Below are positions 1-64,000 of a stretch of 64,000 bases of DNA, in pieces. The stretch is from Candidatus Obscuribacteraceae bacterium (GTDB lineage Bacteria; Cyanobacteriota; Vampirovibrionia; Obscuribacterales; Obscuribacteraceae): assembly GCA_044226015.1 (NCBI GenBank), contig JBGAHS010000011.1, positions 192,001-256,000 on the forward strand, in the 5' to 3' direction. The notes under the pieces were generated by a model. It saw only the letters and a program-made list of their open reading frames with translations. It did not search any database and was not told the origin of the DNA. Both the position numbers and the translations under genes were made by a program. The first letter of the stretch is position 1, and the number at the start of each line of letters is the position of its first letter.

Positions 1-761
1 GTAACAGTTTTAGTAAACTTGCTTGCGTCGCACAAAGAAACTCGTTTTCCCGTCGAACAAAACACGAAGTCCTCAGAACCATATTCAATGTTCGAGTCTG
101 AGACATAAGATCCGCCAAGTGAATCACCTGGGTTTATACCAGCTTCACTGCTCGGGTTGGGAATCGCAACTTGCGTAGCAATTCCATTTTCTAGCGAACC
201 ATACTGCAGTGTCATGGTAGGTGGCACATATTCCGTTGACTGAGCAACGTTTTTCAAATAAATTGCATGCGCATCATCATAAGTCTTGACGTCGTTTCCA
301 TAAATGTCTTTGGCAGATCCACCAGCAACGAGCGTCTTTTCAATCTCATCATCTAGCCTTTTCTTGGCGGCCAGAACATTATCTCTGTCTTGCAATGCCA
401 TCGCTTTCATGAATTTGTCATTGAGCTTGCAAGCTATGATGTAGTTCAAACGCGCCGTCGCCATCAACTCATTTATGCTGCGCACTTCGCAGTAGTAATT
501 ATCCTTAGCCAGAGTCGTCTTGCAATTCTTCATCGGCGCAAAATCGCACAATGAAACGAAACCAAATTCTGGAGTGTCGACAACAATTCGGCTGATGTCT
601 TGAGCTGCAGCCAGCGCAGCTGCTTCGGCGGCTGTCTTCTGACCCATATGCCCTCGGGTCAAATTAAGATAGGACAGACCAAAAATGATCACGCCCACTA
701 TTATTAGTGCGCTGACCGCGACAAGGGCAAGCATACTTCCAGATCTGGTTCTTCTGTTCAT
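1..761 (-). CDS. Partial (3'-truncated) membrane-anchored protein with a TadE/TadG pseudopilin-like N-terminus
   Basis: Not in the ORF track because it runs off the window. Read by hand from ATG 761: MNRRTRSGSMLALVAVSALIIVGVIIFGLSYL...QKTAAEAAALAAAQD, i.e. basic leader, Gly, TM helix, and the AA(D/E)AAALAAA motif typical of TadG-like proteins. Confidence 0.6.
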   Translation of the reverse strand, partial: MNRRTRSGSMLALVAVSALIIVGVIIFGLSYLNLTRGHMGQKTAAEAAALAAAQDISRIVVDTPEFGFVSLCDFAPMKNCKTTLAKDNYYCEVRSINELMATARLNYIIACKLNDKFMKAMALQDRDNVLAAKKRLDDEIEKTLVAGGSAKDIYGNDVKTYDDAHAIYLKNVAQSTEYVPPTMTLQYGSLENGIATQVAIPNPSSEAGINPGDSLGGSYVSDSNIEYGSEDFVFCSTGKRVSLCDASKFTKTV

Positions 762-942
762 GAATCCCAACGTCGTAACGAAGCCTACAAATCCAAGCTA
801 CCGCGTAGCCGATCGACTGTCAATTCAGGCGTGGACGCTTCTGCGCCCAGTAATTGGGTAAGCCTCTTCACAGTTGCAGTTTTTGGGATTTTTAGCCAAA
901 AATGGAGTTTTAACAAATCGAAGCCTTATCGTTGTCAAAGAC

Positions 943-1851
943 CTAATGACTCCCGCCCGCCAAAATTTTGACGCTATGGAAGATGGCCGGAATAATTGCG
1001 TCCATACATTCTTCAACGGCTCTACTTGCACCGGGTAAAGTAACTATGAGCGTTTTCCCCCTGATTCCCGCGATACCACGCGAAAGCATCGCCATCGGCA
1101 TGCGCTCTTGTCCATAAACACGCATAGCTTCTGAGATTCCGGGAACCTCCATGTCGATTATGCGCCGCACGACTTCTGGCGTTCTATCACGAGGTCCCAA
1201 TCCTGTGCCGCCAGTACTTATTAGCAAATCAAAGCGTCCGCGGTCAACCATTTCCTTTATTGTCTTCTCAATCTCAATTTCGTCATCGGGAACAACTTTA
1301 TACTGTCCAACAGTCACATGTTCTTTTTCCAATCGTTCAACAATCAATTTGCCTGAAGCATCCTGCTTCTTTCCATCTGATACTGAATCTGATACCACCA
1401 AAACCGCAGCCTTAATTGCTTTGTTGCGATCAACAGAATAATCAGACTTGCCACCACGTTTCTCCAGGAGACGAACACCAGTTATTTCCATGGTTTCATC
1501 AAACACTTTAAGCATGTCGTAAATTGTCAGTGCAGCTACAGAGGCGGCAGTAAGCGCTTCCATCTCAACACCGGTTTTATAGATTGCTTTTACCTGAACT
1601 CGTATCTCAATTTCGCTGTCTTTCAAGTCAAAGTCAACTTGAACGTAATCAACAGGAATCGGATGGCAGTAGGGAATGATTTGATGGGTATTTTTTGCAG
1701 CTTGAATCGCAGCTACCTTAGCAACCGGTAGGGGGTCGCCCTTTGGCACTTCGTTATTTCGAATCTTTGCTATAAGCCCCGAACTTGCTTTCAAAGTGGC
1801 TGCAGCCCAGGCTTTGCGAAGCGTTTTGGTCTTCTGGCTTACATCTTTCAA
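943..1851 (-). CDS. moaC: Fused molybdenum cofactor biosynthesis protein MoaC-MogA/MoaB
   Basis: MoaC motifs IIPYCHP, TGVEMEALTA, IYDMLK and KRGGKS, followed by a MogA/MoaB domain (VVSDS, DASG, GGTGLGPRDRTPE, LSRG, LPG). Confidence 0.93.
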   Translation of the reverse strand: MKDVSQKTKTLRKAWAAATLKASSGLIAKIRNNEVPKGDPLPVAKVAAIQAAKNTHQIIPYCHPIPVDYVQVDFDLKDSEIEIRVQVKAIYKTGVEMEALTAASVAALTIYDMLKVFDETMEITGVRLLEKRGGKSDYSVDRNKAIKAAVLVVSDSVSDGKKQDASGKLIVERLEKEHVTVGQYKVVPDDEIEIEKTIKEMVDRGRFDLLISTGGTGLGPRDRTPEVVRRIIDMEVPGISEAMRVYGQERMPMAMLSRGIAGIRGKTLIVTLPGASRAVEECMDAIIPAIFHSVKILAGGSH

Positions 1852-1944
1852 GGTTCACCTCACCGTGCAGACTTTACTCAATGCAGAAGCTTCCTTCTGC
1901 TAGACTTTTCTGGTCATGCCCCGTAGATTTCAAGCACTCGTCCA

Positions 1945-2712
1945 ATGAAGAGTCCATGGCTGAATATAATAGCGCTGTTGGTGCTGGTCTTTCAGTATCT
2001 ACCGATTATCGTTCTTATTGTTTTCAGCTTCGATCAATCAAAACTTGCAATCGCCTGGACAGGCTTTACGCTTGACTGGTACAAAGCTCTTAAGGACGAA
2101 ACTACTCTTATAAGCGCTTTTCGAAACAGTTTGCTTGTAGCTTCCGTCAGTGTAAGTTTTGCAGCTGTGATGGGAACCATGGCTGCCATTGGACTGGCAC
2201 GTTTGCGTTTTGCTGGAGAAGGCGTTTACCGTGCCCTTGTGATGCTACCGATTATTATTCCTGAAATTGCTATGGCAGTTGCGGCACTAACCTTGTTCAT
2301 CGCTATGAAATTAAGCTTGAGCCTGGCAACAATTATCGTTTCACACATCGTTTTTTGCGTGGCTTACGTAACGCTTACAGTCATGGGAAGGCTGGAAGGC
2401 ATGGACCCGAAACTTGAGGAAGCCGCACAAGATCTCGGCGCACCACCACTGGTGGCTTTTTTCAAAATAACACTGCCCTTGCTAATGCCAGGCATTGTAG
2501 CCGGCTGCCTGCTCGCCTTCGTGCTTTCTCTCGACGACTTTATCATCACTCAGTTTACAGCCGGAGTAGGCGACACAACATTGCCTTTGTGGATATACGG
2601 GTCCGTTAAATTTGGAGTGAAACCAACAATTAATGCGCTGAGTACGCTCATGATTTTAGTCACAGTCGGTACTTCGCTTACAGCAGAGGCGATTCGGCGG
2701 AAAAATGTCTAG
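1945..2712 (+). CDS. potC: Polyamine-type ABC transporter permease (PotC/PotI family)
   Basis: YLPIIVLIVFSF, GFTLDWY, EAA loop LEEAAQDLGA, SLDDF, TTLPL. Confidence 0.85.
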   Translation: MKSPWLNIIALLVLVFQYLPIIVLIVFSFDQSKLAIAWTGFTLDWYKALKDETTLISAFRNSLLVASVSVSFAAVMGTMAAIGLARLRFAGEGVYRALVMLPIIIPEIAMAVAALTLFIAMKLSLSLATIIVSHIVFCVAYVTLTVMGRLEGMDPKLEEAAQDLGAPPLVAFFKITLPLLMPGIVAGCLLAFVLSLDDFIITQFTAGVGDTTLPLWIYGSVKFGVKPTINALSTLMILVTVGTSLTAEAIRRKNV

Positions 2713-2766
2713 TTCTTAATTTACCTGTTGGCATGTATACTGAATTAAGCCGGAGGATAGATTAAC

Positions 2767-3258
2767 TTGCTCAATCGCAAACACTTAGCGGCAGCCTTCG
2801 CGAGCCTGTGCCTGATGCAGACAGCATCATTTGCAGGAAACCTCACTGCTCCAAAAATGGACGAGGCAGTGAAATCGTACAAGGATAGGCAATACGCTCA
2901 ATCTCTGGCTCAATTTCGGCAGCTTCACAATTCCGGAACCTGCAATGAGCTGATTCACTACTACATGGCTCTTTGTTATCAGGGAATGAATCAGATTTCG
3001 TCAGCTCGCACCGAATACGCTACGGTCATGAAAGGGCGCTCAACAGCTCTTCGGCAAAACGCTCAGTATGCGTTGAGTCAGATAGATCGCTGGAACCGAC
3101 ACAGATCGTACAGCGGGAATGGTCCAAGCAACTGGCAACAAATGCCTTTGATGGCATCAAATCGTAAGGGTGGCATTAGCACGACGAGCTCTGGTCCGGG
3201 CGGTCCCATCAAAGAAATCATAATAGACATGCCTGCACCCAGCGGTGGCGGTTGCTGA
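2767..3258 (+). CDS. Exported TPR-like protein with Gly/Ser/Pro-rich tail ending GGGC-UGA; candidate selenoprotein extending to 3264
   Basis: GGAGG before the TTG start; signal peptide ending ASFA; TPR-like HYYMALCYQGMNQ; see findings for the UGA and SECIS. Confidence 0.75.
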   Translation: MLNRKHLAAAFASLCLMQTASFAGNLTAPKMDEAVKSYKDRQYAQSLAQFRQLHNSGTCNELIHYYMALCYQGMNQISSARTEYATVMKGRSTALRQNAQYALSQIDRWNRHRSYSGNGPSNWQQMPLMASNRKGGISTTSSGPGGPIKEIIIDMPAPSGGGC

Positions 3259-3288
3259 CATTAACCCCAAAGTGATAGGTCATCACTT
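3256..3288 (+). promoter_or_regulatory. Candidate bacterial SECIS element after an in-frame UGA
   Basis: TGA 3256-3258, 11-nt spacer, then stem AAGTGAT (3270-3276), loop AGGTC, stem ATCACTT (3282-3288). Confidence 0.5.
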
Positions 3289-3350
3289 AACTAACAAGAC
3301 ACTGCAAGCCTCAATGAAAACCACGCACGACTTTGTTCCGCATGATTCAA

Positions 3351-4082
3351 TCATTTGAAGCGAACAGAATTTCTACGTGATAATTGCATAGAACGGTCTC
3401 TTAAGAGAGTCAGGTATGCGGACAACTCCGGCGCGGTCGCCTGGTTTTCAGGGAATCTTTTTGAAATAAACTCGTTTTCCGCTTGATGAAATCGAGCCCA
3501 ATGTCTTTCAGAAGGTTTCATCGCAGATTTAAATCTGTCTGGAGCAAGAGCTCGCTGAGACGCGAACTCTGCCTTCCAATCTTCAATTCCCTCAGAAATG
3601 CATACACTTTTTTCGGCATCATTAGCAGACTTCTGCAAACAAGCACCGACCTTTCTATCAATTGGATTAGTCAGTGCAGTATCTGGCAAACTTTTTTCTT
3701 TGATTGAATTTAGCTCACGCGCCCTTGTCTCAACGAGATCAAGTTTGTCAGCTAAAACATCAACCTGAGGATGGGTATCGGCTGGCGCGTTTTTATACTG
3801 CCTATCAATCAGGTGATACTCAGCATCTCGAAACTTTTCCCACTCTCTCTCGGACTTACGAAGGGCTCGCTTAGCGTCTCTATCGCCAGCGAGTTCCTCT
3901 AATAGTGAATTGTATGTCTTGTTCAACTCTTTGTCCCAAGACGCAATTCCGTTGCTCAGACATTCTTTCATACCAGCAGGACCAGTAGAGTTTGTCAGGC
4001 AAGCATTGATATCGTGATCAAGCTTCGCAAATTCTTCAGTCCCAGATATCACCTTATTTACTGGTGAATCATAAGTATCCAT
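3351..4082 (-). CDS. LprI/DUF1311-family protein with two tandem domains
   Basis: C..MKECL..WDKELNKTYNSL..ALRKSEREWEKFRDAE repeated as C..SVCI..MKPSERHWARFHQAE. Confidence 0.75.
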   Translation of the reverse strand: MDTYDSPVNKVISGTEEFAKLDHDINACLTNSTGPAGMKECLSNGIASWDKELNKTYNSLLEELAGDRDAKRALRKSEREWEKFRDAEYHLIDRQYKNAPADTHPQVDVLADKLDLVETRARELNSIKEKSLPDTALTNPIDRKVGACLQKSANDAEKSVCISEGIEDWKAEFASQRALAPDRFKSAMKPSERHWARFHQAENEFISKRFPENQATAPELSAYLTLLRDRSMQLSRRNSVRFK

Positions 4083-4312
4083 GGCAATTCTCCGGCTGTC
4101 GCGCTGATAACAACGGTGAGCACAAACGAGTTGTGCGCAAACGATTCCGAGTTCTACCCATGCCTTGACACAAAGATTAGACGAAAGGGGTCAGCTATTG
4201 AATGGGAGAACCACGGCTGGAGTCGGCAAGAGCCATTAAAATGCTCAAATCTTAGTCAGCAAATGAATTGGACTGGATAGATTCGCTAAGTCATATTGAA
4301 ATGAGATAAATC

Positions 4313-5524
4313 ATGAATTTCTCGCTTGAAAAATCAGATTCAAACCCACTCCAGCTGAAAGGCACACAGGGTGAGCGTCAGCTGAATCTTTTAGACTTAC
4401 GCACTAGCAGCTCAGAGCGAGAGCAGCAAGTAAAAATGCGAGCGATTGGAGAAAGCAAGAAAGGTAGCGATGCACAGATTTCGCTGCCAGAGCTCAGTGC
4501 AGAAAAAAACACGAGAAATAACGAGACTTCTAGTAAAGTAAGTGAGTCAAAAGCAGAATCATTGCCACCAAATAAGCCACTAGAACTTAAGAACGAAAAG
4601 GCCGTAGAGCAAGAAGCAAGAGAGCAAGAAGCTCGCCTATATCCAGAGCTTTCTTTTAGCAAGAGAGCTGCAGATGTGCTTGCAGCAGCCGCAGGAACTG
4701 CCAGAGAAAAATGGGATCAGGCTAATGCTCTTTTCCATGTAGCAGAGATTCAAGTTGAGAAATATATTGATCTCCAGGGTGGCATCCAAAAGATGTTCCA
4801 CAAGGTGTCTCAACTTGCAGATGAAATTTATAACGTCATGGACAATTTCGTTAAAGGCAATAGGGGCATGAAAATACCAGATAGCCCTGAAAAACCTATA
4901 CAAGAAGATAGTTTACGCCAGCAGCTGAAAAGCCTGAATAAAGACGAAAGACTCGCGGCAATGCGCGGCGAGAAGGGTTCAGCCCTCAGGGAAGGTATAT
5001 TCAAAATTTGCGACGACGAGGAAAAAGATGCCTTCAATGAAATCGATATTGCACTAAACAAAGTGCAATTGCACTCGTCAATTAAACTGCAACATGCACT
5101 GGCAGCCAATAAGTATGCTGCCGAAAATAACGATATCAGTGCCAAGATACTCTCTGAAAACATTTTGAAGTCTATCGCTGCCTTAGACCCCGACACTTAC
5201 AAAAACAGTCCCGAAATCCATGGGCTCATTCTGCAATCAGAGCGAGGTGAACGAATGGATTTGAGTGAAGGCAAGGCTCTTTCAACAGCTTTGACCGCAG
5301 AGGCTCAAAAAGTCATTCAAATGACTCTGGAAGGACCTGATGCAGCCTTCGATGGTGACGGCAGAAAACAAGGCGCTGAGCAAGCAGCTAAATTTCTGGC
5401 TGCCGCGCTGGCTACGAACAAATCAGTCTGCCAAAACGTCTGGAGCAGCTGGGATTATGCAAAAAAATACAATTCCATTTTTTCAGTAGCCGAGTCACTT
5501 GTTTCTCAAACGCCGCAAAAATAA
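4313..5524 (+). CDS. Hypothetical helical protein with a disordered charged N-terminus
   Basis: 403-aa ORF filling the gap between recognisable genes; no motif recognised. Confidence 0.7.
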   Translation: MNFSLEKSDSNPLQLKGTQGERQLNLLDLRTSSSEREQQVKMRAIGESKKGSDAQISLPELSAEKNTRNNETSSKVSESKAESLPPNKPLELKNEKAVEQEAREQEARLYPELSFSKRAADVLAAAAGTAREKWDQANALFHVAEIQVEKYIDLQGGIQKMFHKVSQLADEIYNVMDNFVKGNRGMKIPDSPEKPIQEDSLRQQLKSLNKDERLAAMRGEKGSALREGIFKICDDEEKDAFNEIDIALNKVQLHSSIKLQHALAANKYAAENNDISAKILSENILKSIAALDPDTYKNSPEIHGLILQSERGERMDLSEGKALSTALTAEAQKVIQMTLEGPDAAFDGDGRKQGAEQAAKFLAAALATNKSVCQNVWSSWDYAKKYNSIFSVAESLVSQTPQK

Positions 5525-5569
5525 GCAGTGACTACTATACAACGAATCTCAATCAAGAAAAAGAGCCCG

Positions 5570-6352
5570 CTATTTAGCCGTGCTAAGCTCAGAACCATTG
5601 CCAATGCTATTGCTACTGCGACCACGCATGCTATCTAACTCAGCCATCATCAACGCTCGAACATGATCCCGCATCTGTTTCACATTTGCAAAATCAGCAG
5701 CATTGACTGCTGGCAGTACTTTTACATGAATCTTGCCTCTAAAATTCAAAAGCATAGACCCTTTTGGCAAAATCCCAGCAGTACCGTCAATGACAATAGG
5801 AACGAGCGGAACCTGGCAATCTTTAGCTATCTTGAAAGGACCATCACGAAATTCGAGAAGTTCACCGTCCTCTGATCTGGTGCCTTCAGGAAAGATCATT
5901 ATGGAAGCACCCTGATGCAGCCAATTCTTGCATGTATTCATCATGTCTTTAACGCTTTTCAAATCGCCACGAACAATTTTCACGTACTGATTCAGATTCA
6001 TGTTCCAACCGATAAAAGGAATCTTGAAGACAGATTCCTTTGAGACCCACTTGTATGGCTTATTGAGACCATACAGCACCATTATGTCCCAGAGTGATTG
6101 ATGGTTCGCAGCTAAAACGTAGGTTTTGCCATCTTCGATATTTTCGAGCCCTTCAAAAGTGCAGCTCCAGAAGGGATTAATCCTGATATAGTGGTGCCCC
6201 CACCAGCACGAATACAAGTGCACCAGTTTTCGATTTGGATCATTCCAGGAAAAGAGCACGGTCAGCAGAACAGAAATCCAAACCAGAAAGGCCGAGCTAA
6301 CAAAGAAATATGCGATATAGAGTGGTGAAAGAATCCGTTGCAGCATATTCAA
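5570..6352 (-). CDS. plsC: 1-acyl-sn-glycerol-3-phosphate acyltransferase
   Basis: NHQSLWD (HX4D) and IFPEGTRS motifs; N-terminal TM helix. Confidence 0.9.
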   Translation of the reverse strand: MNMLQRILSPLYIAYFFVSSAFLVWISVLLTVLFSWNDPNRKLVHLYSCWWGHHYIRINPFWSCTFEGLENIEDGKTYVLAANHQSLWDIMVLYGLNKPYKWVSKESVFKIPFIGWNMNLNQYVKIVRGDLKSVKDMMNTCKNWLHQGASIMIFPEGTRSEDGELLEFRDGPFKIAKDCQVPLVPIVIDGTAGILPKGSMLLNFRGKIHVKVLPAVNAADFANVKQMRDHVRALMMAELDSMRGRSSNSIGNGSELSTAK

Positions 6353-6410
6353 CTCACAAGATACCGTCTCAGCCTAGTTTAACAGTATGAGAACATTGCA
6401 GCAAGAATTA

Positions 6411-6451
6411 TAAAAGAAGAGGACGCTCATGGTTTGCATGGCGTCCTCTTC
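6411..6451 (-). terminator. Intrinsic terminator after ileS
   Basis: GAAGAGGACGC/GCGTCCTCTTC stem with a T run on the minus strand, just past the ileS stop. Confidence 0.7.
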
Positions 6452-6469
6452 ATTAAGTTTATGGACTAA

Positions 6470-9307
6470 CTATTTTTTGTCTGCCGCCAGTGCTTCCGCG
6501 CAATAGTCACAGTATTCAGGATAGCTAGTATCCGCGCCTACTTTCTCGGAGAACTTCCAGCAGCGTCCGCATTTCACTCCATTTGCAGGAAGAACTACTA
6601 CACGCACACCTTCCTCAGATATGTCGGCAAGATATCCATTACCAGAGGCAAAGTCTTTTCCGTTTTCCAAGATTTCTGCCTGGGAGGTGATGAAGAACCC
6701 TGTCAAATTATCCTGAAGCGTTGACAACTTATCGACAAGCTCAGGGCTATCGACCTTCAGCTTCACCTGAGCTTGCAACGAGCTACCGATTTTGCCGGCA
6801 CCACGGGCGGTTTCAAGCGCTTTATTGACGACATAACGCACGCCAATTAAATCTTCCCAGAATGCGTCAAGCTCAGGCTTGTGATATTCCTTTTTGGCGT
6901 CAGGAAACTCTAGCAATAAAACACTGTCGGACTCTTCCTTCAGCGCAGCCGGAGTATGGGCAAAAATGTCCTCCGCCAGATGTGGTGTAACCGGAGCCAG
7001 CATGCAAGTGAGAGCCTTGAGCACTTCATAGAGTACAGTTTGAACGGCTCTTCGCTTAACAGATTTCTTCGACGCAGTGTAAAGAGTGTCTTTCACCACA
7101 TCAAAATAGAGTGCAGAAAGATCCACATTGCAGAAGTTATTCAAAACTTGATAGTACTTGAAGAACTCATAGCGATCAAAATCCTTCTGCAGGTTGACCA
7201 ATACTTCTTGCAAGCGATGCAAGATGTATTTATCTAGTGGTCCCAGTTCCTCGTAGCTCACGCAGTCTTTGGGATCAAATTCATGCAGATTGCCCAGCAA
7301 AAAGCGAACTGTATTTCTCAGCTTCTTATACACTTCAGCAAGCTGAGCCAACATATTTTTTCCGATAGGTATGTCATCGGTGTAATTAACAGATGCAACC
7401 CACAATCGAAGAACATCAACACCATACTGCTTGATCACGTCTTCGGGATCAACAACATTGCCAACAGATTTGGACATTTTGCGACCGCTTTCATCCACAA
7501 CGAAGCCATGGGTCAAAACGGTCTTGTATGGAGCACGATTGTGCACCGCTACGCTGGTCAGCAGAGAACTTTGGAACCACCCCCGGTGCTGGTCGCTGCC
7601 TTCCAGGTACATCTCACATGGAGTTCCACGAAGTTCTGGACGAACATCAAGAACGGCAGAATGTGTGGTTCCGGAATCAAACCAGACATCCATGATATCC
7701 ATTTCTTTGGTGAATTCAGTGCCACCATCAGGACATTTGTAGTCTTTTCCAAGGAAATAGGAAGGTTCATGCTCCCACCAGGCATCAGACCCTTCTTTTT
7801 CAAAAACATCTGCGACGCGGTTGATCACGTCTTCCAGTAGCAATGGCTTTCCGGTCTTCGTAGAATAGAAGACTGGAATTGGAACGCCCCAAGATCTTTG
7901 ACGGCTGATACACCAGTCAGAACGGTTTTCCACCATGTTATAGATGCGATTACGACCGCTAGGAGGCAACCACTCTACGGTATCGATTGCAGCAAGCGCC
8001 TGTTTTCTAAAACCATCAACAGAGGCAAACCATTGCTCAGTTGCTCTGAAGATCAGTGGCTTCTTACAGCGCCAACAATGAGGATAGCTGTGCGTAGTTT
8101 TTGAGTGATTTAGCAGCTTGCCAATCTCGGTGAGATGCTCGATTATCGGTTGATTAGCTTTATCGTAGCGTAATCCAGCAAACTGCCCACCTTCGTCGGT
8201 GAAAACACCACGACCATCAACTGGAGACACAACACCAATTTTGTACTTATTGCCGAGCAGGAAGTCCTCAGGACCGTGTCCTGGTGCTGTATGAACGCAA
8301 CCAGTACCGGTGTCAGCAGTAACGTGATCGCCCAACATGACTAAACTGGTTCTATCGATAAATGGATGAGTACATTCAATGAGATCCATGTTACGTCCAC
8401 GAACGCAGGCAAGTTCCTCGGCCTCAGATTCTTCAATTTTCGCTGCTGATAGCACTTCGCCCTTCAAAGACTCGCACATCACGAGCACACCATGTTCTTT
8501 TGTTTTCATGAACAAATAATTGAAATCAGGGTGAATCGCGACACCAAGATTCGCAGGAAGAGTCCATGGGGTCGTCGTCCAGATAACAAAACTGATCTCT
8601 TTCTCTGCCTGAACGGCTTCCGGCAATTTCTTCTTTTCGGAATCTTTCACTGCAAATTTGACAAACACCGCATCGGAAGTGTGGTCAGCATACTCAACCT
8701 CCGCCTCAGCAAGTGCTGTTTCGCAATTTGGACACCACGAGACAGGCTTCAGCCCCTTATATAGATAACCAGCAGCAGCCATCTTACCAAACACGCGAAT
8801 CTGCGCCGCTTCAAACTCGGGCGCCAATGTGATGTATGGGTGCTCCCAATCGCCCCAGACACCCAGCCGCTTGAAGTTAGCTTCCTGTCCTTTGAGATTG
8901 TTCAAAGCGAAATCTTTGCAGCGCTTGCGCAGCTCAATCACTGAGATTGAATGCCTGCCACCTTTAACATCTTTCAAGGCAGCATTTTCGATAGGCAAAC
9001 CGTGGCTGTCATAGCCGGGCACATAAGGAGAATAAAATCCGCGCATCGCCTTGTATTTAGTGACGATGTCTTTCAATATCTTATTTAGCGCAGTGCCGAT
9101 GTGAATTTTGCTAGCGCTCAAGTATGGAGGTCCATCGTGTAGTACGAATTTTGGGTTCGCTTCGCGCTTTTTCAAGTTTTTGAAGTAGACATCTTTGTCG
9201 AGCCACATCTTCTGAATTTCCGGCTCTCTCACAGTACTATTCGCCTTCATCGGGAATGAAGTCTGAGGCAGATTGACGGGTGGTTTCTCGCTTTTTTCAC
9301 TACTCAT
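6470..9307 (-). CDS. ileS: Isoleucine--tRNA ligase (type 1)
   Basis: LHDGPPY, HIGT (HIGH variant), WTTTPWTLPAN, DWCISRQRSWG, EGSDQHRGWF, KMSKS, and a C-terminal Zn site CGRCW..CDYC. Confidence 0.98.
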   Translation of the reverse strand: MSSEKSEKPPVNLPQTSFPMKANSTVREPEIQKMWLDKDVYFKNLKKREANPKFVLHDGPPYLSASKIHIGTALNKILKDIVTKYKAMRGFYSPYVPGYDSHGLPIENAALKDVKGGRHSISVIELRKRCKDFALNNLKGQEANFKRLGVWGDWEHPYITLAPEFEAAQIRVFGKMAAAGYLYKGLKPVSWCPNCETALAEAEVEYADHTSDAVFVKFAVKDSEKKKLPEAVQAEKEISFVIWTTTPWTLPANLGVAIHPDFNYLFMKTKEHGVLVMCESLKGEVLSAAKIEESEAEELACVRGRNMDLIECTHPFIDRTSLVMLGDHVTADTGTGCVHTAPGHGPEDFLLGNKYKIGVVSPVDGRGVFTDEGGQFAGLRYDKANQPIIEHLTEIGKLLNHSKTTHSYPHCWRCKKPLIFRATEQWFASVDGFRKQALAAIDTVEWLPPSGRNRIYNMVENRSDWCISRQRSWGVPIPVFYSTKTGKPLLLEDVINRVADVFEKEGSDAWWEHEPSYFLGKDYKCPDGGTEFTKEMDIMDVWFDSGTTHSAVLDVRPELRGTPCEMYLEGSDQHRGWFQSSLLTSVAVHNRAPYKTVLTHGFVVDESGRKMSKSVGNVVDPEDVIKQYGVDVLRLWVASVNYTDDIPIGKNMLAQLAEVYKKLRNTVRFLLGNLHEFDPKDCVSYEELGPLDKYILHRLQEVLVNLQKDFDRYEFFKYYQVLNNFCNVDLSALYFDVVKDTLYTASKKSVKRRAVQTVLYEVLKALTCMLAPVTPHLAEDIFAHTPAALKEESDSVLLLEFPDAKKEYHKPELDAFWEDLIGVRYVVNKALETARGAGKIGSSLQAQVKLKVDSPELVDKLSTLQDNLTGFFITSQAEILENGKDFASGNGYLADISEEGVRVVVLPANGVKCGRCWKFSEKVGADTSYPEYCDYCAEALAADKK

Positions 9308-9346
9308 TGTGGTTTACCTTTCCAAAACGCAAAAGCGCCTAATAAC

Positions 9347-9397
9347 AAAAAATCCAGCGGCTAGCGCTGGAGCGAATTAGTTGAATTCCTCTCCAGC
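9347..9397 (-). promoter_or_regulatory. ileS attenuator (overlapping antiterminator and terminator)
   Basis: Terminator TCCAGCG-CTAGC-CGCTGGA-TTTTTT at 9371-9347. Its 5' arm CTCCAGC (9372-9366) can instead pair with upstream GCTGGAG (9397-9391). Confidence 0.75.
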
Positions 9398-9401
9398 AAG
9401 T

Positions 9402-9440
9402 TCAATTACTAATAATGGCTATCGAAACAACTAAACGCAC
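9402..9440 (-). CDS. ileS leader peptide MRLVVSIAIISN
   Basis: GGAGG (9449-9445), then GTG CGT TTA GTT GTT TCG ATA GCC ATT ATT AGT AAT TGA; three Ile codons clustered near the stop. Confidence 0.7.
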   Translation of the reverse strand: MRLVVSIAIISN

Positions 9441-9477
9441 GATTCCTCCAGAGCAAGGCTCTGATATGAAGAGATTC

Positions 9478-9505
9478 CTTATATTGAAACCCATGCCCTT
9501 GTCAA
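9478..9505 (-). promoter_or_regulatory. Sigma70-type promoter for the ileS leader
   Basis: TTGACA (9505-9500), 16-nt spacer, TATAAG (9483-9478). Confidence 0.55.
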
Positions 9506-9857
9506 TATCAACTTATTAGCCCTGCATTTTTACACTTCGCTACGCCCGAAACTTAAAGCTCTTCTTTCCAGCCAACGGTTTTGCGACTTCACTCCTAGAC
9601 TTTTTGTTGGCAAGCGTCGGTTGAAGCACCATATTTGGTAGCAAATAACGGAAGCTGAACAAGCATTGGTCAGTTCGCTGACTGTGACTCTATGCCGAAT
9701 AGAGAGATTCGCCCAAAGCTTTGACTCAAGACTAGTCTGAGCGATTGAACCCCATTGCAGAAAACTTAGACATAGTGCAAGTTTCTGAGCGGGCAAGAGG
9801 GTAAAATTATCGGACAGGTTCTCCTGTATCATTCGTTCACTGAAAGGAAGCAAGAAC

Positions 9858-10673
9858 ATGAGTCTAGACCAGGTCAAGAAAGTAGCTCACAACGCCGCAG
9901 AATCAGCCGGGGCAATTCTGACCAGCAAGTTGGGGAAACTAAGCGGAATAGACTACAAAGGTGCCTTCAATCTCGTTACCGAGGCGGACAAGCAGTCTGA
10001 AGCCGAGGTGATTAGAATCATCAGAGAATCATTTCCCGATCATCAAATACTGGGCGAGGAATCAGGCGCCCACCAAAGTTCATCGAAATGCAGATGGATA
10101 ATAGACCCGCTAGATGGAACAACGAACTTTGCGCATAGTTATCCCTTTTTTGCTGTCTCTATTGGCTTTGAGGAAGATGGCAAAATGCAATATGGATTGG
10201 TGTATAACCCCGTTTCAAAAGAGTTGTTTCAAGCGCAACGAGGCTGTGGAGCATTTGTGGGTGAAACAAAATTACAGGTTTCGAAAGTTAGCAAATTATC
10301 CGAAAGCCTATTAGCAACAGGATTTCCCCCAGACACAGAAACAGCAAAATTCCCTAATATGAAGGAATTTCATACGCTTACGAATCTATGCCATGGAGTT
10401 CGCCGAGATGGATCAGCAGCACTTGATCTGTGTTTTGTGGCAGCAGGCAGAAGTGATGGATTCTGGGAATTCAAGCTCAGCCCGTGGGATCTCGCGGCAG
10501 GTACACTGATAATTGAGGAAGCCGGCGGCAAAGTCAGTTCACCCTGCGGTGGTCCCTTCGTATTGGATTCTGGGCATGTCCTGGCGTCTAACGGTCTTAT
10601 TCATGAGGAAATGATTCAAGTCCTTAACTCATGCCACAAGGACCTCGGAAATTCTCTAAGCTGCAAGGTCTAA
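9858..10673 (+). CDS. suhB: Inositol monophosphatase family protein
   Basis: LVTEAD, ILGEE, WIIDPLDGTTNF, GSAALDLC, PWDLAAG. Confidence 0.92.
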   Translation: MSLDQVKKVAHNAAESAGAILTSKLGKLSGIDYKGAFNLVTEADKQSEAEVIRIIRESFPDHQILGEESGAHQSSSKCRWIIDPLDGTTNFAHSYPFFAVSIGFEEDGKMQYGLVYNPVSKELFQAQRGCGAFVGETKLQVSKVSKLSESLLATGFPPDTETAKFPNMKEFHTLTNLCHGVRRDGSAALDLCFVAAGRSDGFWEFKLSPWDLAAGTLIIEEAGGKVSSPCGGPFVLDSGHVLASNGLIHEEMIQVLNSCHKDLGNSLSCKV

Positions 10674-10733
10674 CAAAGCATTTCCAGCAACTCTGATGTT
10701 TCCTGGAGTCCATCGTAGGGTAACAATATAGTG

Positions 10734-11621
10734 ATGAACCCAAATGATATCGTTGATCCATCTTCCGGCTACAAGCTCGAAAGTCTTGTGGCTGAAGGCA
10801 CGCGTGGACGCGTTTATCGCGCGACTGACAAAAATGGTCAGAAAGTCGCCATCAAGTTTCTGCTTGAATCGGAATTTCCCGACAATGAGGTTGCTGATAA
10901 ACATATAAGTCATGAAGCCCGCTGCCTTACTCTGGGCGCACATGATGGCATTGTAAAACTCATCGAAACTGGTAGCAGCCCAAACGGAAGACCCTATCTC
11001 GTCATGGAATTTATAGACGGGCAAACTCTGAAAAGCCTGATAAGCAGCGAGCAAGACCCTCAGACTATCATCAGTATTTTCACAAAACTAACTCATCCCA
11101 TTGAGAATCTACATAAGGTAGGATTGATTCACCTCGATTTGCGTCCTGACAAAATAATGCTGGTGCAAACTGGCAAAGAGTTGACTCCGAAATTAATCGG
11201 GTTTGGACGAACGGGGCTTTTACCCTGGGCAGGACGCGAAGAGATTGTCGAACCACCAGGCAAAAATGGCTTGTATAGCTTGCAATACATAAGCCCAGAA
11301 CAGGCTATGGAGAAGCGATGTCTTGCAACGAGTGATATTTATTCGCTGGCTTGTGTCATGTTTGAAGCTTTCACAGGACAAGCTCCATTCAAAGGCGAAA
11401 ATGAACTTCACATGATGGCGCAACATTTGGGCTCGCAAGCAGCCCCTCTGCTTAGCTCTATCAAAGGGGAAAAATACAAGAAGTACGATGATTTGTTAGC
11501 TCAAGCATTAGCAAAAGAAGCTCATCGCAGATTCGTCGATTGTGCCGAACTCCGCGAAAACCTTCAAGGTTTTATACCTGAAAAAAGCGGCGGCTGGATG
11601 AGCAAGTTCTTCAAGAAATAA
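10734..11621 (+). CDS. Hanks-type Ser/Thr kinase-like protein with degenerate Mg-binding motifs
   Basis: VAIK, YLVMEF, HLDLRPDK (canonical HRDLKPxN), GFG in place of DFG, YISPEQ, SDIYSL. Confidence 0.85.
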   Translation: MNPNDIVDPSSGYKLESLVAEGTRGRVYRATDKNGQKVAIKFLLESEFPDNEVADKHISHEARCLTLGAHDGIVKLIETGSSPNGRPYLVMEFIDGQTLKSLISSEQDPQTIISIFTKLTHPIENLHKVGLIHLDLRPDKIMLVQTGKELTPKLIGFGRTGLLPWAGREEIVEPPGKNGLYSLQYISPEQAMEKRCLATSDIYSLACVMFEAFTGQAPFKGENELHMMAQHLGSQAAPLLSSIKGEKYKKYDDLLAQALAKEAHRRFVDCAELRENLQGFIPEKSGGWMSKFFKK

Positions 11622-11698
11622 CCTGCAGAGTTGCGGCGACTTAAGGGAACCTATCAATCGCGCCTGAGTCTTCTAGCTCAACTCTTTGGAGATAAGTC

Positions 11699-11857
11699 AT
11701 GAATAGAGAAGAAGTTGAACGCGCCCATGTCGCGCAGTTGGCTTTACTTTTTCGCAGTCACGGCGAGACGAAACAAGTTAGACAAGCCGATGCCGAACTG
11801 AAATCGGAAATAGATTCCTCATTTACAAAAATTGCGGCAATAAAAGTTGCGGCTTAG
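11699..11857 (+). CDS. Small 52-aa helical protein, below the ORF-track cutoff
   Basis: GGAG 7 nt before ATG; MNREEVERAHVAQLALLFRSHGETKQVRQADAELKSEIDSSFTKIAAIKVAA; fills the intergenic gap. Confidence 0.55.
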   Translation: MNREEVERAHVAQLALLFRSHGETKQVRQADAELKSEIDSSFTKIAAIKVAA

Positions 11858-11877
11858 GAATTGCTATAGACTGAATG

Positions 11878-14121
11878 CTATCCCTCGATGGCTTTTTTGG
11901 GACCACCCAGATGGGTATGGAACTGATTTATGATTCTCGTCCAGAGTTGTTCCATCACTACAGGATCAGGAACCATGTGGGTAAGACCCGAGAGCGGCAA
12001 AATCGAGAAATCTTTTCCCGCTCGAAACAGAGCGTCAGCTAATTCAAGTGAATGCTTGAAAAAAACATTGTCATCCGATGTTCCGTGCACTAACAAAAGC
12101 GGGCGACGAAGATCATTTACGTAAGTTAGAAGTGATGATTCTTTGTATGATTCTGGATTCTTCTCTGGCAACCCCAGATACCGCTCGGTGTAGCAAGAGT
12201 CGTAATCAAACCAATCTACTACTGGAGCACCAGCAACTCCAACTTTGAATACGTCGGGACGCCGCAGAACTGCAAGGGCCGACATATAGCCTCCGAAGGA
12301 CCAACCGGTAATACCAATTCGCTCACCGTCCATCTCAGTGTATTTAGCACAAAGTTGTTTTACGCCATCAACTTGATCATCCAAAGGTACAGAACCGAAG
12401 TGATTGCAAATGGCACGCTCCCACTCGCGTCCACGCCCAGGAGTTCCGCGTCCGTCGATAGATACGATTATGAATCCTTGATCTGCAAGCCACTGGTCAA
12501 GCAAGAAATTGCGCTTATTAGCAGTTACCTTGATTTTGTGAGGCCCACCGTACACGTCAACTATGACTGGATATTTCAGCTGAGGATTGAAATCCTGTGG
12601 GCGAACTATATTTGCTCGGTACTTGTGCTCACCAGCAAGTTCTACAAACTCGACCTTTACCGTTCCGGGTGGATTTTCTGCCACCTCCGGTAGTGCTCCT
12701 AATACAGCCCCGGCAGAACTCATGACGTTGGCTTTAGGCATTGCATCTACCGGGTTTTCATCGTGAATGAAGATCTGGTGATTTTTTGCAAACGCTGCAG
12801 CATGAATGCCTCTACCACTGGTGACTTGAACAGGCGTTTTTTCGCCATTCAAAGAAGTCTTGAACAAATGCAATTCAGTTGGATCCTTACTTGAAAGGAA
12901 AAAGACTTCAGAACTATCGGAGTTAGCATCAACAAAAGCACTGAATCCGAAATCTGGCTTCACTAAAACATTTTCCAGTGAACCATTACGACTACGCAAT
13001 TCGAGCTGGGCAGCACCTTCTCGTTCAGTCACCCAAAGAAATGAATTGCCCTTATTCACCCAGCTTGGCATTCCTTTTTGAATGTTCAACCATTTATCGT
13101 CATGCTCTTTTAAGAGTTCAGTGGTTTTTCCAGAAGCAGGGTCAATCTCAAGCAACTTAAGATCCTTTTGATCTCTCGTTAGAACAAGCATGGAAGGCGG
13201 CGAATTCTCTGACCATGTCAGATTCGCTAAATAAGGATAGGATTTTGAGTCCCAATCAATCCATTTCGTCTCGCCCCCTTGTGCAGATATCACTCCCAGG
13301 CGAACACTAACATTAGGTTTTCCAGGACGAGGATAAAACGCCGGAGTTGGCTTCTGCTCCGGATGCTGAGGGTCCGCGAGGTACCAGACCTCGACACCAT
13401 CTGCATTAGACTCTTGGTATACAATCTGGCTTGAATCAGGTGACCACCAATAGCCCGTAAACCGATCCATCTCTTCCTGTGCCACAAACTCTGCCAAAGC
13501 ATGAGTCAATGAGGCACTACCGCCCGTGGTGACACGTTGGGATGTCCCCGATGCAAGGTCAATCCAATACAAGTCATTGTCTTGCACATAGGAAACTTTT
13601 TTGGAATCTGGAGAGAATTTGGGATCGAGCACATCTTTATCACCAGTGTTGAGCTGAGTGATTTTTCCAGAAGTTCTATTGACGACATAGAGTTTTCCAG
13701 AGAGCGAAACCAGAATCAATGCGCTGTCGTCAGACAACTGGAAATCAGTAAAACCGCCAACACTTATACGTTGTCTTTCTCGTCGCGCTTTCTCTTCTGC
13801 AGACAAGTGCTCTTCGGCACCCTTGAGCACCGCTTCTGGTGTCAGAAGTTCCTTTGTCGTTTTAGTGTCTACATCAAAAATGTATAAGGCTTGCTTTGCT
13901 ATTCTCGCCTGGGCTCGCAAAAATAAAACGGATTTTCCGTCAGGACTCGGCTTTGCCTTTACCGGTCGTCCTAACATGAAACCTCTTGTCTCCGCATAGC
14001 TGCGCAGATACTGTCCGTCTAAATTAGCCACAGCCGTACTATTCTCCAATGCAAATGTAGGCGCGTTGCTCGATAAGAACATCGCGACCAAGCCAAGAAC
14101 TTGCCAACTCAACCTTTTCAT
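11878..14121 (-). CDS. Exported dipeptidyl-peptidase IV (S9B family)
   Basis: Signal peptide, beta-propeller with EEM motif, GWSFGG nucleophile, DDNV Asp and TH His. Confidence 0.92.
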   Translation of the reverse strand: MKRLSWQVLGLVAMFLSSNAPTFALENSTAVANLDGQYLRSYAETRGFMLGRPVKAKPSPDGKSVLFLRAQARIAKQALYIFDVDTKTTKELLTPEAVLKGAEEHLSAEEKARRERQRISVGGFTDFQLSDDSALILVSLSGKLYVVNRTSGKITQLNTGDKDVLDPKFSPDSKKVSYVQDNDLYWIDLASGTSQRVTTGGSASLTHALAEFVAQEEMDRFTGYWWSPDSSQIVYQESNADGVEVWYLADPQHPEQKPTPAFYPRPGKPNVSVRLGVISAQGGETKWIDWDSKSYPYLANLTWSENSPPSMLVLTRDQKDLKLLEIDPASGKTTELLKEHDDKWLNIQKGMPSWVNKGNSFLWVTEREGAAQLELRSRNGSLENVLVKPDFGFSAFVDANSDSSEVFFLSSKDPTELHLFKTSLNGEKTPVQVTSGRGIHAAAFAKNHQIFIHDENPVDAMPKANVMSSAGAVLGALPEVAENPPGTVKVEFVELAGEHKYRANIVRPQDFNPQLKYPVIVDVYGGPHKIKVTANKRNFLLDQWLADQGFIIVSIDGRGTPGRGREWERAICNHFGSVPLDDQVDGVKQLCAKYTEMDGERIGITGWSFGGYMSALAVLRRPDVFKVGVAGAPVVDWFDYDSCYTERYLGLPEKNPESYKESSLLTYVNDLRRPLLLVHGTSDDNVFFKHSLELADALFRAGKDFSILPLSGLTHMVPDPVVMEQLWTRIINQFHTHLGGPKKAIEG

Positions 14122-14157
14122 GACCCGACATTATATCATTTCAAGCTTATCGGCATA

Positions 14158-14189
14158 GGAAAAGACAAGCCTAAAGGCTTGTCTTTCCT
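14158..14189 (-). terminator. Intrinsic terminator after the ABC1 kinase gene
   Basis: AAAGACAAGCC-TAAA-GGCTTGTCTTT perfect hairpin. Confidence 0.65.
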
Positions 14190-14204
14190 TATAACTCAAT
14201 AGGT

Positions 14205-16286
14205 TTATTGCTTACTCGTTTTTCCATGCTGGTCGTAGATAGCAATGTGAATTGCAAGAGCAAAACCAGCAGAAGCAGCCAGGAGGAAGCATATCATCGC
14301 AATGCCAGGATATCCAAACAGTGTGAAAGATGTTGGCACTTTCATAAGATTAGACGCACCCATAATCAGTGCGGCAAGAATGAGTCCTAGCGTCACACGA
14401 TTTGCAATCTTCTGTGCAGAATCAACAAGGACCGCCTCGTCAATAGCATCGACCTTCATACGCAAACTGTTAGTCGCCACGAGATCCATAATTTTATGAA
14501 CAGTTCCCGGCATTTTTTCGATGAAGTCTTTGGCTTCTACCAGAGAGGTAAAAATGTGACCCACTGAGAGACTAGATTCCATGCGTTTGCGCATCAACAT
14601 AGGAGCATTTCGACGCATCGATTCATTAGGACTGAAGTTGGGATCTAACGTTGAGCCTACCTGGTCCAAATTCAACAGAGTTTTTCCTAGCATCGTGAGC
14701 TCTGCGGGAACCTTGATACCACAATCGCTTGAGATTTGAGTTATGCCAACAATAACCACACCAAGCTCCATGTCCGTTAGATTATTGAATATATGACCCT
14801 GCACAAGTGAAGTGACACGGCTTCTAAACTGCTGTTCGTCAAAATTATCTCTTTGTTCGCCAATATCAATTGCTATATTAGCTACGGCATCAGCTCGTTG
14901 CTCACTGATAGCTAATAACATCAAAAACAGCTTGCCTTGCATGTGCTGGGTTAGCCTTGCCACCATTCCGAGATCTATCAACGCAATCTTATTGTCATCG
15001 GTAAGAAGGACGTTTCCGGGATGTGGATCAGCGTGGAAGAATCCATCAATCAAGATCTGTTTGAGATACGCCTTAAATATTGACTCCGCAAGTGGCGCAC
15101 CATCAAGGTCTAATCGCTCTAGATTTGAAATAGCAGTGATCTTCTTACCTTTGATGAAATCCATCGTTAGCACTTTTGAGGTGCTGTAGTAAGAGATTGG
15201 GCAGGGAACCTTTATCAATTCGAATTCGTGCAGATTATCTCGAAGGCGCTCTAGATTGGCGGACTCTTTGCGGTAGTCTAATTCATCCATAATGGATTTC
15301 CGGAATTCTTCCAGAATGTCCATGAACTGATATTTCTTGCCAGTTTTCGTGTGCTTATCGTAGAACTCAGCAATATCGAAAAGCGCTTCGATGTCATTCA
15401 CAATAACTTCACGAATGCCTGGACGCTGCACTTTGACAGCAACCTCTCTACCATCCCTCAAAACCGCATGGTGTATTTGTCCAATCGAAGCGGCGGCAAT
15501 CGGTTCAGAATCAAAACTGAGAAACGCTTTGGACATTCTCACACCCAATTCGGACCCGACTATATGCTCAACATCCGAATAAGAGAATGGCTCACAATTG
15601 TCTTGCAATCTGGTGAGCGCCTGCATGTAGGCTGCTGGCAGAAAGTCAGCGCGTGTCGAGAGAAGTTGCCCCAATTTTATAAAGGTTGGACCTAGTTTTT
15701 CGAGGTCACGAGCAAAGTCTTCAGGCGTAGTATTCGCTTGTGCTGGAGCGAGCTTTCCTTCTTCCTCGGCTCGCTTAGCCAGGTCACTGAACGCTCCATC
15801 TTTATAGACAACGACTTCACCGTTATCATTAACAATCTCAAGACCATTTCCATTGCTTCCGCCAAACTTCTCTGCGGTTTCACTTACTTTTGCAGAAACA
15901 TCGTCCGCAACCTTTTTCATTTTTTCGATTACTTGCTCGGGCTGCGCACTGCCCTTTTTTTCCTCTTCTGTTTTCTTGGTGACATAACCATATCCACCTT
16001 GAGGAAGTCTTATGGGACGAGCCTCGCCTTCGGGCTTGGTTCCGACACATACTATTTTCTCATCTGCTGCTACACCATTTTCTGCAAAGACACTGGCGTC
16101 AACAGCCGCCTTTTTTGGACCAGCTAGCGGGTCTAATACGGAGATCGGAATTCTTTTCTCGTCATCGTTTTGCACAAGTCCTTCCAAACCGGCCGATTTA
16201 ACAAGTTCTGAATTACCGTATTTGAGCAAAAGCGCAGCTACATCTTTGTATCGCTTTAAGTGTTCTTTCTTGAGGGAGATGCCCAT
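14205..16286 (-). CDS. ABC1/AarF/UbiB-family atypical kinase
   Basis: LGPTFIKLGQ, AAASIGQIH, VAVKVQRP, FFHADPHPGN, IDLGM; two C-terminal TM helices. Confidence 0.93.
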   Translation of the reverse strand: MGISLKKEHLKRYKDVAALLLKYGNSELVKSAGLEGLVQNDDEKRIPISVLDPLAGPKKAAVDASVFAENGVAADEKIVCVGTKPEGEARPIRLPQGGYGYVTKKTEEEKKGSAQPEQVIEKMKKVADDVSAKVSETAEKFGGSNGNGLEIVNDNGEVVVYKDGAFSDLAKRAEEEGKLAPAQANTTPEDFARDLEKLGPTFIKLGQLLSTRADFLPAAYMQALTRLQDNCEPFSYSDVEHIVGSELGVRMSKAFLSFDSEPIAAASIGQIHHAVLRDGREVAVKVQRPGIREVIVNDIEALFDIAEFYDKHTKTGKKYQFMDILEEFRKSIMDELDYRKESANLERLRDNLHEFELIKVPCPISYYSTSKVLTMDFIKGKKITAISNLERLDLDGAPLAESIFKAYLKQILIDGFFHADPHPGNVLLTDDNKIALIDLGMVARLTQHMQGKLFLMLLAISEQRADAVANIAIDIGEQRDNFDEQQFRSRVTSLVQGHIFNNLTDMELGVVIVGITQISSDCGIKVPAELTMLGKTLLNLDQVGSTLDPNFSPNESMRRNAPMLMRKRMESSLSVGHIFTSLVEAKDFIEKMPGTVHKIMDLVATNSLRMKVDAIDEAVLVDSAQKIANRVTLGLILAALIMGASNLMKVPTSFTLFGYPGIAMICFLLAASAGFALAIHIAIYDQHGKTSKQ

Positions 16287-16412
16287 GATCGTCTTCTCTC
16301 TTCGCGTGAGTGGAAATGTTCTATGAGCGGGGGTAGACGGGAGAATTCGTTAGCTGTTCCCAAAGAGACAGTTTCGGGTTTAATGGTTGTCAAGAGTGGG
16401 TATGTTGACTTT

Positions 16413-16703
16413 ATGCCTACACTTCAAGCGACTATATCTTGTCCTCATTGCACCCGCGAATTAAGGCCTGGCGCCATTAAGTGTCAGAACTGTAAACGCG
16501 GGGTTTCAACGGTGCATTTCAAAAATTGCCGTTTTTGCGGTCAGACAATAAGCCGCGCAGCAATGAAATGCAGACATTGCTCGGCTAACCAATCCGAGCT
16601 TCCGGGTCCAGAAAAGCAAGATACCGATGAAGCAAGAGTCAATCGTACGCCGTCTCGGCCTCCGAACAAAACAACAGCGGTCAAATTGCAAAATCCAGAT
16701 TAG
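16413..16703 (+). CDS. Double zinc-ribbon protein
   Basis: Four CxxC motifs (CPHC, CQNC, CRFC, CRHC); likely start at ATG 16413. Confidence 0.7.
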   Translation: MPTLQATISCPHCTRELRPGAIKCQNCKRGVSTVHFKNCRFCGQTISRAAMKCRHCSANQSELPGPEKQDTDEARVNRTPSRPPNKTTAVKLQNPD

Positions 16704-16730
16704 GGTCTTCATACTTCCAGATTGCGATCT

Positions 16731-16758
16731 AGAGCACTTCGGCAGAAGTGCTCTTTTT
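16731..16758 (+). terminator. Intrinsic terminator
   Basis: AGAGCACTTC-GGCA-GAAGTGCTCT-TTTT. Confidence 0.8.
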
Positions 16759-16938
16759 CTTTGTGTCTTTTACACGAATTTCACGGGACCATCTCTATGA
16801 TTGTTTTGCGAATCGTTTTTCAATTCAAAAAAAATTGCTGCAAACGGAGCGGGGCTTTGCACAAATGCATCAATGTTCGCTGTTGAATTGAAGGTTAAAA
16901 CGAAAGAAGCATGGCTTGGCGAGCGAGGACAATATCAA

Positions 16939-17352
16939 ATGGATAACAAGAACGGCGAACAAACCAGACAATGGTTTGTATCAGGTCTGCTTCTATTAGT
17001 TTTCGGCATAATTTTGTTTTGCTCAGACGCCTTTATCATTGGCATTCCGATGATGCTTATGGGAATTGTCATCGCAGCAATAGGATATGAGAAAACCTGG
17101 CAAACTGGCTATTCCTTGCGATTTCCCACTAGCAGCAGATCAAGCATAAGGAGCATAGATGGAACTATTGATTCAGGACGACACAAAAAAGTATCTGATG
17201 TAACCGTTAGTCCCTCCAAGACAACAAGCACTTCAATCAATCCCTCCGTAGCAGCCAATCCCTCAGCAGCGAATCCTTCCGCAGCGAATCCTTCCGCAGC
17301 GAATCCTTCCGCAGCGAATCCTTCAGCAGCAAAGCCTACGAGCCAAAACTAA
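16939..17352 (+). CDS. Small two-TM membrane protein with a C-terminal (AANPS)n tail
   Basis: GAGGA before ATG 16939; two hydrophobic helices; pentapeptide repeats. Confidence 0.65.
   Translation: MDNKNGEQTRQWFVSGLLLLVFGIILFCSDAFIIGIPMMLMGIVIAAIGYEKTWQTGYSLRFPTSSRSSIRSIDGTIDSGRHKKVSDVTVSPSKTTSTSINPSVAANPSAANPSAANPSAANPSAANPSAAKPTSQN
17251..17340 (+). repeat. In-frame 15-bp tandem repeat GCAGCGAATCCTTCC, about 6 copies
   Basis: Three exact and three variant copies; encodes AANPS x5 plus AAKPT. Confidence 0.9.
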
Positions 17353-17360
17353 TTCATAAT

Positions 17361-17394
17361 GCAAAACACGGACCTGAGATGATCCGTGTTTTGT
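17361..17394. terminator. Bidirectional terminator between convergent genes
   Basis: CAAAACACGGA...TCCGTGTTTTG inverted repeat. Confidence 0.7.
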
Positions 17395-17413
17395 GCTTTA
17401 GCATTTCTCGAGT

Positions 17414-19363
17414 CTAGCGACGCTCTTTTATTTCGCTTTCTATTTCAGAAATAAATTGGTCGAGCGACACGGCTGGCATGTCACCTCCGCGTCGATGACG
17501 TGGTGTCACCATGCCGGTTTCAACTTCTTTATCACCGATTACGAGCATGTACGGTATTTGCTCAAGCTGCGCTTCGCGAATTTTGTACTTGATCGTTTCT
17601 GAACGATCATCACACTTAACTCGCAACAGTTTCGCACGCAATTGTGCGGCAACTTTTTGTGCATACTCATGGTGGCGGTCAGCAATCGGAAGAATAGCAA
17701 TTTGCTCAGGTGCCAACCAGGTTGGGAAAGCTCCTGCGTAGTGCTCAATGAGACCTCCACAGAACCGTTCCATAGAGCCCAGAACAGCTCTATGAACCAT
17801 GATTGCTTTATGCTTGTTGCCATCTTCACCTATGTAGGTAACATCGAATCTGTTTGGAAGATTCAAATCAACCTGCACGGTTGGACCCTGCCATTCACGT
17901 CCAATCGCATCGAAAAGCTTAAAGTCGATCTTCGGAGCGTAGAACGCGCCACCACCTTCTTCAACCTCGTACTCAAGATTGCGAGACTTGATGGCATTTT
18001 CCAGCGCTGTGGTTGCGAACTCCCACTCTTCATCACTACCAAGTGATTTCTCAGGACGAGTTGCTAGATAAGCCTTGAACGAATAACCAAATGTCTTCAT
18101 CAAGAAATCAATGAGGTCAATAATTCCTGCGACTTCTTCTTCCAACTGATCTGGTCGACAGAATATGTGCGAATCATCTTGTGTAAATCCGCGTACGCGC
18201 AACATGCCATGCAAAACGCCTGAACGTTCATATCGATAGACGGTACCAAGTTCGGCAAATCGCAAAGGCAGATCACGATAGCTATGCAAACGAGACTTAT
18301 AGATCATGATATGACCAGGACAATTCATCGGTTTAACCCGATAAGGCTCCTCATCAATAGTCATCGATGCATACATGTTCTCAGCATAGTTTTCTAAGTG
18401 TCCGCTGATTTCGTACAGTTTTTCGTGCGCAATATGCGGAGTGAACACGAATTGATATCCGCGCTTGCGATGCTCTTCGCGCCAGAAGTCTTCAATTTCT
18501 GCACGCACTGTTGCAAGATTTGGATGCCAGAAAACTAGACCTGGTCCAACTTCATCGTGCACTGTGAAAAGGTCCAATTGCTTAGACAAGCGACGATGGT
18601 CACGTCTTTCAGCTTCTTCCAACTTGTGCAAGTAAGCCTTTAGATCATCTTCTTTCCACCACGCAGTAGCGTAAATTCGTTGGAGACGCTCTTTGTTTTC
18701 GTCACCTCGCCAGTACGAGCCCGAAACCTTCATCAGCTTAAACGCTTTGATAAATCCGGTTGACGGTAAGTGTGGTCCGCGACAAAGATCATTCCATACA
18801 TTCTTGCCCTCTTTATCGAGCATCAAATATAGTGTCGGGTTGTGATCTCTGTGCTCTGTCAAAAGCTCAGCTTTGAACTTTTCACCTTGCGATTTGAAGT
18901 CACCGATCTGTTTATCAACATCGGGAATGCAATATCGCACTAATTTCTGATCTTCTTTGACGATCCTTTTCATTTCCGCTTCGATCTTATCGAGATCTTC
19001 ATTAGTTAGCGGATGGTCAGTAATTTCGAAGTCGTAATAGAAGCCATCTTGAATGGTAGGACCAATTGCAATCTTCGCTTCCGGGAAAATGCGTTGCACC
19101 GCCTGCGCCATTACGTGCGCAGTTGAATGACGAAGCAATTCCAACGCTTCGGGATCTTCAGCTGTAAGAATTTTGACCTGGTCACCACTTTCTAGCGGTG
19201 TCGAGAGATCGCGAATCTCACCATTAATCAAACCTCCAACGGCTTTACGAAACAGCCCTTGTGAGATTGATTTGGCAAGATCTCCACAGCTTGAGCCTTT
19301 GTCGAGACTCTTTTCACTGCCATCGGGCAGCTTAACCTGAACCATGGTTTCAACTTGAGACAT
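17414..19363 (-). CDS. thrS: Threonine--tRNA ligase
   Basis: TGS domain, RHSTAH, DLCRGPH, KPMNCPGH, RVRGFTQDD, HRAVLGS; AAGGAG before ATG 19363. Confidence 0.98.
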   Translation of the reverse strand: MSQVETMVQVKLPDGSEKSLDKGSSCGDLAKSISQGLFRKAVGGLINGEIRDLSTPLESGDQVKILTAEDPEALELLRHSTAHVMAQAVQRIFPEAKIAIGPTIQDGFYYDFEITDHPLTNEDLDKIEAEMKRIVKEDQKLVRYCIPDVDKQIGDFKSQGEKFKAELLTEHRDHNPTLYLMLDKEGKNVWNDLCRGPHLPSTGFIKAFKLMKVSGSYWRGDENKERLQRIYATAWWKEDDLKAYLHKLEEAERRDHRRLSKQLDLFTVHDEVGPGLVFWHPNLATVRAEIEDFWREEHRKRGYQFVFTPHIAHEKLYEISGHLENYAENMYASMTIDEEPYRVKPMNCPGHIMIYKSRLHSYRDLPLRFAELGTVYRYERSGVLHGMLRVRGFTQDDSHIFCRPDQLEEEVAGIIDLIDFLMKTFGYSFKAYLATRPEKSLGSDEEWEFATTALENAIKSRNLEYEVEEGGGAFYAPKIDFKLFDAIGREWQGPTVQVDLNLPNRFDVTYIGEDGNKHKAIMVHRAVLGSMERFCGGLIEHYAGAFPTWLAPEQIAILPIADRHHEYAQKVAAQLRAKLLRVKCDDRSETIKYKIREAQLEQIPYMLVIGDKEVETGMVTPRHRRGGDMPAVSLDQFISEIESEIKERR

Positions 19364-19524
19364 AATCAACTCCTTTCTGCGGCATATACAAACTGCCGGC
19401 GAAGCCCAATCATATCAAAAAGCGCCCTCTTTGCAGCCTAAATTGTACTAGCCGCAACGTTTTCGTTGCATTCCAGACATTTTTACAGTGTGCACCCTGC
19501 CTGAAAATTTGATAGAAAAGGCAT

Positions 19525-19740
19525 TTAGCGTAACGGAACTATCTTGGCAATCGCGGTGCCGTCTTTCATAATCAAGATTTCCTCGCCGCCTTCCAGAGCT
19601 TCTAGCTGACCCGCAAGCTGAGTTCTGGCATCCTTTAATGTGGTTTTGCCCGAACATACCTGTTCCATTAATTTGGAAAGGAGATTTCTAATCTCTCTAA
19701 CACTTACTTTTCTGATTTGCTTAGGCGCCATTGCTTTCAT
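19525..19740 (-). CDS. Phd/YefM-fold small protein, orphan with no adjacent toxin
   Basis: VSVREIRNLLSKLMEQV and GEEILIMKDGTAIAKIVP match Phd-family N-terminal segments. Confidence 0.6.
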   Translation of the reverse strand: MKAMAPKQIRKVSVREIRNLLSKLMEQVCSGKTTLKDARTQLAGQLEALEGGEEILIMKDGTAIAKIVPLR

Positions 19741-20187
19741 CTAAAATTCCTTGCGCATTTGATTTATGAACTCGGCAAGATTCTCATCGGTGGTGAAGAA
19801 ACGAACACCCGCTGCATCCCATGTATAGAATCCGGTTTTTGCATTGCCTGCATCAATCCACGCTTCCACTTTGATTCCTGCGCGACGTGATCTCTCAAAA
19901 CTCAGTTCAAATGAAGGTTCACTGGGTTCAAAAATAACCTTCTGCTTTTGCCCTTTCAACAGACTCTCTAATTGAACCGCAAAATTCTCCAATTCATCTG
20001 TAGGTGTCCGGCAAATACTGCAGCTTTCGCCCTCAAGACTTCTAAACCGATGCTCGCCGCTCTGAAGTGTCAGAGAAAGTCGCTGCCAACATTCATCTTG
20101 CATCGATGTCTCAACAAGTTGCTTATCGCCCGGACGAATCTCCAAACAACTCGGACAATCTTTTTCCTCGGACTGCAAAACTGCCAT
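19741..20187 (-). CDS. Hypothetical protein, weakly WapI-immunity-like
   Basis: Tightly packed after mnmE; the FEPSEPSFELSF segment weakly recalls WapI-like proteins. Confidence 0.6.
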   Translation of the reverse strand: MAVLQSEEKDCPSCLEIRPGDKQLVETSMQDECWQRLSLTLQSGEHRFRSLEGESCSICRTPTDELENFAVQLESLLKGQKQKVIFEPSEPSFELSFERSRRAGIKVEAWIDAGNAKTGFYTWDAAGVRFFTTDENLAEFINQMRKEF

Positions 20188-20188
20188 T

Positions 20189-21634
20189 TCATTTACCTAT
20201 GCAAAACTTGGAGAAGACCTCGGATATTATCTCCTCGCTTACCGCATTTCCAGAGATCTCAGACAATGCATCGATAGCAATCTTAAGATCTGACGCGATG
20301 CAGTCCTGAGGCATTCCTGCCAGCACAGTATCCAATGAGCTATCCAAACACTCTACAGCCTTCGTACATAAAGCCGATTGCCGCATATTTAATGATGGTG
20401 CATCTCGATTGACAGCATCCTTATATACCCAGTCTTCAATTGCTGAACTGAGTTCCTTTATGTGCGTCCCTGACAATGCAGAAACGGCGATAGTAGCTAC
20501 GCACTCAGATGTCAGGTTATCGGGATGAAAGTTGAGATTATCTCGCTGCGCTAATAAATCAATCTTATTTCCAACTATAAGCATAGGTTTGCCAGCTGAA
20601 TATTTGACGATGTCTTCTTCAGGTTGTGACCAACCTTCAGCGAGATCAACTAGAAGCAAAATCATGTCAGCTTCATCAATTGCTTTTTTACTTCGCTCGA
20701 TTCCAATTCTCTCAACGCGGTCTTCCGTATGCCTAATTCCAGCTGTATCAATGAGGGTTACAGGAATTCCGTTGAGGTCCAATATCTCTTCAATGCTATC
20801 TCTAGTAGTCCCTGGTATATCAGTTACGATAGCTCGCTCGAATTTAAGCAGCTGATTCAGTAAGCTGGACTTGCCTGCATTTGGGCGTCCTACCAGTGCG
20901 AGCTTCAGACCTTCTCTGAGAAATTTTCCAGCACGCGCAGTGCGAGCTAAATCAAAAAGTTCCTCGCGCGCCTTCTTGACGACCCTCTCGATCTCGGGTT
21001 CAGGCGCATCTCCGATCTCCTCTGGAAAATCGATGCCAGCAACTATTCGTGTTTGAACTTCAATTAGTTCTGCCCGCACAGAATTAATATGTTTGCCGAG
21101 CCGCCCGGTGAGGGCAGATACGGCCATTCGTCCCTGACGAGCAGTTTTAGCCTGAATGATATCGAGAACAGACTCTGCTTGAGTCAGATCAATCTTGCCG
21201 TTCAGAAACGCCCTCTCGGTGAACTCTCCCCGTCGTGACAAACGAGCACCTTGCCGAATTAATAATGCAAGTATTTCATTGCAGATTAACGAACCACCGT
21301 GACACGAGATTTCAACAAGGTCTTCACCGGTGTAAGTATGTGGTCCGCGAAACAAAGTCACTACGACTTCATCAACTATGTCTTTAGTGGACGGATCATA
21401 TATATACCCATGCTTCGCGAAGTGGCTTTTCAGAAGCGGAACTTCGGGAATTAAATTTTCGGGGACAGAAAATGCTCTCTCCGAAAAAATTTTCTGCAAA
21501 ATTTTTTCGGCATCAAAACCAGACATGCGCACGACCGCAATCGCACTTGGACCGGGCGATGTAGAGATTGCAGCAATAGTTTCAGTTGAATCGATCATAG
21601 TAATTTCTTCGCTGATCATACAATTTTCTCGCAT
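20189..21634 (-). CDS. mnmE: tRNA modification GTPase MnmE/TrmE
   Basis: TIAAIST, YTGEDLVEISCHG, GEFTERAFLNGK, GRPNAGKSS, DTAG, NKID, C-terminal FCIGK; the true start may be a downstream Met. Confidence 0.97.
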   Translation of the reverse strand: MRENCMISEEITMIDSTETIAAISTSPGPSAIAVVRMSGFDAEKILQKIFSERAFSVPENLIPEVPLLKSHFAKHGYIYDPSTKDIVDEVVVTLFRGPHTYTGEDLVEISCHGGSLICNEILALLIRQGARLSRRGEFTERAFLNGKIDLTQAESVLDIIQAKTARQGRMAVSALTGRLGKHINSVRAELIEVQTRIVAGIDFPEEIGDAPEPEIERVVKKAREELFDLARTARAGKFLREGLKLALVGRPNAGKSSLLNQLLKFERAIVTDIPGTTRDSIEEILDLNGIPVTLIDTAGIRHTEDRVERIGIERSKKAIDEADMILLLVDLAEGWSQPEEDIVKYSAGKPMLIVGNKIDLLAQRDNLNFHPDNLTSECVATIAVSALSGTHIKELSSAIEDWVYKDAVNRDAPSLNMRQSALCTKAVECLDSSLDTVLAGMPQDCIASDLKIAIDALSEISGNAVSEEIISEVFSKFCIGK

Positions 21635-21753
21635 GATCCTACTTGAACAGCATCTACTTCGGTGTTAGTATTCGTCACGTTTCGTAGGGAACGATCACAA
21701 AACGAAAGTTTCATGCAAAACAAATTCATAGGTAAAGGTTAGGGGGTAGCTCG

Positions 21754-22167
21754 ATGAACAGAGCAGAGTTAATCAACGCTGTTGCAGATATTACCGGACA
21801 AACAAAGCAGCAAACCGGCAATGCAGTTAACGCAATCCTGCACACAATTACAGGTGCATTGTCCAAGGGCGACAGAGTTATGCTCGTCGGCTTCGGAACA
21901 TTTGAACGCAGAAACCGCAAGGCACGTTCCGGCGTCAATCCGCAAAATCCGCGCCAAAAGCTAACCATTGCAGCAGCAAAGGTTCCAGCTTTCCGTGCTG
22001 GACAAGAGCTGAAAGACATCGTCGATGGACGTTCTAAGTTGCCAGCTCCACCAAAGGCTGAAGGTGCTGCTAAACCAGCTAAGAAAGCTGCTGCTAAGCC
22101 AGTTAAGAAAGCTGCTGCTAAGCCAGTCAAGAAGGCTGCAAAGAAGCCAGCTAAGAAGAGAAAATAA
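21754..22167 (+). CDS. hup: HU DNA-binding protein with a Lys/Ala/Pro-rich tail
   Basis: MNRAELI, GFGTFE, RSGVNPQ, PAFRAG, then (A/K)KPAKKAAA-like repeats. Confidence 0.93.
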   Translation: MNRAELINAVADITGQTKQQTGNAVNAILHTITGALSKGDRVMLVGFGTFERRNRKARSGVNPQNPRQKLTIAAAKVPAFRAGQELKDIVDGRSKLPAPPKAEGAAKPAKKAAAKPVKKAAAKPVKKAAKKPAKKRK

Positions 22168-22200
22168 TCTCGCTTAGTAAGCACAAGCGTTAAAGCTCAA

Positions 22201-22236
22201 AGAGAGAAGGAGCCCGGCTCCTTCTCTCTTATTTAT
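22201..22236 (+). terminator. Intrinsic terminator after hup
   Basis: AGAGAGAAGGAGC-CCG-GCTCCTTCTCTCT followed by a T-rich run. Confidence 0.85.
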
Positions 22237-22740
22237 TGTCCTCTTAGAGGAAAGCAATACGATATCGAGTGCGAATATAATTTCTATATTGCACTTCGAA
22301 TTTGTGTATTATCGAAAATACGACAATTCGGCAAAACCCTTATGCGCAAAGGATTTACGATGTCGCACGATCAAATATACCAGTTAGACTATTTTTTGCA
22401 ATGCCATCATAAGTGGTGGCAACTCAGTTTATCGAATAGGCTTCCTGCAGCATGAGCCTCAATAACAGCGCTTGTTGTAAGCGCCAGGACTCCTCAGCAC
22501 CCAAGCAATCGTCCTAGCAACATACACACTCTTAACCGACTAAATTGTTATAGAACAACTGATCGAGATCAACGATCAGCATTTTAAATAATCGGCAAAC
22601 CTCTTTCTGAAACTGAGACTAAACCAGTTTGCAAATCAGTTATGCAAATTGGATCAGGATAGACTCGCTACATAAGGCGAAAAGCTGAAAAAAACAAAAC
22701 AGACAAAATCAGCAAACGAAACGCTTTCGATAACAGTAAA

Positions 22741-22971
22741 TCAAGCACTTACACACTGCCTTGCAAAAAACTCCAGGCGCTGTGCTTCCTCATCATTGTT
22801 TTGTTTCACCATGCAAACAATCAGTCTAGAAAAAACTTCTTGCATCTCAGAACGATCAGGACCGAAAGCGATAATCACAATCGCTTTTCGAAGATGCGAT
22901 TCAGCAAGCTGAAAATCACGGGACGCCATAGCAGTACATGCTAGTGAAACTAAACCTTGAACCTTAGTCAT
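22741..22971 (-). CDS. Small TPR-like hypothetical protein (76 aa)
   Basis: AGGGGGA before ATG 22971; LAESHLRKAI..FGPD..EEAQRLE TPR-like pattern. Confidence 0.55.
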   Translation of the reverse strand: MTKVQGLVSLACTAMASRDFQLAESHLRKAIVIIAFGPDRSEMQEVFSRLIVCMVKQNNDEEAQRLEFFARQCVSA

Positions 22972-23043
22972 ATTTGTTGTCCCCCTAGTCAAAAAAAACT
23001 CGTACAAACAATTTCCTATTGCCATTTTGCCTTCCTAAAGGCT

Positions 23044-23541
23044 TCATGCGATTGCTGCCAGGCTGGGCAGAGCTCTGATTCCGCTTACAAACTTCTGGTT
23101 GAGATAAGCACAAACTCTTCCCTCAAGAGATTTGAGCTTTGGTTCATTGCCTGTGAACGTGTAAAGGTAATGCAATTTCAAGAGTACTGTTCCCAGCCCA
23201 TCGTAATTTACGAATGCCTTCTCGCTGTCGAATACGCAAAGTGCTTCTTCAAACAACTGTTCAGCCACCAAAAATTCCCCTTCGAGTTCATAGAGTTCTG
23301 CAAGCGAGAGCAATGTGCGCGCATTCTCTGAATACAAAGGTCCAAACAACTTATATTGAATATCGAGAATTCTCCAATAGGTGCTGCTGGCGGCATTTAT
23401 CATTTTCAGATTCTTGTAGAGTTCTGCAAGATTTTGTAATTCACAAATAACATTTGAATGATTTTTTCCCCAGCATTTCTCTGCTGCTTCCACCTTGTTT
23501 TTTGCTTGAGTCACAACGCTGTTAAAAACCAATTCTGTCAT
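23044..23541 (-). CDS. Cytoplasmic TPR protein (kinesin-light-chain-like repeats)
   Basis: GGAG before ATG 23541; WGKNHSNV..LQNLAELY and FGPLYSENARTLLSLAELY. Confidence 0.7.
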   Translation of the reverse strand: MTELVFNSVVTQAKNKVEAAEKCWGKNHSNVICELQNLAELYKNLKMINAASSTYWRILDIQYKLFGPLYSENARTLLSLAELYELEGEFLVAEQLFEEALCVFDSEKAFVNYDGLGTVLLKLHYLYTFTGNEPKLKSLEGRVCAYLNQKFVSGIRALPSLAAIA

Positions 23542-23709
23542 GATATTTTCTCCGCGGCTTTCTGCATCCGTCACTTGATGGTTCTATTCAATCGTCTTTC
23601 GCACCGATCTGCCTCAATCAATTGATGGACGAAACAGTGTGATCTTCGGGTCACCCGATCTAACACGTTTGGTTGACACAAGAAATTGAAGGAGGAAACC
23701 TCCGCTACC

Positions 23710-23725
23710 TCACCCGATTGAGTGA
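23710..23725. promoter_or_regulatory. Imperfect palindrome TCACCC-GATT-GAGTGA, candidate regulator site
   Basis: A second TCACCCGAT half-site lies at 23651-23659; both are upstream of the TPR pair and next to a NarL-family gene. Confidence 0.35.
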
Positions 23726-23880
23726 TTGACAGGCAAAAGGGGCGTTAACAAGCACCATTAGTTTTTTTAGTACGAAAACTAGAAGCTCAAAAGTGTTAAT
23801 TTGAAGCGGACCAGGATTTTGGACTACTTGTAGTCGATATTCTCGACACAATTATAGCCAAGCAATTTCCTCTCGATACG

Positions 23881-23922
23881 ATTGGCTTTAATTGATTGGC
23901 TCGGATTGATTGGCTCTGATTG
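23881..23922. repeat. Three 14-bp tandem repeats ATTGGCTYNRATTG
   Basis: ATTGGCTTTAATTG / ATTGGCTCGGATTG / ATTGGCTCTGATTG, directly after the response-regulator stop. Confidence 0.75.
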
Positions 23923-23925
23923 AAA

Positions 23926-24600
23926 CTAAACGAGATCAAGCTTCAGAGCTTTTACAGCAGCCTGAGTTCGATCTGATACTTCCAACTTTTCCATAATATG
24001 ACGCATATGGGTTTTGATAGTCTCTATTCCTACAACAAGACGTTGGGACATTTCTTGATTTGTCATTCCCTCGACCAGCAATCCGAGAACCTCAATCTCT
24101 CGAGCACTCAAATCGAGGCGCGGCTTTCTCAGGTTAATGTGCTTGTTATCATCAGCTTTGCCTGGAGGCACCAAATGCTGCAAGACCACATCTGCAATGC
24201 CAGGATCTAACCAGACAACGCCTTCTGAAACAGCGACAATGGCTCGCTCAAGCTGCTCAACTGAAATCGACTTGAGACAATAGCCCTCAGTGCCCGCAGC
24301 AAGAGCAGCAAAGACGTGCTCAGCGTTATCGTGTGAAGTAAACATGATAATTCGCGTAGAGGGCAGTTCTGCTTTGATGTGCTTAGCGGCATCAACCCCA
24401 TTCATTTGCGGTAGCCCAATATCCATTAGCACAACTTGAGGTCCTAACAATTTCGTCTGTTCGATAGCACTTAATCCATCGGCCGCTTCACCAACAACCT
24501 TGACCAATTTTGATTCTTTGAAGCTAAGCACCAGCCCAAGCCTTGTTATTTCCTGGTCTTCGACTAATAAAACACTGACTGGCTCTGAGATTGAAGGCAT
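23926..24600 (-). CDS. NarL/FixJ-family response regulator (REC + LuxR HTH)
   Basis: LLVED, LMDIGLP, and LSAREIEVL..GMTNQEM..TIKTHMRHIMEKL..DRTQA. Confidence 0.93.
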   Translation of the reverse strand: MPSISEPVSVLLVEDQEITRLGLVLSFKESKLVKVVGEAADGLSAIEQTKLLGPQVVLMDIGLPQMNGVDAAKHIKAELPSTRIIMFTSHDNAEHVFAALAAGTEGYCLKSISVEQLERAIVAVSEGVVWLDPGIADVVLQHLVPPGKADDNKHINLRKPRLDLSAREIEVLGLLVEGMTNQEMSQRLVVGIETIKTHMRHIMEKLEVSDRTQAAVKALKLDLV

Positions 24601-24696
24601 ATTGTTCACCCGGATAGCGATAAATTCAAAGCCAAATTTCAACTGCATTATTCTATCTTACCGCTTCAACTAAATATGGAATAGCGGCTTTAGCAA

Positions 24697-25788
24697 TTAC
24701 TGTGAAAATGGAATAGAGACCACAAACTTAGTACCAGTTCCTTCAGCACTCAAGCATTCAATTTTGCCGAGGTGTGCCTCTGCAATCTGCCGGCAAAGAT
24801 AGAGCCCTAGACCGGTGCCTGAGTGGTAGCGCCGCCCTGTTCTTCCCTGAGCAAATCTATCAAAAAGAGTTTTTTGTTCTTCAGCTGATATTCCAGGACC
24901 ATTGTCTAAGACACTTAATACCAAAAGTTCCTCTACATGCTCCAGCTTGATGCGAACCTCACCGCCTGCAGCGCTAAACTTAAGGGCATTATCAACGAGA
25001 TTTTGAAGCAACCGAGAGATCGCATTATCATCAATAAAGGCAATGCAAGTATCCTCACATTCCAACCCGATCAAGACTTCGCGTGATTCCGCTAATGGTT
25101 GCATCTCTCTTATTTTCGCCCTTAAGACCCGAGCCACATCCACTTTCTTTCGGTAAATGATTTTTGGGTCGTGTTCAAAGCGATAAATTTCAATCAAGTT
25201 CTGAATCATCTTGAGTAGATTGACATTGGAATCTCTGAGAGTTCTCAGCACATCCTCAGCTTCCTTTGAAATTGAGCCAAGACTTTTATCATTCACCAGC
25301 AGATCCAATATTCGATTTGCTGCAATTAGAGGATTACGGAGATCATGCCCCAGCATAGCCACAAACTCCTCATATTGTTCGTAGAGCGCAAGTTTCTTGC
25401 GCTGTTCTTCGAATCTCTTTCGCTCCTTTGCATACCAAATTATTCGGGGCAGATTATGCTCGTTGATATCCTTCTTAAGAATGTAATCTTGCGCCCCGTT
25501 TTGCACGGCTTGAATCGCTGACTTTCGATGGTCCAAACCGGTCAAGATAACAACAGGCACTTTACTATTCGACCAATCCATTACCTCTTCAAAAGCCTCA
25601 AGTCCATCAGCGTCGGGAAGAGAGAGGTCCAGCAATATCACATCGAATTTATGCCTTAGGTTTCGCATCGACTCAAGGGTGGTTGCATGGGTAACGGAAA
25701 AACTCAGAGGGAGTAACTCCTTTGCAAACGTGGCGTCAGCGTCATTATCCTCAATTAACAGCACTGCTAGCTCATTATCTTCATCCAT
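24697..25788 (-). CDS. Hybrid sensor kinase (REC-HisKA-HATPase)
   Basis: LLIEDN, LLDLSLPD, HDLRNPL, NLVDNALKF, DNGPGI, GTGLGL; ATG 25788 abuts the upstream stop. Confidence 0.9.
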   Translation of the reverse strand: MDEDNELAVLLIEDNDADATFAKELLPLSFSVTHATTLESMRNLRHKFDVILLDLSLPDADGLEAFEEVMDWSNSKVPVVILTGLDHRKSAIQAVQNGAQDYILKKDINEHNLPRIIWYAKERKRFEEQRKKLALYEQYEEFVAMLGHDLRNPLIAANRILDLLVNDKSLGSISKEAEDVLRTLRDSNVNLLKMIQNLIEIYRFEHDPKIIYRKKVDVARVLRAKIREMQPLAESREVLIGLECEDTCIAFIDDNAISRLLQNLVDNALKFSAAGGEVRIKLEHVEELLVLSVLDNGPGISAEEQKTLFDRFAQGRTGRRYHSGTGLGLYLCRQIAEAHLGKIECLSAEGTGTKFVVSIPFSQ

Positions 25789-25789
25789 C

Positions 25790-26242
25790 TCACACTTCTC
25801 GCTTTGGCGGATATCTGACAGCAGCAAACCAGAAATTATCAAAAGTACGAATAATCTTACTGAACTGACCTAAATTCAAAGGCTTGGTGACATAGCAAGA
25901 GGCCTGAAGCTCATAGGTCCTCAAAATATCTTCATCAGCTTGTGATGTAGTTAAAATTACAACGGGAATCACTTTCAAATTCAAATCTTGCTTAATTTCA
26001 GCAAGCAATTCTTTGCCGTCCATTCTGGGCAAATTCAGGTCCAAAAGAATTAAGTCTGGACGCTCTTTCGTTGAAGAAGAGTATTCGCCTCTCTTTAGCA
26101 AATAATCTAGAGCTTCCTCTCCGTCGCGCACAACGTCGATATCAACAGCTACCTTCTCATCCATCAATGCTTCCAAGATGAGATCGGAATCCGCAGAATT
26201 GTCTTCCACAAGAAGTACTCTAAGCTTCTCTCCAAGGTTCAT
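25790..26242 (-). CDS. Rcp1-like single-domain response regulator
   Basis: LLVEDNSAD, PDLILLDLNLPRMDG, IPVVILTTS, YVTKP, C-terminal FWF. Confidence 0.92.
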   Translation of the reverse strand: MNLGEKLRVLLVEDNSADSDLILEALMDEKVAVDIDVVRDGEEALDYLLKRGEYSSSTKERPDLILLDLNLPRMDGKELLAEIKQDLNLKVIPVVILTTSQADEDILRTYELQASCYVTKPLNLGQFSKIIRTFDNFWFAAVRYPPKREV

Positions 26243-26350
26243 AACGCCTCAATGATGCCTTTACTGAAGAAACAGTTTAAATTGCGATGTTCATATGGTA
26301 CAGGAATAGTATCAATCTTCAATCCCTATTTTCTTTTATCAAATAAGCAA

Positions 26351-27841
26351 ATGACTGAATCAAAACAAAATTTGCAGGTCGACGAGAAAACGATTCTATC
26401 GCTCTTGAACGAAGCAGCGACGGGCATTTTCATGATCGACGAAGTCGGAAAAATAATCTACGCAAATCGACAAGTGGAAGTTTTATTTGGCTATCAGGAA
26501 AATGAAATGCCAGGTAAATCAAGCGAAATACTTGCTATCAAATTACACAAAACGAATACGGAATCACTCAGAGCACAAGTCCTTGAAGAGAATTTCTCAG
26601 GAGTGCTTAGCGGGAAAGCAAAAGATGGCACCACATTGCAATTTGAAGTAAAAGTAAAAGAGTTCGGCTTAAAAGAAAAATCGTTTTTCATTTACTCGAT
26701 CGTCGACAAGCAAGAACGGCAGGAAGACCAAAGAGCCAAAGCTCAACTTGCCGCCATCGTCGCTTCGTCTACGGCAGCAATATTGAGCAAAGACCTTAAT
26801 GGAAAAATACTGACATGGAATTATGGTGCCGAAAAGCTTTTAGGCTACTCCGCTAGCGAAATGATTGGTAAGCCAGTAGAGAGAACCATTCCTGCTGACA
26901 AAGTCGATGAAGAAAAGGAAATTAGAATCAGAGTACGCAGTGGAGAGATTATTCCATCGCTAGAGACAGTCAGAGTTCATAAGAATGGAAGCCTGATTCA
27001 AGTAGCGATATCCGCCTCACCCATAAAAGATGAAGGAAACCAGATCGTCGCTACATCTACCATCATTTTGGACCTTTCAGCCATCAGGACTGTTGAAAAG
27101 CAACTTGCAGAAAAAATTGCAGAACTGCAAAGGTCAAATGAAGACCTCCAACAATTTGCCTATGTTTGCTCACATGATTTACAGGAACCCCTGCGAGTAA
27201 TCTCTAACTATGTGCAACTCATATCTAGACGCTATGAAGGACAGCTAGACGAGAAAGGGCAGCATTTTCTTCAGTACATTGTTGATGGCGCAGTCAGAAT
27301 GCAGCAGATGGTTGAAGACCTTCTAGTTTATAGTCGCGCAGGAAATCAGCGCTCAGAATCTTTGATCAATCTGAACAAAGTGATAAAGAGAGTCCAAGCC
27401 AACCTCAAATTAGTAATCGAAGAAAACAATGTAGACTTTGAAATCGATGGGGAACTCCCTTCCATTGTAGGTAACGAAACCGAATTGATTCAGGTTTTCC
27501 AGAATCTATTTTCGAATGCAATAAAATTTCGCCACAAAGAGAGACCGCGAATCACAGTTCTTAGCAGGGACGACAAGGACCACTGGATTATCACAGTAAA
27601 AGATAATGGAATTGGATTCGATATAAAGTACGCCCAGAAAATATTCGTGATTTTCCAGAGACTGCATACTCGACAGGAATTTCCTGGTAGCGGAATAGGA
27701 CTTGCGATCTGCAAGAAGATAGTGGAACGGCAGGGAGGCACTATCTTCACAGAATCAAAAAAGGGTGAAGGGAGCAGTTTTCACATGAGTTTTCCGAAAG
27801 TAAAACAGCAAACAAACAATACTGCCTCAAATACCCAATAG
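26351..27841 (+). CDS. Cytoplasmic PAS-PAS histidine kinase (Cph1-type transmitter)
   Basis: Two PAS domains, LQQFAYVCSHDLQEPLR, QNLFSNAIKF, DNGIGFD, IFQRLH, GSGIGLAICKK. Confidence 0.92.
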   Translation: MTESKQNLQVDEKTILSLLNEAATGIFMIDEVGKIIYANRQVEVLFGYQENEMPGKSSEILAIKLHKTNTESLRAQVLEENFSGVLSGKAKDGTTLQFEVKVKEFGLKEKSFFIYSIVDKQERQEDQRAKAQLAAIVASSTAAILSKDLNGKILTWNYGAEKLLGYSASEMIGKPVERTIPADKVDEEKEIRIRVRSGEIIPSLETVRVHKNGSLIQVAISASPIKDEGNQIVATSTIILDLSAIRTVEKQLAEKIAELQRSNEDLQQFAYVCSHDLQEPLRVISNYVQLISRRYEGQLDEKGQHFLQYIVDGAVRMQQMVEDLLVYSRAGNQRSESLINLNKVIKRVQANLKLVIEENNVDFEIDGELPSIVGNETELIQVFQNLFSNAIKFRHKERPRITVLSRDDKDHWIITVKDNGIGFDIKYAQKIFVIFQRLHTRQEFPGSGIGLAICKKIVERQGGTIFTESKKGEGSSFHMSFPKVKQQTNNTASNTQ

Positions 27842-27891
27842 TATCCTTGCTTACGCTCTCGCTGAAGCCAGAAGCATAGCGCAGCAAGCTG

Positions 27892-28464
27892 CTATTTGGC
27901 TCTGGAAAAATACCATTTCGCATAGAGTAAGCTGAAGAGATTGTGCATAGCATGGGCAGTTACAGGTGCCCATAGATTACCAGTCACCTTGTACAAAGCC
28001 GCAAAAATAAACCCGGCACAACAAACAATGAGGACATACGTTTTCTTCTTCAACGCAGGGTCGTGAAGAAGACCAAACATCATGCTAGCAGCATAAGGTC
28101 CCCATTGAGACTGCATAGCACCACGAAAGAATACTTCCTCGGAGAAACCAGACAACAAAGCAAGCAAGAATATATCAGCAATATTTAGAAGCTTCACCAT
28201 TGGAGCAACAAATTCATCATTCATGTTTTTGAGTTCGCTAAAAACAGCAGGATAGCGCTGCGTGCAAACTCCAATAGCGATGGAGAAAGCCCCGGTGAAA
28301 AACGATACGACTATTCCTACGACAATGGCTGGAAGAGAGAATTGCATGCTTGACGCAAGCGGAATATGACTGAAATAAATCCACGAAGCTGCACCTAAAA
28401 TTAAAGCGCCTTCGATGTATATGAAAATTTTGAGAAGCGAATCTCTAGTCAGCCCTTCCATCAT
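27892..28464 (-). CDS. CPBP (CAAX protease/Abi) intramembrane metalloprotease
   Basis: EEVFFRG, FGLLH, AHAMHN. Confidence 0.88.
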   Translation of the reverse strand: MMEGLTRDSLLKIFIYIEGALILGAASWIYFSHIPLASSMQFSLPAIVVGIVVSFFTGAFSIAIGVCTQRYPAVFSELKNMNDEFVAPMVKLLNIADIFLLALLSGFSEEVFFRGAMQSQWGPYAASMMFGLLHDPALKKKTYVLIVCCAGFIFAALYKVTGNLWAPVTAHAMHNLFSLLYAKWYFSRAK

Positions 28465-29389
28465 CTAGCACCACATCTGGTTTCAGCACATATTCATTTG
28501 CAGTTTGCACGAATACTTTGCAAATAGCAACTAGCTTTTGCGAAAACATGACCATGCAATGGAATTCGCCTGATTCGGGGACATTCTTATGGTTTTGAAA
28601 TCTTGATGTATCAACAGTCAACGTCTGACCAAATCCAAGCCTCCTGAACTCATCCTCTTCCAACTCAATCGATGGCAAATCAATCTTGCTCTGCGGAGCA
28701 ATGAGCTTTTCTAAGTACACATCAGCCACAGCCAGAGCTTCAAGCTCAGTGCTTGAGTCCAACGCAAAGGCACCAGCTCGTTCGCGCTCAAGAGCTGACA
28801 AGCAAGCAAGAGATCCAAGCTGCTCACCCAGGTCACGCGCAATTGATCTTATGTACGTTCCACTTGAGCAATGAATGCGTAAATCGAGAACCGAGCCAAC
28901 GAAATCAAGAATTTCAATTGAATAGACTGTGACATGACGCAAAGGAATTTCAAGAGGAAGCTCTCCCTTGCGGGCCAGCTTGTACAGCCGTTCTCCATCA
29001 ACATGTACCGCTGAATACGCTGGAGGACGCTGACTTATATTTCCCTTGAAAGATGGCAACAGCTCTTTAATCTGAGACAGCGTCGGAACAAGTTCACTAG
29101 TTGCAACTACTTTCCCTTCAATATCGTCGGTGTCTGTTTGCTGCCCAAAGAGAATTGATGCCCGATAGACCTTATCGTCAGGAAGGAAGCGCAAGAGACG
29201 ACAGGACTTACCTATTGCTATAGGCAATACACCGCGTGCCATCGGGTCCAAAGTACCTGCGTGACCGACCTGTCTAATTCCTGTAATTCGACGCACTCGT
29301 CCTACAACGTCGTGAGCCGTCATACCTGAAGGCTTGTATACGTTCAAAAAACCGCTGTGGTTGGATGGATTCTTCTTAGATTTCGCCAC
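28445..29389 (-). CDS. truB: tRNA pseudouridine(55) synthase
   Basis: VGHAGTLDPMARG, PPAYSA, CSSGTYIRS. Confidence 0.96.
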   Translation of the reverse strand: MAKSKKNPSNHSGFLNVYKPSGMTAHDVVGRVRRITGIRQVGHAGTLDPMARGVLPIAIGKSCRLLRFLPDDKVYRASILFGQQTDTDDIEGKVVATSELVPTLSQIKELLPSFKGNISQRPPAYSAVHVDGERLYKLARKGELPLEIPLRHVTVYSIEILDFVGSVLDLRIHCSSGTYIRSIARDLGEQLGSLACLSALERERAGAFALDSSTELEALAVADVYLEKLIAPQSKIDLPSIELEEDEFRRLGFGQTLTVDTSRFQNHKNVPESGEFHCMVMFSQKLVAICKVFVQTANEYVLKPDVVLDDGRAD

Positions 29390-29729
29390 GAGAGATCTTG
29401 TTCAACAAAGCTGAAACTTGCGCGCCCCGTTCCAGCGAATTGTCGAGTTTGAAGGTAACATCTGGAGCGAATCTGAGCTGTAGTCTGCGGCAAATTTCAC
29501 CACGCATCTGTCCGGCATGATCATTCAACGCTTCAATAGTGCTCTTTTGTTGCTCTTCAGCACCATAAACAGAAATGAAGATTTTAGCCCTGCGACAATC
29601 GTTAGAGCATTCTACATCTGTAACTGATACCAAACCACCAATGCGTTCATCCTTAAGATCACGCATGATCATTTCGGAAACTTCTCTCTTGATTGATTGA
29701 GCAACTCTCAAATGACGGGGAGTAGACAT
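29376..29729 (-). CDS. rbfA: Ribosome-binding factor A
   Basis: RVAQSIKRE, VSVTDV, LRFAP, DNSLE; located after infB. Confidence 0.95.
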   Translation of the reverse strand: MSTPRHLRVAQSIKREVSEMIMRDLKDERIGGLVSVTDVECSNDCRRAKIFISVYGAEEQQKSTIEALNDHAGQMRGEICRRLQLRFAPDVTFKLDNSLERGAQVSALLNKISRGEI

Positions 29730-29761
29730 TTTATAGCCCCCTATATTCTATTGGTGTAAAA

Positions 29762-32419
29762 CTATCTTTCGCGCTTCTTTTCTTGAATAACGAAAGCATG
29801 AATCAAATCGCCAATTTGAACATCGGAGAACTTCTCACAGCTAATTCCGCATTCAAATCCTGTCGCGACTTCCTTGACGTCGTCCTTAAATCGCTTGAGC
29901 GTATCGATTTTGCCTTCGTATATTTGCTGTCCAGCGCGCTCGATTCTTGCGATCGAACCACGTTGAACCTTGCCATTGAGAATGTAGCAACCAGCAATCA
30001 TCTGATTCTTTCCAAACTTGAATACCTGACGAACTTCGGCAGTACCAAGTTGAACTTCCTCTCTGATCGGCTGCAAGAGACCTGTGATAGCACGTTCTAA
30101 GTCATCGATGATTTCATAGATGATGTTATAGGTGCGAATATCAACTCCAACATTTTCCGCGGCATTCTTGGCATTATTGTCCGGTTGAACATTGAAGCCA
30201 ATGATAATTGCATTTGAAGAAGTAGCCAGGTTAACGTCGTTTTCAGAAATATCGCCAGTTGCAAATCTGAGAAGACGAACTTGAACTTCTTTAGTGCTCA
30301 GCTTGCGCATCTGATCGCCAATCGCTTCTGCGGTACCCAACACATCGGCTTTAACGATGATGTTGAGGTCTTTGACTTCGCCTTGCTCAACGAGGTCATG
30401 CAGCGATTCGAGTGTAACTCTGTGCGAGCGCTTTTCGACTTCAGCCTGCTTACGTTGCTCAGCCATCTGCTTCGCGAGTTGAAGATCTTCATATACTTCA
30501 AACGAATCACCAGCGCGAGGAACTTCAGGCAAGCCCAAAACCTCTACCGGCATTGACGGTCCGGCAGCACGAACCTGTTGTCCGCGGTCGTCCAACAACG
30601 CTCTTACTCTTCCGAACACGCCACCGGCAACAATAATGTCGCCCATGCGCAGAGTTCCATTTTGAACGAGCGCTGTAGCAACAGCACCTTTACCGCGATG
30701 CAATTCTGCTTCCACGATAACGCCGGTTGCAGTCTTTTCCGGGTTTGCCTTCAAATCTTGCATGTCTGCGACAAGCAAAATCATTTCAAGCAATTCATCA
30801 AGCCCTGTGCGCTTTTTAGCGGAAACATTTACGGTAACGGTTTCTCCACCAAATCTGTCAGGAAGAATTCCGTGTTCCATCAACTGATTCAGAACTCTGT
30901 CGGGGTCTGAGCCAGCTTTATCTACTTTGTTAACAGCAACAATAATAGGAACGCCGGCAGCCTTAGCATGGTCGATTGCTTCGATCGTCTGAGGCATGAC
31001 ACCGTCATCTGCTGCTACTACAAGAATCGCAATATCTGTACAGCGGGCACCTCTGGCTCTCATCGCGGTGAAAGCTTCGTGACCAGGAGTATCAAGGAAG
31101 ACTACCTGTCTTAGTTGACCATCTTCGCCAGTGACTTCGACGTGATAAGCACCAATGTGCTGCGTGATACCACCAGCTTCAGAATCGGTAAGCAAGAACT
31201 TGGTTTGACGAATTGCGTCTAGCAAGCTCGTTTTACCGTGGTCAACGTGACCCATAATGGTGACAACTGGAGGACGTGGAACCAGGGCTGCGCGTTCGTC
31301 ATCGCTGAGATTTTCTTCAGCCTGACGCTTTTCAGCCTTCAGCTCTTCTTCTTTCATCTCTTCTTCGAGTTTGATGTCTTCAACGCTTTGAAGGTCATAA
31401 CCCATTTCGACTGCCAGTTCACGCGCCAGCTCAAGTTCAACAGTCTGGTTGATGGTACGCATAAAGCCCTTCATCATCAGACGCTTGATAATTTCACTTT
31501 CGCCAACCTGCATCTTGTCAGCAAGTTCTTTGACAGTAATTGCGTTTGTAAGCGCAATTTCTTTTGGAATTTCTATAGTTGCAGCCACAGGCTTGCTCTT
31601 CTCTTCTCTCTTTTCAGCATGTCTCTGACCACCAGCAGGTCTGTGCTTCGGTGGTCTTGGTGGAGTAGCTCTCAAAGAAGGAGCCGCGATACGGGATGGT
31701 GTAGGAATCGATGGGCTCATTGGGCGCATAGCCTGCAATTTCTTTGACCCCTTCGTGTCCTTATCTTGTTCATCCTTTTTTGTTTCAACTGATTTTTCCT
31801 CGACGACCGCAGCTGGAGGTGCCGCCGGTGGAACCGGCTCTGGCTCAACTGCTTTAACAGGCTCTGCTTCTGGTTCAGGAGCTTTCTCCTGAACGGGCGG
31901 AGCATCTACTTTTACTTCTACTGGTTCTGGAGCAGGCGCTTCAGGTTCAGCCTGTTTTTCCAGCACTGGTGCAGTGGCTTCTGCTGCTGGTTCTGGTTTA
32001 GCCGGTGTCACCTGGTCTACAGGTGCAGCAGCAGGCTTGCCCTGAACTACAGGTACCGAACCCGGCTTGTCAGGAGGAGCTACTGCGGCTACTGGCGCTT
32101 CTTCTGCAACAGGCTCTACAGCTTGCTGCGGCTTATATCTTGCAAGGACTCTGGGCTTTACAGCAGGTGCCGGTGGTGCCGAAACTCCTTTTGCAGCGGG
32201 TTTCGCACCAGATTTGCTGGCAGTACTAGCTGGTTTTGCTTGTTCTTTGGGTTGCTTTTTCTTGTTCACATGAGCAATGAAAAGCCCCACGGCTTGCCTG
32301 TCAACCGTGCTCGAGTGGCTCTTTATGTCGTATCCGAGCTCGCGAAATCCTGTGATGACATCCTGGTTTGTCAGGTTCATCTGGCGCGCTAACTCGTAAA
32401 TTCGAACACGGTCGTCCAT
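29762..32419 (-). CDS. infB: Translation initiation factor IF-2
   Basis: VRIYELA, GHVDHGKT, DTPGHEAF, NKVD, C-terminal GFECGI. Confidence 0.98.
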   Translation of the reverse strand: MDDRVRIYELARQMNLTNQDVITGFRELGYDIKSHSSTVDRQAVGLFIAHVNKKKQPKEQAKPASTASKSGAKPAAKGVSAPPAPAVKPRVLARYKPQQAVEPVAEEAPVAAVAPPDKPGSVPVVQGKPAAAPVDQVTPAKPEPAAEATAPVLEKQAEPEAPAPEPVEVKVDAPPVQEKAPEPEAEPVKAVEPEPVPPAAPPAAVVEEKSVETKKDEQDKDTKGSKKLQAMRPMSPSIPTPSRIAAPSLRATPPRPPKHRPAGGQRHAEKREEKSKPVAATIEIPKEIALTNAITVKELADKMQVGESEIIKRLMMKGFMRTINQTVELELARELAVEMGYDLQSVEDIKLEEEMKEEELKAEKRQAEENLSDDERAALVPRPPVVTIMGHVDHGKTSLLDAIRQTKFLLTDSEAGGITQHIGAYHVEVTGEDGQLRQVVFLDTPGHEAFTAMRARGARCTDIAILVVAADDGVMPQTIEAIDHAKAAGVPIIVAVNKVDKAGSDPDRVLNQLMEHGILPDRFGGETVTVNVSAKKRTGLDELLEMILLVADMQDLKANPEKTATGVIVEAELHRGKGAVATALVQNGTLRMGDIIVAGGVFGRVRALLDDRGQQVRAAGPSMPVEVLGLPEVPRAGDSFEVYEDLQLAKQMAEQRKQAEVEKRSHRVTLESLHDLVEQGEVKDLNIIVKADVLGTAEAIGDQMRKLSTKEVQVRLLRFATGDISENDVNLATSSNAIIIGFNVQPDNNAKNAAENVGVDIRTYNIIYEIIDDLERAITGLLQPIREEVQLGTAEVRQVFKFGKNQMIAGCYILNGKVQRGSIARIERAGQQIYEGKIDTLKRFKDDVKEVATGFECGISCEKFSDVQIGDLIHAFVIQEKKRER

Positions 32420-32431
32420 CAAGGTCCCCCC

Positions 32432-32812
32432 TTACTGGGATGTATTTTGGCATGTTTCTAAGGTATCTGTACAAAAAGATCGCAGTGTGTGAATGAGTTG
32501 TGACTCAAGCGGCCAGACAATTTGCCTGCGAGAAGCCTGATTCTTTGGCTTTCTCCCCTCCAGAGCTATCCTCAACCGATTGCCTTTCAGTGCCTGCTCA
32601 ACGCATGTTATGTTGCGACACAAATAGGCGGATCGACCGCAAACAAAGCGGTCTTGAGGTTTACCTTCACACAAATGAACTTTCTGACTTTTGTAATCAA
32701 ACGTAAGACGAATCAGTTCATTTCGCGATATTTCTCGTCGACAAGCGACACAAATGCGCGATCTGAACTTACTTTCATCTTTATTTTTTCTTTCGTCTTT
32801 CAGTTCAGGCAC
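32432..32812 (-). CDS. ylxR: YlxR/DUF448 (RnpM) RNA-binding protein
   Basis: RICVACR..ELIR..GRSAYLC..C; located between nusA and infB. Confidence 0.85.
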   Translation of the reverse strand: MPELKDERKNKDESKFRSRICVACRREISRNELIRLTFDYKSQKVHLCEGKPQDRFVCGRSAYLCRNITCVEQALKGNRLRIALEGRKPKNQASRRQIVWPLESQLIHTLRSFCTDTLETCQNTSQ

Positions 32813-32933
32813 CTCATTACATCATAACACTTACATTATGCAAACGTCATGAAAAGTACGTCTCTGTGGAAACGGGGCAGTGCTAGGCACTACCCCTGGT
32901 TTCATTTACTTCAGAATTTGCTGCAGTCAGCCC

Positions 32934-34055
32934 CTAGCGCTTGCTGGCATTGTCTGCCACTTTGAACGAACCATCCGCCTGGCTCTTAGACTTGATGTCT
33001 ATTTTCCAACCGGTCAGCTTGGCGGCCAGTCTTACGTTCTGTCCACCACGTCCAATTGCCAGACTCAACTGATCATCTGGAACAATGACTTCGGCGCGTT
33101 TTCCGCCGCCTTCGTCTTGATCATAGAGAGCAACAGTTTCAATTCTTGCTGGGCTCAGAGAATTTGAAATGTAATCAACTGGGTCAGTAGAGAAGCGAAT
33201 TACGTCAATCTTCTCGTTTCTCAATTCAGCGACAACGTTTTGAATTCTGACGCCGCGCGTGCCAATGCAAGCTCCAACTGGGTCTACATCAGGATCTTCC
33301 GAATGAACGGCAATCTTGGTGCGATATCCAGCTTCTCTTGCAATTGAGCGAATTTCGACTGTTCCATCTTCGATTTCCGGAACATATAGTTCGAAAAGTT
33401 CACGTACAAGTTCTGGATGGGCTTGCGACACGATAATCTGCGGAACACGTCCAGACTCGCGTAATTCGAGAACATAAACGCGAACACGATTTCCGACGCG
33501 ATAGCTATCGCCAGGCAATTGTTCTTTGCTGGGCATGCAGCCTTCAACGCGACCAAGGTTCACAATTACGTTGGTGCGATTGTCGCCAACAACTTCGATA
33601 CGCTCGATTTGACCAGTTGTACAAGTACCTTTTCTGGCCTCAAATTCCTTTTTGATCAACTCTTTCTCTGCTTCTCTCAAACGCTGAGTTATGAGTTGTT
33701 TTGCGGTTTGCGCTGCTATTCTTCCGAACTCGGAGAAGTCAGCCGGCGTAACTTCAATTTCCAGAACTTCACCAGCAGTAACGTCCGGAATCAAGTCACG
33801 GGCTTCAGCCAAGCCAATTTCGTGATACTCATTTTCAACTTCTTCAACAACTTCTTTAGGAGCGAAAATGCCGATTTCACCTGTCTCTGCGTCAAAGATA
33901 GCTCTAACGCCTTCCACATCATGATCTGGAACCTTTTTCTTGTATGCTGCAACGATAGCGTCACAAACATAGTTGATGAATTCCTCTTGTGGAATATTGC
34001 GTTCCCTTTCGAGCTCTTCTGCGGCTTCGAGAAGTTTATCGCCAATTTTGATCAT
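32934..34055 (-). CDS. nusA: Transcription termination factor NusA
   Basis: FGRIAAQTAKQ, S1 domain, AREAGYRTK, LSLAIGRGGQNVRLA. Confidence 0.97.
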   Translation of the reverse strand: MIKIGDKLLEAAEELERERNIPQEEFINYVCDAIVAAYKKKVPDHDVEGVRAIFDAETGEIGIFAPKEVVEEVENEYHEIGLAEARDLIPDVTAGEVLEIEVTPADFSEFGRIAAQTAKQLITQRLREAEKELIKKEFEARKGTCTTGQIERIEVVGDNRTNVIVNLGRVEGCMPSKEQLPGDSYRVGNRVRVYVLELRESGRVPQIIVSQAHPELVRELFELYVPEIEDGTVEIRSIAREAGYRTKIAVHSEDPDVDPVGACIGTRGVRIQNVVAELRNEKIDVIRFSTDPVDYISNSLSPARIETVALYDQDEGGGKRAEVIVPDDQLSLAIGRGGQNVRLAAKLTGWKIDIKSKSQADGSFKVADNASKR

Positions 34056-34120
34056 ATTAGTACTCCGTATTTAGTTGTTTATTCAGTTGTACATGTGAGT
34101 TTGAGGGATTCCGTATGATC

Positions 34121-34714
34121 CTAATTCAGCTCAAACTCGGGGTCTGAACCAGTATCATCATCATCAAAATCGCCTGTGATATCAGGAGCCTTGAGCTTGA
34201 CGCTCGAAACTCTGCTGAAGTCCAGTTCGACACTTGATGGATATTCCTGTTGAGCAAGCGCCGCTTTGGCTTTGCCCTTCTTTGGAAGATTCTCCTTACT
34301 GATAATCGGGCGAGGATTATCAATCGTGAGAGTTCCATTGCTCAGAGAATTGAGCTTGCCAGTTATGAAATCGCCCAGCCCTGGCTTGGGGTCTTTTATC
34401 TTCACTTCGACATCGTCGCCAGCAAAGATTGCGAACTCCCTTTCGGTTTTCAGCTGTCGCTCAAGCCCAGGGCTTTGAACGTCCAGCATGAAACTACCTT
34501 CAAGCAGCGGAGGGTCTTGTTCGTCCAGGACCTTGTCAAGACGACGACTTATCTCCTCGCAATCATCTAGTGATATGCGCCCGCCTTTACGACAGATTGT
34601 TACTTCGAGAATTCTTCGCTTCCCTTGCTGAGTCAGACGGATGTCAACTATCGTTAGCCCCAGCGGGGAAGCTTCATTTTCGGCTAGTGTGAGTATTTCG
34701 CTTAAATTTTGCAT
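34121..34714 (-). CDS. rimP: Ribosome maturation factor RimP
   Basis: ISLDDCEEISR..LD, LDVQSPGLER; upstream of nusA. Confidence 0.93.
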   Translation of the reverse strand: MQNLSEILTLAENEASPLGLTIVDIRLTQQGKRRILEVTICRKGGRISLDDCEEISRRLDKVLDEQDPPLLEGSFMLDVQSPGLERQLKTEREFAIFAGDDVEVKIKDPKPGLGDFITGKLNSLSNGTLTIDNPRPIISKENLPKKGKAKAALAQQEYPSSVELDFSRVSSVKLKAPDITGDFDDDDTGSDPEFELN

Positions 34715-34851
34715 TCGTGAAATTGTTCCGCTTGCAGGAGTTACCTACAAGAGGTGAAATGGCAACTTGCCGTAGACTACTCATGTGTCTACGACATAAC
34801 CTAGCTATTCCGTTTAAAAGTATAACATGACAAGAAGTCTGGGGACAACAT

Positions 34852-35355
34852 ATGGCTTCAAATGTGCAACTGAGCAATAGACAACGTAAAGTGAAGGTAG
34901 ATACCAAGTGGTTTCAGTCTGCGGCGGATGAGCTGTTTGAAGCTGTTCTATCTAACGTAAAAAACAAGCCTGTGCCATTCGTGAAGCGTAAGCAACTAAA
35001 ACGAATTGCTGAGTCAGGAATTTTAAGTGTTGTTTTAGTAAGTAATAAACAGATTCAAAAACTGAATAAAGAGTGGCGTGGAAAAGACTATGCCACAGAC
35101 GTTCTTTCCTTCCCGCTCGATCTCGATTTCACCATGGATGGTGTCCCCTTCGAAATGGGCGAGTTGATCATTTCAGCTGAAAAAGCATTGGAACAATCAA
35201 AGGACTACAAACACAGTTTTGAACGAGAGATGACTTTCCTCTTCGTACACGGTTGCTTACACATTCTGGGTTTCGACCACATGACGCCTTCTGATGAGAA
35301 AGATATGTTCGGTAGGCAAAAGGAGATATTGAATCAGTGTGGTTATGCACGATGA
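34852..35355 (+). CDS. ybeY: Endoribonuclease YbeY
   Basis: LNKEWRGKD..TDVLSFP, HGCLHILGFDH. Confidence 0.95.
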   Translation: MASNVQLSNRQRKVKVDTKWFQSAADELFEAVLSNVKNKPVPFVKRKQLKRIAESGILSVVLVSNKQIQKLNKEWRGKDYATDVLSFPLDLDFTMDGVPFEMGELIISAEKALEQSKDYKHSFEREMTFLFVHGCLHILGFDHMTPSDEKDMFGRQKEILNQCGYAR

Positions 35356-35417
35356 AATGTTAGTAATGAGTAAATTTTGATCTAATACCACTAATTGTTA
35401 GCTAGGAATCAACTCAA

Positions 35418-35963
35418 TTGCCCGTTCCTGTGCTATCGTCGAAATGGCAAGAGCAAATATACAGCAGCTTATCTGCAACTTATAAAACAGGAATCCCAAT
35501 GAGGCGCGCAACAAAAGATCGTTCAAATGTAAGAGATTTGGTTGAACCAAGTCCTCAACATTCATTGATTCCGCGAGCCTGGCGTCGGCGCGTAGAAAGA
35601 ACTTCGAGTCTTGTCGAATCTTTCTATCATGCAATTCGGGGACTCGCTGTTGCATTCAGTACTGAACGAAATCTAAAAATTCATTCTGTTCTTGCTGTCT
35701 GTGCTGTCGGTCTTGCCATTTACCTGGGCTTTGATGCAGTCAGCTGGTCCTTGCTATTCCTAGCTATTGGGCTGGTTATAACAGCAGAGCTTTTAAACAC
35801 GGCACTGGAAAAGTCAATTGACATGTTTACCGGTGGAGAGTTCAACAATCTTGCCAAAGACGCGAAAGATATTGCAGCTGGTGCTGTGGTTTGTGCATCA
35901 CTCGCATCTGTGGGAATCGGCTTAGCACTATACATTCCGCGGCTCACAGCACTTTTTCACTAA
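35418..35963 (+). CDS. dgkA: Diacylglycerol/undecaprenol kinase (DgkA family)
   Basis: SFYHAIRGL, ERNLKIH, ELLNTALE, AKDIAAGAV; follows ybeY. Start uncertain (possibly ATG 35499). Confidence 0.88.
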   Translation: MPVPVLSSKWQEQIYSSLSATYKTGIPMRRATKDRSNVRDLVEPSPQHSLIPRAWRRRVERTSSLVESFYHAIRGLAVAFSTERNLKIHSVLAVCAVGLAIYLGFDAVSWSLLFLAIGLVITAELLNTALEKSIDMFTGGEFNNLAKDAKDIAAGAVVCASLASVGIGLALYIPRLTALFH

Positions 35964-35986
35964 TTTAATTGCTATCTTAGAAATGG

Positions 35987-36017
35987 AAAAATGCTGACCT
36001 ATGAGTCAGCATTTTTT
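35987..36017. terminator. Intrinsic terminator after dgkA
   Basis: AAAAATGCTGAC-CTATGA-GTCAGCATTTTTT. Confidence 0.8.
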
Positions 36018-36037
36018 GTATCTCCAACTCGACAGAT

Positions 36038-36844
36038 ATGATTGAACTAGAATTTCTTATCGACCCCTTCACTATCGTTCAGCAAGCTCTGGGTAAGCCG
36101 CTTTCATCAGCGGAAGACAACTCAATCTTTTACAATGAAGCGGAAACACGAACGCTAAATACCTTTATTGAAAAAGCCAAAAGCCTTGATTTTGCATCGT
36201 ACATGTTTTTTGCGGGCAGTTCTGACGAAACAGTACTGGCATGCGCTTACGAAAATATCGACTTGAAGCAACTCAGCCAAAGACTGGGGAAATTTATCAG
36301 CGACTTAATTGATGATGCATCCTTCAAACCGGTTCTTGAAGCATGCATGAAAGCCCGGGAGAAAGTAGAAGTTGAATGGCTTTCAAGCTACGAAAAAACT
36401 AGCAAAGAAATGGAACTACTGACCGGACTAACTTTTTCCAAAAAAATAGACGTGCTGATAACACACCCGCAACAGAGGCAGGGAAAAAACTGTAACGGTA
36501 TCATTTTATGGACAGCAAGATCTTCTTTTCCAAATTACACAACCATTTATCTCTGGCATGAGATCATGCACAGCTTTATGAAGCCACTTAACGAAAGTGA
36601 ACTCAGCGAACGTGTAGCTCACTCAGTAATTCAGCTTTGTACTGACAACGAGTTGCGCGTTCGATTGAATGGTGGCACATACCCACCATTTGAAGGGCAC
36701 GCCTATTGCAAAGCAACTGAATCTGCGTTGTTAAAAGAATGGCAAGTGTACTTAAACTCCAGCAATAGAAACATTATCAAGTTTCAGAAAGATGCGGAGA
36801 GAATTGAACTAAAACGAGAAAAACTGGAGGACAAAAGGAAGTGA
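36038..36844 (+). CDS. HExxH-motif protein (putative zincin-like metallopeptidase)
   Basis: YLWHEIMHSF, with downstream His/Glu candidates in VAHSVIQLCTDNELR. Confidence 0.65.
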   Translation: MIELEFLIDPFTIVQQALGKPLSSAEDNSIFYNEAETRTLNTFIEKAKSLDFASYMFFAGSSDETVLACAYENIDLKQLSQRLGKFISDLIDDASFKPVLEACMKAREKVEVEWLSSYEKTSKEMELLTGLTFSKKIDVLITHPQQRQGKNCNGIILWTARSSFPNYTTIYLWHEIMHSFMKPLNESELSERVAHSVIQLCTDNELRVRLNGGTYPPFEGHAYCKATESALLKEWQVYLNSSNRNIIKFQKDAERIELKREKLEDKRK

Positions 36845-37680
36845 ATCTCTCGTTTGAACTGAATCCGTACTTTCTTGCATATTACACGATCGCGAATTCC
36901 AGCTCATCACGATTTATCAGCGGAATGGCAAACCCAGATGTGGTGGCATTCCAGAATAGAGCATGGTCAATTAATAAAGAAAGCTATAAGCTGACGAGGG
37001 AAGTTAACTTCTTTCCTTTACTTACGAAAAAAGTCTTCGAACAGGGTGAATTGCAAAAGCAGCTTCTAGTCGCAGATTCATTTCTGAAAGAGATCATGAA
37101 AGACAGTACTTTTGAGGTGATAGTGCGCCAGACAAACACAGCGCTGGTTTCACTTCGTCATAAATGGGAAGCACAACTCTTCAAATCAGCTGCTGCCCTA
37201 ACACTCATCACACGACTAGAAGACCCTACGAAGGAAGTGAACGCCAGCAAGGCATTTGTAATTCATCCCTCGCAACGTCCTTCAAATAAACCGAATCAAA
37301 AACTCATCTGCACCATAAGCGGTACCACAGACGAAACGCTATTTGAACTATGGTTCTACCTGTTGATGCGAATCATTCCAGTCTCGCATAAAGGAGATGG
37401 AATGGAGAAGGATCGAGTTTGGGTAAAGGGATTAGTTTGCAGATTTGTAGTGGCTGAGCTTCGAGCAATTCTTAGCAAGACTTCTTATCCACCATTCGTT
37501 TCTATACAAAACGATGAGGATTGGGACTACGCACTGAAAGAACTCACAGAACTCTTGCCTCTATGGAAAGACTATCTGGCTTGCAAGAGTGACTGGAAAA
37601 CCAAGAATATAAATGATTTCACAGACGAACTGACCATAGAGCGTTTGGGCTATTACAAAAAGCGCAAAGAACAAAGCTAA
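36841..37680 (+). CDS. Paralog of the upstream protein lacking HExxH
   Basis: 4-nt GTGA overlap; shared blocks HPxQR, ELR..YPPF and LL..W..YL..NI..F. Confidence 0.65.
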   Translation: MNLSFELNPYFLAYYTIANSSSSRFISGMANPDVVAFQNRAWSINKESYKLTREVNFFPLLTKKVFEQGELQKQLLVADSFLKEIMKDSTFEVIVRQTNTALVSLRHKWEAQLFKSAAALTLITRLEDPTKEVNASKAFVIHPSQRPSNKPNQKLICTISGTTDETLFELWFYLLMRIIPVSHKGDGMEKDRVWVKGLVCRFVVAELRAILSKTSYPPFVSIQNDEDWDYALKELTELLPLWKDYLACKSDWKTKNINDFTDELTIERLGYYKKRKEQS

Positions 37681-37773
37681 GGCGTCGTTTACAGTGATAA
37701 AATAGACATCTAGCGGACGGTCGATAGTCAGCTCGACGCCGTGACTGTACTGTTGAAAACCAGAGGTTAGCTA

Positions 37774-39390
37774 ATGAAATCGAGAAAGTCTTCCTTAGCC
37801 GGAGTGATAACCTCTTCCCTCGTATGCCTTAGCGCAAGTTTTTCTCCAGTGCTAGCTGAGGCGGGTGGTGAATCATCATGGCAATCCGCGTTTTCTGAAG
37901 GGCTCAGCTCTATGGCCGCCCAACGCCCTGATATGGCTGAACAACATTTCAGGACCGCATTTAAGCTTGTAAAAGAGCAGTCAAAGAGCACAGAAGAGTG
38001 TGACAAGTGCGAACTTAAGCTTGCAGAGTCTCTGACGCTCAGAAACAAAACAGCCGAAGCACAACAACTTTACCTGCATTTGCTTGATTCTCGAACTCAA
38101 CGCTATGGCTCAAACAGCAAGAACTTAACCCCAATTCTTTTTGCGTTGGGGTCAATTCAGGAAGCTGAAGGCGACCACGATGCTGCCATGGGATACTACC
38201 AGCGAGCTTTGAAGATCAACGAAAAGAACTTCGGTCCCTACAGCCCTGCAGTAGCAGACAACTTGCACAAGATGGCACGGGTTAGCCAACACGCGGGCAA
38301 GAGAGAGGACTCAACCAAGCATTACAAGCGGGCGCTATCGATCTTGTTGAATGACCCTGCACTTCAATCGAGCGACCAAATGGAACGCTTGATGCATGAC
38401 TATTCGGATCTCATCAAAGGAAACGACAATTCCAATGAAGACCTGCTCAAGGACTTCAAGGCAGATATCTATAGTAGAAGTCAGTCAGATACTGGTTCTT
38501 CTGATACCACAGGCAATGCCAGCAATTCTGAGAATAAAGATGGCTGGAAGAAAGTGGGCAGCACAGAAAGCTCCATTTCAAGCCTACCGCGAATCTCTAG
38601 CGAGCCGACAACCCAAGCAGCTGCGACACAGCCTACTGCCGGAAATAAGCAATCAAATTTCAATCAGCAGGTACTGGTAAACACGACTCAAATTAAAGCT
38701 ACCCAGATTGATGAAGACCCTTCAGTGAAACTTCGAGGAATTGAAAAGCCGACGAGTGATCAAGCTCTGAATCCTGCTTATTCAGTCATTAACAACTCCC
38801 TTTTCAATCAGTCTCATTACAAGCGTGGAGTTGATTACTACGAGCGGATGATTGCTTCTGACATTGATTCTCTGGGTCCAAATCATCCATCAGTCGCAAA
38901 CGACCTTACCGGGTTGGCCCAACTATATATTGCGCAAGGAAGGTATAGTGAAGCTGAGCAACTTTTGAATCGCGCTGTGCCCATCTACCAAAAGGCATAT
39001 GGCGACTCAAATGTTCTAACAATAAATGCAATGACAGCACTTGCAACAGCGGAATTTCAGTTGGGCAAGACAGACCGAGCCAATGAGCTTTACCGGAAAA
39101 CGTTGGCAATTGCACAAGCGACGTTAGGACCAAATTCACTTGAAGTCGCACGAATTCTGAATGAACTTGCCTATTTGAATTACCAACAAGGAAAGCTAAG
39201 AGACGCAAAAACAATGTATGAATGGGCTGTTTCTAGCACACAAGCAGCTGCTGGAGAAAACAGTCCTCTATTTGCAGCATGTCTCAAAGACTATGCTCAG
39301 GTGCTTCGCGGCATGGGCGACCTCGCGCAGGCAACGAATGCGGAGAATAGGGCAGAGAAAATACTGTCCGCAAATTCCAAAACTAATTAA
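37774..39390 (+). CDS. Exported TPR protein (kinesin-light-chain-type repeats)
   Basis: Signal peptide ending VLA; repeats FGPYSPAVADNL, LGPNHPSVANDL and LGPNSLEVARIL. Confidence 0.85.
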   Translation: MKSRKSSLAGVITSSLVCLSASFSPVLAEAGGESSWQSAFSEGLSSMAAQRPDMAEQHFRTAFKLVKEQSKSTEECDKCELKLAESLTLRNKTAEAQQLYLHLLDSRTQRYGSNSKNLTPILFALGSIQEAEGDHDAAMGYYQRALKINEKNFGPYSPAVADNLHKMARVSQHAGKREDSTKHYKRALSILLNDPALQSSDQMERLMHDYSDLIKGNDNSNEDLLKDFKADIYSRSQSDTGSSDTTGNASNSENKDGWKKVGSTESSISSLPRISSEPTTQAAATQPTAGNKQSNFNQQVLVNTTQIKATQIDEDPSVKLRGIEKPTSDQALNPAYSVINNSLFNQSHYKRGVDYYERMIASDIDSLGPNHPSVANDLTGLAQLYIAQGRYSEAEQLLNRAVPIYQKAYGDSNVLTINAMTALATAEFQLGKTDRANELYRKTLAIAQATLGPNSLEVARILNELAYLNYQQGKLRDAKTMYEWAVSSTQAAAGENSPLFAACLKDYAQVLRGMGDLAQATNAENRAEKILSANSKTN

Positions 39391-39419
39391 TTAACGCAGC
39401 TGGTGATTCAATTCCATTT

Positions 39420-39560
39420 GGATCACTATGGATCCGTTGGATCACCATGGACCCGCAGGCTCACTATGGATCCGTTGGATCACCATGGACCCGCAGGCTC
39501 CGCTGGAGTTCGTTGTCCCGTCGGATCACTATGGATCCGCTGGATTGCCATGGCTTCATT
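39420..39560. repeat. 19-bp GGATC-rich tandem repeat, about 6 units, arranged as 38-bp dimers
   Basis: GGATCACTATGGATCCGTT alternates with GGATCACCATGGACCCGCA between convergent genes. Confidence 0.85.
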
Positions 39561-39624
39561 TAAGCACCCTGGATCAGGTGAAACACTTCCGCGCAAATAA
39601 TGGATGCGTCACTTTATCGCAAAA

Positions 39625-41142
39625 TTAACGAGGGCTGCCCTGCTCGGGTAATGCGCCAGAAGATGAAGGAGCCGTGCTTTCAGATCCCGTGCTAGCTCCC
39701 GAATCAGTCGGCACTACAGGTAGTGCCGACTGATTACCAGAATTAGCCGGTGTAATGGAACCAGAAGGCTGATTTGCATCAGATGGTGGATTTGCTTCAG
39801 CCGGCGGATTAGACCCAGCATCAGCAGAAGGTGGGGTTTGAATTACTGGTGTTACTTTCGATTGATTCTCCAGTTCTTCGCTTCCATTCAAAGCTACAAT
39901 GTCGCCAGCTTGCACGTTGCCGAAGATTTCAACCCGGTCGCGCATAATTTGCCCCTGCCTGACAGGCACCCAATCAACAATACCGTTTTTGATTTTGCAA
40001 ACAAATGTCTTCAGTGGAGTAGACACAACGCAAGAGAGTGGCACGAACAACGAAGCTTCCTGCCTGCGTGTCGGCCAATAAACCTGACAAAACATTCCGG
40101 GAAGTATTTCGTATTTTGGATTGAAGTAGTTCAACTCAACCGGCATGGTTCGAGTAGCCTTGTCCAAATTGTTAGCGATACGTGCAATCGTGCCAACAAA
40201 CTTTCGACCTGGGAAAGAAGACACAGAGAAGTTAACCTTTGACCCAATCAATACCCCAGCAGTGTCTATTTCAGGAACTGGAGCAATGATACGCAAGAGG
40301 TCTAACTGCTTGACTCTGCAAATGGGAGGATAGGCGCCGGTTCCATCGGGACCAACGAAACTTCCTACGTGCATTCTTCTTTCGGTCACGTAGCCGTCAA
40401 ATGGAGCACGAATTTCAAGGTAAGAGGCAAAATCCGCAAAACTTTGGAAGCCTCGAATCTCAGCATCAACTTCTTCTCTGCGCATAGAAACTTCGTGATC
40501 TTTTGCATTCACTCGTTTAATCGCAGTATTTACATCTTGCCTGTCAGCTTCTACCGACTGAGCCCATTGCACCACATCATTATCTGCCACTACTCCCGGT
40601 ACCAATGATGCAGCATAAACGCGCTGATATGTGGACTGGTCTGCCAATAGATTTGCCTGACGCTTTTTCAGGTCGGCCTTGAGATCCTGCAATTTTGATT
40701 CCTCAGCTGCAAGATTTGCTTTCGCGGCGGCAACTCTAGCCAGAGCCTCATTTCGCCTGGCTAAGTACTCAGGCGCATACATTGTCGCCATGAGCTGACC
40801 CTTTTTCACCACAGAGCCGCGGTCTATATCAATCGATTTGACGAAGCCCGGAACCTTTGGGTACATCAAAACATCCTGATACGCATCGATTTCACCAGGA
40901 AGTTGATCTTCTCTGAACAATATTCTTGACTCGATAGCGACTGCAGGAACTGAAAGCGGCGCTGCTTGTGTAATGACAGGCTCTTCTTTTGACTTGTGCC
41001 AGTTCTGGTAAAGGAAGTAAAAACCGGCGCCCGCTGCTGCAAGGACAAGAACAACAATAATCAGATTCTTTATATCCCACACAGAACCCGTGCGTTGCGG
41101 ACGCGCGGTAGATGGATGCTGGTTGTTTTCTGTCTCGCTCAT
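39625..41142 (-). CDS. RND efflux periplasmic adaptor (MFP)
   Basis: TM anchor, KVPGFV..DRGSVVKKGQ, coiled coil, IRAPFDGYV, TRTMPVE, ILPGMF. Confidence 0.92.
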   Translation of the reverse strand: MSETENNQHPSTARPQRTGSVWDIKNLIIVVLVLAAAGAGFYFLYQNWHKSKEEPVITQAAPLSVPAVAIESRILFREDQLPGEIDAYQDVLMYPKVPGFVKSIDIDRGSVVKKGQLMATMYAPEYLARRNEALARVAAAKANLAAEESKLQDLKADLKKRQANLLADQSTYQRVYAASLVPGVVADNDVVQWAQSVEADRQDVNTAIKRVNAKDHEVSMRREEVDAEIRGFQSFADFASYLEIRAPFDGYVTERRMHVGSFVGPDGTGAYPPICRVKQLDLLRIIAPVPEIDTAGVLIGSKVNFSVSSFPGRKFVGTIARIANNLDKATRTMPVELNYFNPKYEILPGMFCQVYWPTRRQEASLFVPLSCVVSTPLKTFVCKIKNGIVDWVPVRQGQIMRDRVEIFGNVQAGDIVALNGSEELENQSKVTPVIQTPPSADAGSNPPAEANPPSDANQPSGSITPANSGNQSALPVVPTDSGASTGSESTAPSSSGALPEQGSPR

Positions 41143-44100
41143 TTTATCGTCTCGTTATTGTCTTCATCAGGTAGAAGTGATCGTGTTCCAACTGGTGCAT
41201 TGTTCTGAACAATCATAAAGACCAGCGGTAGAAGGGTTAAAACTGACAGGGTGGACATGCTTAAGCCACCAATTACTGCACGCCCCAGAGACGCGCTTTG
41301 TCCACCGGAAAGAGCCATTGGTACCATACCTGCGATCATCGCGATGGAGGTCATCAAGATCGGTCTCATGCGTGCTTGTGCTCCATGAATGGCAGCTTCC
41401 TCAGCCGTCATTCCTTTACCTCTATTTTCCTCAGCAAATACCACCATCAAAATAGCATTTGCGATTCCCACACCAATAGACATGATTGCGCCCATGAATG
41501 ATTGGACATTTACAGTGGTGCCAGTAAGCGTCAGCATCGTCAAAACACCCAGCAAAATAGCAGGTGTCGTTGACATAACAATCAAAACAACCCTGGCTGC
41601 CTGGAAGTAAGCTAGCAACATCAAGGTAATAACCACAACAGCCAGAAGCAAGCCCGTCAAAAGATGGAAAAGTGTGTCCTCAAGCAAAGGCACCTGCCCG
41701 TGCACTTTTACAAACACACCTGCAGGCGGAGTGCCGGCACGCTTGACCGCATCCTTGACAAGCTCGCCAACTTTACCCAGGTCATGCCCACTGAGGTTAG
41801 CAGTGAGCGACACCATACGCATCATGTTGTAGCGATCGTACTCACCCTCGGTGGTGCCATAATTCACCTTTGCTACATCACCTATTAATGGATGCTGCAT
41901 TCGGCGAGTGTGACTTCCGAAATACGACTCATCCACTTTTTCATCTTTGAATGGCTCTTCCTCCCTCATCTGCTCAGCCTTCAGGCTAGCCATGGTGGGG
42001 AATGTTTCAATATCGCTCTTAGAATTGATCTGGTCTTGCGGAACCTGAACCTGCACCTGATAGGAGAACCCACTGTTTGGGTCGCGCCATAAGCTTAGAT
42101 TTACGAAACGGCTTGAGAAGAATGCGGGTTGAAGTGACATACCAACATCTTTAGGCGTAACACCAAGCTGCCCGGCCAATTCGCGATCTATATCTATATC
42201 GCAGGTCGGATAATCTAAAGGCTGACCCCATTGCAAATCTCGCAGAACGGAAATCTTGCCCATTTCTTTGAGAATTTTTCGGGCGAAAGCTTTGTCTGCG
42301 GTTAAGTCTGGTCCAGTGATTTGAACGCTGATTGGCGTAGGCGAACCAAGGTTCATAATCTGGCTCACAAGGTCGCCAGGCTCAAACGAAAATCTGGTGT
42401 CAGGCACAGCCTTGCTCAAGCGATCTCGCAACTTGTCTTTCAAACCAGCGACATCAATCTTAGCCTCTTCCTTGAGCTGCACATCTAGAACAGCTTGATG
42501 AGGTCCTGCCGTCCAGAGGAAAGCTGATGAAATGGGGAACATTGGTGGCTGCTGCCCGGCATAGCCCAGAGTCTTGTCTACATTCTCTGCACCGACCTCA
42601 GCTTTAATAGCATCTATTGTTTTGAGAACGCGCTGCTCAAGAGCCTCCACTCTCATTCCAGTTGGCGCTGAAATACGCATACGGAACTGATTACTGGCAG
42701 CTTCTGGAAAGAGCTCTTTGCCTATAGTCATGTACAGCACAGTGACAGCAGTAATCGCTACAACTAGATAAAGAGGAATAATGACGAAACGAATGGGTGC
42801 CATCACATTGATAAGCCAACCCAGACCGTCTTTTAGAACATCAACGAAATCACGTCCATGCTCTTTGTGCCCTGGTTTCAGAATCCAAACGGAGAGAATC
42901 GGTGTCAAAGTCGATGCCAGAGTGGTCGACGCTATCATTGCGAAACCCACGGCGAGCGAAAGAGGAATGAACAGCTCTTTGGTGATTCCAACCATGAAAA
43001 ACGATGGCACGAACACAGCTACAACAGACAACATCGCAAGCAGTCGTGGCACCATTGTCTCGACGCAGGCATCGAATACTGCACGTTTGAGTTCGTCCCC
43101 CTCAGAGAGGTGGCTATGAATGTTCTCAATACACACAGTCGCCTCATCCACCAGAATGCCGATAGCAAGGGCTAATCCACTCAGAGTCTGAATGTTGAAG
43201 GTCTGTCCACACATCCACAAACCGACAATAGCTGCAAGCAGTGAAAGCGGAATGGATGCCACCACGATGAGCGTACTGCGGAAGTCACGAAGGAATAAGA
43301 GAATCATCAGTCCAGGCAAAATGGTTCCCAGCAAACCTTCATGAAACACATCATTAATTGCTTCGCGAACGTACTTCGACTGGTCGAATTCATAACTGAT
43401 GATTACGTCTTTGGGTAAGACAGCCTGCATTCTAGGCAAAGCGGCACGCAAGGCATCAACGACAGATACCGTGGATGCATCGGCGCGCTTCACTGCTGGC
43501 AAGTAGACTGTGCGCCTTCCCTGATACATCGCATAACCGGCAAGAATGTCGGAAGAATCTTGAACCTTACCAATGTCCTTGATGAATATTTGGGGACCGT
43601 GACCGGTGCGCACAGGAAGATAGTCGAGTTGATGAATATCGGGCAAATCACTGTTTACAGGCGCAATGCGCAAGTAATCGCCGGTACGAACGTTCCCAGC
43701 CGGAAGCACCTTATTTCCCGCTTCCAGCGTTTTGATGATTTCGTCGCCGGAGATGTTGTATTGACGCATTTTATCTGCGTCGACACTAACAACTATTGTA
43801 CGTATGTTTCCGCCGAACGGTGGTGGAGCTTCAGCACCAGGAACGGTGGCAAGCATCGGTCGAATACGAGTATAGGCAAGGTCTTCAAGTTCTTTCACAT
43901 CCTTTGTCTGTGATGACAATACAAGCTGCCCTACAGGCAAACTTCCTGCGTCAAATCTCAAAACGAAGGGATTGTAAGTACCATGCGGCATCAAACTTGT
44001 AGCACGGTTAGCCATCGCGACAATAGCTGCCATCGCGCTGGACATATCAGTGTCAGGCTGAAAGAAGACTTTTATCAGAGCAACGTTTTGAATCGACTGC

Positions 44101-44345
44101 GATTCCATGTGCTCGATACCCGGAACATACAAGAAGAAAAGCTCGTAGGTGGAAGTGATGTAACCTTCCATCTGCTCCGGTGACATGCCACCATAGCCCT
44201 CGATAACGTAGATGGCAGGAATCTTCAAATCAGGGAAGATGTCTTGCTTCATGCTTGTGATAGCAAGCACTGAAATGAGGATCATGCTAAGAATCGCCGA
44301 TACTATGGTGATCGGTCGTTTCATTGCTGCTGCAATAATCCACAT
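41139..44345 (-). CDS. RND efflux permease (AcrB/CzcA family)
   Basis: DIFPDL, GILVDEATVCIENI, RMRPILMTS; 1068 aa. Confidence 0.95.
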   Translation of the reverse strand: MWIIAAAMKRPITIVSAILSMILISVLAITSMKQDIFPDLKIPAIYVIEGYGGMSPEQMEGYITSTYELFFLYVPGIEHMESQSIQNVALIKVFFQPDTDMSSAMAAIVAMANRATSLMPHGTYNPFVLRFDAGSLPVGQLVLSSQTKDVKELEDLAYTRIRPMLATVPGAEAPPPFGGNIRTIVVSVDADKMRQYNISGDEIIKTLEAGNKVLPAGNVRTGDYLRIAPVNSDLPDIHQLDYLPVRTGHGPQIFIKDIGKVQDSSDILAGYAMYQGRRTVYLPAVKRADASTVSVVDALRAALPRMQAVLPKDVIISYEFDQSKYVREAINDVFHEGLLGTILPGLMILLFLRDFRSTLIVVASIPLSLLAAIVGLWMCGQTFNIQTLSGLALAIGILVDEATVCIENIHSHLSEGDELKRAVFDACVETMVPRLLAMLSVVAVFVPSFFMVGITKELFIPLSLAVGFAMIASTTLASTLTPILSVWILKPGHKEHGRDFVDVLKDGLGWLINVMAPIRFVIIPLYLVVAITAVTVLYMTIGKELFPEAASNQFRMRISAPTGMRVEALEQRVLKTIDAIKAEVGAENVDKTLGYAGQQPPMFPISSAFLWTAGPHQAVLDVQLKEEAKIDVAGLKDKLRDRLSKAVPDTRFSFEPGDLVSQIMNLGSPTPISVQITGPDLTADKAFARKILKEMGKISVLRDLQWGQPLDYPTCDIDIDRELAGQLGVTPKDVGMSLQPAFFSSRFVNLSLWRDPNSGFSYQVQVQVPQDQINSKSDIETFPTMASLKAEQMREEEPFKDEKVDESYFGSHTRRMQHPLIGDVAKVNYGTTEGEYDRYNMMRMVSLTANLSGHDLGKVGELVKDAVKRAGTPPAGVFVKVHGQVPLLEDTLFHLLTGLLLAVVVITLMLLAYFQAARVVLIVMSTTPAILLGVLTMLTLTGTTVNVQSFMGAIMSIGVGIANAILMVVFAEENRGKGMTAEEAAIHGAQARMRPILMTSIAMIAGMVPMALSGGQSASLGRAVIGGLSMSTLSVLTLLPLVFMIVQNNAPVGTRSLLPDEDNNETIK

Positions 44346-44357
44346 GAGCCTTTGCCT

Positions 44358-45821
44358 CTATCGAGCCGGTGTTGTGCCCTGAACTAAACTTACTAGCTGC
44401 AAAAATGGCTGCAGGTCACCTTGGACATAAGCAAGCTGAAGTATCGCTCGCCAGACCTCAATCTGAGCGACTGCATCTTCAACCTGGGCAGACGCTAATG
44501 CTTTTTCAGCGTCTGCCAGTGACACCATATTTGTCAAACCAGTACTGTATCGTTTCAGCACTTTGATTTCGCGAACCCTCGCAGCTTCGACCAATGCTGG
44601 AGTTTCATCCGCTACCTTTTTTGCCTGTTGCAACAAAATTCTTGCGCGTGCATCCTTCTTTTCGAGTATTTGCATCGCTAAATCAAAATCAGCTTTCGCC
44701 GCCAGTTCATTGCTATGCGCAATCGTCTTCTGCGCCTTTAGCGGGAAATATTCCATGAATGGAAAACTGTAAGAAACACCAACCATGTAGTTGAAGACCT
44801 GTGGCAGTGTTCCAGCACCGACTCTACCTATGGTGTTAACCGGGTCATTGCTTCCTTTGCCCCAGAGCGAAGCGTTGAGCCAGAGGTGAGGTCGATAAGC
44901 TTTGTCTAGAACAATTTCCTTTGCTCGCCAGCGGGTAATTTCCGCTGTTTTCAAAAGCGCCAGGGGATGCGAACTTAAATCCATTGCGCGATCGGGAATT
45001 GAGATCGCCGGGCGACGATTTACAGGGTCTGAGACTATGTCTATGTCAGCGACAGCCGTGCCCATTTTCTCTGCAAGCGCTACCAGGGCAAGGCGGCGAT
45101 CCTTTTCTGCTTTGATCAAACTAATGCGCGCTTTGGCGACTTCGTAGTTCCAATCAGCGGCATCAACACCAGGTCTCAAACCTTCTGAAACCAGAGTTTT
45201 AGCTCTAAGATTCGCAGCTTCCATATGGTCTAGCTCAGCTTGAGCTGCGATGATAATTTGTTTCATTTCTGCAGCGTCAAGAAATGCGCTAGCTGCGTCG
45301 AAAGCCACATCTAATTTCGTCAGGTTAACATCAGCGCGCGCAGCCCGAGCGTCAGCGTAAGCCGCATTGTCATTAGCATGACGTAAACCCTGATCGATTA
45401 GCAACCAGTTGAAGTTAAGACCCTGCAAATTATTGACGAGTGGTTTCAAACTTTGAAACTTCGACGGCGGACCAGAATCAACCGGGACGGTATCAAAGCC
45501 GGAGACATTATTCATGACAACGCTGGCGATTCTGTTGCCAGTAATTCCAGATTCCTGAATGTCCACATTCAGGTTAGGCAAATATTGTGTCTTCGCCAGG
45601 GTAACGCCGCCCTTTGCGGCTCGCAACTTAAATTGTTTTTGCGCAATTGTAGGGTAGTTTCTTAAGGCTACATCTACGGCTTCTTTAAGTGTGACGGCAC
45701 GAGTTGGCGCTTGCTTCTCGAATTGATAGTCGATAACACCCATCTCACGCCCTGCTGCATATACAGAAAGAGGCTGAAACAGGCAAACCAGCAATAGTAA
45801 GAGAAACAGATTCCTGAACAT
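44358..45821 (-). CDS. TolC-family outer membrane factor
   Basis: Signal peptide from ATG 45821, TLKEAVDVALRNYP, RYSTGLTN; first gene of the efflux operon. Confidence 0.9.
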   Translation of the reverse strand: MFRNLFLLLLLVCLFQPLSVYAAGREMGVIDYQFEKQAPTRAVTLKEAVDVALRNYPTIAQKQFKLRAAKGGVTLAKTQYLPNLNVDIQESGITGNRIASVVMNNVSGFDTVPVDSGPPSKFQSLKPLVNNLQGLNFNWLLIDQGLRHANDNAAYADARAARADVNLTKLDVAFDAASAFLDAAEMKQIIIAAQAELDHMEAANLRAKTLVSEGLRPGVDAADWNYEVAKARISLIKAEKDRRLALVALAEKMGTAVADIDIVSDPVNRRPAISIPDRAMDLSSHPLALLKTAEITRWRAKEIVLDKAYRPHLWLNASLWGKGSNDPVNTIGRVGAGTLPQVFNYMVGVSYSFPFMEYFPLKAQKTIAHSNELAAKADFDLAMQILEKKDARARILLQQAKKVADETPALVEAARVREIKVLKRYSTGLTNMVSLADAEKALASAQVEDAVAQIEVWRAILQLAYVQGDLQPFLQLVSLVQGTTPAR

Positions 45822-46009
45822 GAAGAGCAGAGCGCGAACCTCAAATTGAACAAACTGGCGAACCCAAACAAAAATGTTCGAATGACGCCATTGCATCGAG
45901 CTGATATTTTACTCGACTTGGCATTTCGTTCCGTGAGGCGCAACAAATGTTCAGAGACTACTTACAACCTCTCTACTGCTTGTGTTTCTCCTTGTAGTAC
46001 AATCAGTTC

Positions 46010-46744
46010 ATGTCGACAAATGCGAAAACCGCCGTTTTCTATGTCCTGCTGTGCGCTTTGATCAGCTCAGCTCCTGCATTTGCAGATCCATTTGCATTCG
46101 ATGATGATGCAGATGACCCTGTTTCATTTCGCGCAACAATTAATCGCATTCGCGACGCCGAAATAAAATACAAAAGAGAAGTGAAGCGTCGAGAAGAAGA
46201 CGAGCGAAGGCGCGAGGAAGAAGAGCGCGAGCGCGAAGCTGCAGCTGCTGACAAAGGCAGAACCGACGCGCCCGGGGACAAGCCCGATTTTTCAGATCAC
46301 GATGATGATCTAACCGAGAAAAAGAGACTTGGTGACATTGACACGAGTTCGCAGTTCAACAAATCAGATTTTTCCGACACCGATTTCAGCAAGAGGGCAT
46401 TTAGCAGTCTCGACAAAGCCATGCGAAAACCTGATGACGATTTTTTGCGTGACATGGATAAAATCAAAAACGATGATGGTGACAATGACGACAGCATTCC
46501 GGAAGACGCTGGTCTGAATGACTACACGGCTCGAAAAGATGCAAAAAATGCCAAGGAGCGCAGAGAATTGGCTGAGCTCATGTACATGGAGTACCCCTTA
46601 CCGGGCGATTGGTTGCCGTCGAAACTTGACCCCTTGAATAATGGTGGTTTCACAATCTCTGATGATAACGGTTCACCAGTGCCTTACAAATTGAACGGGC
46701 ACGTTGACCTTCAGCGTGCACCCGCCTGGAAATCCGCTGAGTAG
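46010..46744 (+). CDS. Exported, highly charged (D/E/R/K) hypothetical protein
   Basis: Signal peptide ending APAFA; E/R-rich helix; Asp-rich body. Confidence 0.7.
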   Translation: MSTNAKTAVFYVLLCALISSAPAFADPFAFDDDADDPVSFRATINRIRDAEIKYKREVKRREEDERRREEEEREREAAAADKGRTDAPGDKPDFSDHDDDLTEKKRLGDIDTSSQFNKSDFSDTDFSKRAFSSLDKAMRKPDDDFLRDMDKIKNDDGDNDDSIPEDAGLNDYTARKDAKNAKERRELAELMYMEYPLPGDWLPSKLDPLNNGGFTISDDNGSPVPYKLNGHVDLQRAPAWKSAE

Positions 46745-46845
46745 TTCCTTCAACAGCTCGCCAGAGTGTCTCGTTGTCCGCTGAGATTTCTCAAAAGCTG
46801 GAAGTTTTTTTTTCTAAACACTCGGCGGGAAACAGACGCTTCCGC

Positions 46846-48438
46846 TTACGGCAACGCCATCAGTGCGCGACGTTCCATATTCACACGCAAGATGTCTTGT
46901 GCATCTTGCACTATCGGAGCAGCCTCAGCCTGACGACCAGTGTGATTCAGGAATGTTCCATAGTCCAACATGCAATCAGCCGCGAGCACACTCTCAGAAC
47001 CGAAGACTCGCACAGTGTCTGACAATGCCCATGAGTAAATTTCTTGAGCTTCGTCCATTTGACCGAAGCTATATGCCAGCAGTGCCAAATAGTTTAAGCG
47101 CAACGCTATCTCAAGCTTCTGCGCTTGCAAAGGTATCGGAACCAGCTTACTCAGATAGTCCGCCTGCATTCGAGCTTCGCGCACTGGAGACTTCTTATCG
47201 TCATTAATATACGCAAGCAAAGTCTCTGTTCGAGAAACTAACTGAGCATCATCACCATACGTTTTTCGATAAATCTTCAAGGCACGCTCTAAAAGCGGCT
47301 TGGCATGCTCGTGATCATGTTGATTCAAATAAATAGTTGCAAGTGAAGTTAGGTCTCTAGCAACACTTGGGTGTTCTTCACCAAGTGATTCAATATCAAT
47401 CGCAATCATTCTCTCGTAGAAATCAACGCGCTGCTTATTTATTTCTTGCAGAGCTACCGCATCAGCTGGGCTTCTATCAGGTTTAATTCCAGTTCCGTCA
47501 GCATTCAACCCTGCCACCGAAGGTAGTTGCAACACACCATGCGACAAGTTTGGCGAAGACGAAGGCGGATTCGCGCCCTCAGCTAATAGTGCTTTTTGAT
47601 AAGCCTGATCTGCAAATTTCGCTGAAACAGCTTTAGAGAATTCCGAACTTGCAACACCCGCAGTCTGCCCTGAGGCTGCTACGCGGTCCTTCAACAACTC
47701 ACTCTGCAACGCAGACTTGTGTATGCGATTTTGCTGTTCTGTCTTTCTAAACACATCAATATAGTCAGCAAGAACTTCGTTCAACATTTTGTCATCAGGA
47801 AGATTGCCCTGAGTCATGAGAACTCGCAAAGCGAGCTTATAACTATCCTCTGCAGGCTTGCTCAGGTATTGTTTAACAGCAGTGCGACCCACTAGATGAA
47901 CGAAATCGGCGTACTGAATTGTCTTATCAGCGTTCTGCTTCTGAAGAATCTCGGCAGCCCGCGCATACATTTCTTGGGCATGCTTGTACTGCCCTTCGAA
48001 TTCATAGAAATTAGCAAACGGTTTCAAAGTCACCAATAACTTCGAACTTTCTTTTCCATATTTTCTCTCGAGAGCGCGCAAAGACTGCTTGTATAGCTTC
48101 AGAACTTCCTCTTCCAGGTCTTGCACATAAAGAACATCTGCAAGTGTATTCATGCATTCAACAATATCGTCGGTGCTTGCTTTGCTCTTCTTTGCGTCAG
48201 AGAGCGCCTGACGGAAGCAAGCCTCAGCGCCAGTGTAATCTTTGTGCTCTTTTCTGCGAAACCCTTCCTTCAATGCCGCATGCCAATCGTATATCTTGTT
48301 TATGCTTTGCAAATCATTTGAATTCTTGGGAAAACCATAGTCCTCATGAAATTTTGCGGCTTGAGCAGAAGCTGTCGCAGAAGCAGCAAGAACTAAAACA
48401 ACAGAGAGGAAGTTTTTCGAACAGAGCATCATTAGCAA
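46846..48438 (-). CDS. Exported TPR protein, paralog of 37774-39390
   Basis: Signal peptide; QRVDFYERMIAIDIESLGEEHPSVARDL versus RGVDYYERMIASDIDSLGPNHPSVANDL. Confidence 0.85.
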   Translation of the reverse strand: MLMMLCSKNFLSVVLVLAASATASAQAAKFHEDYGFPKNSNDLQSINKIYDWHAALKEGFRRKEHKDYTGAEACFRQALSDAKKSKASTDDIVECMNTLADVLYVQDLEEEVLKLYKQSLRALERKYGKESSKLLVTLKPFANFYEFEGQYKHAQEMYARAAEILQKQNADKTIQYADFVHLVGRTAVKQYLSKPAEDSYKLALRVLMTQGNLPDDKMLNEVLADYIDVFRKTEQQNRIHKSALQSELLKDRVAASGQTAGVASSEFSKAVSAKFADQAYQKALLAEGANPPSSSPNLSHGVLQLPSVAGLNADGTGIKPDRSPADAVALQEINKQRVDFYERMIAIDIESLGEEHPSVARDLTSLATIYLNQHDHEHAKPLLERALKIYRKTYGDDAQLVSRTETLLAYINDDKKSPVREARMQADYLSKLVPIPLQAQKLEIALRLNYLALLAYSFGQMDEAQEIYSWALSDTVRVFGSESVLAADCMLDYGTFLNHTGRQAEAAPIVQDAQDILRVNMERRALMALP

Positions 48439-48662
48439 ATCGACGAAAGGCGTAGTGGATCAGGTTGCTCATTCTATACGATGTTCGTGCTCAGGGATCA
48501 GCTCGGCAAGCAAGTCGCTAAGAAAGCAGACAAACTCGGAAGCGTAAAAGTCCCATTGACATCCTTCCCGTTTAAGCTAAATTTGAACCCATAAAGGGTT
48601 TGGATTACTTTTTGGCATCCATTTTTTGTATTGGGTTTGTTTGTAGCTGGAGAATTTAACAT

Positions 48663-49208
48663 ATGGATTATGCACCTTCGCGTACGCAGGAGGTTCAGTC
48701 TAGGTATTCGTATCACCAGGGTGATACGGATGAAAGACCGAACGTACAGTGGACTGCGCAAGATAATCAATCATACAGAAATGCCACTGTTCATGGCAAT
48801 CAAGAAGTGAACGTGTTTGCCAACAATGTCTACATTGATACTGGCAAAACGAATGTGTATCAACCGGTTCAAGAATTACCGCCGCCGCCACAGCAGCAAG
48901 TAGTGGTGCAAAGAGTCAGCGGCTGTTATCCAAACAATGACTGCTATGGAAGAGATAGAGACATCGGCGCTGAAATCGTTGGTGGCATCATTGGCGGTGT
49001 CATAGGTGGGGTTTTGATGAACCGCCATCACGGTGGATGGCACCGTGGTTACGAGCAGCGCTGGGACAATCGCGGTTGGAATAATCGCGGCTATGATGAC
49101 AATTATTATCACCAACACCGACAAAGACACTACCCACAGTATCAGCCGCAATATCAGCAAAATTGCCAACCATACTATGGTGGCGGCTATCGCAGACATT
49201 GTAGATAG
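48663..49208 (+). CDS. Gln/Asn/Tyr/Gly-rich protein with a glycine zipper
   Basis: GGAG RBS; GAEIVGGIIGGVIGGVL; low-complexity tail. Confidence 0.7.
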   Translation: MDYAPSRTQEVQSRYSYHQGDTDERPNVQWTAQDNQSYRNATVHGNQEVNVFANNVYIDTGKTNVYQPVQELPPPPQQQVVVQRVSGCYPNNDCYGRDRDIGAEIVGGIIGGVIGGVLMNRHHGGWHRGYEQRWDNRGWNNRGYDDNYYHQHRQRHYPQYQPQYQQNCQPYYGGGYRRHCR

Positions 49209-49253
49209 AAGCTTGCAGTAAGCAGTCCGGTCCCGCAGCCTGATTGATTATAG

Positions 49254-49285
49254 AACCGAATTGGCACCCCCGCCAATTCGGTTTT
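49254..49285 (+). terminator. Intrinsic terminator
   Basis: AACCGAATTGGC-ACCCCC-GCCAATTCGGTT-TT. Confidence 0.75.
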
Positions 49286-49430
49286 GCAGCATCACGAAAT
49301 TAGCAATCGCTGTACTCGTGCATACACTGCCGAATCCGGCGAGCGGACTTATTAGGAATTCCTTCAACAGAGTGCTGATTTAACAAGAACCTCTAGCGCG
49401 AGAAATAGTCAAAATAGGCAAGAGAAAAAA

Positions 49431-50222
49431 TTAGTTTGGATCGGGATGCTCAGGATCGTCCTTAAACCACTGAAAGTTAAAGCTATATCCGAACCCAGCT
49501 TTCTTTACCCCCAGTTCTTCTCTGTAAGGATTTTGGTAAAGGTAAACCAGAAAGACATTCAGAGAAAGAAAAATAACCACAAAAGTGGTCATCAGAAGCT
49601 GCGAAAGAAGGCTCTCTAGAAAGAAGAAGTAAGTAAAGAGAACAATCAAGATTCCGCCAACAATAAGTACAGACCAGAGAATTGGAGATAGCCCACTCTT
49701 CGATGCAACCATGCGAAAGCGCCTGGCATCAGATAATTGCTGCATACTTCCGAGCATTGCAGAGAAGCATTGCTGTTCATTTTGTTCTTTCGGATTGTAA
49801 TCAGTAATAGAGCGCCACAAAGCTCTATACTCTGGAATAGAACCCTCTTTCCGTTTTCCAGCTTCAATCATCGCCCAGTCTTCATCAGAGACCACTCTTG
49901 CATATTCGTAGAGACAGTCTCGAATTTTTTGCTTCGCAGGCTGACTAAACGGGCGCGTGTAATGATAAACATTCGAAAGAGAATTCGCCTCTGCTATTGC
50001 CATTTGCCTTGCCTGATCCACTTTCGACTGGGCATCAACAACTATCAAGCCCAACAAAATAGCGTACAAGGTTCCAACAATAGCAAGAAGAATTCCACCG
50101 ACTTCATGACACGCTTCAAGTGTCGCGCGCGAAATTTTCTTACGCACGAGCACCATGCCGACATTGGCTATGATCGTGCTTCCACCAATGATTATTAGTC
50201 CTTCAAGAAAAAGGTTCATCAA
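49431..50222 (-). CDS. DUF4239-like integral membrane protein
   Basis: VGTLYAILLG, EANSL, Y..VV..DW, LSDARRFR, LWSVL, C-terminal NPY. Confidence 0.75.
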   Translation of the reverse strand: MMNLFLEGLIIIGGSTIIANVGMVLVRKKISRATLEACHEVGGILLAIVGTLYAILLGLIVVDAQSKVDQARQMAIAEANSLSNVYHYTRPFSQPAKQKIRDCLYEYARVVSDEDWAMIEAGKRKEGSIPEYRALWRSITDYNPKEQNEQQCFSAMLGSMQQLSDARRFRMVASKSGLSPILWSVLIVGGILIVLFTYFFFLESLLSQLLMTTFVVIFLSLNVFLVYLYQNPYREELGVKKAGFGYSFNFQWFKDDPEHPDPN

Positions 50223-50273
50223 TCAAAATTCCTTTCAATCGATGCTATTTTTGCACAAACAGCTATTGGGAGA

Positions 50274-51131
50274 TCACTTTTGAAGAAAATCTAGAAGAAC
50301 TCGGTTTACTTCCTCTGGCGCTTCATTCTGCACCCAGTGGCCGCATCCGGGTATTCTGTGGATTATTAAGTTAGGCGCAAATTCCTCAAGTCCATCCAGC
50401 AGTCGTATTCCAAGAGCCATGTCATTTTCGCCCCAGACGACTAGCGTTTCACCGTTGAATTTTGCTTCATAGGCTAGGTCTCCGCCATCTTTGGATCGGA
50501 ACAGACAACGATAGTAATTCAAAGCAGCGGTCAGCGCGCCAGACTGCGAAATGGCATCAACATATTTATCAATATCCTCTGCTGAAAAAGCATTTTTGCG
50601 AATGGTCTTCCCGGAAAAGACTTCTCTAACGAGCGCATAATTGTCAGCACTAATTAATCGTTCAGGAAGCCATGGAATTTGAAAGAAAAGGACATACCAA
50701 CTCTTGAAAGTTTGAGGCGGACGCCGTACTTCTCTTTTGTATATCTTCAAATGTGGTGCATTCATAATAACAAGCTTTGAGACCAGCTCGGGATATTTTC
50801 CAGCGAAAGCCCATGCGACGATGCCTCCCCAATCATGCCCCACGATATGTACCTTGCGTCCGACAGCACGAGCGATGCAAGCAACGTCTTCAACAAGCAA
50901 ACGCAGATGGTAGTCCTCTTTGGTTGGAGGCTTATCCGAGAGATTGTAGCCTCGCAGGTCAGGTGCAAAAACTGTATATCCGTTTTGGGAAAGAGCCTCT
51001 ATTTGATGGTGCCAGCTGTACCAAAATTCGGGGAAGCCGTGCAACATTATGACGGCTTCGCCTGATGACCCGGCTCGAGCAACATTCAGGTTAAGCCCAC
51101 GTCCCGCCATTTGTTGAAAGTTAATCGACAC
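50274..51131 (-). CDS. Alpha/beta hydrolase (epoxide hydrolase-like)
   Basis: LHGFPEFWYSW, DLRGYNLS, GHDWGG, ALNYYR, GHWVQNE. Confidence 0.92.
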   Translation of the reverse strand: MSINFQQMAGRGLNLNVARAGSSGEAVIMLHGFPEFWYSWHHQIEALSQNGYTVFAPDLRGYNLSDKPPTKEDYHLRLLVEDVACIARAVGRKVHIVGHDWGGIVAWAFAGKYPELVSKLVIMNAPHLKIYKREVRRPPQTFKSWYVLFFQIPWLPERLISADNYALVREVFSGKTIRKNAFSAEDIDKYVDAISQSGALTAALNYYRCLFRSKDGGDLAYEAKFNGETLVVWGENDMALGIRLLDGLEEFAPNLIIHRIPGCGHWVQNEAPEEVNRVLLDFLQK

Positions 51132-51255
51132 TTTTGTATTCCAGTTATTTGCCCTTTGTCTTTCAAGGGTTTTTCCTAGTGTACATCAGTCCAAGAGTGA
51201 GCATAATAGCCAAACTGAGATTTACCACATCGCACTTTCTCTGGAGGCAGCTCCC

Positions 51256-51885
51256 ATGAAGAAGCTCATCCTTTATATTTCTGCGGGCATTTTTTGCGGC
51301 TTGCTTGCCTGCCCAGCTGAAGCTCAAGAACACGGCGGATTCAAAATCAACTCAAAAGCACTGCCCGACGCCAGCAACATCGAACGGGCCAGACTGCGAT
51401 TGCAGGTGGTCGACACAAGTCCAATCCTCACAGACAATCGCCCCAAAAATCAGCAACCCGACAACTACATAATAAATGTAGCCCCCCAGCAATCCACCCC
51501 GGGCAACACATTCGTCATTAACAGTCCAACGGGCAGCGGGGGAGGATACGTGAACTTGAATGGACTTGCTCCTGTAAGCGACATGCAGCGCTCAAATATT
51601 TCTCATCGCCAAATCGCGCCATCAAACCTGCCTCAGGGCAGCAGCACAGGCGTTCATGGTCCAACAGGTGCCGCTGCCGGTCAAACCACAGCACAAAACA
51701 GCCTTGCTGGAAGAATGACTACACCGATCAAGTCTCACCAGATGCAAGCAGCCTCAATTCCAGCAAAAGGGTATGGAGATTATCACTCTGGTGGACAGAG
51801 TGCGGGCGGACCATCTGCACAGGGCAGCGTCCATGGCGAGATAAAAAATCAACCGAATATCCTCAAGAATCGTGTGCTGAAATGA
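51256..51885 (+). CDS. Exported low-complexity hypothetical protein
   Basis: GGAGG RBS; signal peptide ending AEA; G/S/Q/N-rich body. Confidence 0.7.
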   Translation: MKKLILYISAGIFCGLLACPAEAQEHGGFKINSKALPDASNIERARLRLQVVDTSPILTDNRPKNQQPDNYIINVAPQQSTPGNTFVINSPTGSGGGYVNLNGLAPVSDMQRSNISHRQIAPSNLPQGSSTGVHGPTGAAAGQTTAQNSLAGRMTTPIKSHQMQAASIPAKGYGDYHSGGQSAGGPSAQGSVHGEIKNQPNILKNRVLK

Positions 51886-51900
51886 TCCAGAGCTAGCTAA

Positions 51901-52220
51901 TGGATCCCCAGGTCTGCAAACGGATCCCAATCTGCAAACGGATCCCAATCTGCAAACGGATCCCAATCTGCAAACGGATCCCAATCTGCAAACGGATCCC
52001 AATCTGCAAACGGATCCCAATCTGCACAGGGAACCCAATCTGCACATGGCTCCCAAGTCTGCACAGGGAACCCAATCTGCACAACGGATCCCAATTTGCA
52101 GGGAACCCAATCTGCACATGGCTCCAAAACTGCACACGGATCCCAATCTGCACATGGCTCCAAAACTGCACACGGATCCCAATTTGCACACGGCTCCCGT
52201 GCCTGCACATGGAACCAAAC
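51901..52220. repeat. 18-bp tandem repeat CGGATCCCAATCTGCA(A/C)A, about 17 units
   Basis: Five exact units at 51921-52010, then variant units including 17- and 19-nt copies. Confidence 0.93.
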
Positions 52221-52270
52221 ACAAGAATCCCCAAATTTTCTCAATGAAAGTGCGAAACGACAGAAGCGGC

Positions 52271-53086
52271 CTAATCGGCCGCTTCTGCCACTTTTGTAGC
52301 CACGTAACTCATGAGCACACCATCAGCGGTGCTAACTATTTCCATGTTGACGCCGTATACGGCTCGCAATGATTCCTCTGAAAGTACGTCGGAAACCTTG
52401 CCCTTAGCCTTCAGATTTCCATTTGCGCCAGTTTTGCTCAGAAGCATGACCTCATCGGCAATTCGTGCAGTCAGAGTCAAGTCATGCAAAACCAACAAAA
52501 TACCAAGCCCCTCTTGTTTCAACTGTTTCAACAGGTCCATCAATTCCAATTGATGGCGAAAATCAAGATGTGCAGTAGGCTCGTCCAAAAGCATATACGC
52601 GGGCTCTTGAGCCAGAGCTGTCGCAATCAAAACACGTTGGCGCTCTCCCCCAGATAGCTCATCTATCAATTTATTTCGAAGCGCGGAGCAATTGGTACGC
52701 TCTAATGCATCATCGACTTTCTTTTTATCGCTCGTTGTCCATTCCCAAGACCACCAGTTTTGGTGCGGGTTTCGTCCCAGCGAAACCCACTCATGAACGC
52801 TTAAGCTCCTTCTTGTTTCCACAAATTGAGGAACAAAAGCCAACTGGCGAGCTAATTGTAGCTCTGTCAGTTGACCAAGCGGCACGCCCCCAATTGAAAC
52901 AGTTCCACCAAGTGCGGGAATCTGCTTGGCGATTGTCTTAAGCAACGTCGATTTGCCTGCCCCGTTTGGACCACAAAGAACAGTAATCTGAGCTTTTCCA
53001 ATTTCAGCCTGCTCTATTTCGCAAACGATTTGCTTGTGAAAGCCAACCCTCAGGTCCTTCATTTCAATGGTGTTATCAGCGCTCAT
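52271..53086 (-). CDS. Fe-siderophore/cobalamin ABC transporter ATPase (FecE/BtuD family)
   Basis: GPNGAGKST, LSGGERQRV, LLDEPTAHLD, VLHDL. Confidence 0.92.
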   Translation of the reverse strand: MSADNTIEMKDLRVGFHKQIVCEIEQAEIGKAQITVLCGPNGAGKSTLLKTIAKQIPALGGTVSIGGVPLGQLTELQLARQLAFVPQFVETRRSLSVHEWVSLGRNPHQNWWSWEWTTSDKKKVDDALERTNCSALRNKLIDELSGGERQRVLIATALAQEPAYMLLDEPTAHLDFRHQLELMDLLKQLKQEGLGILLVLHDLTLTARIADEVMLLSKTGANGNLKAKGKVSDVLSEESLRAVYGVNMEIVSTADGVLMSYVATKVAEAAD

Positions 53087-54090
53087 AGCCTGTATACCCC
53101 ATCTTGTTTCTTCAAAAGTAGGTAGATGAAGAAAGGTCCACCTATCAAAGAGAGAAGGGTGCCCAGAGGAAGTTCTTGTCCTCCGGCAATCGTTCTGGCT
53201 GCGAGATCACTCATCATGACCATACCTGCGCCTATCGCCGCCGACGCAATCAGATGCGCTCGCTCGTCTCGTCCGAAAAGTTGGCGGGCAAAATAGGGAG
53301 ATATCAACCCGGCGAACCCAACAATTCCGCTTAACGAAACCGCCGAACTGCAAAGCAAGATTGCAGAAAACAAAATAGAGAGCTGCGCCTTTGTCACGTT
53401 TACGCCGAGAGAGCTGGCAGCCGCAGTTCCCAGAGACAACAAACGCAATGGCTTGCTAGTTATACCGGCAATCAGACAACCCGCTAGTATATAAAGACTC
53501 GTAGAACTGAGGTCTGACCAGCTCTTTCCATTTACACTACCTGCAAGCCAATAGTAAATACCTTGGGATCTGACGCTGCCCTGGGCTGAGCATATAAGCA
53601 AAGTGATGACAGCTCCACAAAACGCTGAAAGAGCAACACCAGAAAGCAATAAGCGAGAAACACTTATCCCCTCGCTCGTTTTGGAAAGCAGAAGCACGAT
53701 GAAGCTGGCCAGCAAGCCACCTGCTAGCGAAATCACAGGTATAAAGGCAAACTCGACACCAAGTATCATTGAAATTGCCACGGCGAGCCCAGCACCGCTT
53801 GAAACGCCTGTCAGGTAAGGATCTGCTAATCCATTATTGGATAGCGATTGAAGCTGGTATCCAGACAACCCAAGAGCAGTTCCCACCAGTGCTGCAGCCA
53901 GTGCCCGCGGCAATCGAATATCCATAAGAATCTGATAAGAAGTACTAGTCGAAGCCAAATCGATATGGCGAAAGAGAGCCGAAAACGATTCAAAGACCTC
54001 GGAAACAGATAGCCGAATCTCTCCCAGGCAGAGGTTCAACAAAAGTACAGCCAGTAGAGCTGCAAACAATAAGATGAATCGAAAAAACAC
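53083..54090 (-). CDS. FecCD/BtuC-family ABC permease
   Basis: IRLPRAL, NGLADPYLTGVSSGA, GIVGFAGL, ELPLG..GGPFF. Confidence 0.92.
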   Translation of the reverse strand: MFFRFILLFAALLAVLLLNLCLGEIRLSVSEVFESFSALFRHIDLASTSTSYQILMDIRLPRALAAALVGTALGLSGYQLQSLSNNGLADPYLTGVSSGAGLAVAISMILGVEFAFIPVISLAGGLLASFIVLLLSKTSEGISVSRLLLSGVALSAFCGAVITLLICSAQGSVRSQGIYYWLAGSVNGKSWSDLSSTSLYILAGCLIAGITSKPLRLLSLGTAAASSLGVNVTKAQLSILFSAILLCSSAVSLSGIVGFAGLISPYFARQLFGRDERAHLIASAAIGAGMVMMSDLAARTIAGGQELPLGTLLSLIGGPFFIYLLLKKQDGVYRL

Positions 54091-54219
54091 CGCACCCGGC
54101 TTTCAAATCTTAGAGTTCCTTCAAAAGCCTGATTCTCTCAGGTTTTCATAGCAGTTTGCAAGCCCAGACATGCTAACATGATGAGCCGTATATTTTGTAA
54201 GCGAGGCTCTGCATTAGGA

Positions 54220-55419
54220 ATGCTGCGTACTATCTATTTGGATAACAGTGCTACGACAAAAGTCAGACCAGAAGTGAAAGCAGCTATGGAGCCCTTTCTA
54301 GAGGATAAATGGGGCAACCCTTCCTCTGTTCATTACCTCGGCGCCGTTGCCAGAAGAGCCATGGATGAAGCAAGAAAGCAGGTAGCGTTATTGCTGAACT
54401 GCGATTTTGATGAAGTTTACTTCACCCCATGCGCTACATATAGTAATAACGTCGCCCTTCTGGGTCGAGCAAGATTTGTAGATGCCAACGGTTTGGGTAA
54501 GCACTTGATCACGACCAAAATCGAGCACCCCTCCTGCACCGGACCCGCAAAGCATTTAGAGTCACAAGGTTGGAAAGTCACTTACTTGCCGGTTGATAAG
54601 GACGGACGAGTCTCGCCTCAAGAACTCGAAGCAAGCCTTACAAAAGACACAAGTATCGTTTCCATTATGTGGGCCAATAATGAAATAGGGGCGGTGCAAC
54701 CAATTGCTGACTGCGCCCGCATTGCCAAATCAGCTGGAGCATTTTTCCATACAGACGCAGTCCAGGTGCCTGGAAAGTTGCCAATTAACCTTGCTGAGCT
54801 ACCGGCTGACTCGCTTTCGATCTCTGCGCACAAGTTCAACGGTCCAAAAGGAATTGGAGCACTTTTCATTAGAAAAGGTTCTAACGTCATGCCAATTGCG
54901 TTCGGTGGTGGGCAAGAAATGGGACTTTTCCCGGGGACAGAATCGCTACCAAACATAATCGCAATCGGTCAGGCAGCACACCTTGCGAAAACAGAAATTG
55001 AAGAGAATGTAAAACACTTGCGCGCGCTCCAACGAATATTGTGCGAGAAGCTTTCTCAACTTGAGGGTGTGAAATTCACAGGACCGACAGATTTCGACCA
55101 TCGAATTCCAGGGCATGTCAGCATTGTCGTACCTGGAGTTGAAGGGGAATCAGTCGTACTGCAGGCAGACTTGCGTGGCTTATGTGTATCAGCAGCGTCG
55201 GCTTGCAAAAAAGGAATTGTTCAGCCATCACATGTGGTGGCTGCACTGGGCTATTGTGATAAAGACGCCTTGGGTTCAGTTCGCATCACAGCAGGCAAAT
55301 TCAATACCGAAGAAGAGTGCGAAAAAGCTGCAGAGATACTTACGAAAATCATTAGCTCTTACAGAAAAAGAGCTGCAGCAAAAACGCCAGCGAGCACGGC
55401 ACTAAGCGGACAAAAATAG
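54220..55419 (+). CDS. iscS: Cysteine desulfurase (IscS/NifS group I)
   Basis: YLDNSATT, GNPSS, EHP, ANNEIG, HTDAVQ, SAHKFNGPKG, SAASAC; start probably ATG 54220. Confidence 0.9.
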   Translation: MLRTIYLDNSATTKVRPEVKAAMEPFLEDKWGNPSSVHYLGAVARRAMDEARKQVALLLNCDFDEVYFTPCATYSNNVALLGRARFVDANGLGKHLITTKIEHPSCTGPAKHLESQGWKVTYLPVDKDGRVSPQELEASLTKDTSIVSIMWANNEIGAVQPIADCARIAKSAGAFFHTDAVQVPGKLPINLAELPADSLSISAHKFNGPKGIGALFIRKGSNVMPIAFGGGQEMGLFPGTESLPNIIAIGQAAHLAKTEIEENVKHLRALQRILCEKLSQLEGVKFTGPTDFDHRIPGHVSIVVPGVEGESVVLQADLRGLCVSAASACKKGIVQPSHVVAALGYCDKDALGSVRITAGKFNTEEECEKAAEILTKIISSYRKRAAAKTPASTALSGQK

Positions 55420-55422
55420 CGA

Positions 55423-56121
55423 ATGTGCGGACGATACACCCTGGCTCGCAGCCAGCAAGAGCTGTCTGAAAGATTTGGTGTGAAGCAGCTATTCGTGGAT
55501 TTGATTCCAAGGTACAACATCGCGCCCACTCAAAAAGCTGCGGTAGTTGTAAGCACAGAAGCAGGTCGAAGTTTAGAGCTCTTTCGCTGGGGCTTAATTC
55601 CCTCTTGGACACAAGATTTGAAGCTTGCCAAACCGCTTATCAATGCGAGAGCCGAGACACTTGCAGAGAAAGCCTCTTTCAAAACAGCGCTAAAGAATCG
55701 CCGCTGCATCGTTCCGGCGGATGGTTTTTATGAGTGGAGAAAAGAAGGTACAGTTAAGCATCCGATGTTCATCCATGGCACAAAGAACCAGGTACTTGGA
55801 TTTGCTGGTATTTGGGATGAATGGAAAGATGAGGACAATGACGGAAAAATTCTTCGCTCATTCAGCATTGTTACCACAGCCGCAAACAAGTTTATGAGTT
55901 CTGTGCATGATCGTATGCCCGTAATCCTCGCAGCTGATGCCGAAGACATGTGGCTGAACAGCGACGAGAAAAACACAAGCAAGCTGATTTCATTGCTGGG
56001 GCAAGCTCCTGAAGGCTTCCTGGAAATGCATGAAGTATCTCAAGAAGTAAACTCAGTGAAGATAGATAGTCCGACCTGCATTGAACCTGTATCGCAACAG
56101 CTTCGCCTGGGTGGGTTCTGA
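55423..56121 (+). CDS. SOS-response-associated peptidase (SRAP/YedK/HMCES family)
   Basis: MCGRY, RYNIAPTQ, INARAET, GFYEW, HDRMP. Confidence 0.95.
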   Translation: MCGRYTLARSQQELSERFGVKQLFVDLIPRYNIAPTQKAAVVVSTEAGRSLELFRWGLIPSWTQDLKLAKPLINARAETLAEKASFKTALKNRRCIVPADGFYEWRKEGTVKHPMFIHGTKNQVLGFAGIWDEWKDEDNDGKILRSFSIVTTAANKFMSSVHDRMPVILAADAEDMWLNSDEKNTSKLISLLGQAPEGFLEMHEVSQEVNSVKIDSPTCIEPVSQQLRLGGF

Positions 56122-56142
56122 AGCTAGTCAAAGGGGACGCCA

Positions 56143-57777
56143 ATGTCTATTGATACAAACTTCTACATAGACATCGCCGTAATCGCTCTCTATTTCATCA
56201 CCATAATTTATGTTGGTCTCAAATTCGGTGAGAAAGAAGACAATCTAGAAGACTTTTCTCTCGGCGGTCGCAGCATTCCGTGGTGGGCTGTTTTAGCATC
56301 CATCATAGCGGCAGAAACCAGTGCGGCAACCTTTATTGGAGCACCAGGCGAAGGCTATGAGTTGGTCAACTACACCTATTTGCAAATGGCAGTAGGAACA
56401 ATCATTGGTCGAATCATCGTTGCGTTCTTATTCATAAAACCATACTTTGATTTGAACGTTTTTTCTATCTACGAATATCTAGAAGTGCGCTTTGGAAAGG
56501 GCACAAGAGCAGCTGCCAGTGCTATTTTTCTTGTAACACGTGTTCTAGCCTCTGGTGCTCGTTTGTATGTTGCAGCAATTGTTTTAGCTGTAGCATACAC
56601 ACTTATAACAGGAACTCCTCCGAGCACCACACAACAGTTGGTTGTATACATCGGCTCCATTGTTTTCGTGAGTGTCACCACTGCAATTTACACCTCAGTT
56701 GGCGGCATTAAAGCAGTGGTATGGACAGATTTCATTCAAGCATCAGTAATGTTTGGTGGCGCTCTCTCAGCAATTGCAGTGCTAATTTTCGCAATGCCAC
56801 AAGGTCCCTCATCAGTAATCAATTTCTTCAATGACCCTCAAACAAACTTGCAGATGTTCACAGTCGGAACAGATGGCAAACTTTCATTCTTTGAAAACGT
56901 GCAGAAAGTACTTTGCTCAGAGTACACAGTTTATGCGGCATTGATTGGTTCAACCTTTATCACACTAGCCACGCACGGTACGGACCAGGACATGGTGCAG
57001 CGAATGCTTACTGCGACCGACTATAAGAAGAGTCGGCTTTCTCTCATAACTTCAGGTCTGGCTGACATTCCAATTGGATTCATTTTCATTACTATTGGAA
57101 TACTGCTACATCTGTATTTTCAGCAAGCACATGACCCACAGCTTCCACAGAAGAACAATGAGATTTTTGCATTTTTCATTCTCAAACATATGCCTGTGGG
57201 TCTGAGAGGTTTGCTGATAGCAGGAATTTTTGCCACAGCTATGGGATCTTTGAGTGCCGCCTTGAATGCCCTGGCTACAAGTTGCACGCGAGACTTCTAT
57301 CATTCGAAAGATGTCGGAAACAGTGGCGAAGAGGCGGTAAAAGCTGCAAGAAAGTTCACATGCATATTTGCAGGATTGATGATTTTAGTCGCAAGCACAA
57401 CAGCATACTTCGTAATTGAACATCCTGACTCCCGCATCATTCCTATTGTTCTCGGAATTTTTGGATACACGTATGGCTCACTTCTAGGTGTGTTCTTGCT
57501 GGGAATGCTAACCAAAAATCGTGGTTGCGACAAGGGAAATTATATTGCAATGATTTGCGGCTTCATCTGCGTTTCAATATTTAGTGGACTACCAAATCAG
57601 GTGCTCGAACTTTGTGGGTTTAAGGCGATAGATGCACTGGCACAAATTCCCACTATCTCTTTTCCGTGGAGAGTTATGTTTGGTACCATTGCCACGTTTA
57701 CTGTAGCCGTGCTATTTCCAAGCCAGAAGCTCGAAAAAGATGAAAGGGCGACCGCCGGCAATGTGGTCGCCCCTTGA
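56143..57777 (+). CDS. Sodium:solute symporter (SSS family)
   Basis: GGRSIPWW, AAETSA, GGIKAVVWTD, HGTDQDMVQR. Confidence 0.92.
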   Translation: MSIDTNFYIDIAVIALYFITIIYVGLKFGEKEDNLEDFSLGGRSIPWWAVLASIIAAETSAATFIGAPGEGYELVNYTYLQMAVGTIIGRIIVAFLFIKPYFDLNVFSIYEYLEVRFGKGTRAAASAIFLVTRVLASGARLYVAAIVLAVAYTLITGTPPSTTQQLVVYIGSIVFVSVTTAIYTSVGGIKAVVWTDFIQASVMFGGALSAIAVLIFAMPQGPSSVINFFNDPQTNLQMFTVGTDGKLSFFENVQKVLCSEYTVYAALIGSTFITLATHGTDQDMVQRMLTATDYKKSRLSLITSGLADIPIGFIFITIGILLHLYFQQAHDPQLPQKNNEIFAFFILKHMPVGLRGLLIAGIFATAMGSLSAALNALATSCTRDFYHSKDVGNSGEEAVKAARKFTCIFAGLMILVASTTAYFVIEHPDSRIIPIVLGIFGYTYGSLLGVFLLGMLTKNRGCDKGNYIAMICGFICVSIFSGLPNQVLELCGFKAIDALAQIPTISFPWRVMFGTIATFTVAVLFPSQKLEKDERATAGNVVAP

Positions 57778-57832
57778 GCAAAGAAATGGGATTCGTCAAT
57801 CGAGAAACGCCTCTCCATCTTCCCTGCAACGC

Positions 57833-58117
57833 TTAGAAAAAATGGCGCTTCTTTTCCTTCGCTTTCTTTTTGTCCTTATATGATTGGACGGCTGCTCCCT
57901 TCCCGGCCCCGAGCACTGCTCCTGTCGCTACAGAGTGCCCGAGAAGGGGAGCCGCCATGCCGCCTGTCATCACACCTATTCCGGCGGCTTTCATCGTTCG
58001 TCTTATTTTCGGGTGATTATTGAAGAAGAAGTGCTTCTTTTCCTCCTCAGCACTGCTCGGACTCGGCAGCGCGCTAATCAATGTAATCACCATCCCTAGT
58101 ATCGTTGTTATCTTCAT
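57833..58117 (-). CDS. Small exported glycine-zipper protein (94 aa)
   Basis: GAGGAG before ATG 58117; signal peptide; AAGIGVMTGG..GAVLGAGKG. Confidence 0.6.
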   Translation of the reverse strand: MKITTILGMVITLISALPSPSSAEEEKKHFFFNNHPKIRRTMKAAGIGVMTGGMAAPLLGHSVATGAVLGAGKGAAVQSYKDKKKAKEKKRHFF

Positions 58118-58320
58118 AATCTCTGTCTCCTCAAAAAACGACGGCAGGCTCAATGTGCAGTTCCAAAATGCAGACTCTGCCCAACAGAAGCCGCACAATC
58201 TGAACGAATTGCAAAAGCTCGAAGAATGAAGTCGCTCTTACCTATATAATGTGATTCCGATAATGAGCGCAGGCAGATGTGAGCCTGGATGCTCTTTGAC
58301 AACACATAAGGAGTCGGAAG

Positions 58321-59385
58321 ATGCACGAATTTACCGGTGGCGAATTCATAATCATGGGCATTCCTGGCGAAACTCTGGACCAAGCTACTGCTGACATCAT
58401 CCAGAAAGTTCAGCCCGCAGGCTTTATTTTGTTTGCTCGCAACATCAAAACTCCCGAGCAACTTCGCAAGTTGACCGACGAATTGCGTGCTTCAGTCAAG
58501 CACGAACCCATCATCACAATCGACCAGGAAGGCGGTCGGGTCTCACGCTTGAAAGAGTTCATGAGCGAGCCACCAAGCGCCAAGAAATTGACCGAGCACG
58601 GTGATGTCTCTTTGATCAAAAAGCATGGAATGCTGACTGGCAAACTCTTGCGCTTGTTCGGATTCAATGTGAATCTGGCCCCAGTGCTTGACACCCTTGT
58701 AGACGAAAAGAACGAAAACTCTCTCAAAGACCGTACGTATGGAACCAGTTCTGATGAAGTTATTCGCAACGCTAGCGCTTTTGCTGAAGCAATGATGACT
58801 GAAGGAATTCTCAGTTGCGGTAAACACTACCCTGGCTATTCACATGCAAATGTAGACCCGCACAATCACCTGCCAACAGTTGACCGCAGCCTGGAAGAGC
58901 TGCAAGGTCTGGAGTGGGTTCCATTCAGAAAGATGCTTCCGATTGTGCATCTCTTAATGGTGGGTCACGTTTCCTATCCTAAAGTTGACCCATCGAATCT
59001 TCCAGCTTCACTCTCTCGCAAAGTGGTTCACGACACGCTGAGAAAAGAATGGAACTTCACTGGTTGCACCATCACCGATGATATGGATATGGGTGCAATC
59101 AAAACAAAATACGGCAGCGCCGAATCAGTCAGAATGGCACTGGAAGCGGGCAACGACCTGATGCTTGTTTGTCACGCTGTCGAAGCCGTTCCCGAAATCG
59201 CTAAGGCACTACAATCAGTTTCACCAGCAGTGCTGGAAGAATCATACGCAAGAATTTGTGAAATGAGAAAACGATTGCAGCCGCCTACACCATTCTCTCT
59301 TGATGCATTGAAAGAGCTCGATGCACAAACCAAAGAAATGAGAGACATCGTATTTGGTGCCGCAAAGGAAACAGCAGCGGTTTAG
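58321..59385 (+). CDS. nagZ: Beta-N-acetylhexosaminidase (GH3)
   Basis: ILFARN, IDQEGGRVSR, NLAPVLD, KHYPGY..DPH, TDDMDM. Confidence 0.9.
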   Translation: MHEFTGGEFIIMGIPGETLDQATADIIQKVQPAGFILFARNIKTPEQLRKLTDELRASVKHEPIITIDQEGGRVSRLKEFMSEPPSAKKLTEHGDVSLIKKHGMLTGKLLRLFGFNVNLAPVLDTLVDEKNENSLKDRTYGTSSDEVIRNASAFAEAMMTEGILSCGKHYPGYSHANVDPHNHLPTVDRSLEELQGLEWVPFRKMLPIVHLLMVGHVSYPKVDPSNLPASLSRKVVHDTLRKEWNFTGCTITDDMDMGAIKTKYGSAESVRMALEAGNDLMLVCHAVEAVPEIAKALQSVSPAVLEESYARICEMRKRLQPPTPFSLDALKELDAQTKEMRDIVFGAAKETAAV

Positions 59386-59457
59386 CCAGCACAGCATATC
59401 GGGTGCAAAGCACCCTTTCTACGGATAATCGAATCTATTGAACAGACGAAGGAGCAA

Positions 59458-61611
59458 TCAGCGAGATTGCTCCTTTTCTGTAAGTTTCTTTTCTTTAGCG
59501 TAGAGAGGAACTCTTTCCGGATGCTGAATTTCCTTCGCTTCAGTTTCGTACACTTGCGCAGCCGAAATCTGTTTGTGGTCTCTCAAGAATTTGGCAAGCG
59601 AAACGATGTAAGGCAAGGTTTCAACATTGCCTTTGCCGAAATCATTTTCTGCCATCTCAAGCGATGATCGATAATACGACTCTGCTTCCTTTGTGTTTTT
59701 TGCAGCGTCATAAACCTGAGCAATTAAGTAATTCACTTCCAAAACGGCAGGTGCCTTCTCGCCGAGTGCCTTCTTCCGTGCCTCAAGAGCTGTTTTGAAT
59801 ATTTTCGTTGCCTTATCAGCTTTGTGTTGCAGGTAATAGAGTTTACCGAGTGCGACCATAGTCTCAATTGATGGCAACGCGGCAGGTCCAAGCTTTTCTT
59901 GGCGGCTGCCCAAAACTTCTTGCAAGATTGACTCTGCCTGAGCATAGTTACCTGCAGCCTGCAAGAGCAGTGCCTCGGCTTGCTTCTCACCAGTAATTAC
60001 ATCGATAGGCAAAATCACATTGGAGTGAGCAAAGGAAGCCTTGATCTTATCTAAAGTAGTCTGGGCTTCTTTTAGTTGATTTGCACTGTATTGAACTTTG
60101 AACAATTGAATGTATGAACGGTACAAGCGCTCAGTGGACTCGCCACTAATTCGTTCTGCAATTTCGATGGAATTTTTAGCATGTATTTCAGCTTCGCGAT
60201 TGCGCCCAGCGACAAGCTCTGCTCTTGAAAGAAGTTCAAATGTGGTGGCATTAACTTCCTCATCTTTTGCTTTTGCACCCTCTTCAATCTCTTTTGCTTC
60301 GCGCAAATCTGTTATGGCCGGTGAATAAAGCCCTCGAGTAATATTGAAGTACGAAATTTCATTCAAGGCTCGGGCCAGTCTTATGTCAGGCTTCGGAAAT
60401 TTTCTCGCCTCTTTTACAGCAGCGTCATAGCTCTCAGTAGCCTCTTCAATTTTTCCTTCAGCGAAGGCTTTCTTGGCAGAATCAATTCTTGCTTGCAAAA
60501 TGCCATTGTCAGCCATTCGGCTAGTCAAATTTACTACGTAGCTGCCACCAAATAGAAGAGCAAATAATGCCACAGCAACAATAGAAATGGTTGTAATCAA
60601 ACGAACCGGAGACTCTTTACTCTCTTTGACTCTCTGCTCTGCCTTTTGCAAGCCCACAGGAATGATGGTTCGTCTTTCGCGTTCCTCAGGGTCGATATCT
60701 TTCTCGATATCTGACTGCAAATCAGACACGAACTGATATCGCTGTGTCGGATCTTTGTGCATGCATTTGTCAATGATGGCAAGCAAGCGCTTTGGGAATT
60801 CCTTGAGGTCTTTTCTGACCACTGGAATTGGCGTAGGCTCAGATTCCAGATGCATTTTCATCACAGCTTCTTTGCTGGCGCCAAGGAATGGTACCTGTCC
60901 ACTGAGCGCTTCGTACATCATGCAACCGATCGAATAGACGTCAGATCTTATATCAACGTCAGAGCCCTCATAGCATTGCTCAGGGCTCATGTACGCAGCT
61001 GAACCGATAAACTCGGCTTTCGATTGCGGTGTCCGGAGATTGATACCAAGCTTGTTATACAGAGACATCAAGCCGAAGCCAGCAACTTTGACCGTGTACT
61101 CATCTTCCCCTGTTTGCGCAATAATGATTCGGCTGGGCTTCAGTGTTTCGTGGAGAATACCCTGCTCATGCGCGTATTGAACGCCTTTGCTCAGCTGCCC
61201 AAAAACCGCACCAGTTTGAAAAGCATCAAGTCTGTTTTGCTGAACAAGAATTTCAGCAAGGTTTGGACCATATATATTCTCTAGCACTATATACGGTAGA
61301 CCCTCTTTAAGAAGACCATGATCAAGAACACGAGAAATGTTGCGATGGTTCAAGCCCATCAGTCGCTTCACTTCTTGCTTGAATCTTTTGTACTGATAGT
61401 CATTTTCGTCTAACACTATCGTTCTAAATACACGAATAGTGACAACGGACTCTTTTTGTTCGTTTGCAGCAAGGAATATTGCATCATTTACATTCTTGCC
61501 AAGCAATTGATCAATTCGATATCGATTTGGAAGAATGCGACCGACTTGAGAAAGAACGATTTTCTCAAATCGATCGTCGGTTATCTCAGATGAATCATCG
61601 TCAAGCGTCAT
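59458..61611 (-). CDS. Membrane pseudokinase with an extracytoplasmic TPR domain
   Basis: Kinase fold with VTIR (for VAIK), HETLKPSR (for HRDLKPxN) and GFG; YMSPEQ and SDVYSIG kept; then a TM helix and TPRs. Confidence 0.85.
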   Translation of the reverse strand: MTLDDDSSEITDDRFEKIVLSQVGRILPNRYRIDQLLGKNVNDAIFLAANEQKESVVTIRVFRTIVLDENDYQYKRFKQEVKRLMGLNHRNISRVLDHGLLKEGLPYIVLENIYGPNLAEILVQQNRLDAFQTGAVFGQLSKGVQYAHEQGILHETLKPSRIIIAQTGEDEYTVKVAGFGLMSLYNKLGINLRTPQSKAEFIGSAAYMSPEQCYEGSDVDIRSDVYSIGCMMYEALSGQVPFLGASKEAVMKMHLESEPTPIPVVRKDLKEFPKRLLAIIDKCMHKDPTQRYQFVSDLQSDIEKDIDPEERERRTIIPVGLQKAEQRVKESKESPVRLITTISIVAVALFALLFGGSYVVNLTSRMADNGILQARIDSAKKAFAEGKIEEATESYDAAVKEARKFPKPDIRLARALNEISYFNITRGLYSPAITDLREAKEIEEGAKAKDEEVNATTFELLSRAELVAGRNREAEIHAKNSIEIAERISGESTERLYRSYIQLFKVQYSANQLKEAQTTLDKIKASFAHSNVILPIDVITGEKQAEALLLQAAGNYAQAESILQEVLGSRQEKLGPAALPSIETMVALGKLYYLQHKADKATKIFKTALEARKKALGEKAPAVLEVNYLIAQVYDAAKNTKEAESYYRSSLEMAENDFGKGNVETLPYIVSLAKFLRDHKQISAAQVYETEAKEIQHPERVPLYAKEKKLTEKEQSR

Positions 61612-63350
61612 TTAGCAGACTCCAACCGTGTTATGGCATCCTTTGCTTGTTTTGAGTTGTCACCAGATAAGCCCTGAGACAAACTTTGTTTATAGTACTT
61701 CAGAGACGATGCCGAATCACCTGTTTTCTCACACGCCTCAGCAAGTGCAAAACACAATTCTGGACCTCGCACACGTTTATCAACGGCTTGCTTCAATATT
61801 GGCAAGGCTTCAGCCGCTTTGTTTTCCCTCAAAAATAAGCTGCCCAACTCGTACAAAAGTTCAGGGTCATTCTCAGCTGTTTTGAGTCCTGCTTCGAGTT
61901 CTTGCTTCTCAAGAGATGTGTTGCCATCATGACTAGCTAATTTTGCCTGAGCTAACTTCAATTCAGAGTCGTTAGGTGCGGCCGAAGAAGCTTTGTTGGT
62001 GAATTTTCTAGCACTCTCAAAGTTGCCCGCTTTCAAATCGCAAAATGCTTGGGCTAGATTAGCGTTGGGTTCATCAGCATCGGCACTGATGGAGTCGCTT
62101 GCGCATTTGATGGCAGCGGTGAGAGCGTCAGCGCGACTCTGGTCTAGCAACAACGCGCGTGCCTCAATTCCAAGGGCTGCAGACTGAAATCTTTTGTCAG
62201 CACCAGCGGCTCGTGCTTCATTTATCGACTCAGTTAACAATCCTTCTTTGCGATGAATCTGAGCCAGAGCAAGATGTGCCAACGCTTGAGGAATTTTATC
62301 AGCCTGTGCTCCTCTGGTGTCAGCCCCGGTGGCACCATCAAGCGTTTCTGTGGCAGCTTCAAAATCACCTTTTTGAACTTTTAGAATTCCATTTGCAAAC
62401 ATCACAAAACCTGATGTCGCATTGATCTTGCTTGCACTTTCGATGTCACTTAAAGCTTCCGAACTTTTACCGATATATAACTTAGATAGCCCTCTAAGAG
62501 CGAGCGCATCTGAGTTTTTTTCCTTCTCAAGAATTTTGTCCGCCGTGGCTTCGGCAGACTTATACTGATGCTTCATAAATTGAGCAATGAGTAAACAGTT
62601 CATCGGACCAATTGAATTAGGGTAAGCTTTGATGACTGTTTCACTGGCATTAATTGCATCATCAAAGGCACCAATTGCGATGGCTTCGCTGGCAAGCGAT
62701 TGCAATACTTCAGGAACCCCATCAGCTGCTTGCATCAGCTTCTTAAGTTCTTTTCGTGCCTGGGAAATACGCCCCTGTTTTTTCAGGTTCTGAACTACAG
62801 ACAGTCTTATTGCCTGAGTTGCTGGTTCCAAAACAGACGCCTTTTCAACGGCTGATTTAGCCTCCTCATCACGATGCAAACGCTTGTATAAATCTCCAAG
62901 TGCTGACCATGATTCATAACTTGCAGGATTGAGATTGGTTACTGATTCGAACTCGGTACAAGCTTGAGCATATTTTTCTTGCAATAGTAAAGTGTTGGCA
63001 TATTGCAAATGAGCAGCCTGAGAATCTGGCTGGGCGAGGCAAGCGAGAGATGCTTCGTTCTCGGCTTCTGCCATTGAATTTTTTCCCAATCTGATCAAAA
63101 TTGTGGAAAGCAACAAATGCAATTGAGAATTTTTTGGACAAGCCGCTGAGTTTTGTCTCAAAAGTTTTGCGGCATCTTCAAGTTGATTTGAAGCAAATAA
63201 ACTCGCCGCTTGAGAAACGCAAGACTTGCAGGTACTTTCATTGGCGACTTTCCCAGAACTTCTTGCATCGGTTTGAGCGATGAAAACTGTGCTTAGAGCT
63301 AGAACAGTCGTCATCGAAAACAGTAATTTCGAATTGGTTTTATTTGTCAT
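61608..63350 (-). CDS. Exported multi-TPR protein
   Basis: Signal peptide; many TPRs (AHLQYAN, SWSALGDLY, LLYELGSLF); 4-nt overlap with the pseudokinase gene. Confidence 0.85.
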   Translation of the reverse strand: MTNKTNSKLLFSMTTVLALSTVFIAQTDARSSGKVANESTCKSCVSQAASLFASNQLEDAAKLLRQNSAACPKNSQLHLLLSTILIRLGKNSMAEAENEASLACLAQPDSQAAHLQYANTLLLQEKYAQACTEFESVTNLNPASYESWSALGDLYKRLHRDEEAKSAVEKASVLEPATQAIRLSVVQNLKKQGRISQARKELKKLMQAADGVPEVLQSLASEAIAIGAFDDAINASETVIKAYPNSIGPMNCLLIAQFMKHQYKSAEATADKILEKEKNSDALALRGLSKLYIGKSSEALSDIESASKINATSGFVMFANGILKVQKGDFEAATETLDGATGADTRGAQADKIPQALAHLALAQIHRKEGLLTESINEARAAGADKRFQSAALGIEARALLLDQSRADALTAAIKCASDSISADADEPNANLAQAFCDLKAGNFESARKFTNKASSAAPNDSELKLAQAKLASHDGNTSLEKQELEAGLKTAENDPELLYELGSLFLRENKAAEALPILKQAVDKRVRGPELCFALAEACEKTGDSASSLKYYKQSLSQGLSGDNSKQAKDAITRLESAK

Positions 63351-63552
63351 TTTCTCAGTATAGTAAGGCTAATTTATTTTTCCCGGGGCCCAGCCCCTTG
63401 TACCCTATCCGGTCACAATTAATCTACTTAGAGTTCCGGCACTGACTGCGAGAAGCCGCAATTGCGTGCTCCGGCGGGGTCAGCGCTGATACAGTTTGCA
63501 GTAGAACGTTAACTTTCGGTATCATTGTTATCATCCTTCGAAAGAGACGAAC

Positions 63553-64000
63553 ATGGGCAAAGTCCATTTAACTCAACTTGTACTGTGCATTTTGCTCACG
63601 CAAGGTGCATGCAACATTTCAGCCTACGCAAGCAGCCTTGAGCATCAGTTTCGTGAAGGAGAGGAAGCGTTTGAGCAGGGTCGCCTCGGAGCCGCAGCCA
63701 GCTGCATGTCAGGAATTTTGTCGACCAATGCCCGCTATGCACCTGCTCACAATCTGCTCGGAAAGATTTATCAGAAGCAGAAGAAGTTTGACCTCGCTAG
63801 CAATGAATTCAAACTGGCACAAAGCGCAGACCCAAAATATGCTGAGCCAAAGTACAACCTGGGCATGAGCTTTTTCGACCAGAACAACTTTAAAGAAGCC
63901 GAGAAATATCTTGAGGAGGCTACTCACCTTGATGGCAAGAACGTTGTTTACATCTATCACCTGGGCCTTGCTTACGACCGACTCAACAAAAGAGAGAAGG
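63553..64000 (+). CDS. Exported TPR protein (3'-truncated by the window)
   Basis: Read by hand: MGKVHLTQLVLCILL..SAYA..YAPAHNLLGKIY..YAEPKYNLGMSF..YHLGLAYD; open to the window end. Confidence 0.8.
   Translation, partial: MGKVHLTQLVLCILLTQGACNISAYASSLEHQFREGEEAFEQGRLGAAASCMSGILSTNARYAPAHNLLGKIYQKQKKFDLASNEFKLAQSADPKYAEPKYNLGMSFFDQNNFKEAEKYLEEATHLDGKNVVYIYHLGLAYDRLNKREK

Follow-up and report, generated by a model that had tools for sequence, protein, structure and literature searches.

SELENOS and SELENOK, two ER membrane proteins, have disordered tails in which selenocysteine (Sec) follows Gly-Gly close to the terminus (PMC7090344; bioRxiv 10.1101/2021.05.15.444318): in SELENOK, Sec is residue 92 of 94 within a disordered segment (bioRxiv 10.1101/2021.05.15.444318), and SELENOS, which is disordered at its Gly-Gly-Sec-Gly terminus, shows reductase activity in vitro (PMC10298544, PMC7090344). 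Mammalian thioredoxin reductase ends in Gly-Cys-Sec-Gly and contains a flavin domain; in an engineered E. coli thioredoxin reductase gene, the SECIS element lies behind the stop codon (PMC11431864, PMC10298544). In the UXX-star (NF041114, NF041211) and KCU-star/DUF466 (NF033934) families, Sec is found a few residues from the C-terminus (PMC13188914), with the UXX-star proteins being glutaredoxin-like (model name gluta_UXX_star_2) and a GxGU motif listed for family 2 (PMC13188914). SaoC (NF040734), as described in the Haft and Gwadz preprint, exhibits approximately 158 aa, a signal peptide, a C-terminal Sec and a 7-bp SECIS with a GGU loop behind the stop, all of which are reminiscent of the gene analysed here; it ends in Cys-Cys-COOH or Cys-Sec-COOH, is mostly a lipoprotein, belongs to an anaerobe operon and rarely contains Sec (3/52). 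Finally, Sec thioredoxins (UxxC; in this lineage, TPR-thioredoxin fusions) carry Sec in a folded catalytic domain with an in-frame SECIS.

The gene analysed here (the window copy) is located at 2767..3264 (+) of a 64-kb window, the whole stretch of DNA that was analysed, from the genome designated G000. It had been described from the sequence alone as a 163-codon ORF with a TTG start at 2767 and the end TGC-TGA-CAT-TAA, and both letters and coordinates proved correct: TGC occupies 3253-3255, TGA 3256-3258, CAT 3259-3261 and TAA 3262-3264. The features of the locus, together with a control gene from the same genome, are as follows:

943-1851 (-): moaC-mog fusion
1945..2712 (+): potC-like ABC permease gene, directly upstream of the window copy
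2752..2756 (+): Shine-Dalgarno-like GGAGG, 10 nt 5' of the TTG start, read from the sequence and of presumed function
2767..3264 (+): full readthrough gene, 165 aa, putative end GGGC-U-H followed by TAA
2767..2835 (+): predicted cleaved signal peptide, approximately aa 1-23, hydropathy peak 2.27 (simple rules)
2854..3114 (+): predicted five-helix TPR-like domain, aa 30-116, AlphaFold2 pLDDT >90 over the helices
3100..3123 (+): family motif HRxYxGxG, aa 112-119, conserved in 110 sequences
3124..3255 (+): predicted disordered Gly/Ser/Pro-rich tail with the end GGGC, pLDDT 44-63
3256..3258 (+): UGA, putative Sec164 by comparison with homologues
3259..3264 (+): His165 codon and probable true stop TAA, by second-stop conservation across the family
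3270..3288 (+): putative SECIS hairpin, 7 bp, AGGUC loop, entirely 3' of the stop codon
3351-4082 (-): LprI-domain protein
4313-5524 (+): 403-aa protein
G000 C1:283729-284118, L200:730-1089 (-): SelW/Rdx selenoprotein (CGAU) with AGGTT SECIS, the control gene

The window protein was matched in 34 of 36 same-family genomes and in 0 of 24 outside, and a profile matched 89 of the 104 genomes of the taxonomic family. A search of 400 other genomes of the phylum returned two weak matches to the N-domain, neither with the tail, and no family match was obtained in viral contigs or in a metagenome scan: in the genomes searched, the family is confined to one taxonomic family. We analysed 145 distinct homologous ORFs, with 28 further matches and some weaker listed ones lying outside this set; classes were assigned by protein features and not by stop codon, the profile having been seeded with UGA-ending members. 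The short-tail class (motif RxYxGxG followed by no more than 80 aa, no thioredoxin) comprises 89 genes from 78 Obscuribacterales genomes, and 87 of these, in genomes that are related and not independent, end in TGA, with one TAA and one TAG; TGA is found in 13/39 true stops used as control and in 1645/5876 stops (28%) of the G000 background. Two more members with TGA and hairpin fall outside the motif rule. A second stop follows UGA in frame within three codons in 80/87 members and after one to seven codons in 87/87, compared to only 2 and 9 of 87 with a stop within three codons in the other two frames (background approximately 13%), and its identity is mixed (TAG 32, TGA 28, TAA 27). Directly after UGA, Arg is encoded in 48/87 members (using all six codons) and Gly in 21/87 (using all four). 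These codons appear to behave as coding, and part of the Arg/Gly codon bias could stem from selection on the base after UGA and not on the residue. A quick tree of 96 columns, with one Cys-form row mislabelled and from which we claim no order of events, places 82 of 85 Sec-tail rows on one branch (SH-aLRT 95) together with 7 other rows.

The sequence-only reading had cautioned that no sel genes are present in the window, a caveat that now falls: G000 (8.19 Mb, 92% complete) contains selA, selB and selD above curated cut-offs together with a tRNA-Sec with UCA anticodon, and named homologues assign it to Obscuribacterales/Melainabacteria. The sel genes of G000 are spread over three contigs; its selD (C9:631344-632994, +) is a Cys form, with the next gene YedF/SirA-like by eye. 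A Sec-type formate dehydrogenase was not found in G000 by PF04879, the single match having an open 725-aa frame. Sec use is wide in this non-photosynthetic sister lineage of Cyanobacteria, with selA in 83/104 genomes of the same taxonomic family. Since the selB cut-off of E 1e-70 was too strict (60/104 genomes), searches for selA and tRNA-Sec were added, and all 78 genomes with the short-tail class then exhibited Sec machinery: selA in 69, selB in 7 more and tRNA-Sec in the last 2 (G005, G071). In six genomes that are each at least 91% complete (G001, G011, G023, G030, G035, G084), none of selA, selB and tRNA-Sec was found, and no UGA-tail member was seen there among the loci retrieved (one G030 match lies outside the set).

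Conservation of the UGA together with a downstream hairpin had been named as the comparison to make for the window copy, and it is what the orthologs display: UGA is kept in 87/89 short-tail homologues, and a hairpin of 5 or more pairs whose five-base loop has G as second base follows in 77/87 UGA members versus 3/39 control stops. The loop is of the type AG(G/U)UU (AGGTT in 52, AGTTT in 11 members), and several of the ten members without a scored hairpin keep this apex with a single mismatch. In an alignment of 16 sequences, 112/112 cells are paired and 6/7 pairs are compensated; with 73 sequences, which were selected for hairpin presence (2 of 75 left out), 96.9% of 511 cells are paired and 7/7 pairs compensated, compared to 36-65% in slid controls. 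For the stem covariation, 0/500 shuffles were as high in pairing and score. SelW served as a control: amongst the 30 best-scoring Rdx loci, the hairpin is present in 17/17 UGA forms and in 0/13 Cys forms, with the G000 copy showing CGA-UGA followed by the AGGTT hairpin. As it is found after UGA in the SelW UGA forms and is absent from the Cys forms, we take the hairpin to be the SECIS of this lineage. Its stem lies entirely 3' of the second stop in 71/77 members: Sec being near the C-terminus, the SECIS is free of coding constraint and sits in the 3' untranslated region. Approximately 70 natural non-coding SECIS variants may read out what bacterial SelB needs (an invariant loop G, a 7-8 bp stem, no bulged U), which would be useful for recombinant selenoprotein design. 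Three members (L028, L133, L136) end in U-QRxGxCP and have the SECIS farther from UGA (loop at approximately 30 nt). The possibility of a Sec tail shared generically by many unrelated proteins was also considered, as the pattern GGYAGGTTRCC seemed enriched in some genomes, and was rejected: 0/39 retrieved sites (all 19 in G018, 20/28 in G015) lie behind a gene-ending UGA. In G000, a 481-aa ORF (C1:666409-667851, +) ending ACP-TGA-NG-stop with a 7-bp hairpin is a separate Sec candidate.

Taken together, UGA in 87/89 genes, the in-frame second stop, the covarying hairpin, the SelW control and machinery in 78/78 genomes make it very likely that this selenoprotein family is real, and on this comparative evidence its members almost certainly decode UGA as Sec. 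If UGA were instead an ordinary stop, with the hairpin acting as terminator or stability element and the Gly-Gly end resembling a sulfur-carrier or sorting signal, then 38/87 members would end in GG, a moaC-mog gene is indeed nearby in the window and a U-run is present behind some family hairpins; this leaves unexplained the near-exclusive UGA, the in-frame second stop, the synonymous Arg codons, the invariant G of the loop, the presence of an identical hairpin in SelW genes and the link to Sec machinery, and with the window hairpin not being terminator-like we consider it very improbable. A narrower doubt concerns the window copy itself, whose hairpin (AAGTGAT 3270-3276, loop AGGTC 3277-3281, ATCACTT 3282-3288) is a perfect 7 bp at a spacing of 11 nt from TGA and yet is not significant in single-sequence folding (-5.9 kcal/mol, z -1.39 to +0.96 in four windows; equalled by 19-169/200 shuffles over the four windows and by 19-33/200 in the two short ones): it exceeds chance only by comparison with homologues. 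The published bSECIS model (PMC13188914) describes a 3-9 nt loop, a 4-16 bp stem, G in the first two loop positions, a loop 16-37 nt from UGA and an energy limit of -7.5 kcal/mol, with exceptions admitted; the window copy agrees in loop (5 nt), stem (7 bp), G (position 2) and spacing (18 nt), and at -5.9 kcal/mol it does not reach the energy limit (ViennaRNA, UGA+42 nt, the published model having used its own settings), which 82/87 family members do (ViennaRNA). It is the joint weakest among the 87 members (median -13.6 kcal/mol). Rfam contains no family matching it, and a covariance model built from the family, which is too short for genome searching, missed the window copy in a genome-wide search of G000 and returned one chance match. 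A loose hairpin of the same type follows 83/5876 ORF stops in G000; among 61 hairpins checked there, a long ORF, UGA and an AGGYY hairpin at the usual distance are combined in the window copy only. The family could therefore be real with the SECIS of the window copy weakened, such that translation mostly stops at UGA, leaving a GGGC end with Cys163 in place of Sec: the stem is AU-rich, the AGGTC loop is the sole case among 78, the energy is low in magnitude and a Cys immediately precedes UGA. We regard this as improbable, as the 7 pairs, all Watson-Crick, could only have arisen from the GC-rich consensus through compensatory changes, and as spacing, apical G and the His-stop end are retained, with a G007 member of the same GGGC-U-H end exhibiting a strong hairpin. 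Readthrough as Sec, as the sequence-only reading had proposed, hence remains our favoured reading with machinery, UGA, second stop and hairpin all conserved, and we put the probability that the window copy decodes its UGA as Sec164 at roughly 0.88.

The same reading had likened the hairpin to that of fdhF, which holds in part. The E. coli fdhF minimal element (PMC3834832) has GCAGGT in common with the family consensus; its bulged U is absent from the window copy and from the SelW elements here, and it pairs A with the U after GGUC (PMC3834832), whereas in the family the A-U pair mostly encloses GGU, and the window copy has an open 5-nt loop. Spacing and apex letters thus agree with fdhF, whilst the register differs.

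Concerning the protein, export had been proposed for the window copy, and by simple rules a signal peptide is predicted for it; among homologues, the N-terminus is hydrophobic in 85/88, with an A-x-A-like site in 78 and a lipobox-like site in 4. In the AlphaFold2 model of the window protein, five helices are predicted with confidence and the tail is of low confidence, TPR domains being the best structural matches (Z 12.8, rmsd 2.0, 90 aligned). The antiparallel helix pairs of the model match TPR structures, as had been anticipated; values such as Z 12.8 are common among helical repeats, so that the match shows fold class only. Pfam gave no TPR match for the window copy, Foldseek no match at E 0.001 and the ESM Atlas generic TPR clusters only. 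In the motif HRxYxGxG, R and the first G are invariant and Y and the second G at least 90% conserved (110 sequences). A Gly/Ser/Arg tail of 9-45 aa (29% Gly) follows, mostly ending Gly-Sec-Arg/Gly, with Sec within the last five residues in 82/87 and a median pI of the tail end of 9.5. Beyond residue 45 the median best 19-aa hydropathy is 0.3 (maximum 2.1), which speaks against a single transmembrane anchor in the mature proteins. The residue before Sec is Gly in 72/87 and Cys in 3/87 members, so that the vicinal Cys-Sec pair, which had been put forward as a redox or metal-binding arm, appears to be a local feature of the genus of the window copy; with Gly before Sec and Cys-Sec rare, the tail is analogous to SELENOS/SELENOK and not to thioredoxin reductase. 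Cys is found up to 8 residues upstream of Sec in 15/87 and downstream in 3/87; 7/85 have Cys neither at the conserved positions of the domain nor in the tail, there is no conserved resolving Cys, and the idea that such a Cys lies in the domain in some members and in the tail in others was rejected, as no complementarity was found.

Cys-ended relatives were also identified. In G001 (91% complete), where selA, selB and tRNA-Sec were not found, the syntenic ortholog, flanked by a potC-like gene and by ileS (both identified from their similarity to window genes), is Cys-tailed, ending RCQPN-TAG. Database relatives end GCH, GCQ, CGRR or CGRH; the alignment of these and of the G001 ortholog with the Sec tails is loose and concerns the last few residues only. 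Ten CGRR/CGRH genes with DNA show mixed stops and a weak hairpin after the Cys codon in 1/10, and this group appears to consist of sister paralogs with a different tail, one of them in G000 (C6:138106-138399 region, +; L020), which has the same N-module and ends SNGCGRH; the CGRR-ended group is present in at least 9 other genomes. By rule, 42/145 homologues combine the same N-domain with a fused thioredoxin, a few rows being loose matches. One such TPR-thioredoxin from G000 (C8:208770-209462, +; L201:471-1160), whose N-terminal module shows 35% identity over 78 aa to that of the window protein, appears to be an exported selenoprotein with WUGPC and an in-frame 8-bp SECIS; WUGPC-type forms account for approximately 16/145 homologues, many with a different hairpin (TTTGCGCCCGTGTT). 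By eye, the signal-plus-TPR module is a lineage-wide export module: in G000 it also heads Cys thioredoxins (C9:311124, C8:417489, C8:233996, C8:89101), apparent aspartyl-protease-like proteins (C4:70895, C1:452522, C6:196653) and an HExxH metalloprotease-like protein (C7:247997).

What the Sec residue would do is the weakest part of our reading. With SelB decoding the window UGA as Sec, and His, stop and hairpin downstream, the signal peptide would export the TPR-like protein to the periplasm, where the TPR groove may dock on a partner and the C-terminal selenol attack an oxidised cysteine or disulfide of this partner; re-reduction might be performed by Cys163 in the window copy and, in most members, by an outside thiol, e.g. 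the exported TPR-thioredoxin paralogs. We favour such a redox arm, tethered in the periplasm, since thioredoxin takes the place of the Sec tail in sister proteins, and rate its chances as even. Alternatively, the inserted Sec could make the tail a periplasmic chaperone or sink for a soft metal (Cu, Hg, Ni) or metalloid, with no turnover. The Cys-Sec-His end of the window copy fits this idea, CU motifs are described for the metal-handling selenoproteins SaoL, HgcA and MerT (Haft and Gwadz preprint), and three relatives have His-rich tails (P0129, P0136, P0157; protein sequences only); as most members exhibit a lone Sec amid Gly and Arg, His follows at +1 in 3/87, no metal transport genes recur nearby and the upstream permease is best described as PotC and not ModB, a metal role seems unlikely. 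Rather less probable is a covalent latch or switch, in which Sec forms a diselenide or selenenyl-sulfide to a second copy or partner, or in which selenium determines the Gly-ended versus Sec-ended form: this would suit a protein that lacks both a catalytic fold and a fixed resolving Cys, both forms would coexist if recoding is only 30-40% efficient as in E. coli (PMC4513850), and tandem paralogs are found in five loci of one genus (L140, L141, L143, L147, L149; ends CGPxG-U-R and GGG-U-N); against it, the replacement of the tail by thioredoxin in sister proteins argues for turnover.

In comparison with the described systems, no TPR protein is found among the 119 prokaryotic families tabulated in a 2026 catalogue (PMC13188914), consistent with the sequence-only reading not having recognised the architecture; the main text of deep-Sep (PMC12013277) and the main text and part of the supplement of BSepDB (PMC13326102) do not mention TPR or Melainabacteria, and a literature search of non-subscription papers gave no paper on such a family. 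NCBIfam 20.0 and Pfam contain no family for the window protein (the readthrough form matched 0 families at E 0.001), and the SaoC, UXX-star and KCU-star models are not among 13 weak NCBIfam matches at E 0.1. The family is apparently uncatalogued, its decoding chemistry being known and its architecture unusual. Unlike in SaoC, Sec is the rule here, Gly precedes Sec, the predicted fold is TPR-like and no NCBIfam model matches; the window protein likewise matches none of the UXX-star and KCU-star models. With thioredoxin reductase, the window copy shares Gly-Cys-Sec with Sec at the penultimate position, whereas the flavin domain is absent and Cys-Sec is restricted to 3/87 members; the engineered layout with the SECIS behind the stop would be natural here. 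Sec thioredoxins share the N-terminal module and decoding system with the family, which carries a bare tail in place of a folded domain. A Gly-rich, basic, disordered tail end with near-terminal Sec is common to the family and SELENOK/SELENOS, a working likeness and not membership: those proteins are ER membrane proteins without TPR, whereas this family is predicted to be exported, TPR-like and free of a membrane anchor, and the likeness is best read as convergence, homology not being expected. Somewhat tentatively, and with a little less than even confidence, we see in the family a lineage-wide class without catalytic fold, in which an exported TPR adaptor bears a bare Gly-Sec-Arg tail converging on SELENOK/SELENOS, with an unconstrained 3' UTR SECIS exposing the SelB-binding optimum, as part of an exported Sec redox network with TPR-thioredoxins in Obscuribacterales. 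All database copies sampled end at UGA, unnamed or called hypothetical or TPR, so that the reactive residue is invisible, and discovery methods needing homology beyond UGA would miss this class. The family would also allow a single Sec on a disordered tail, as yet an open question in SELENOK and SELENOS, to be studied in a small soluble protein.

The genomic neighbourhood gives no functional clue: in a scan of 92 neighbours, genes for redox or selenium functions were not recurrent. A potC-like gene is also found upstream of at least 15/87 members (short flanks), with ileS or plsC downstream and otherwise varied neighbours; in the window, the LprI-domain gene and the 403-aa gene sit between the window copy and the plsC/ileS neighbours seen in relatives. 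Short contigs from two metatranscriptomes, approximately 98% alike, cover 2760-2942 only, short of UGA and hairpin, and give a weak hint of transcription of the gene region. Elsewhere in G000, 18 tRNA genes lie within 2.3 kb (C10:356333-358584), as is typically seen in mobile elements or phage-like islands.
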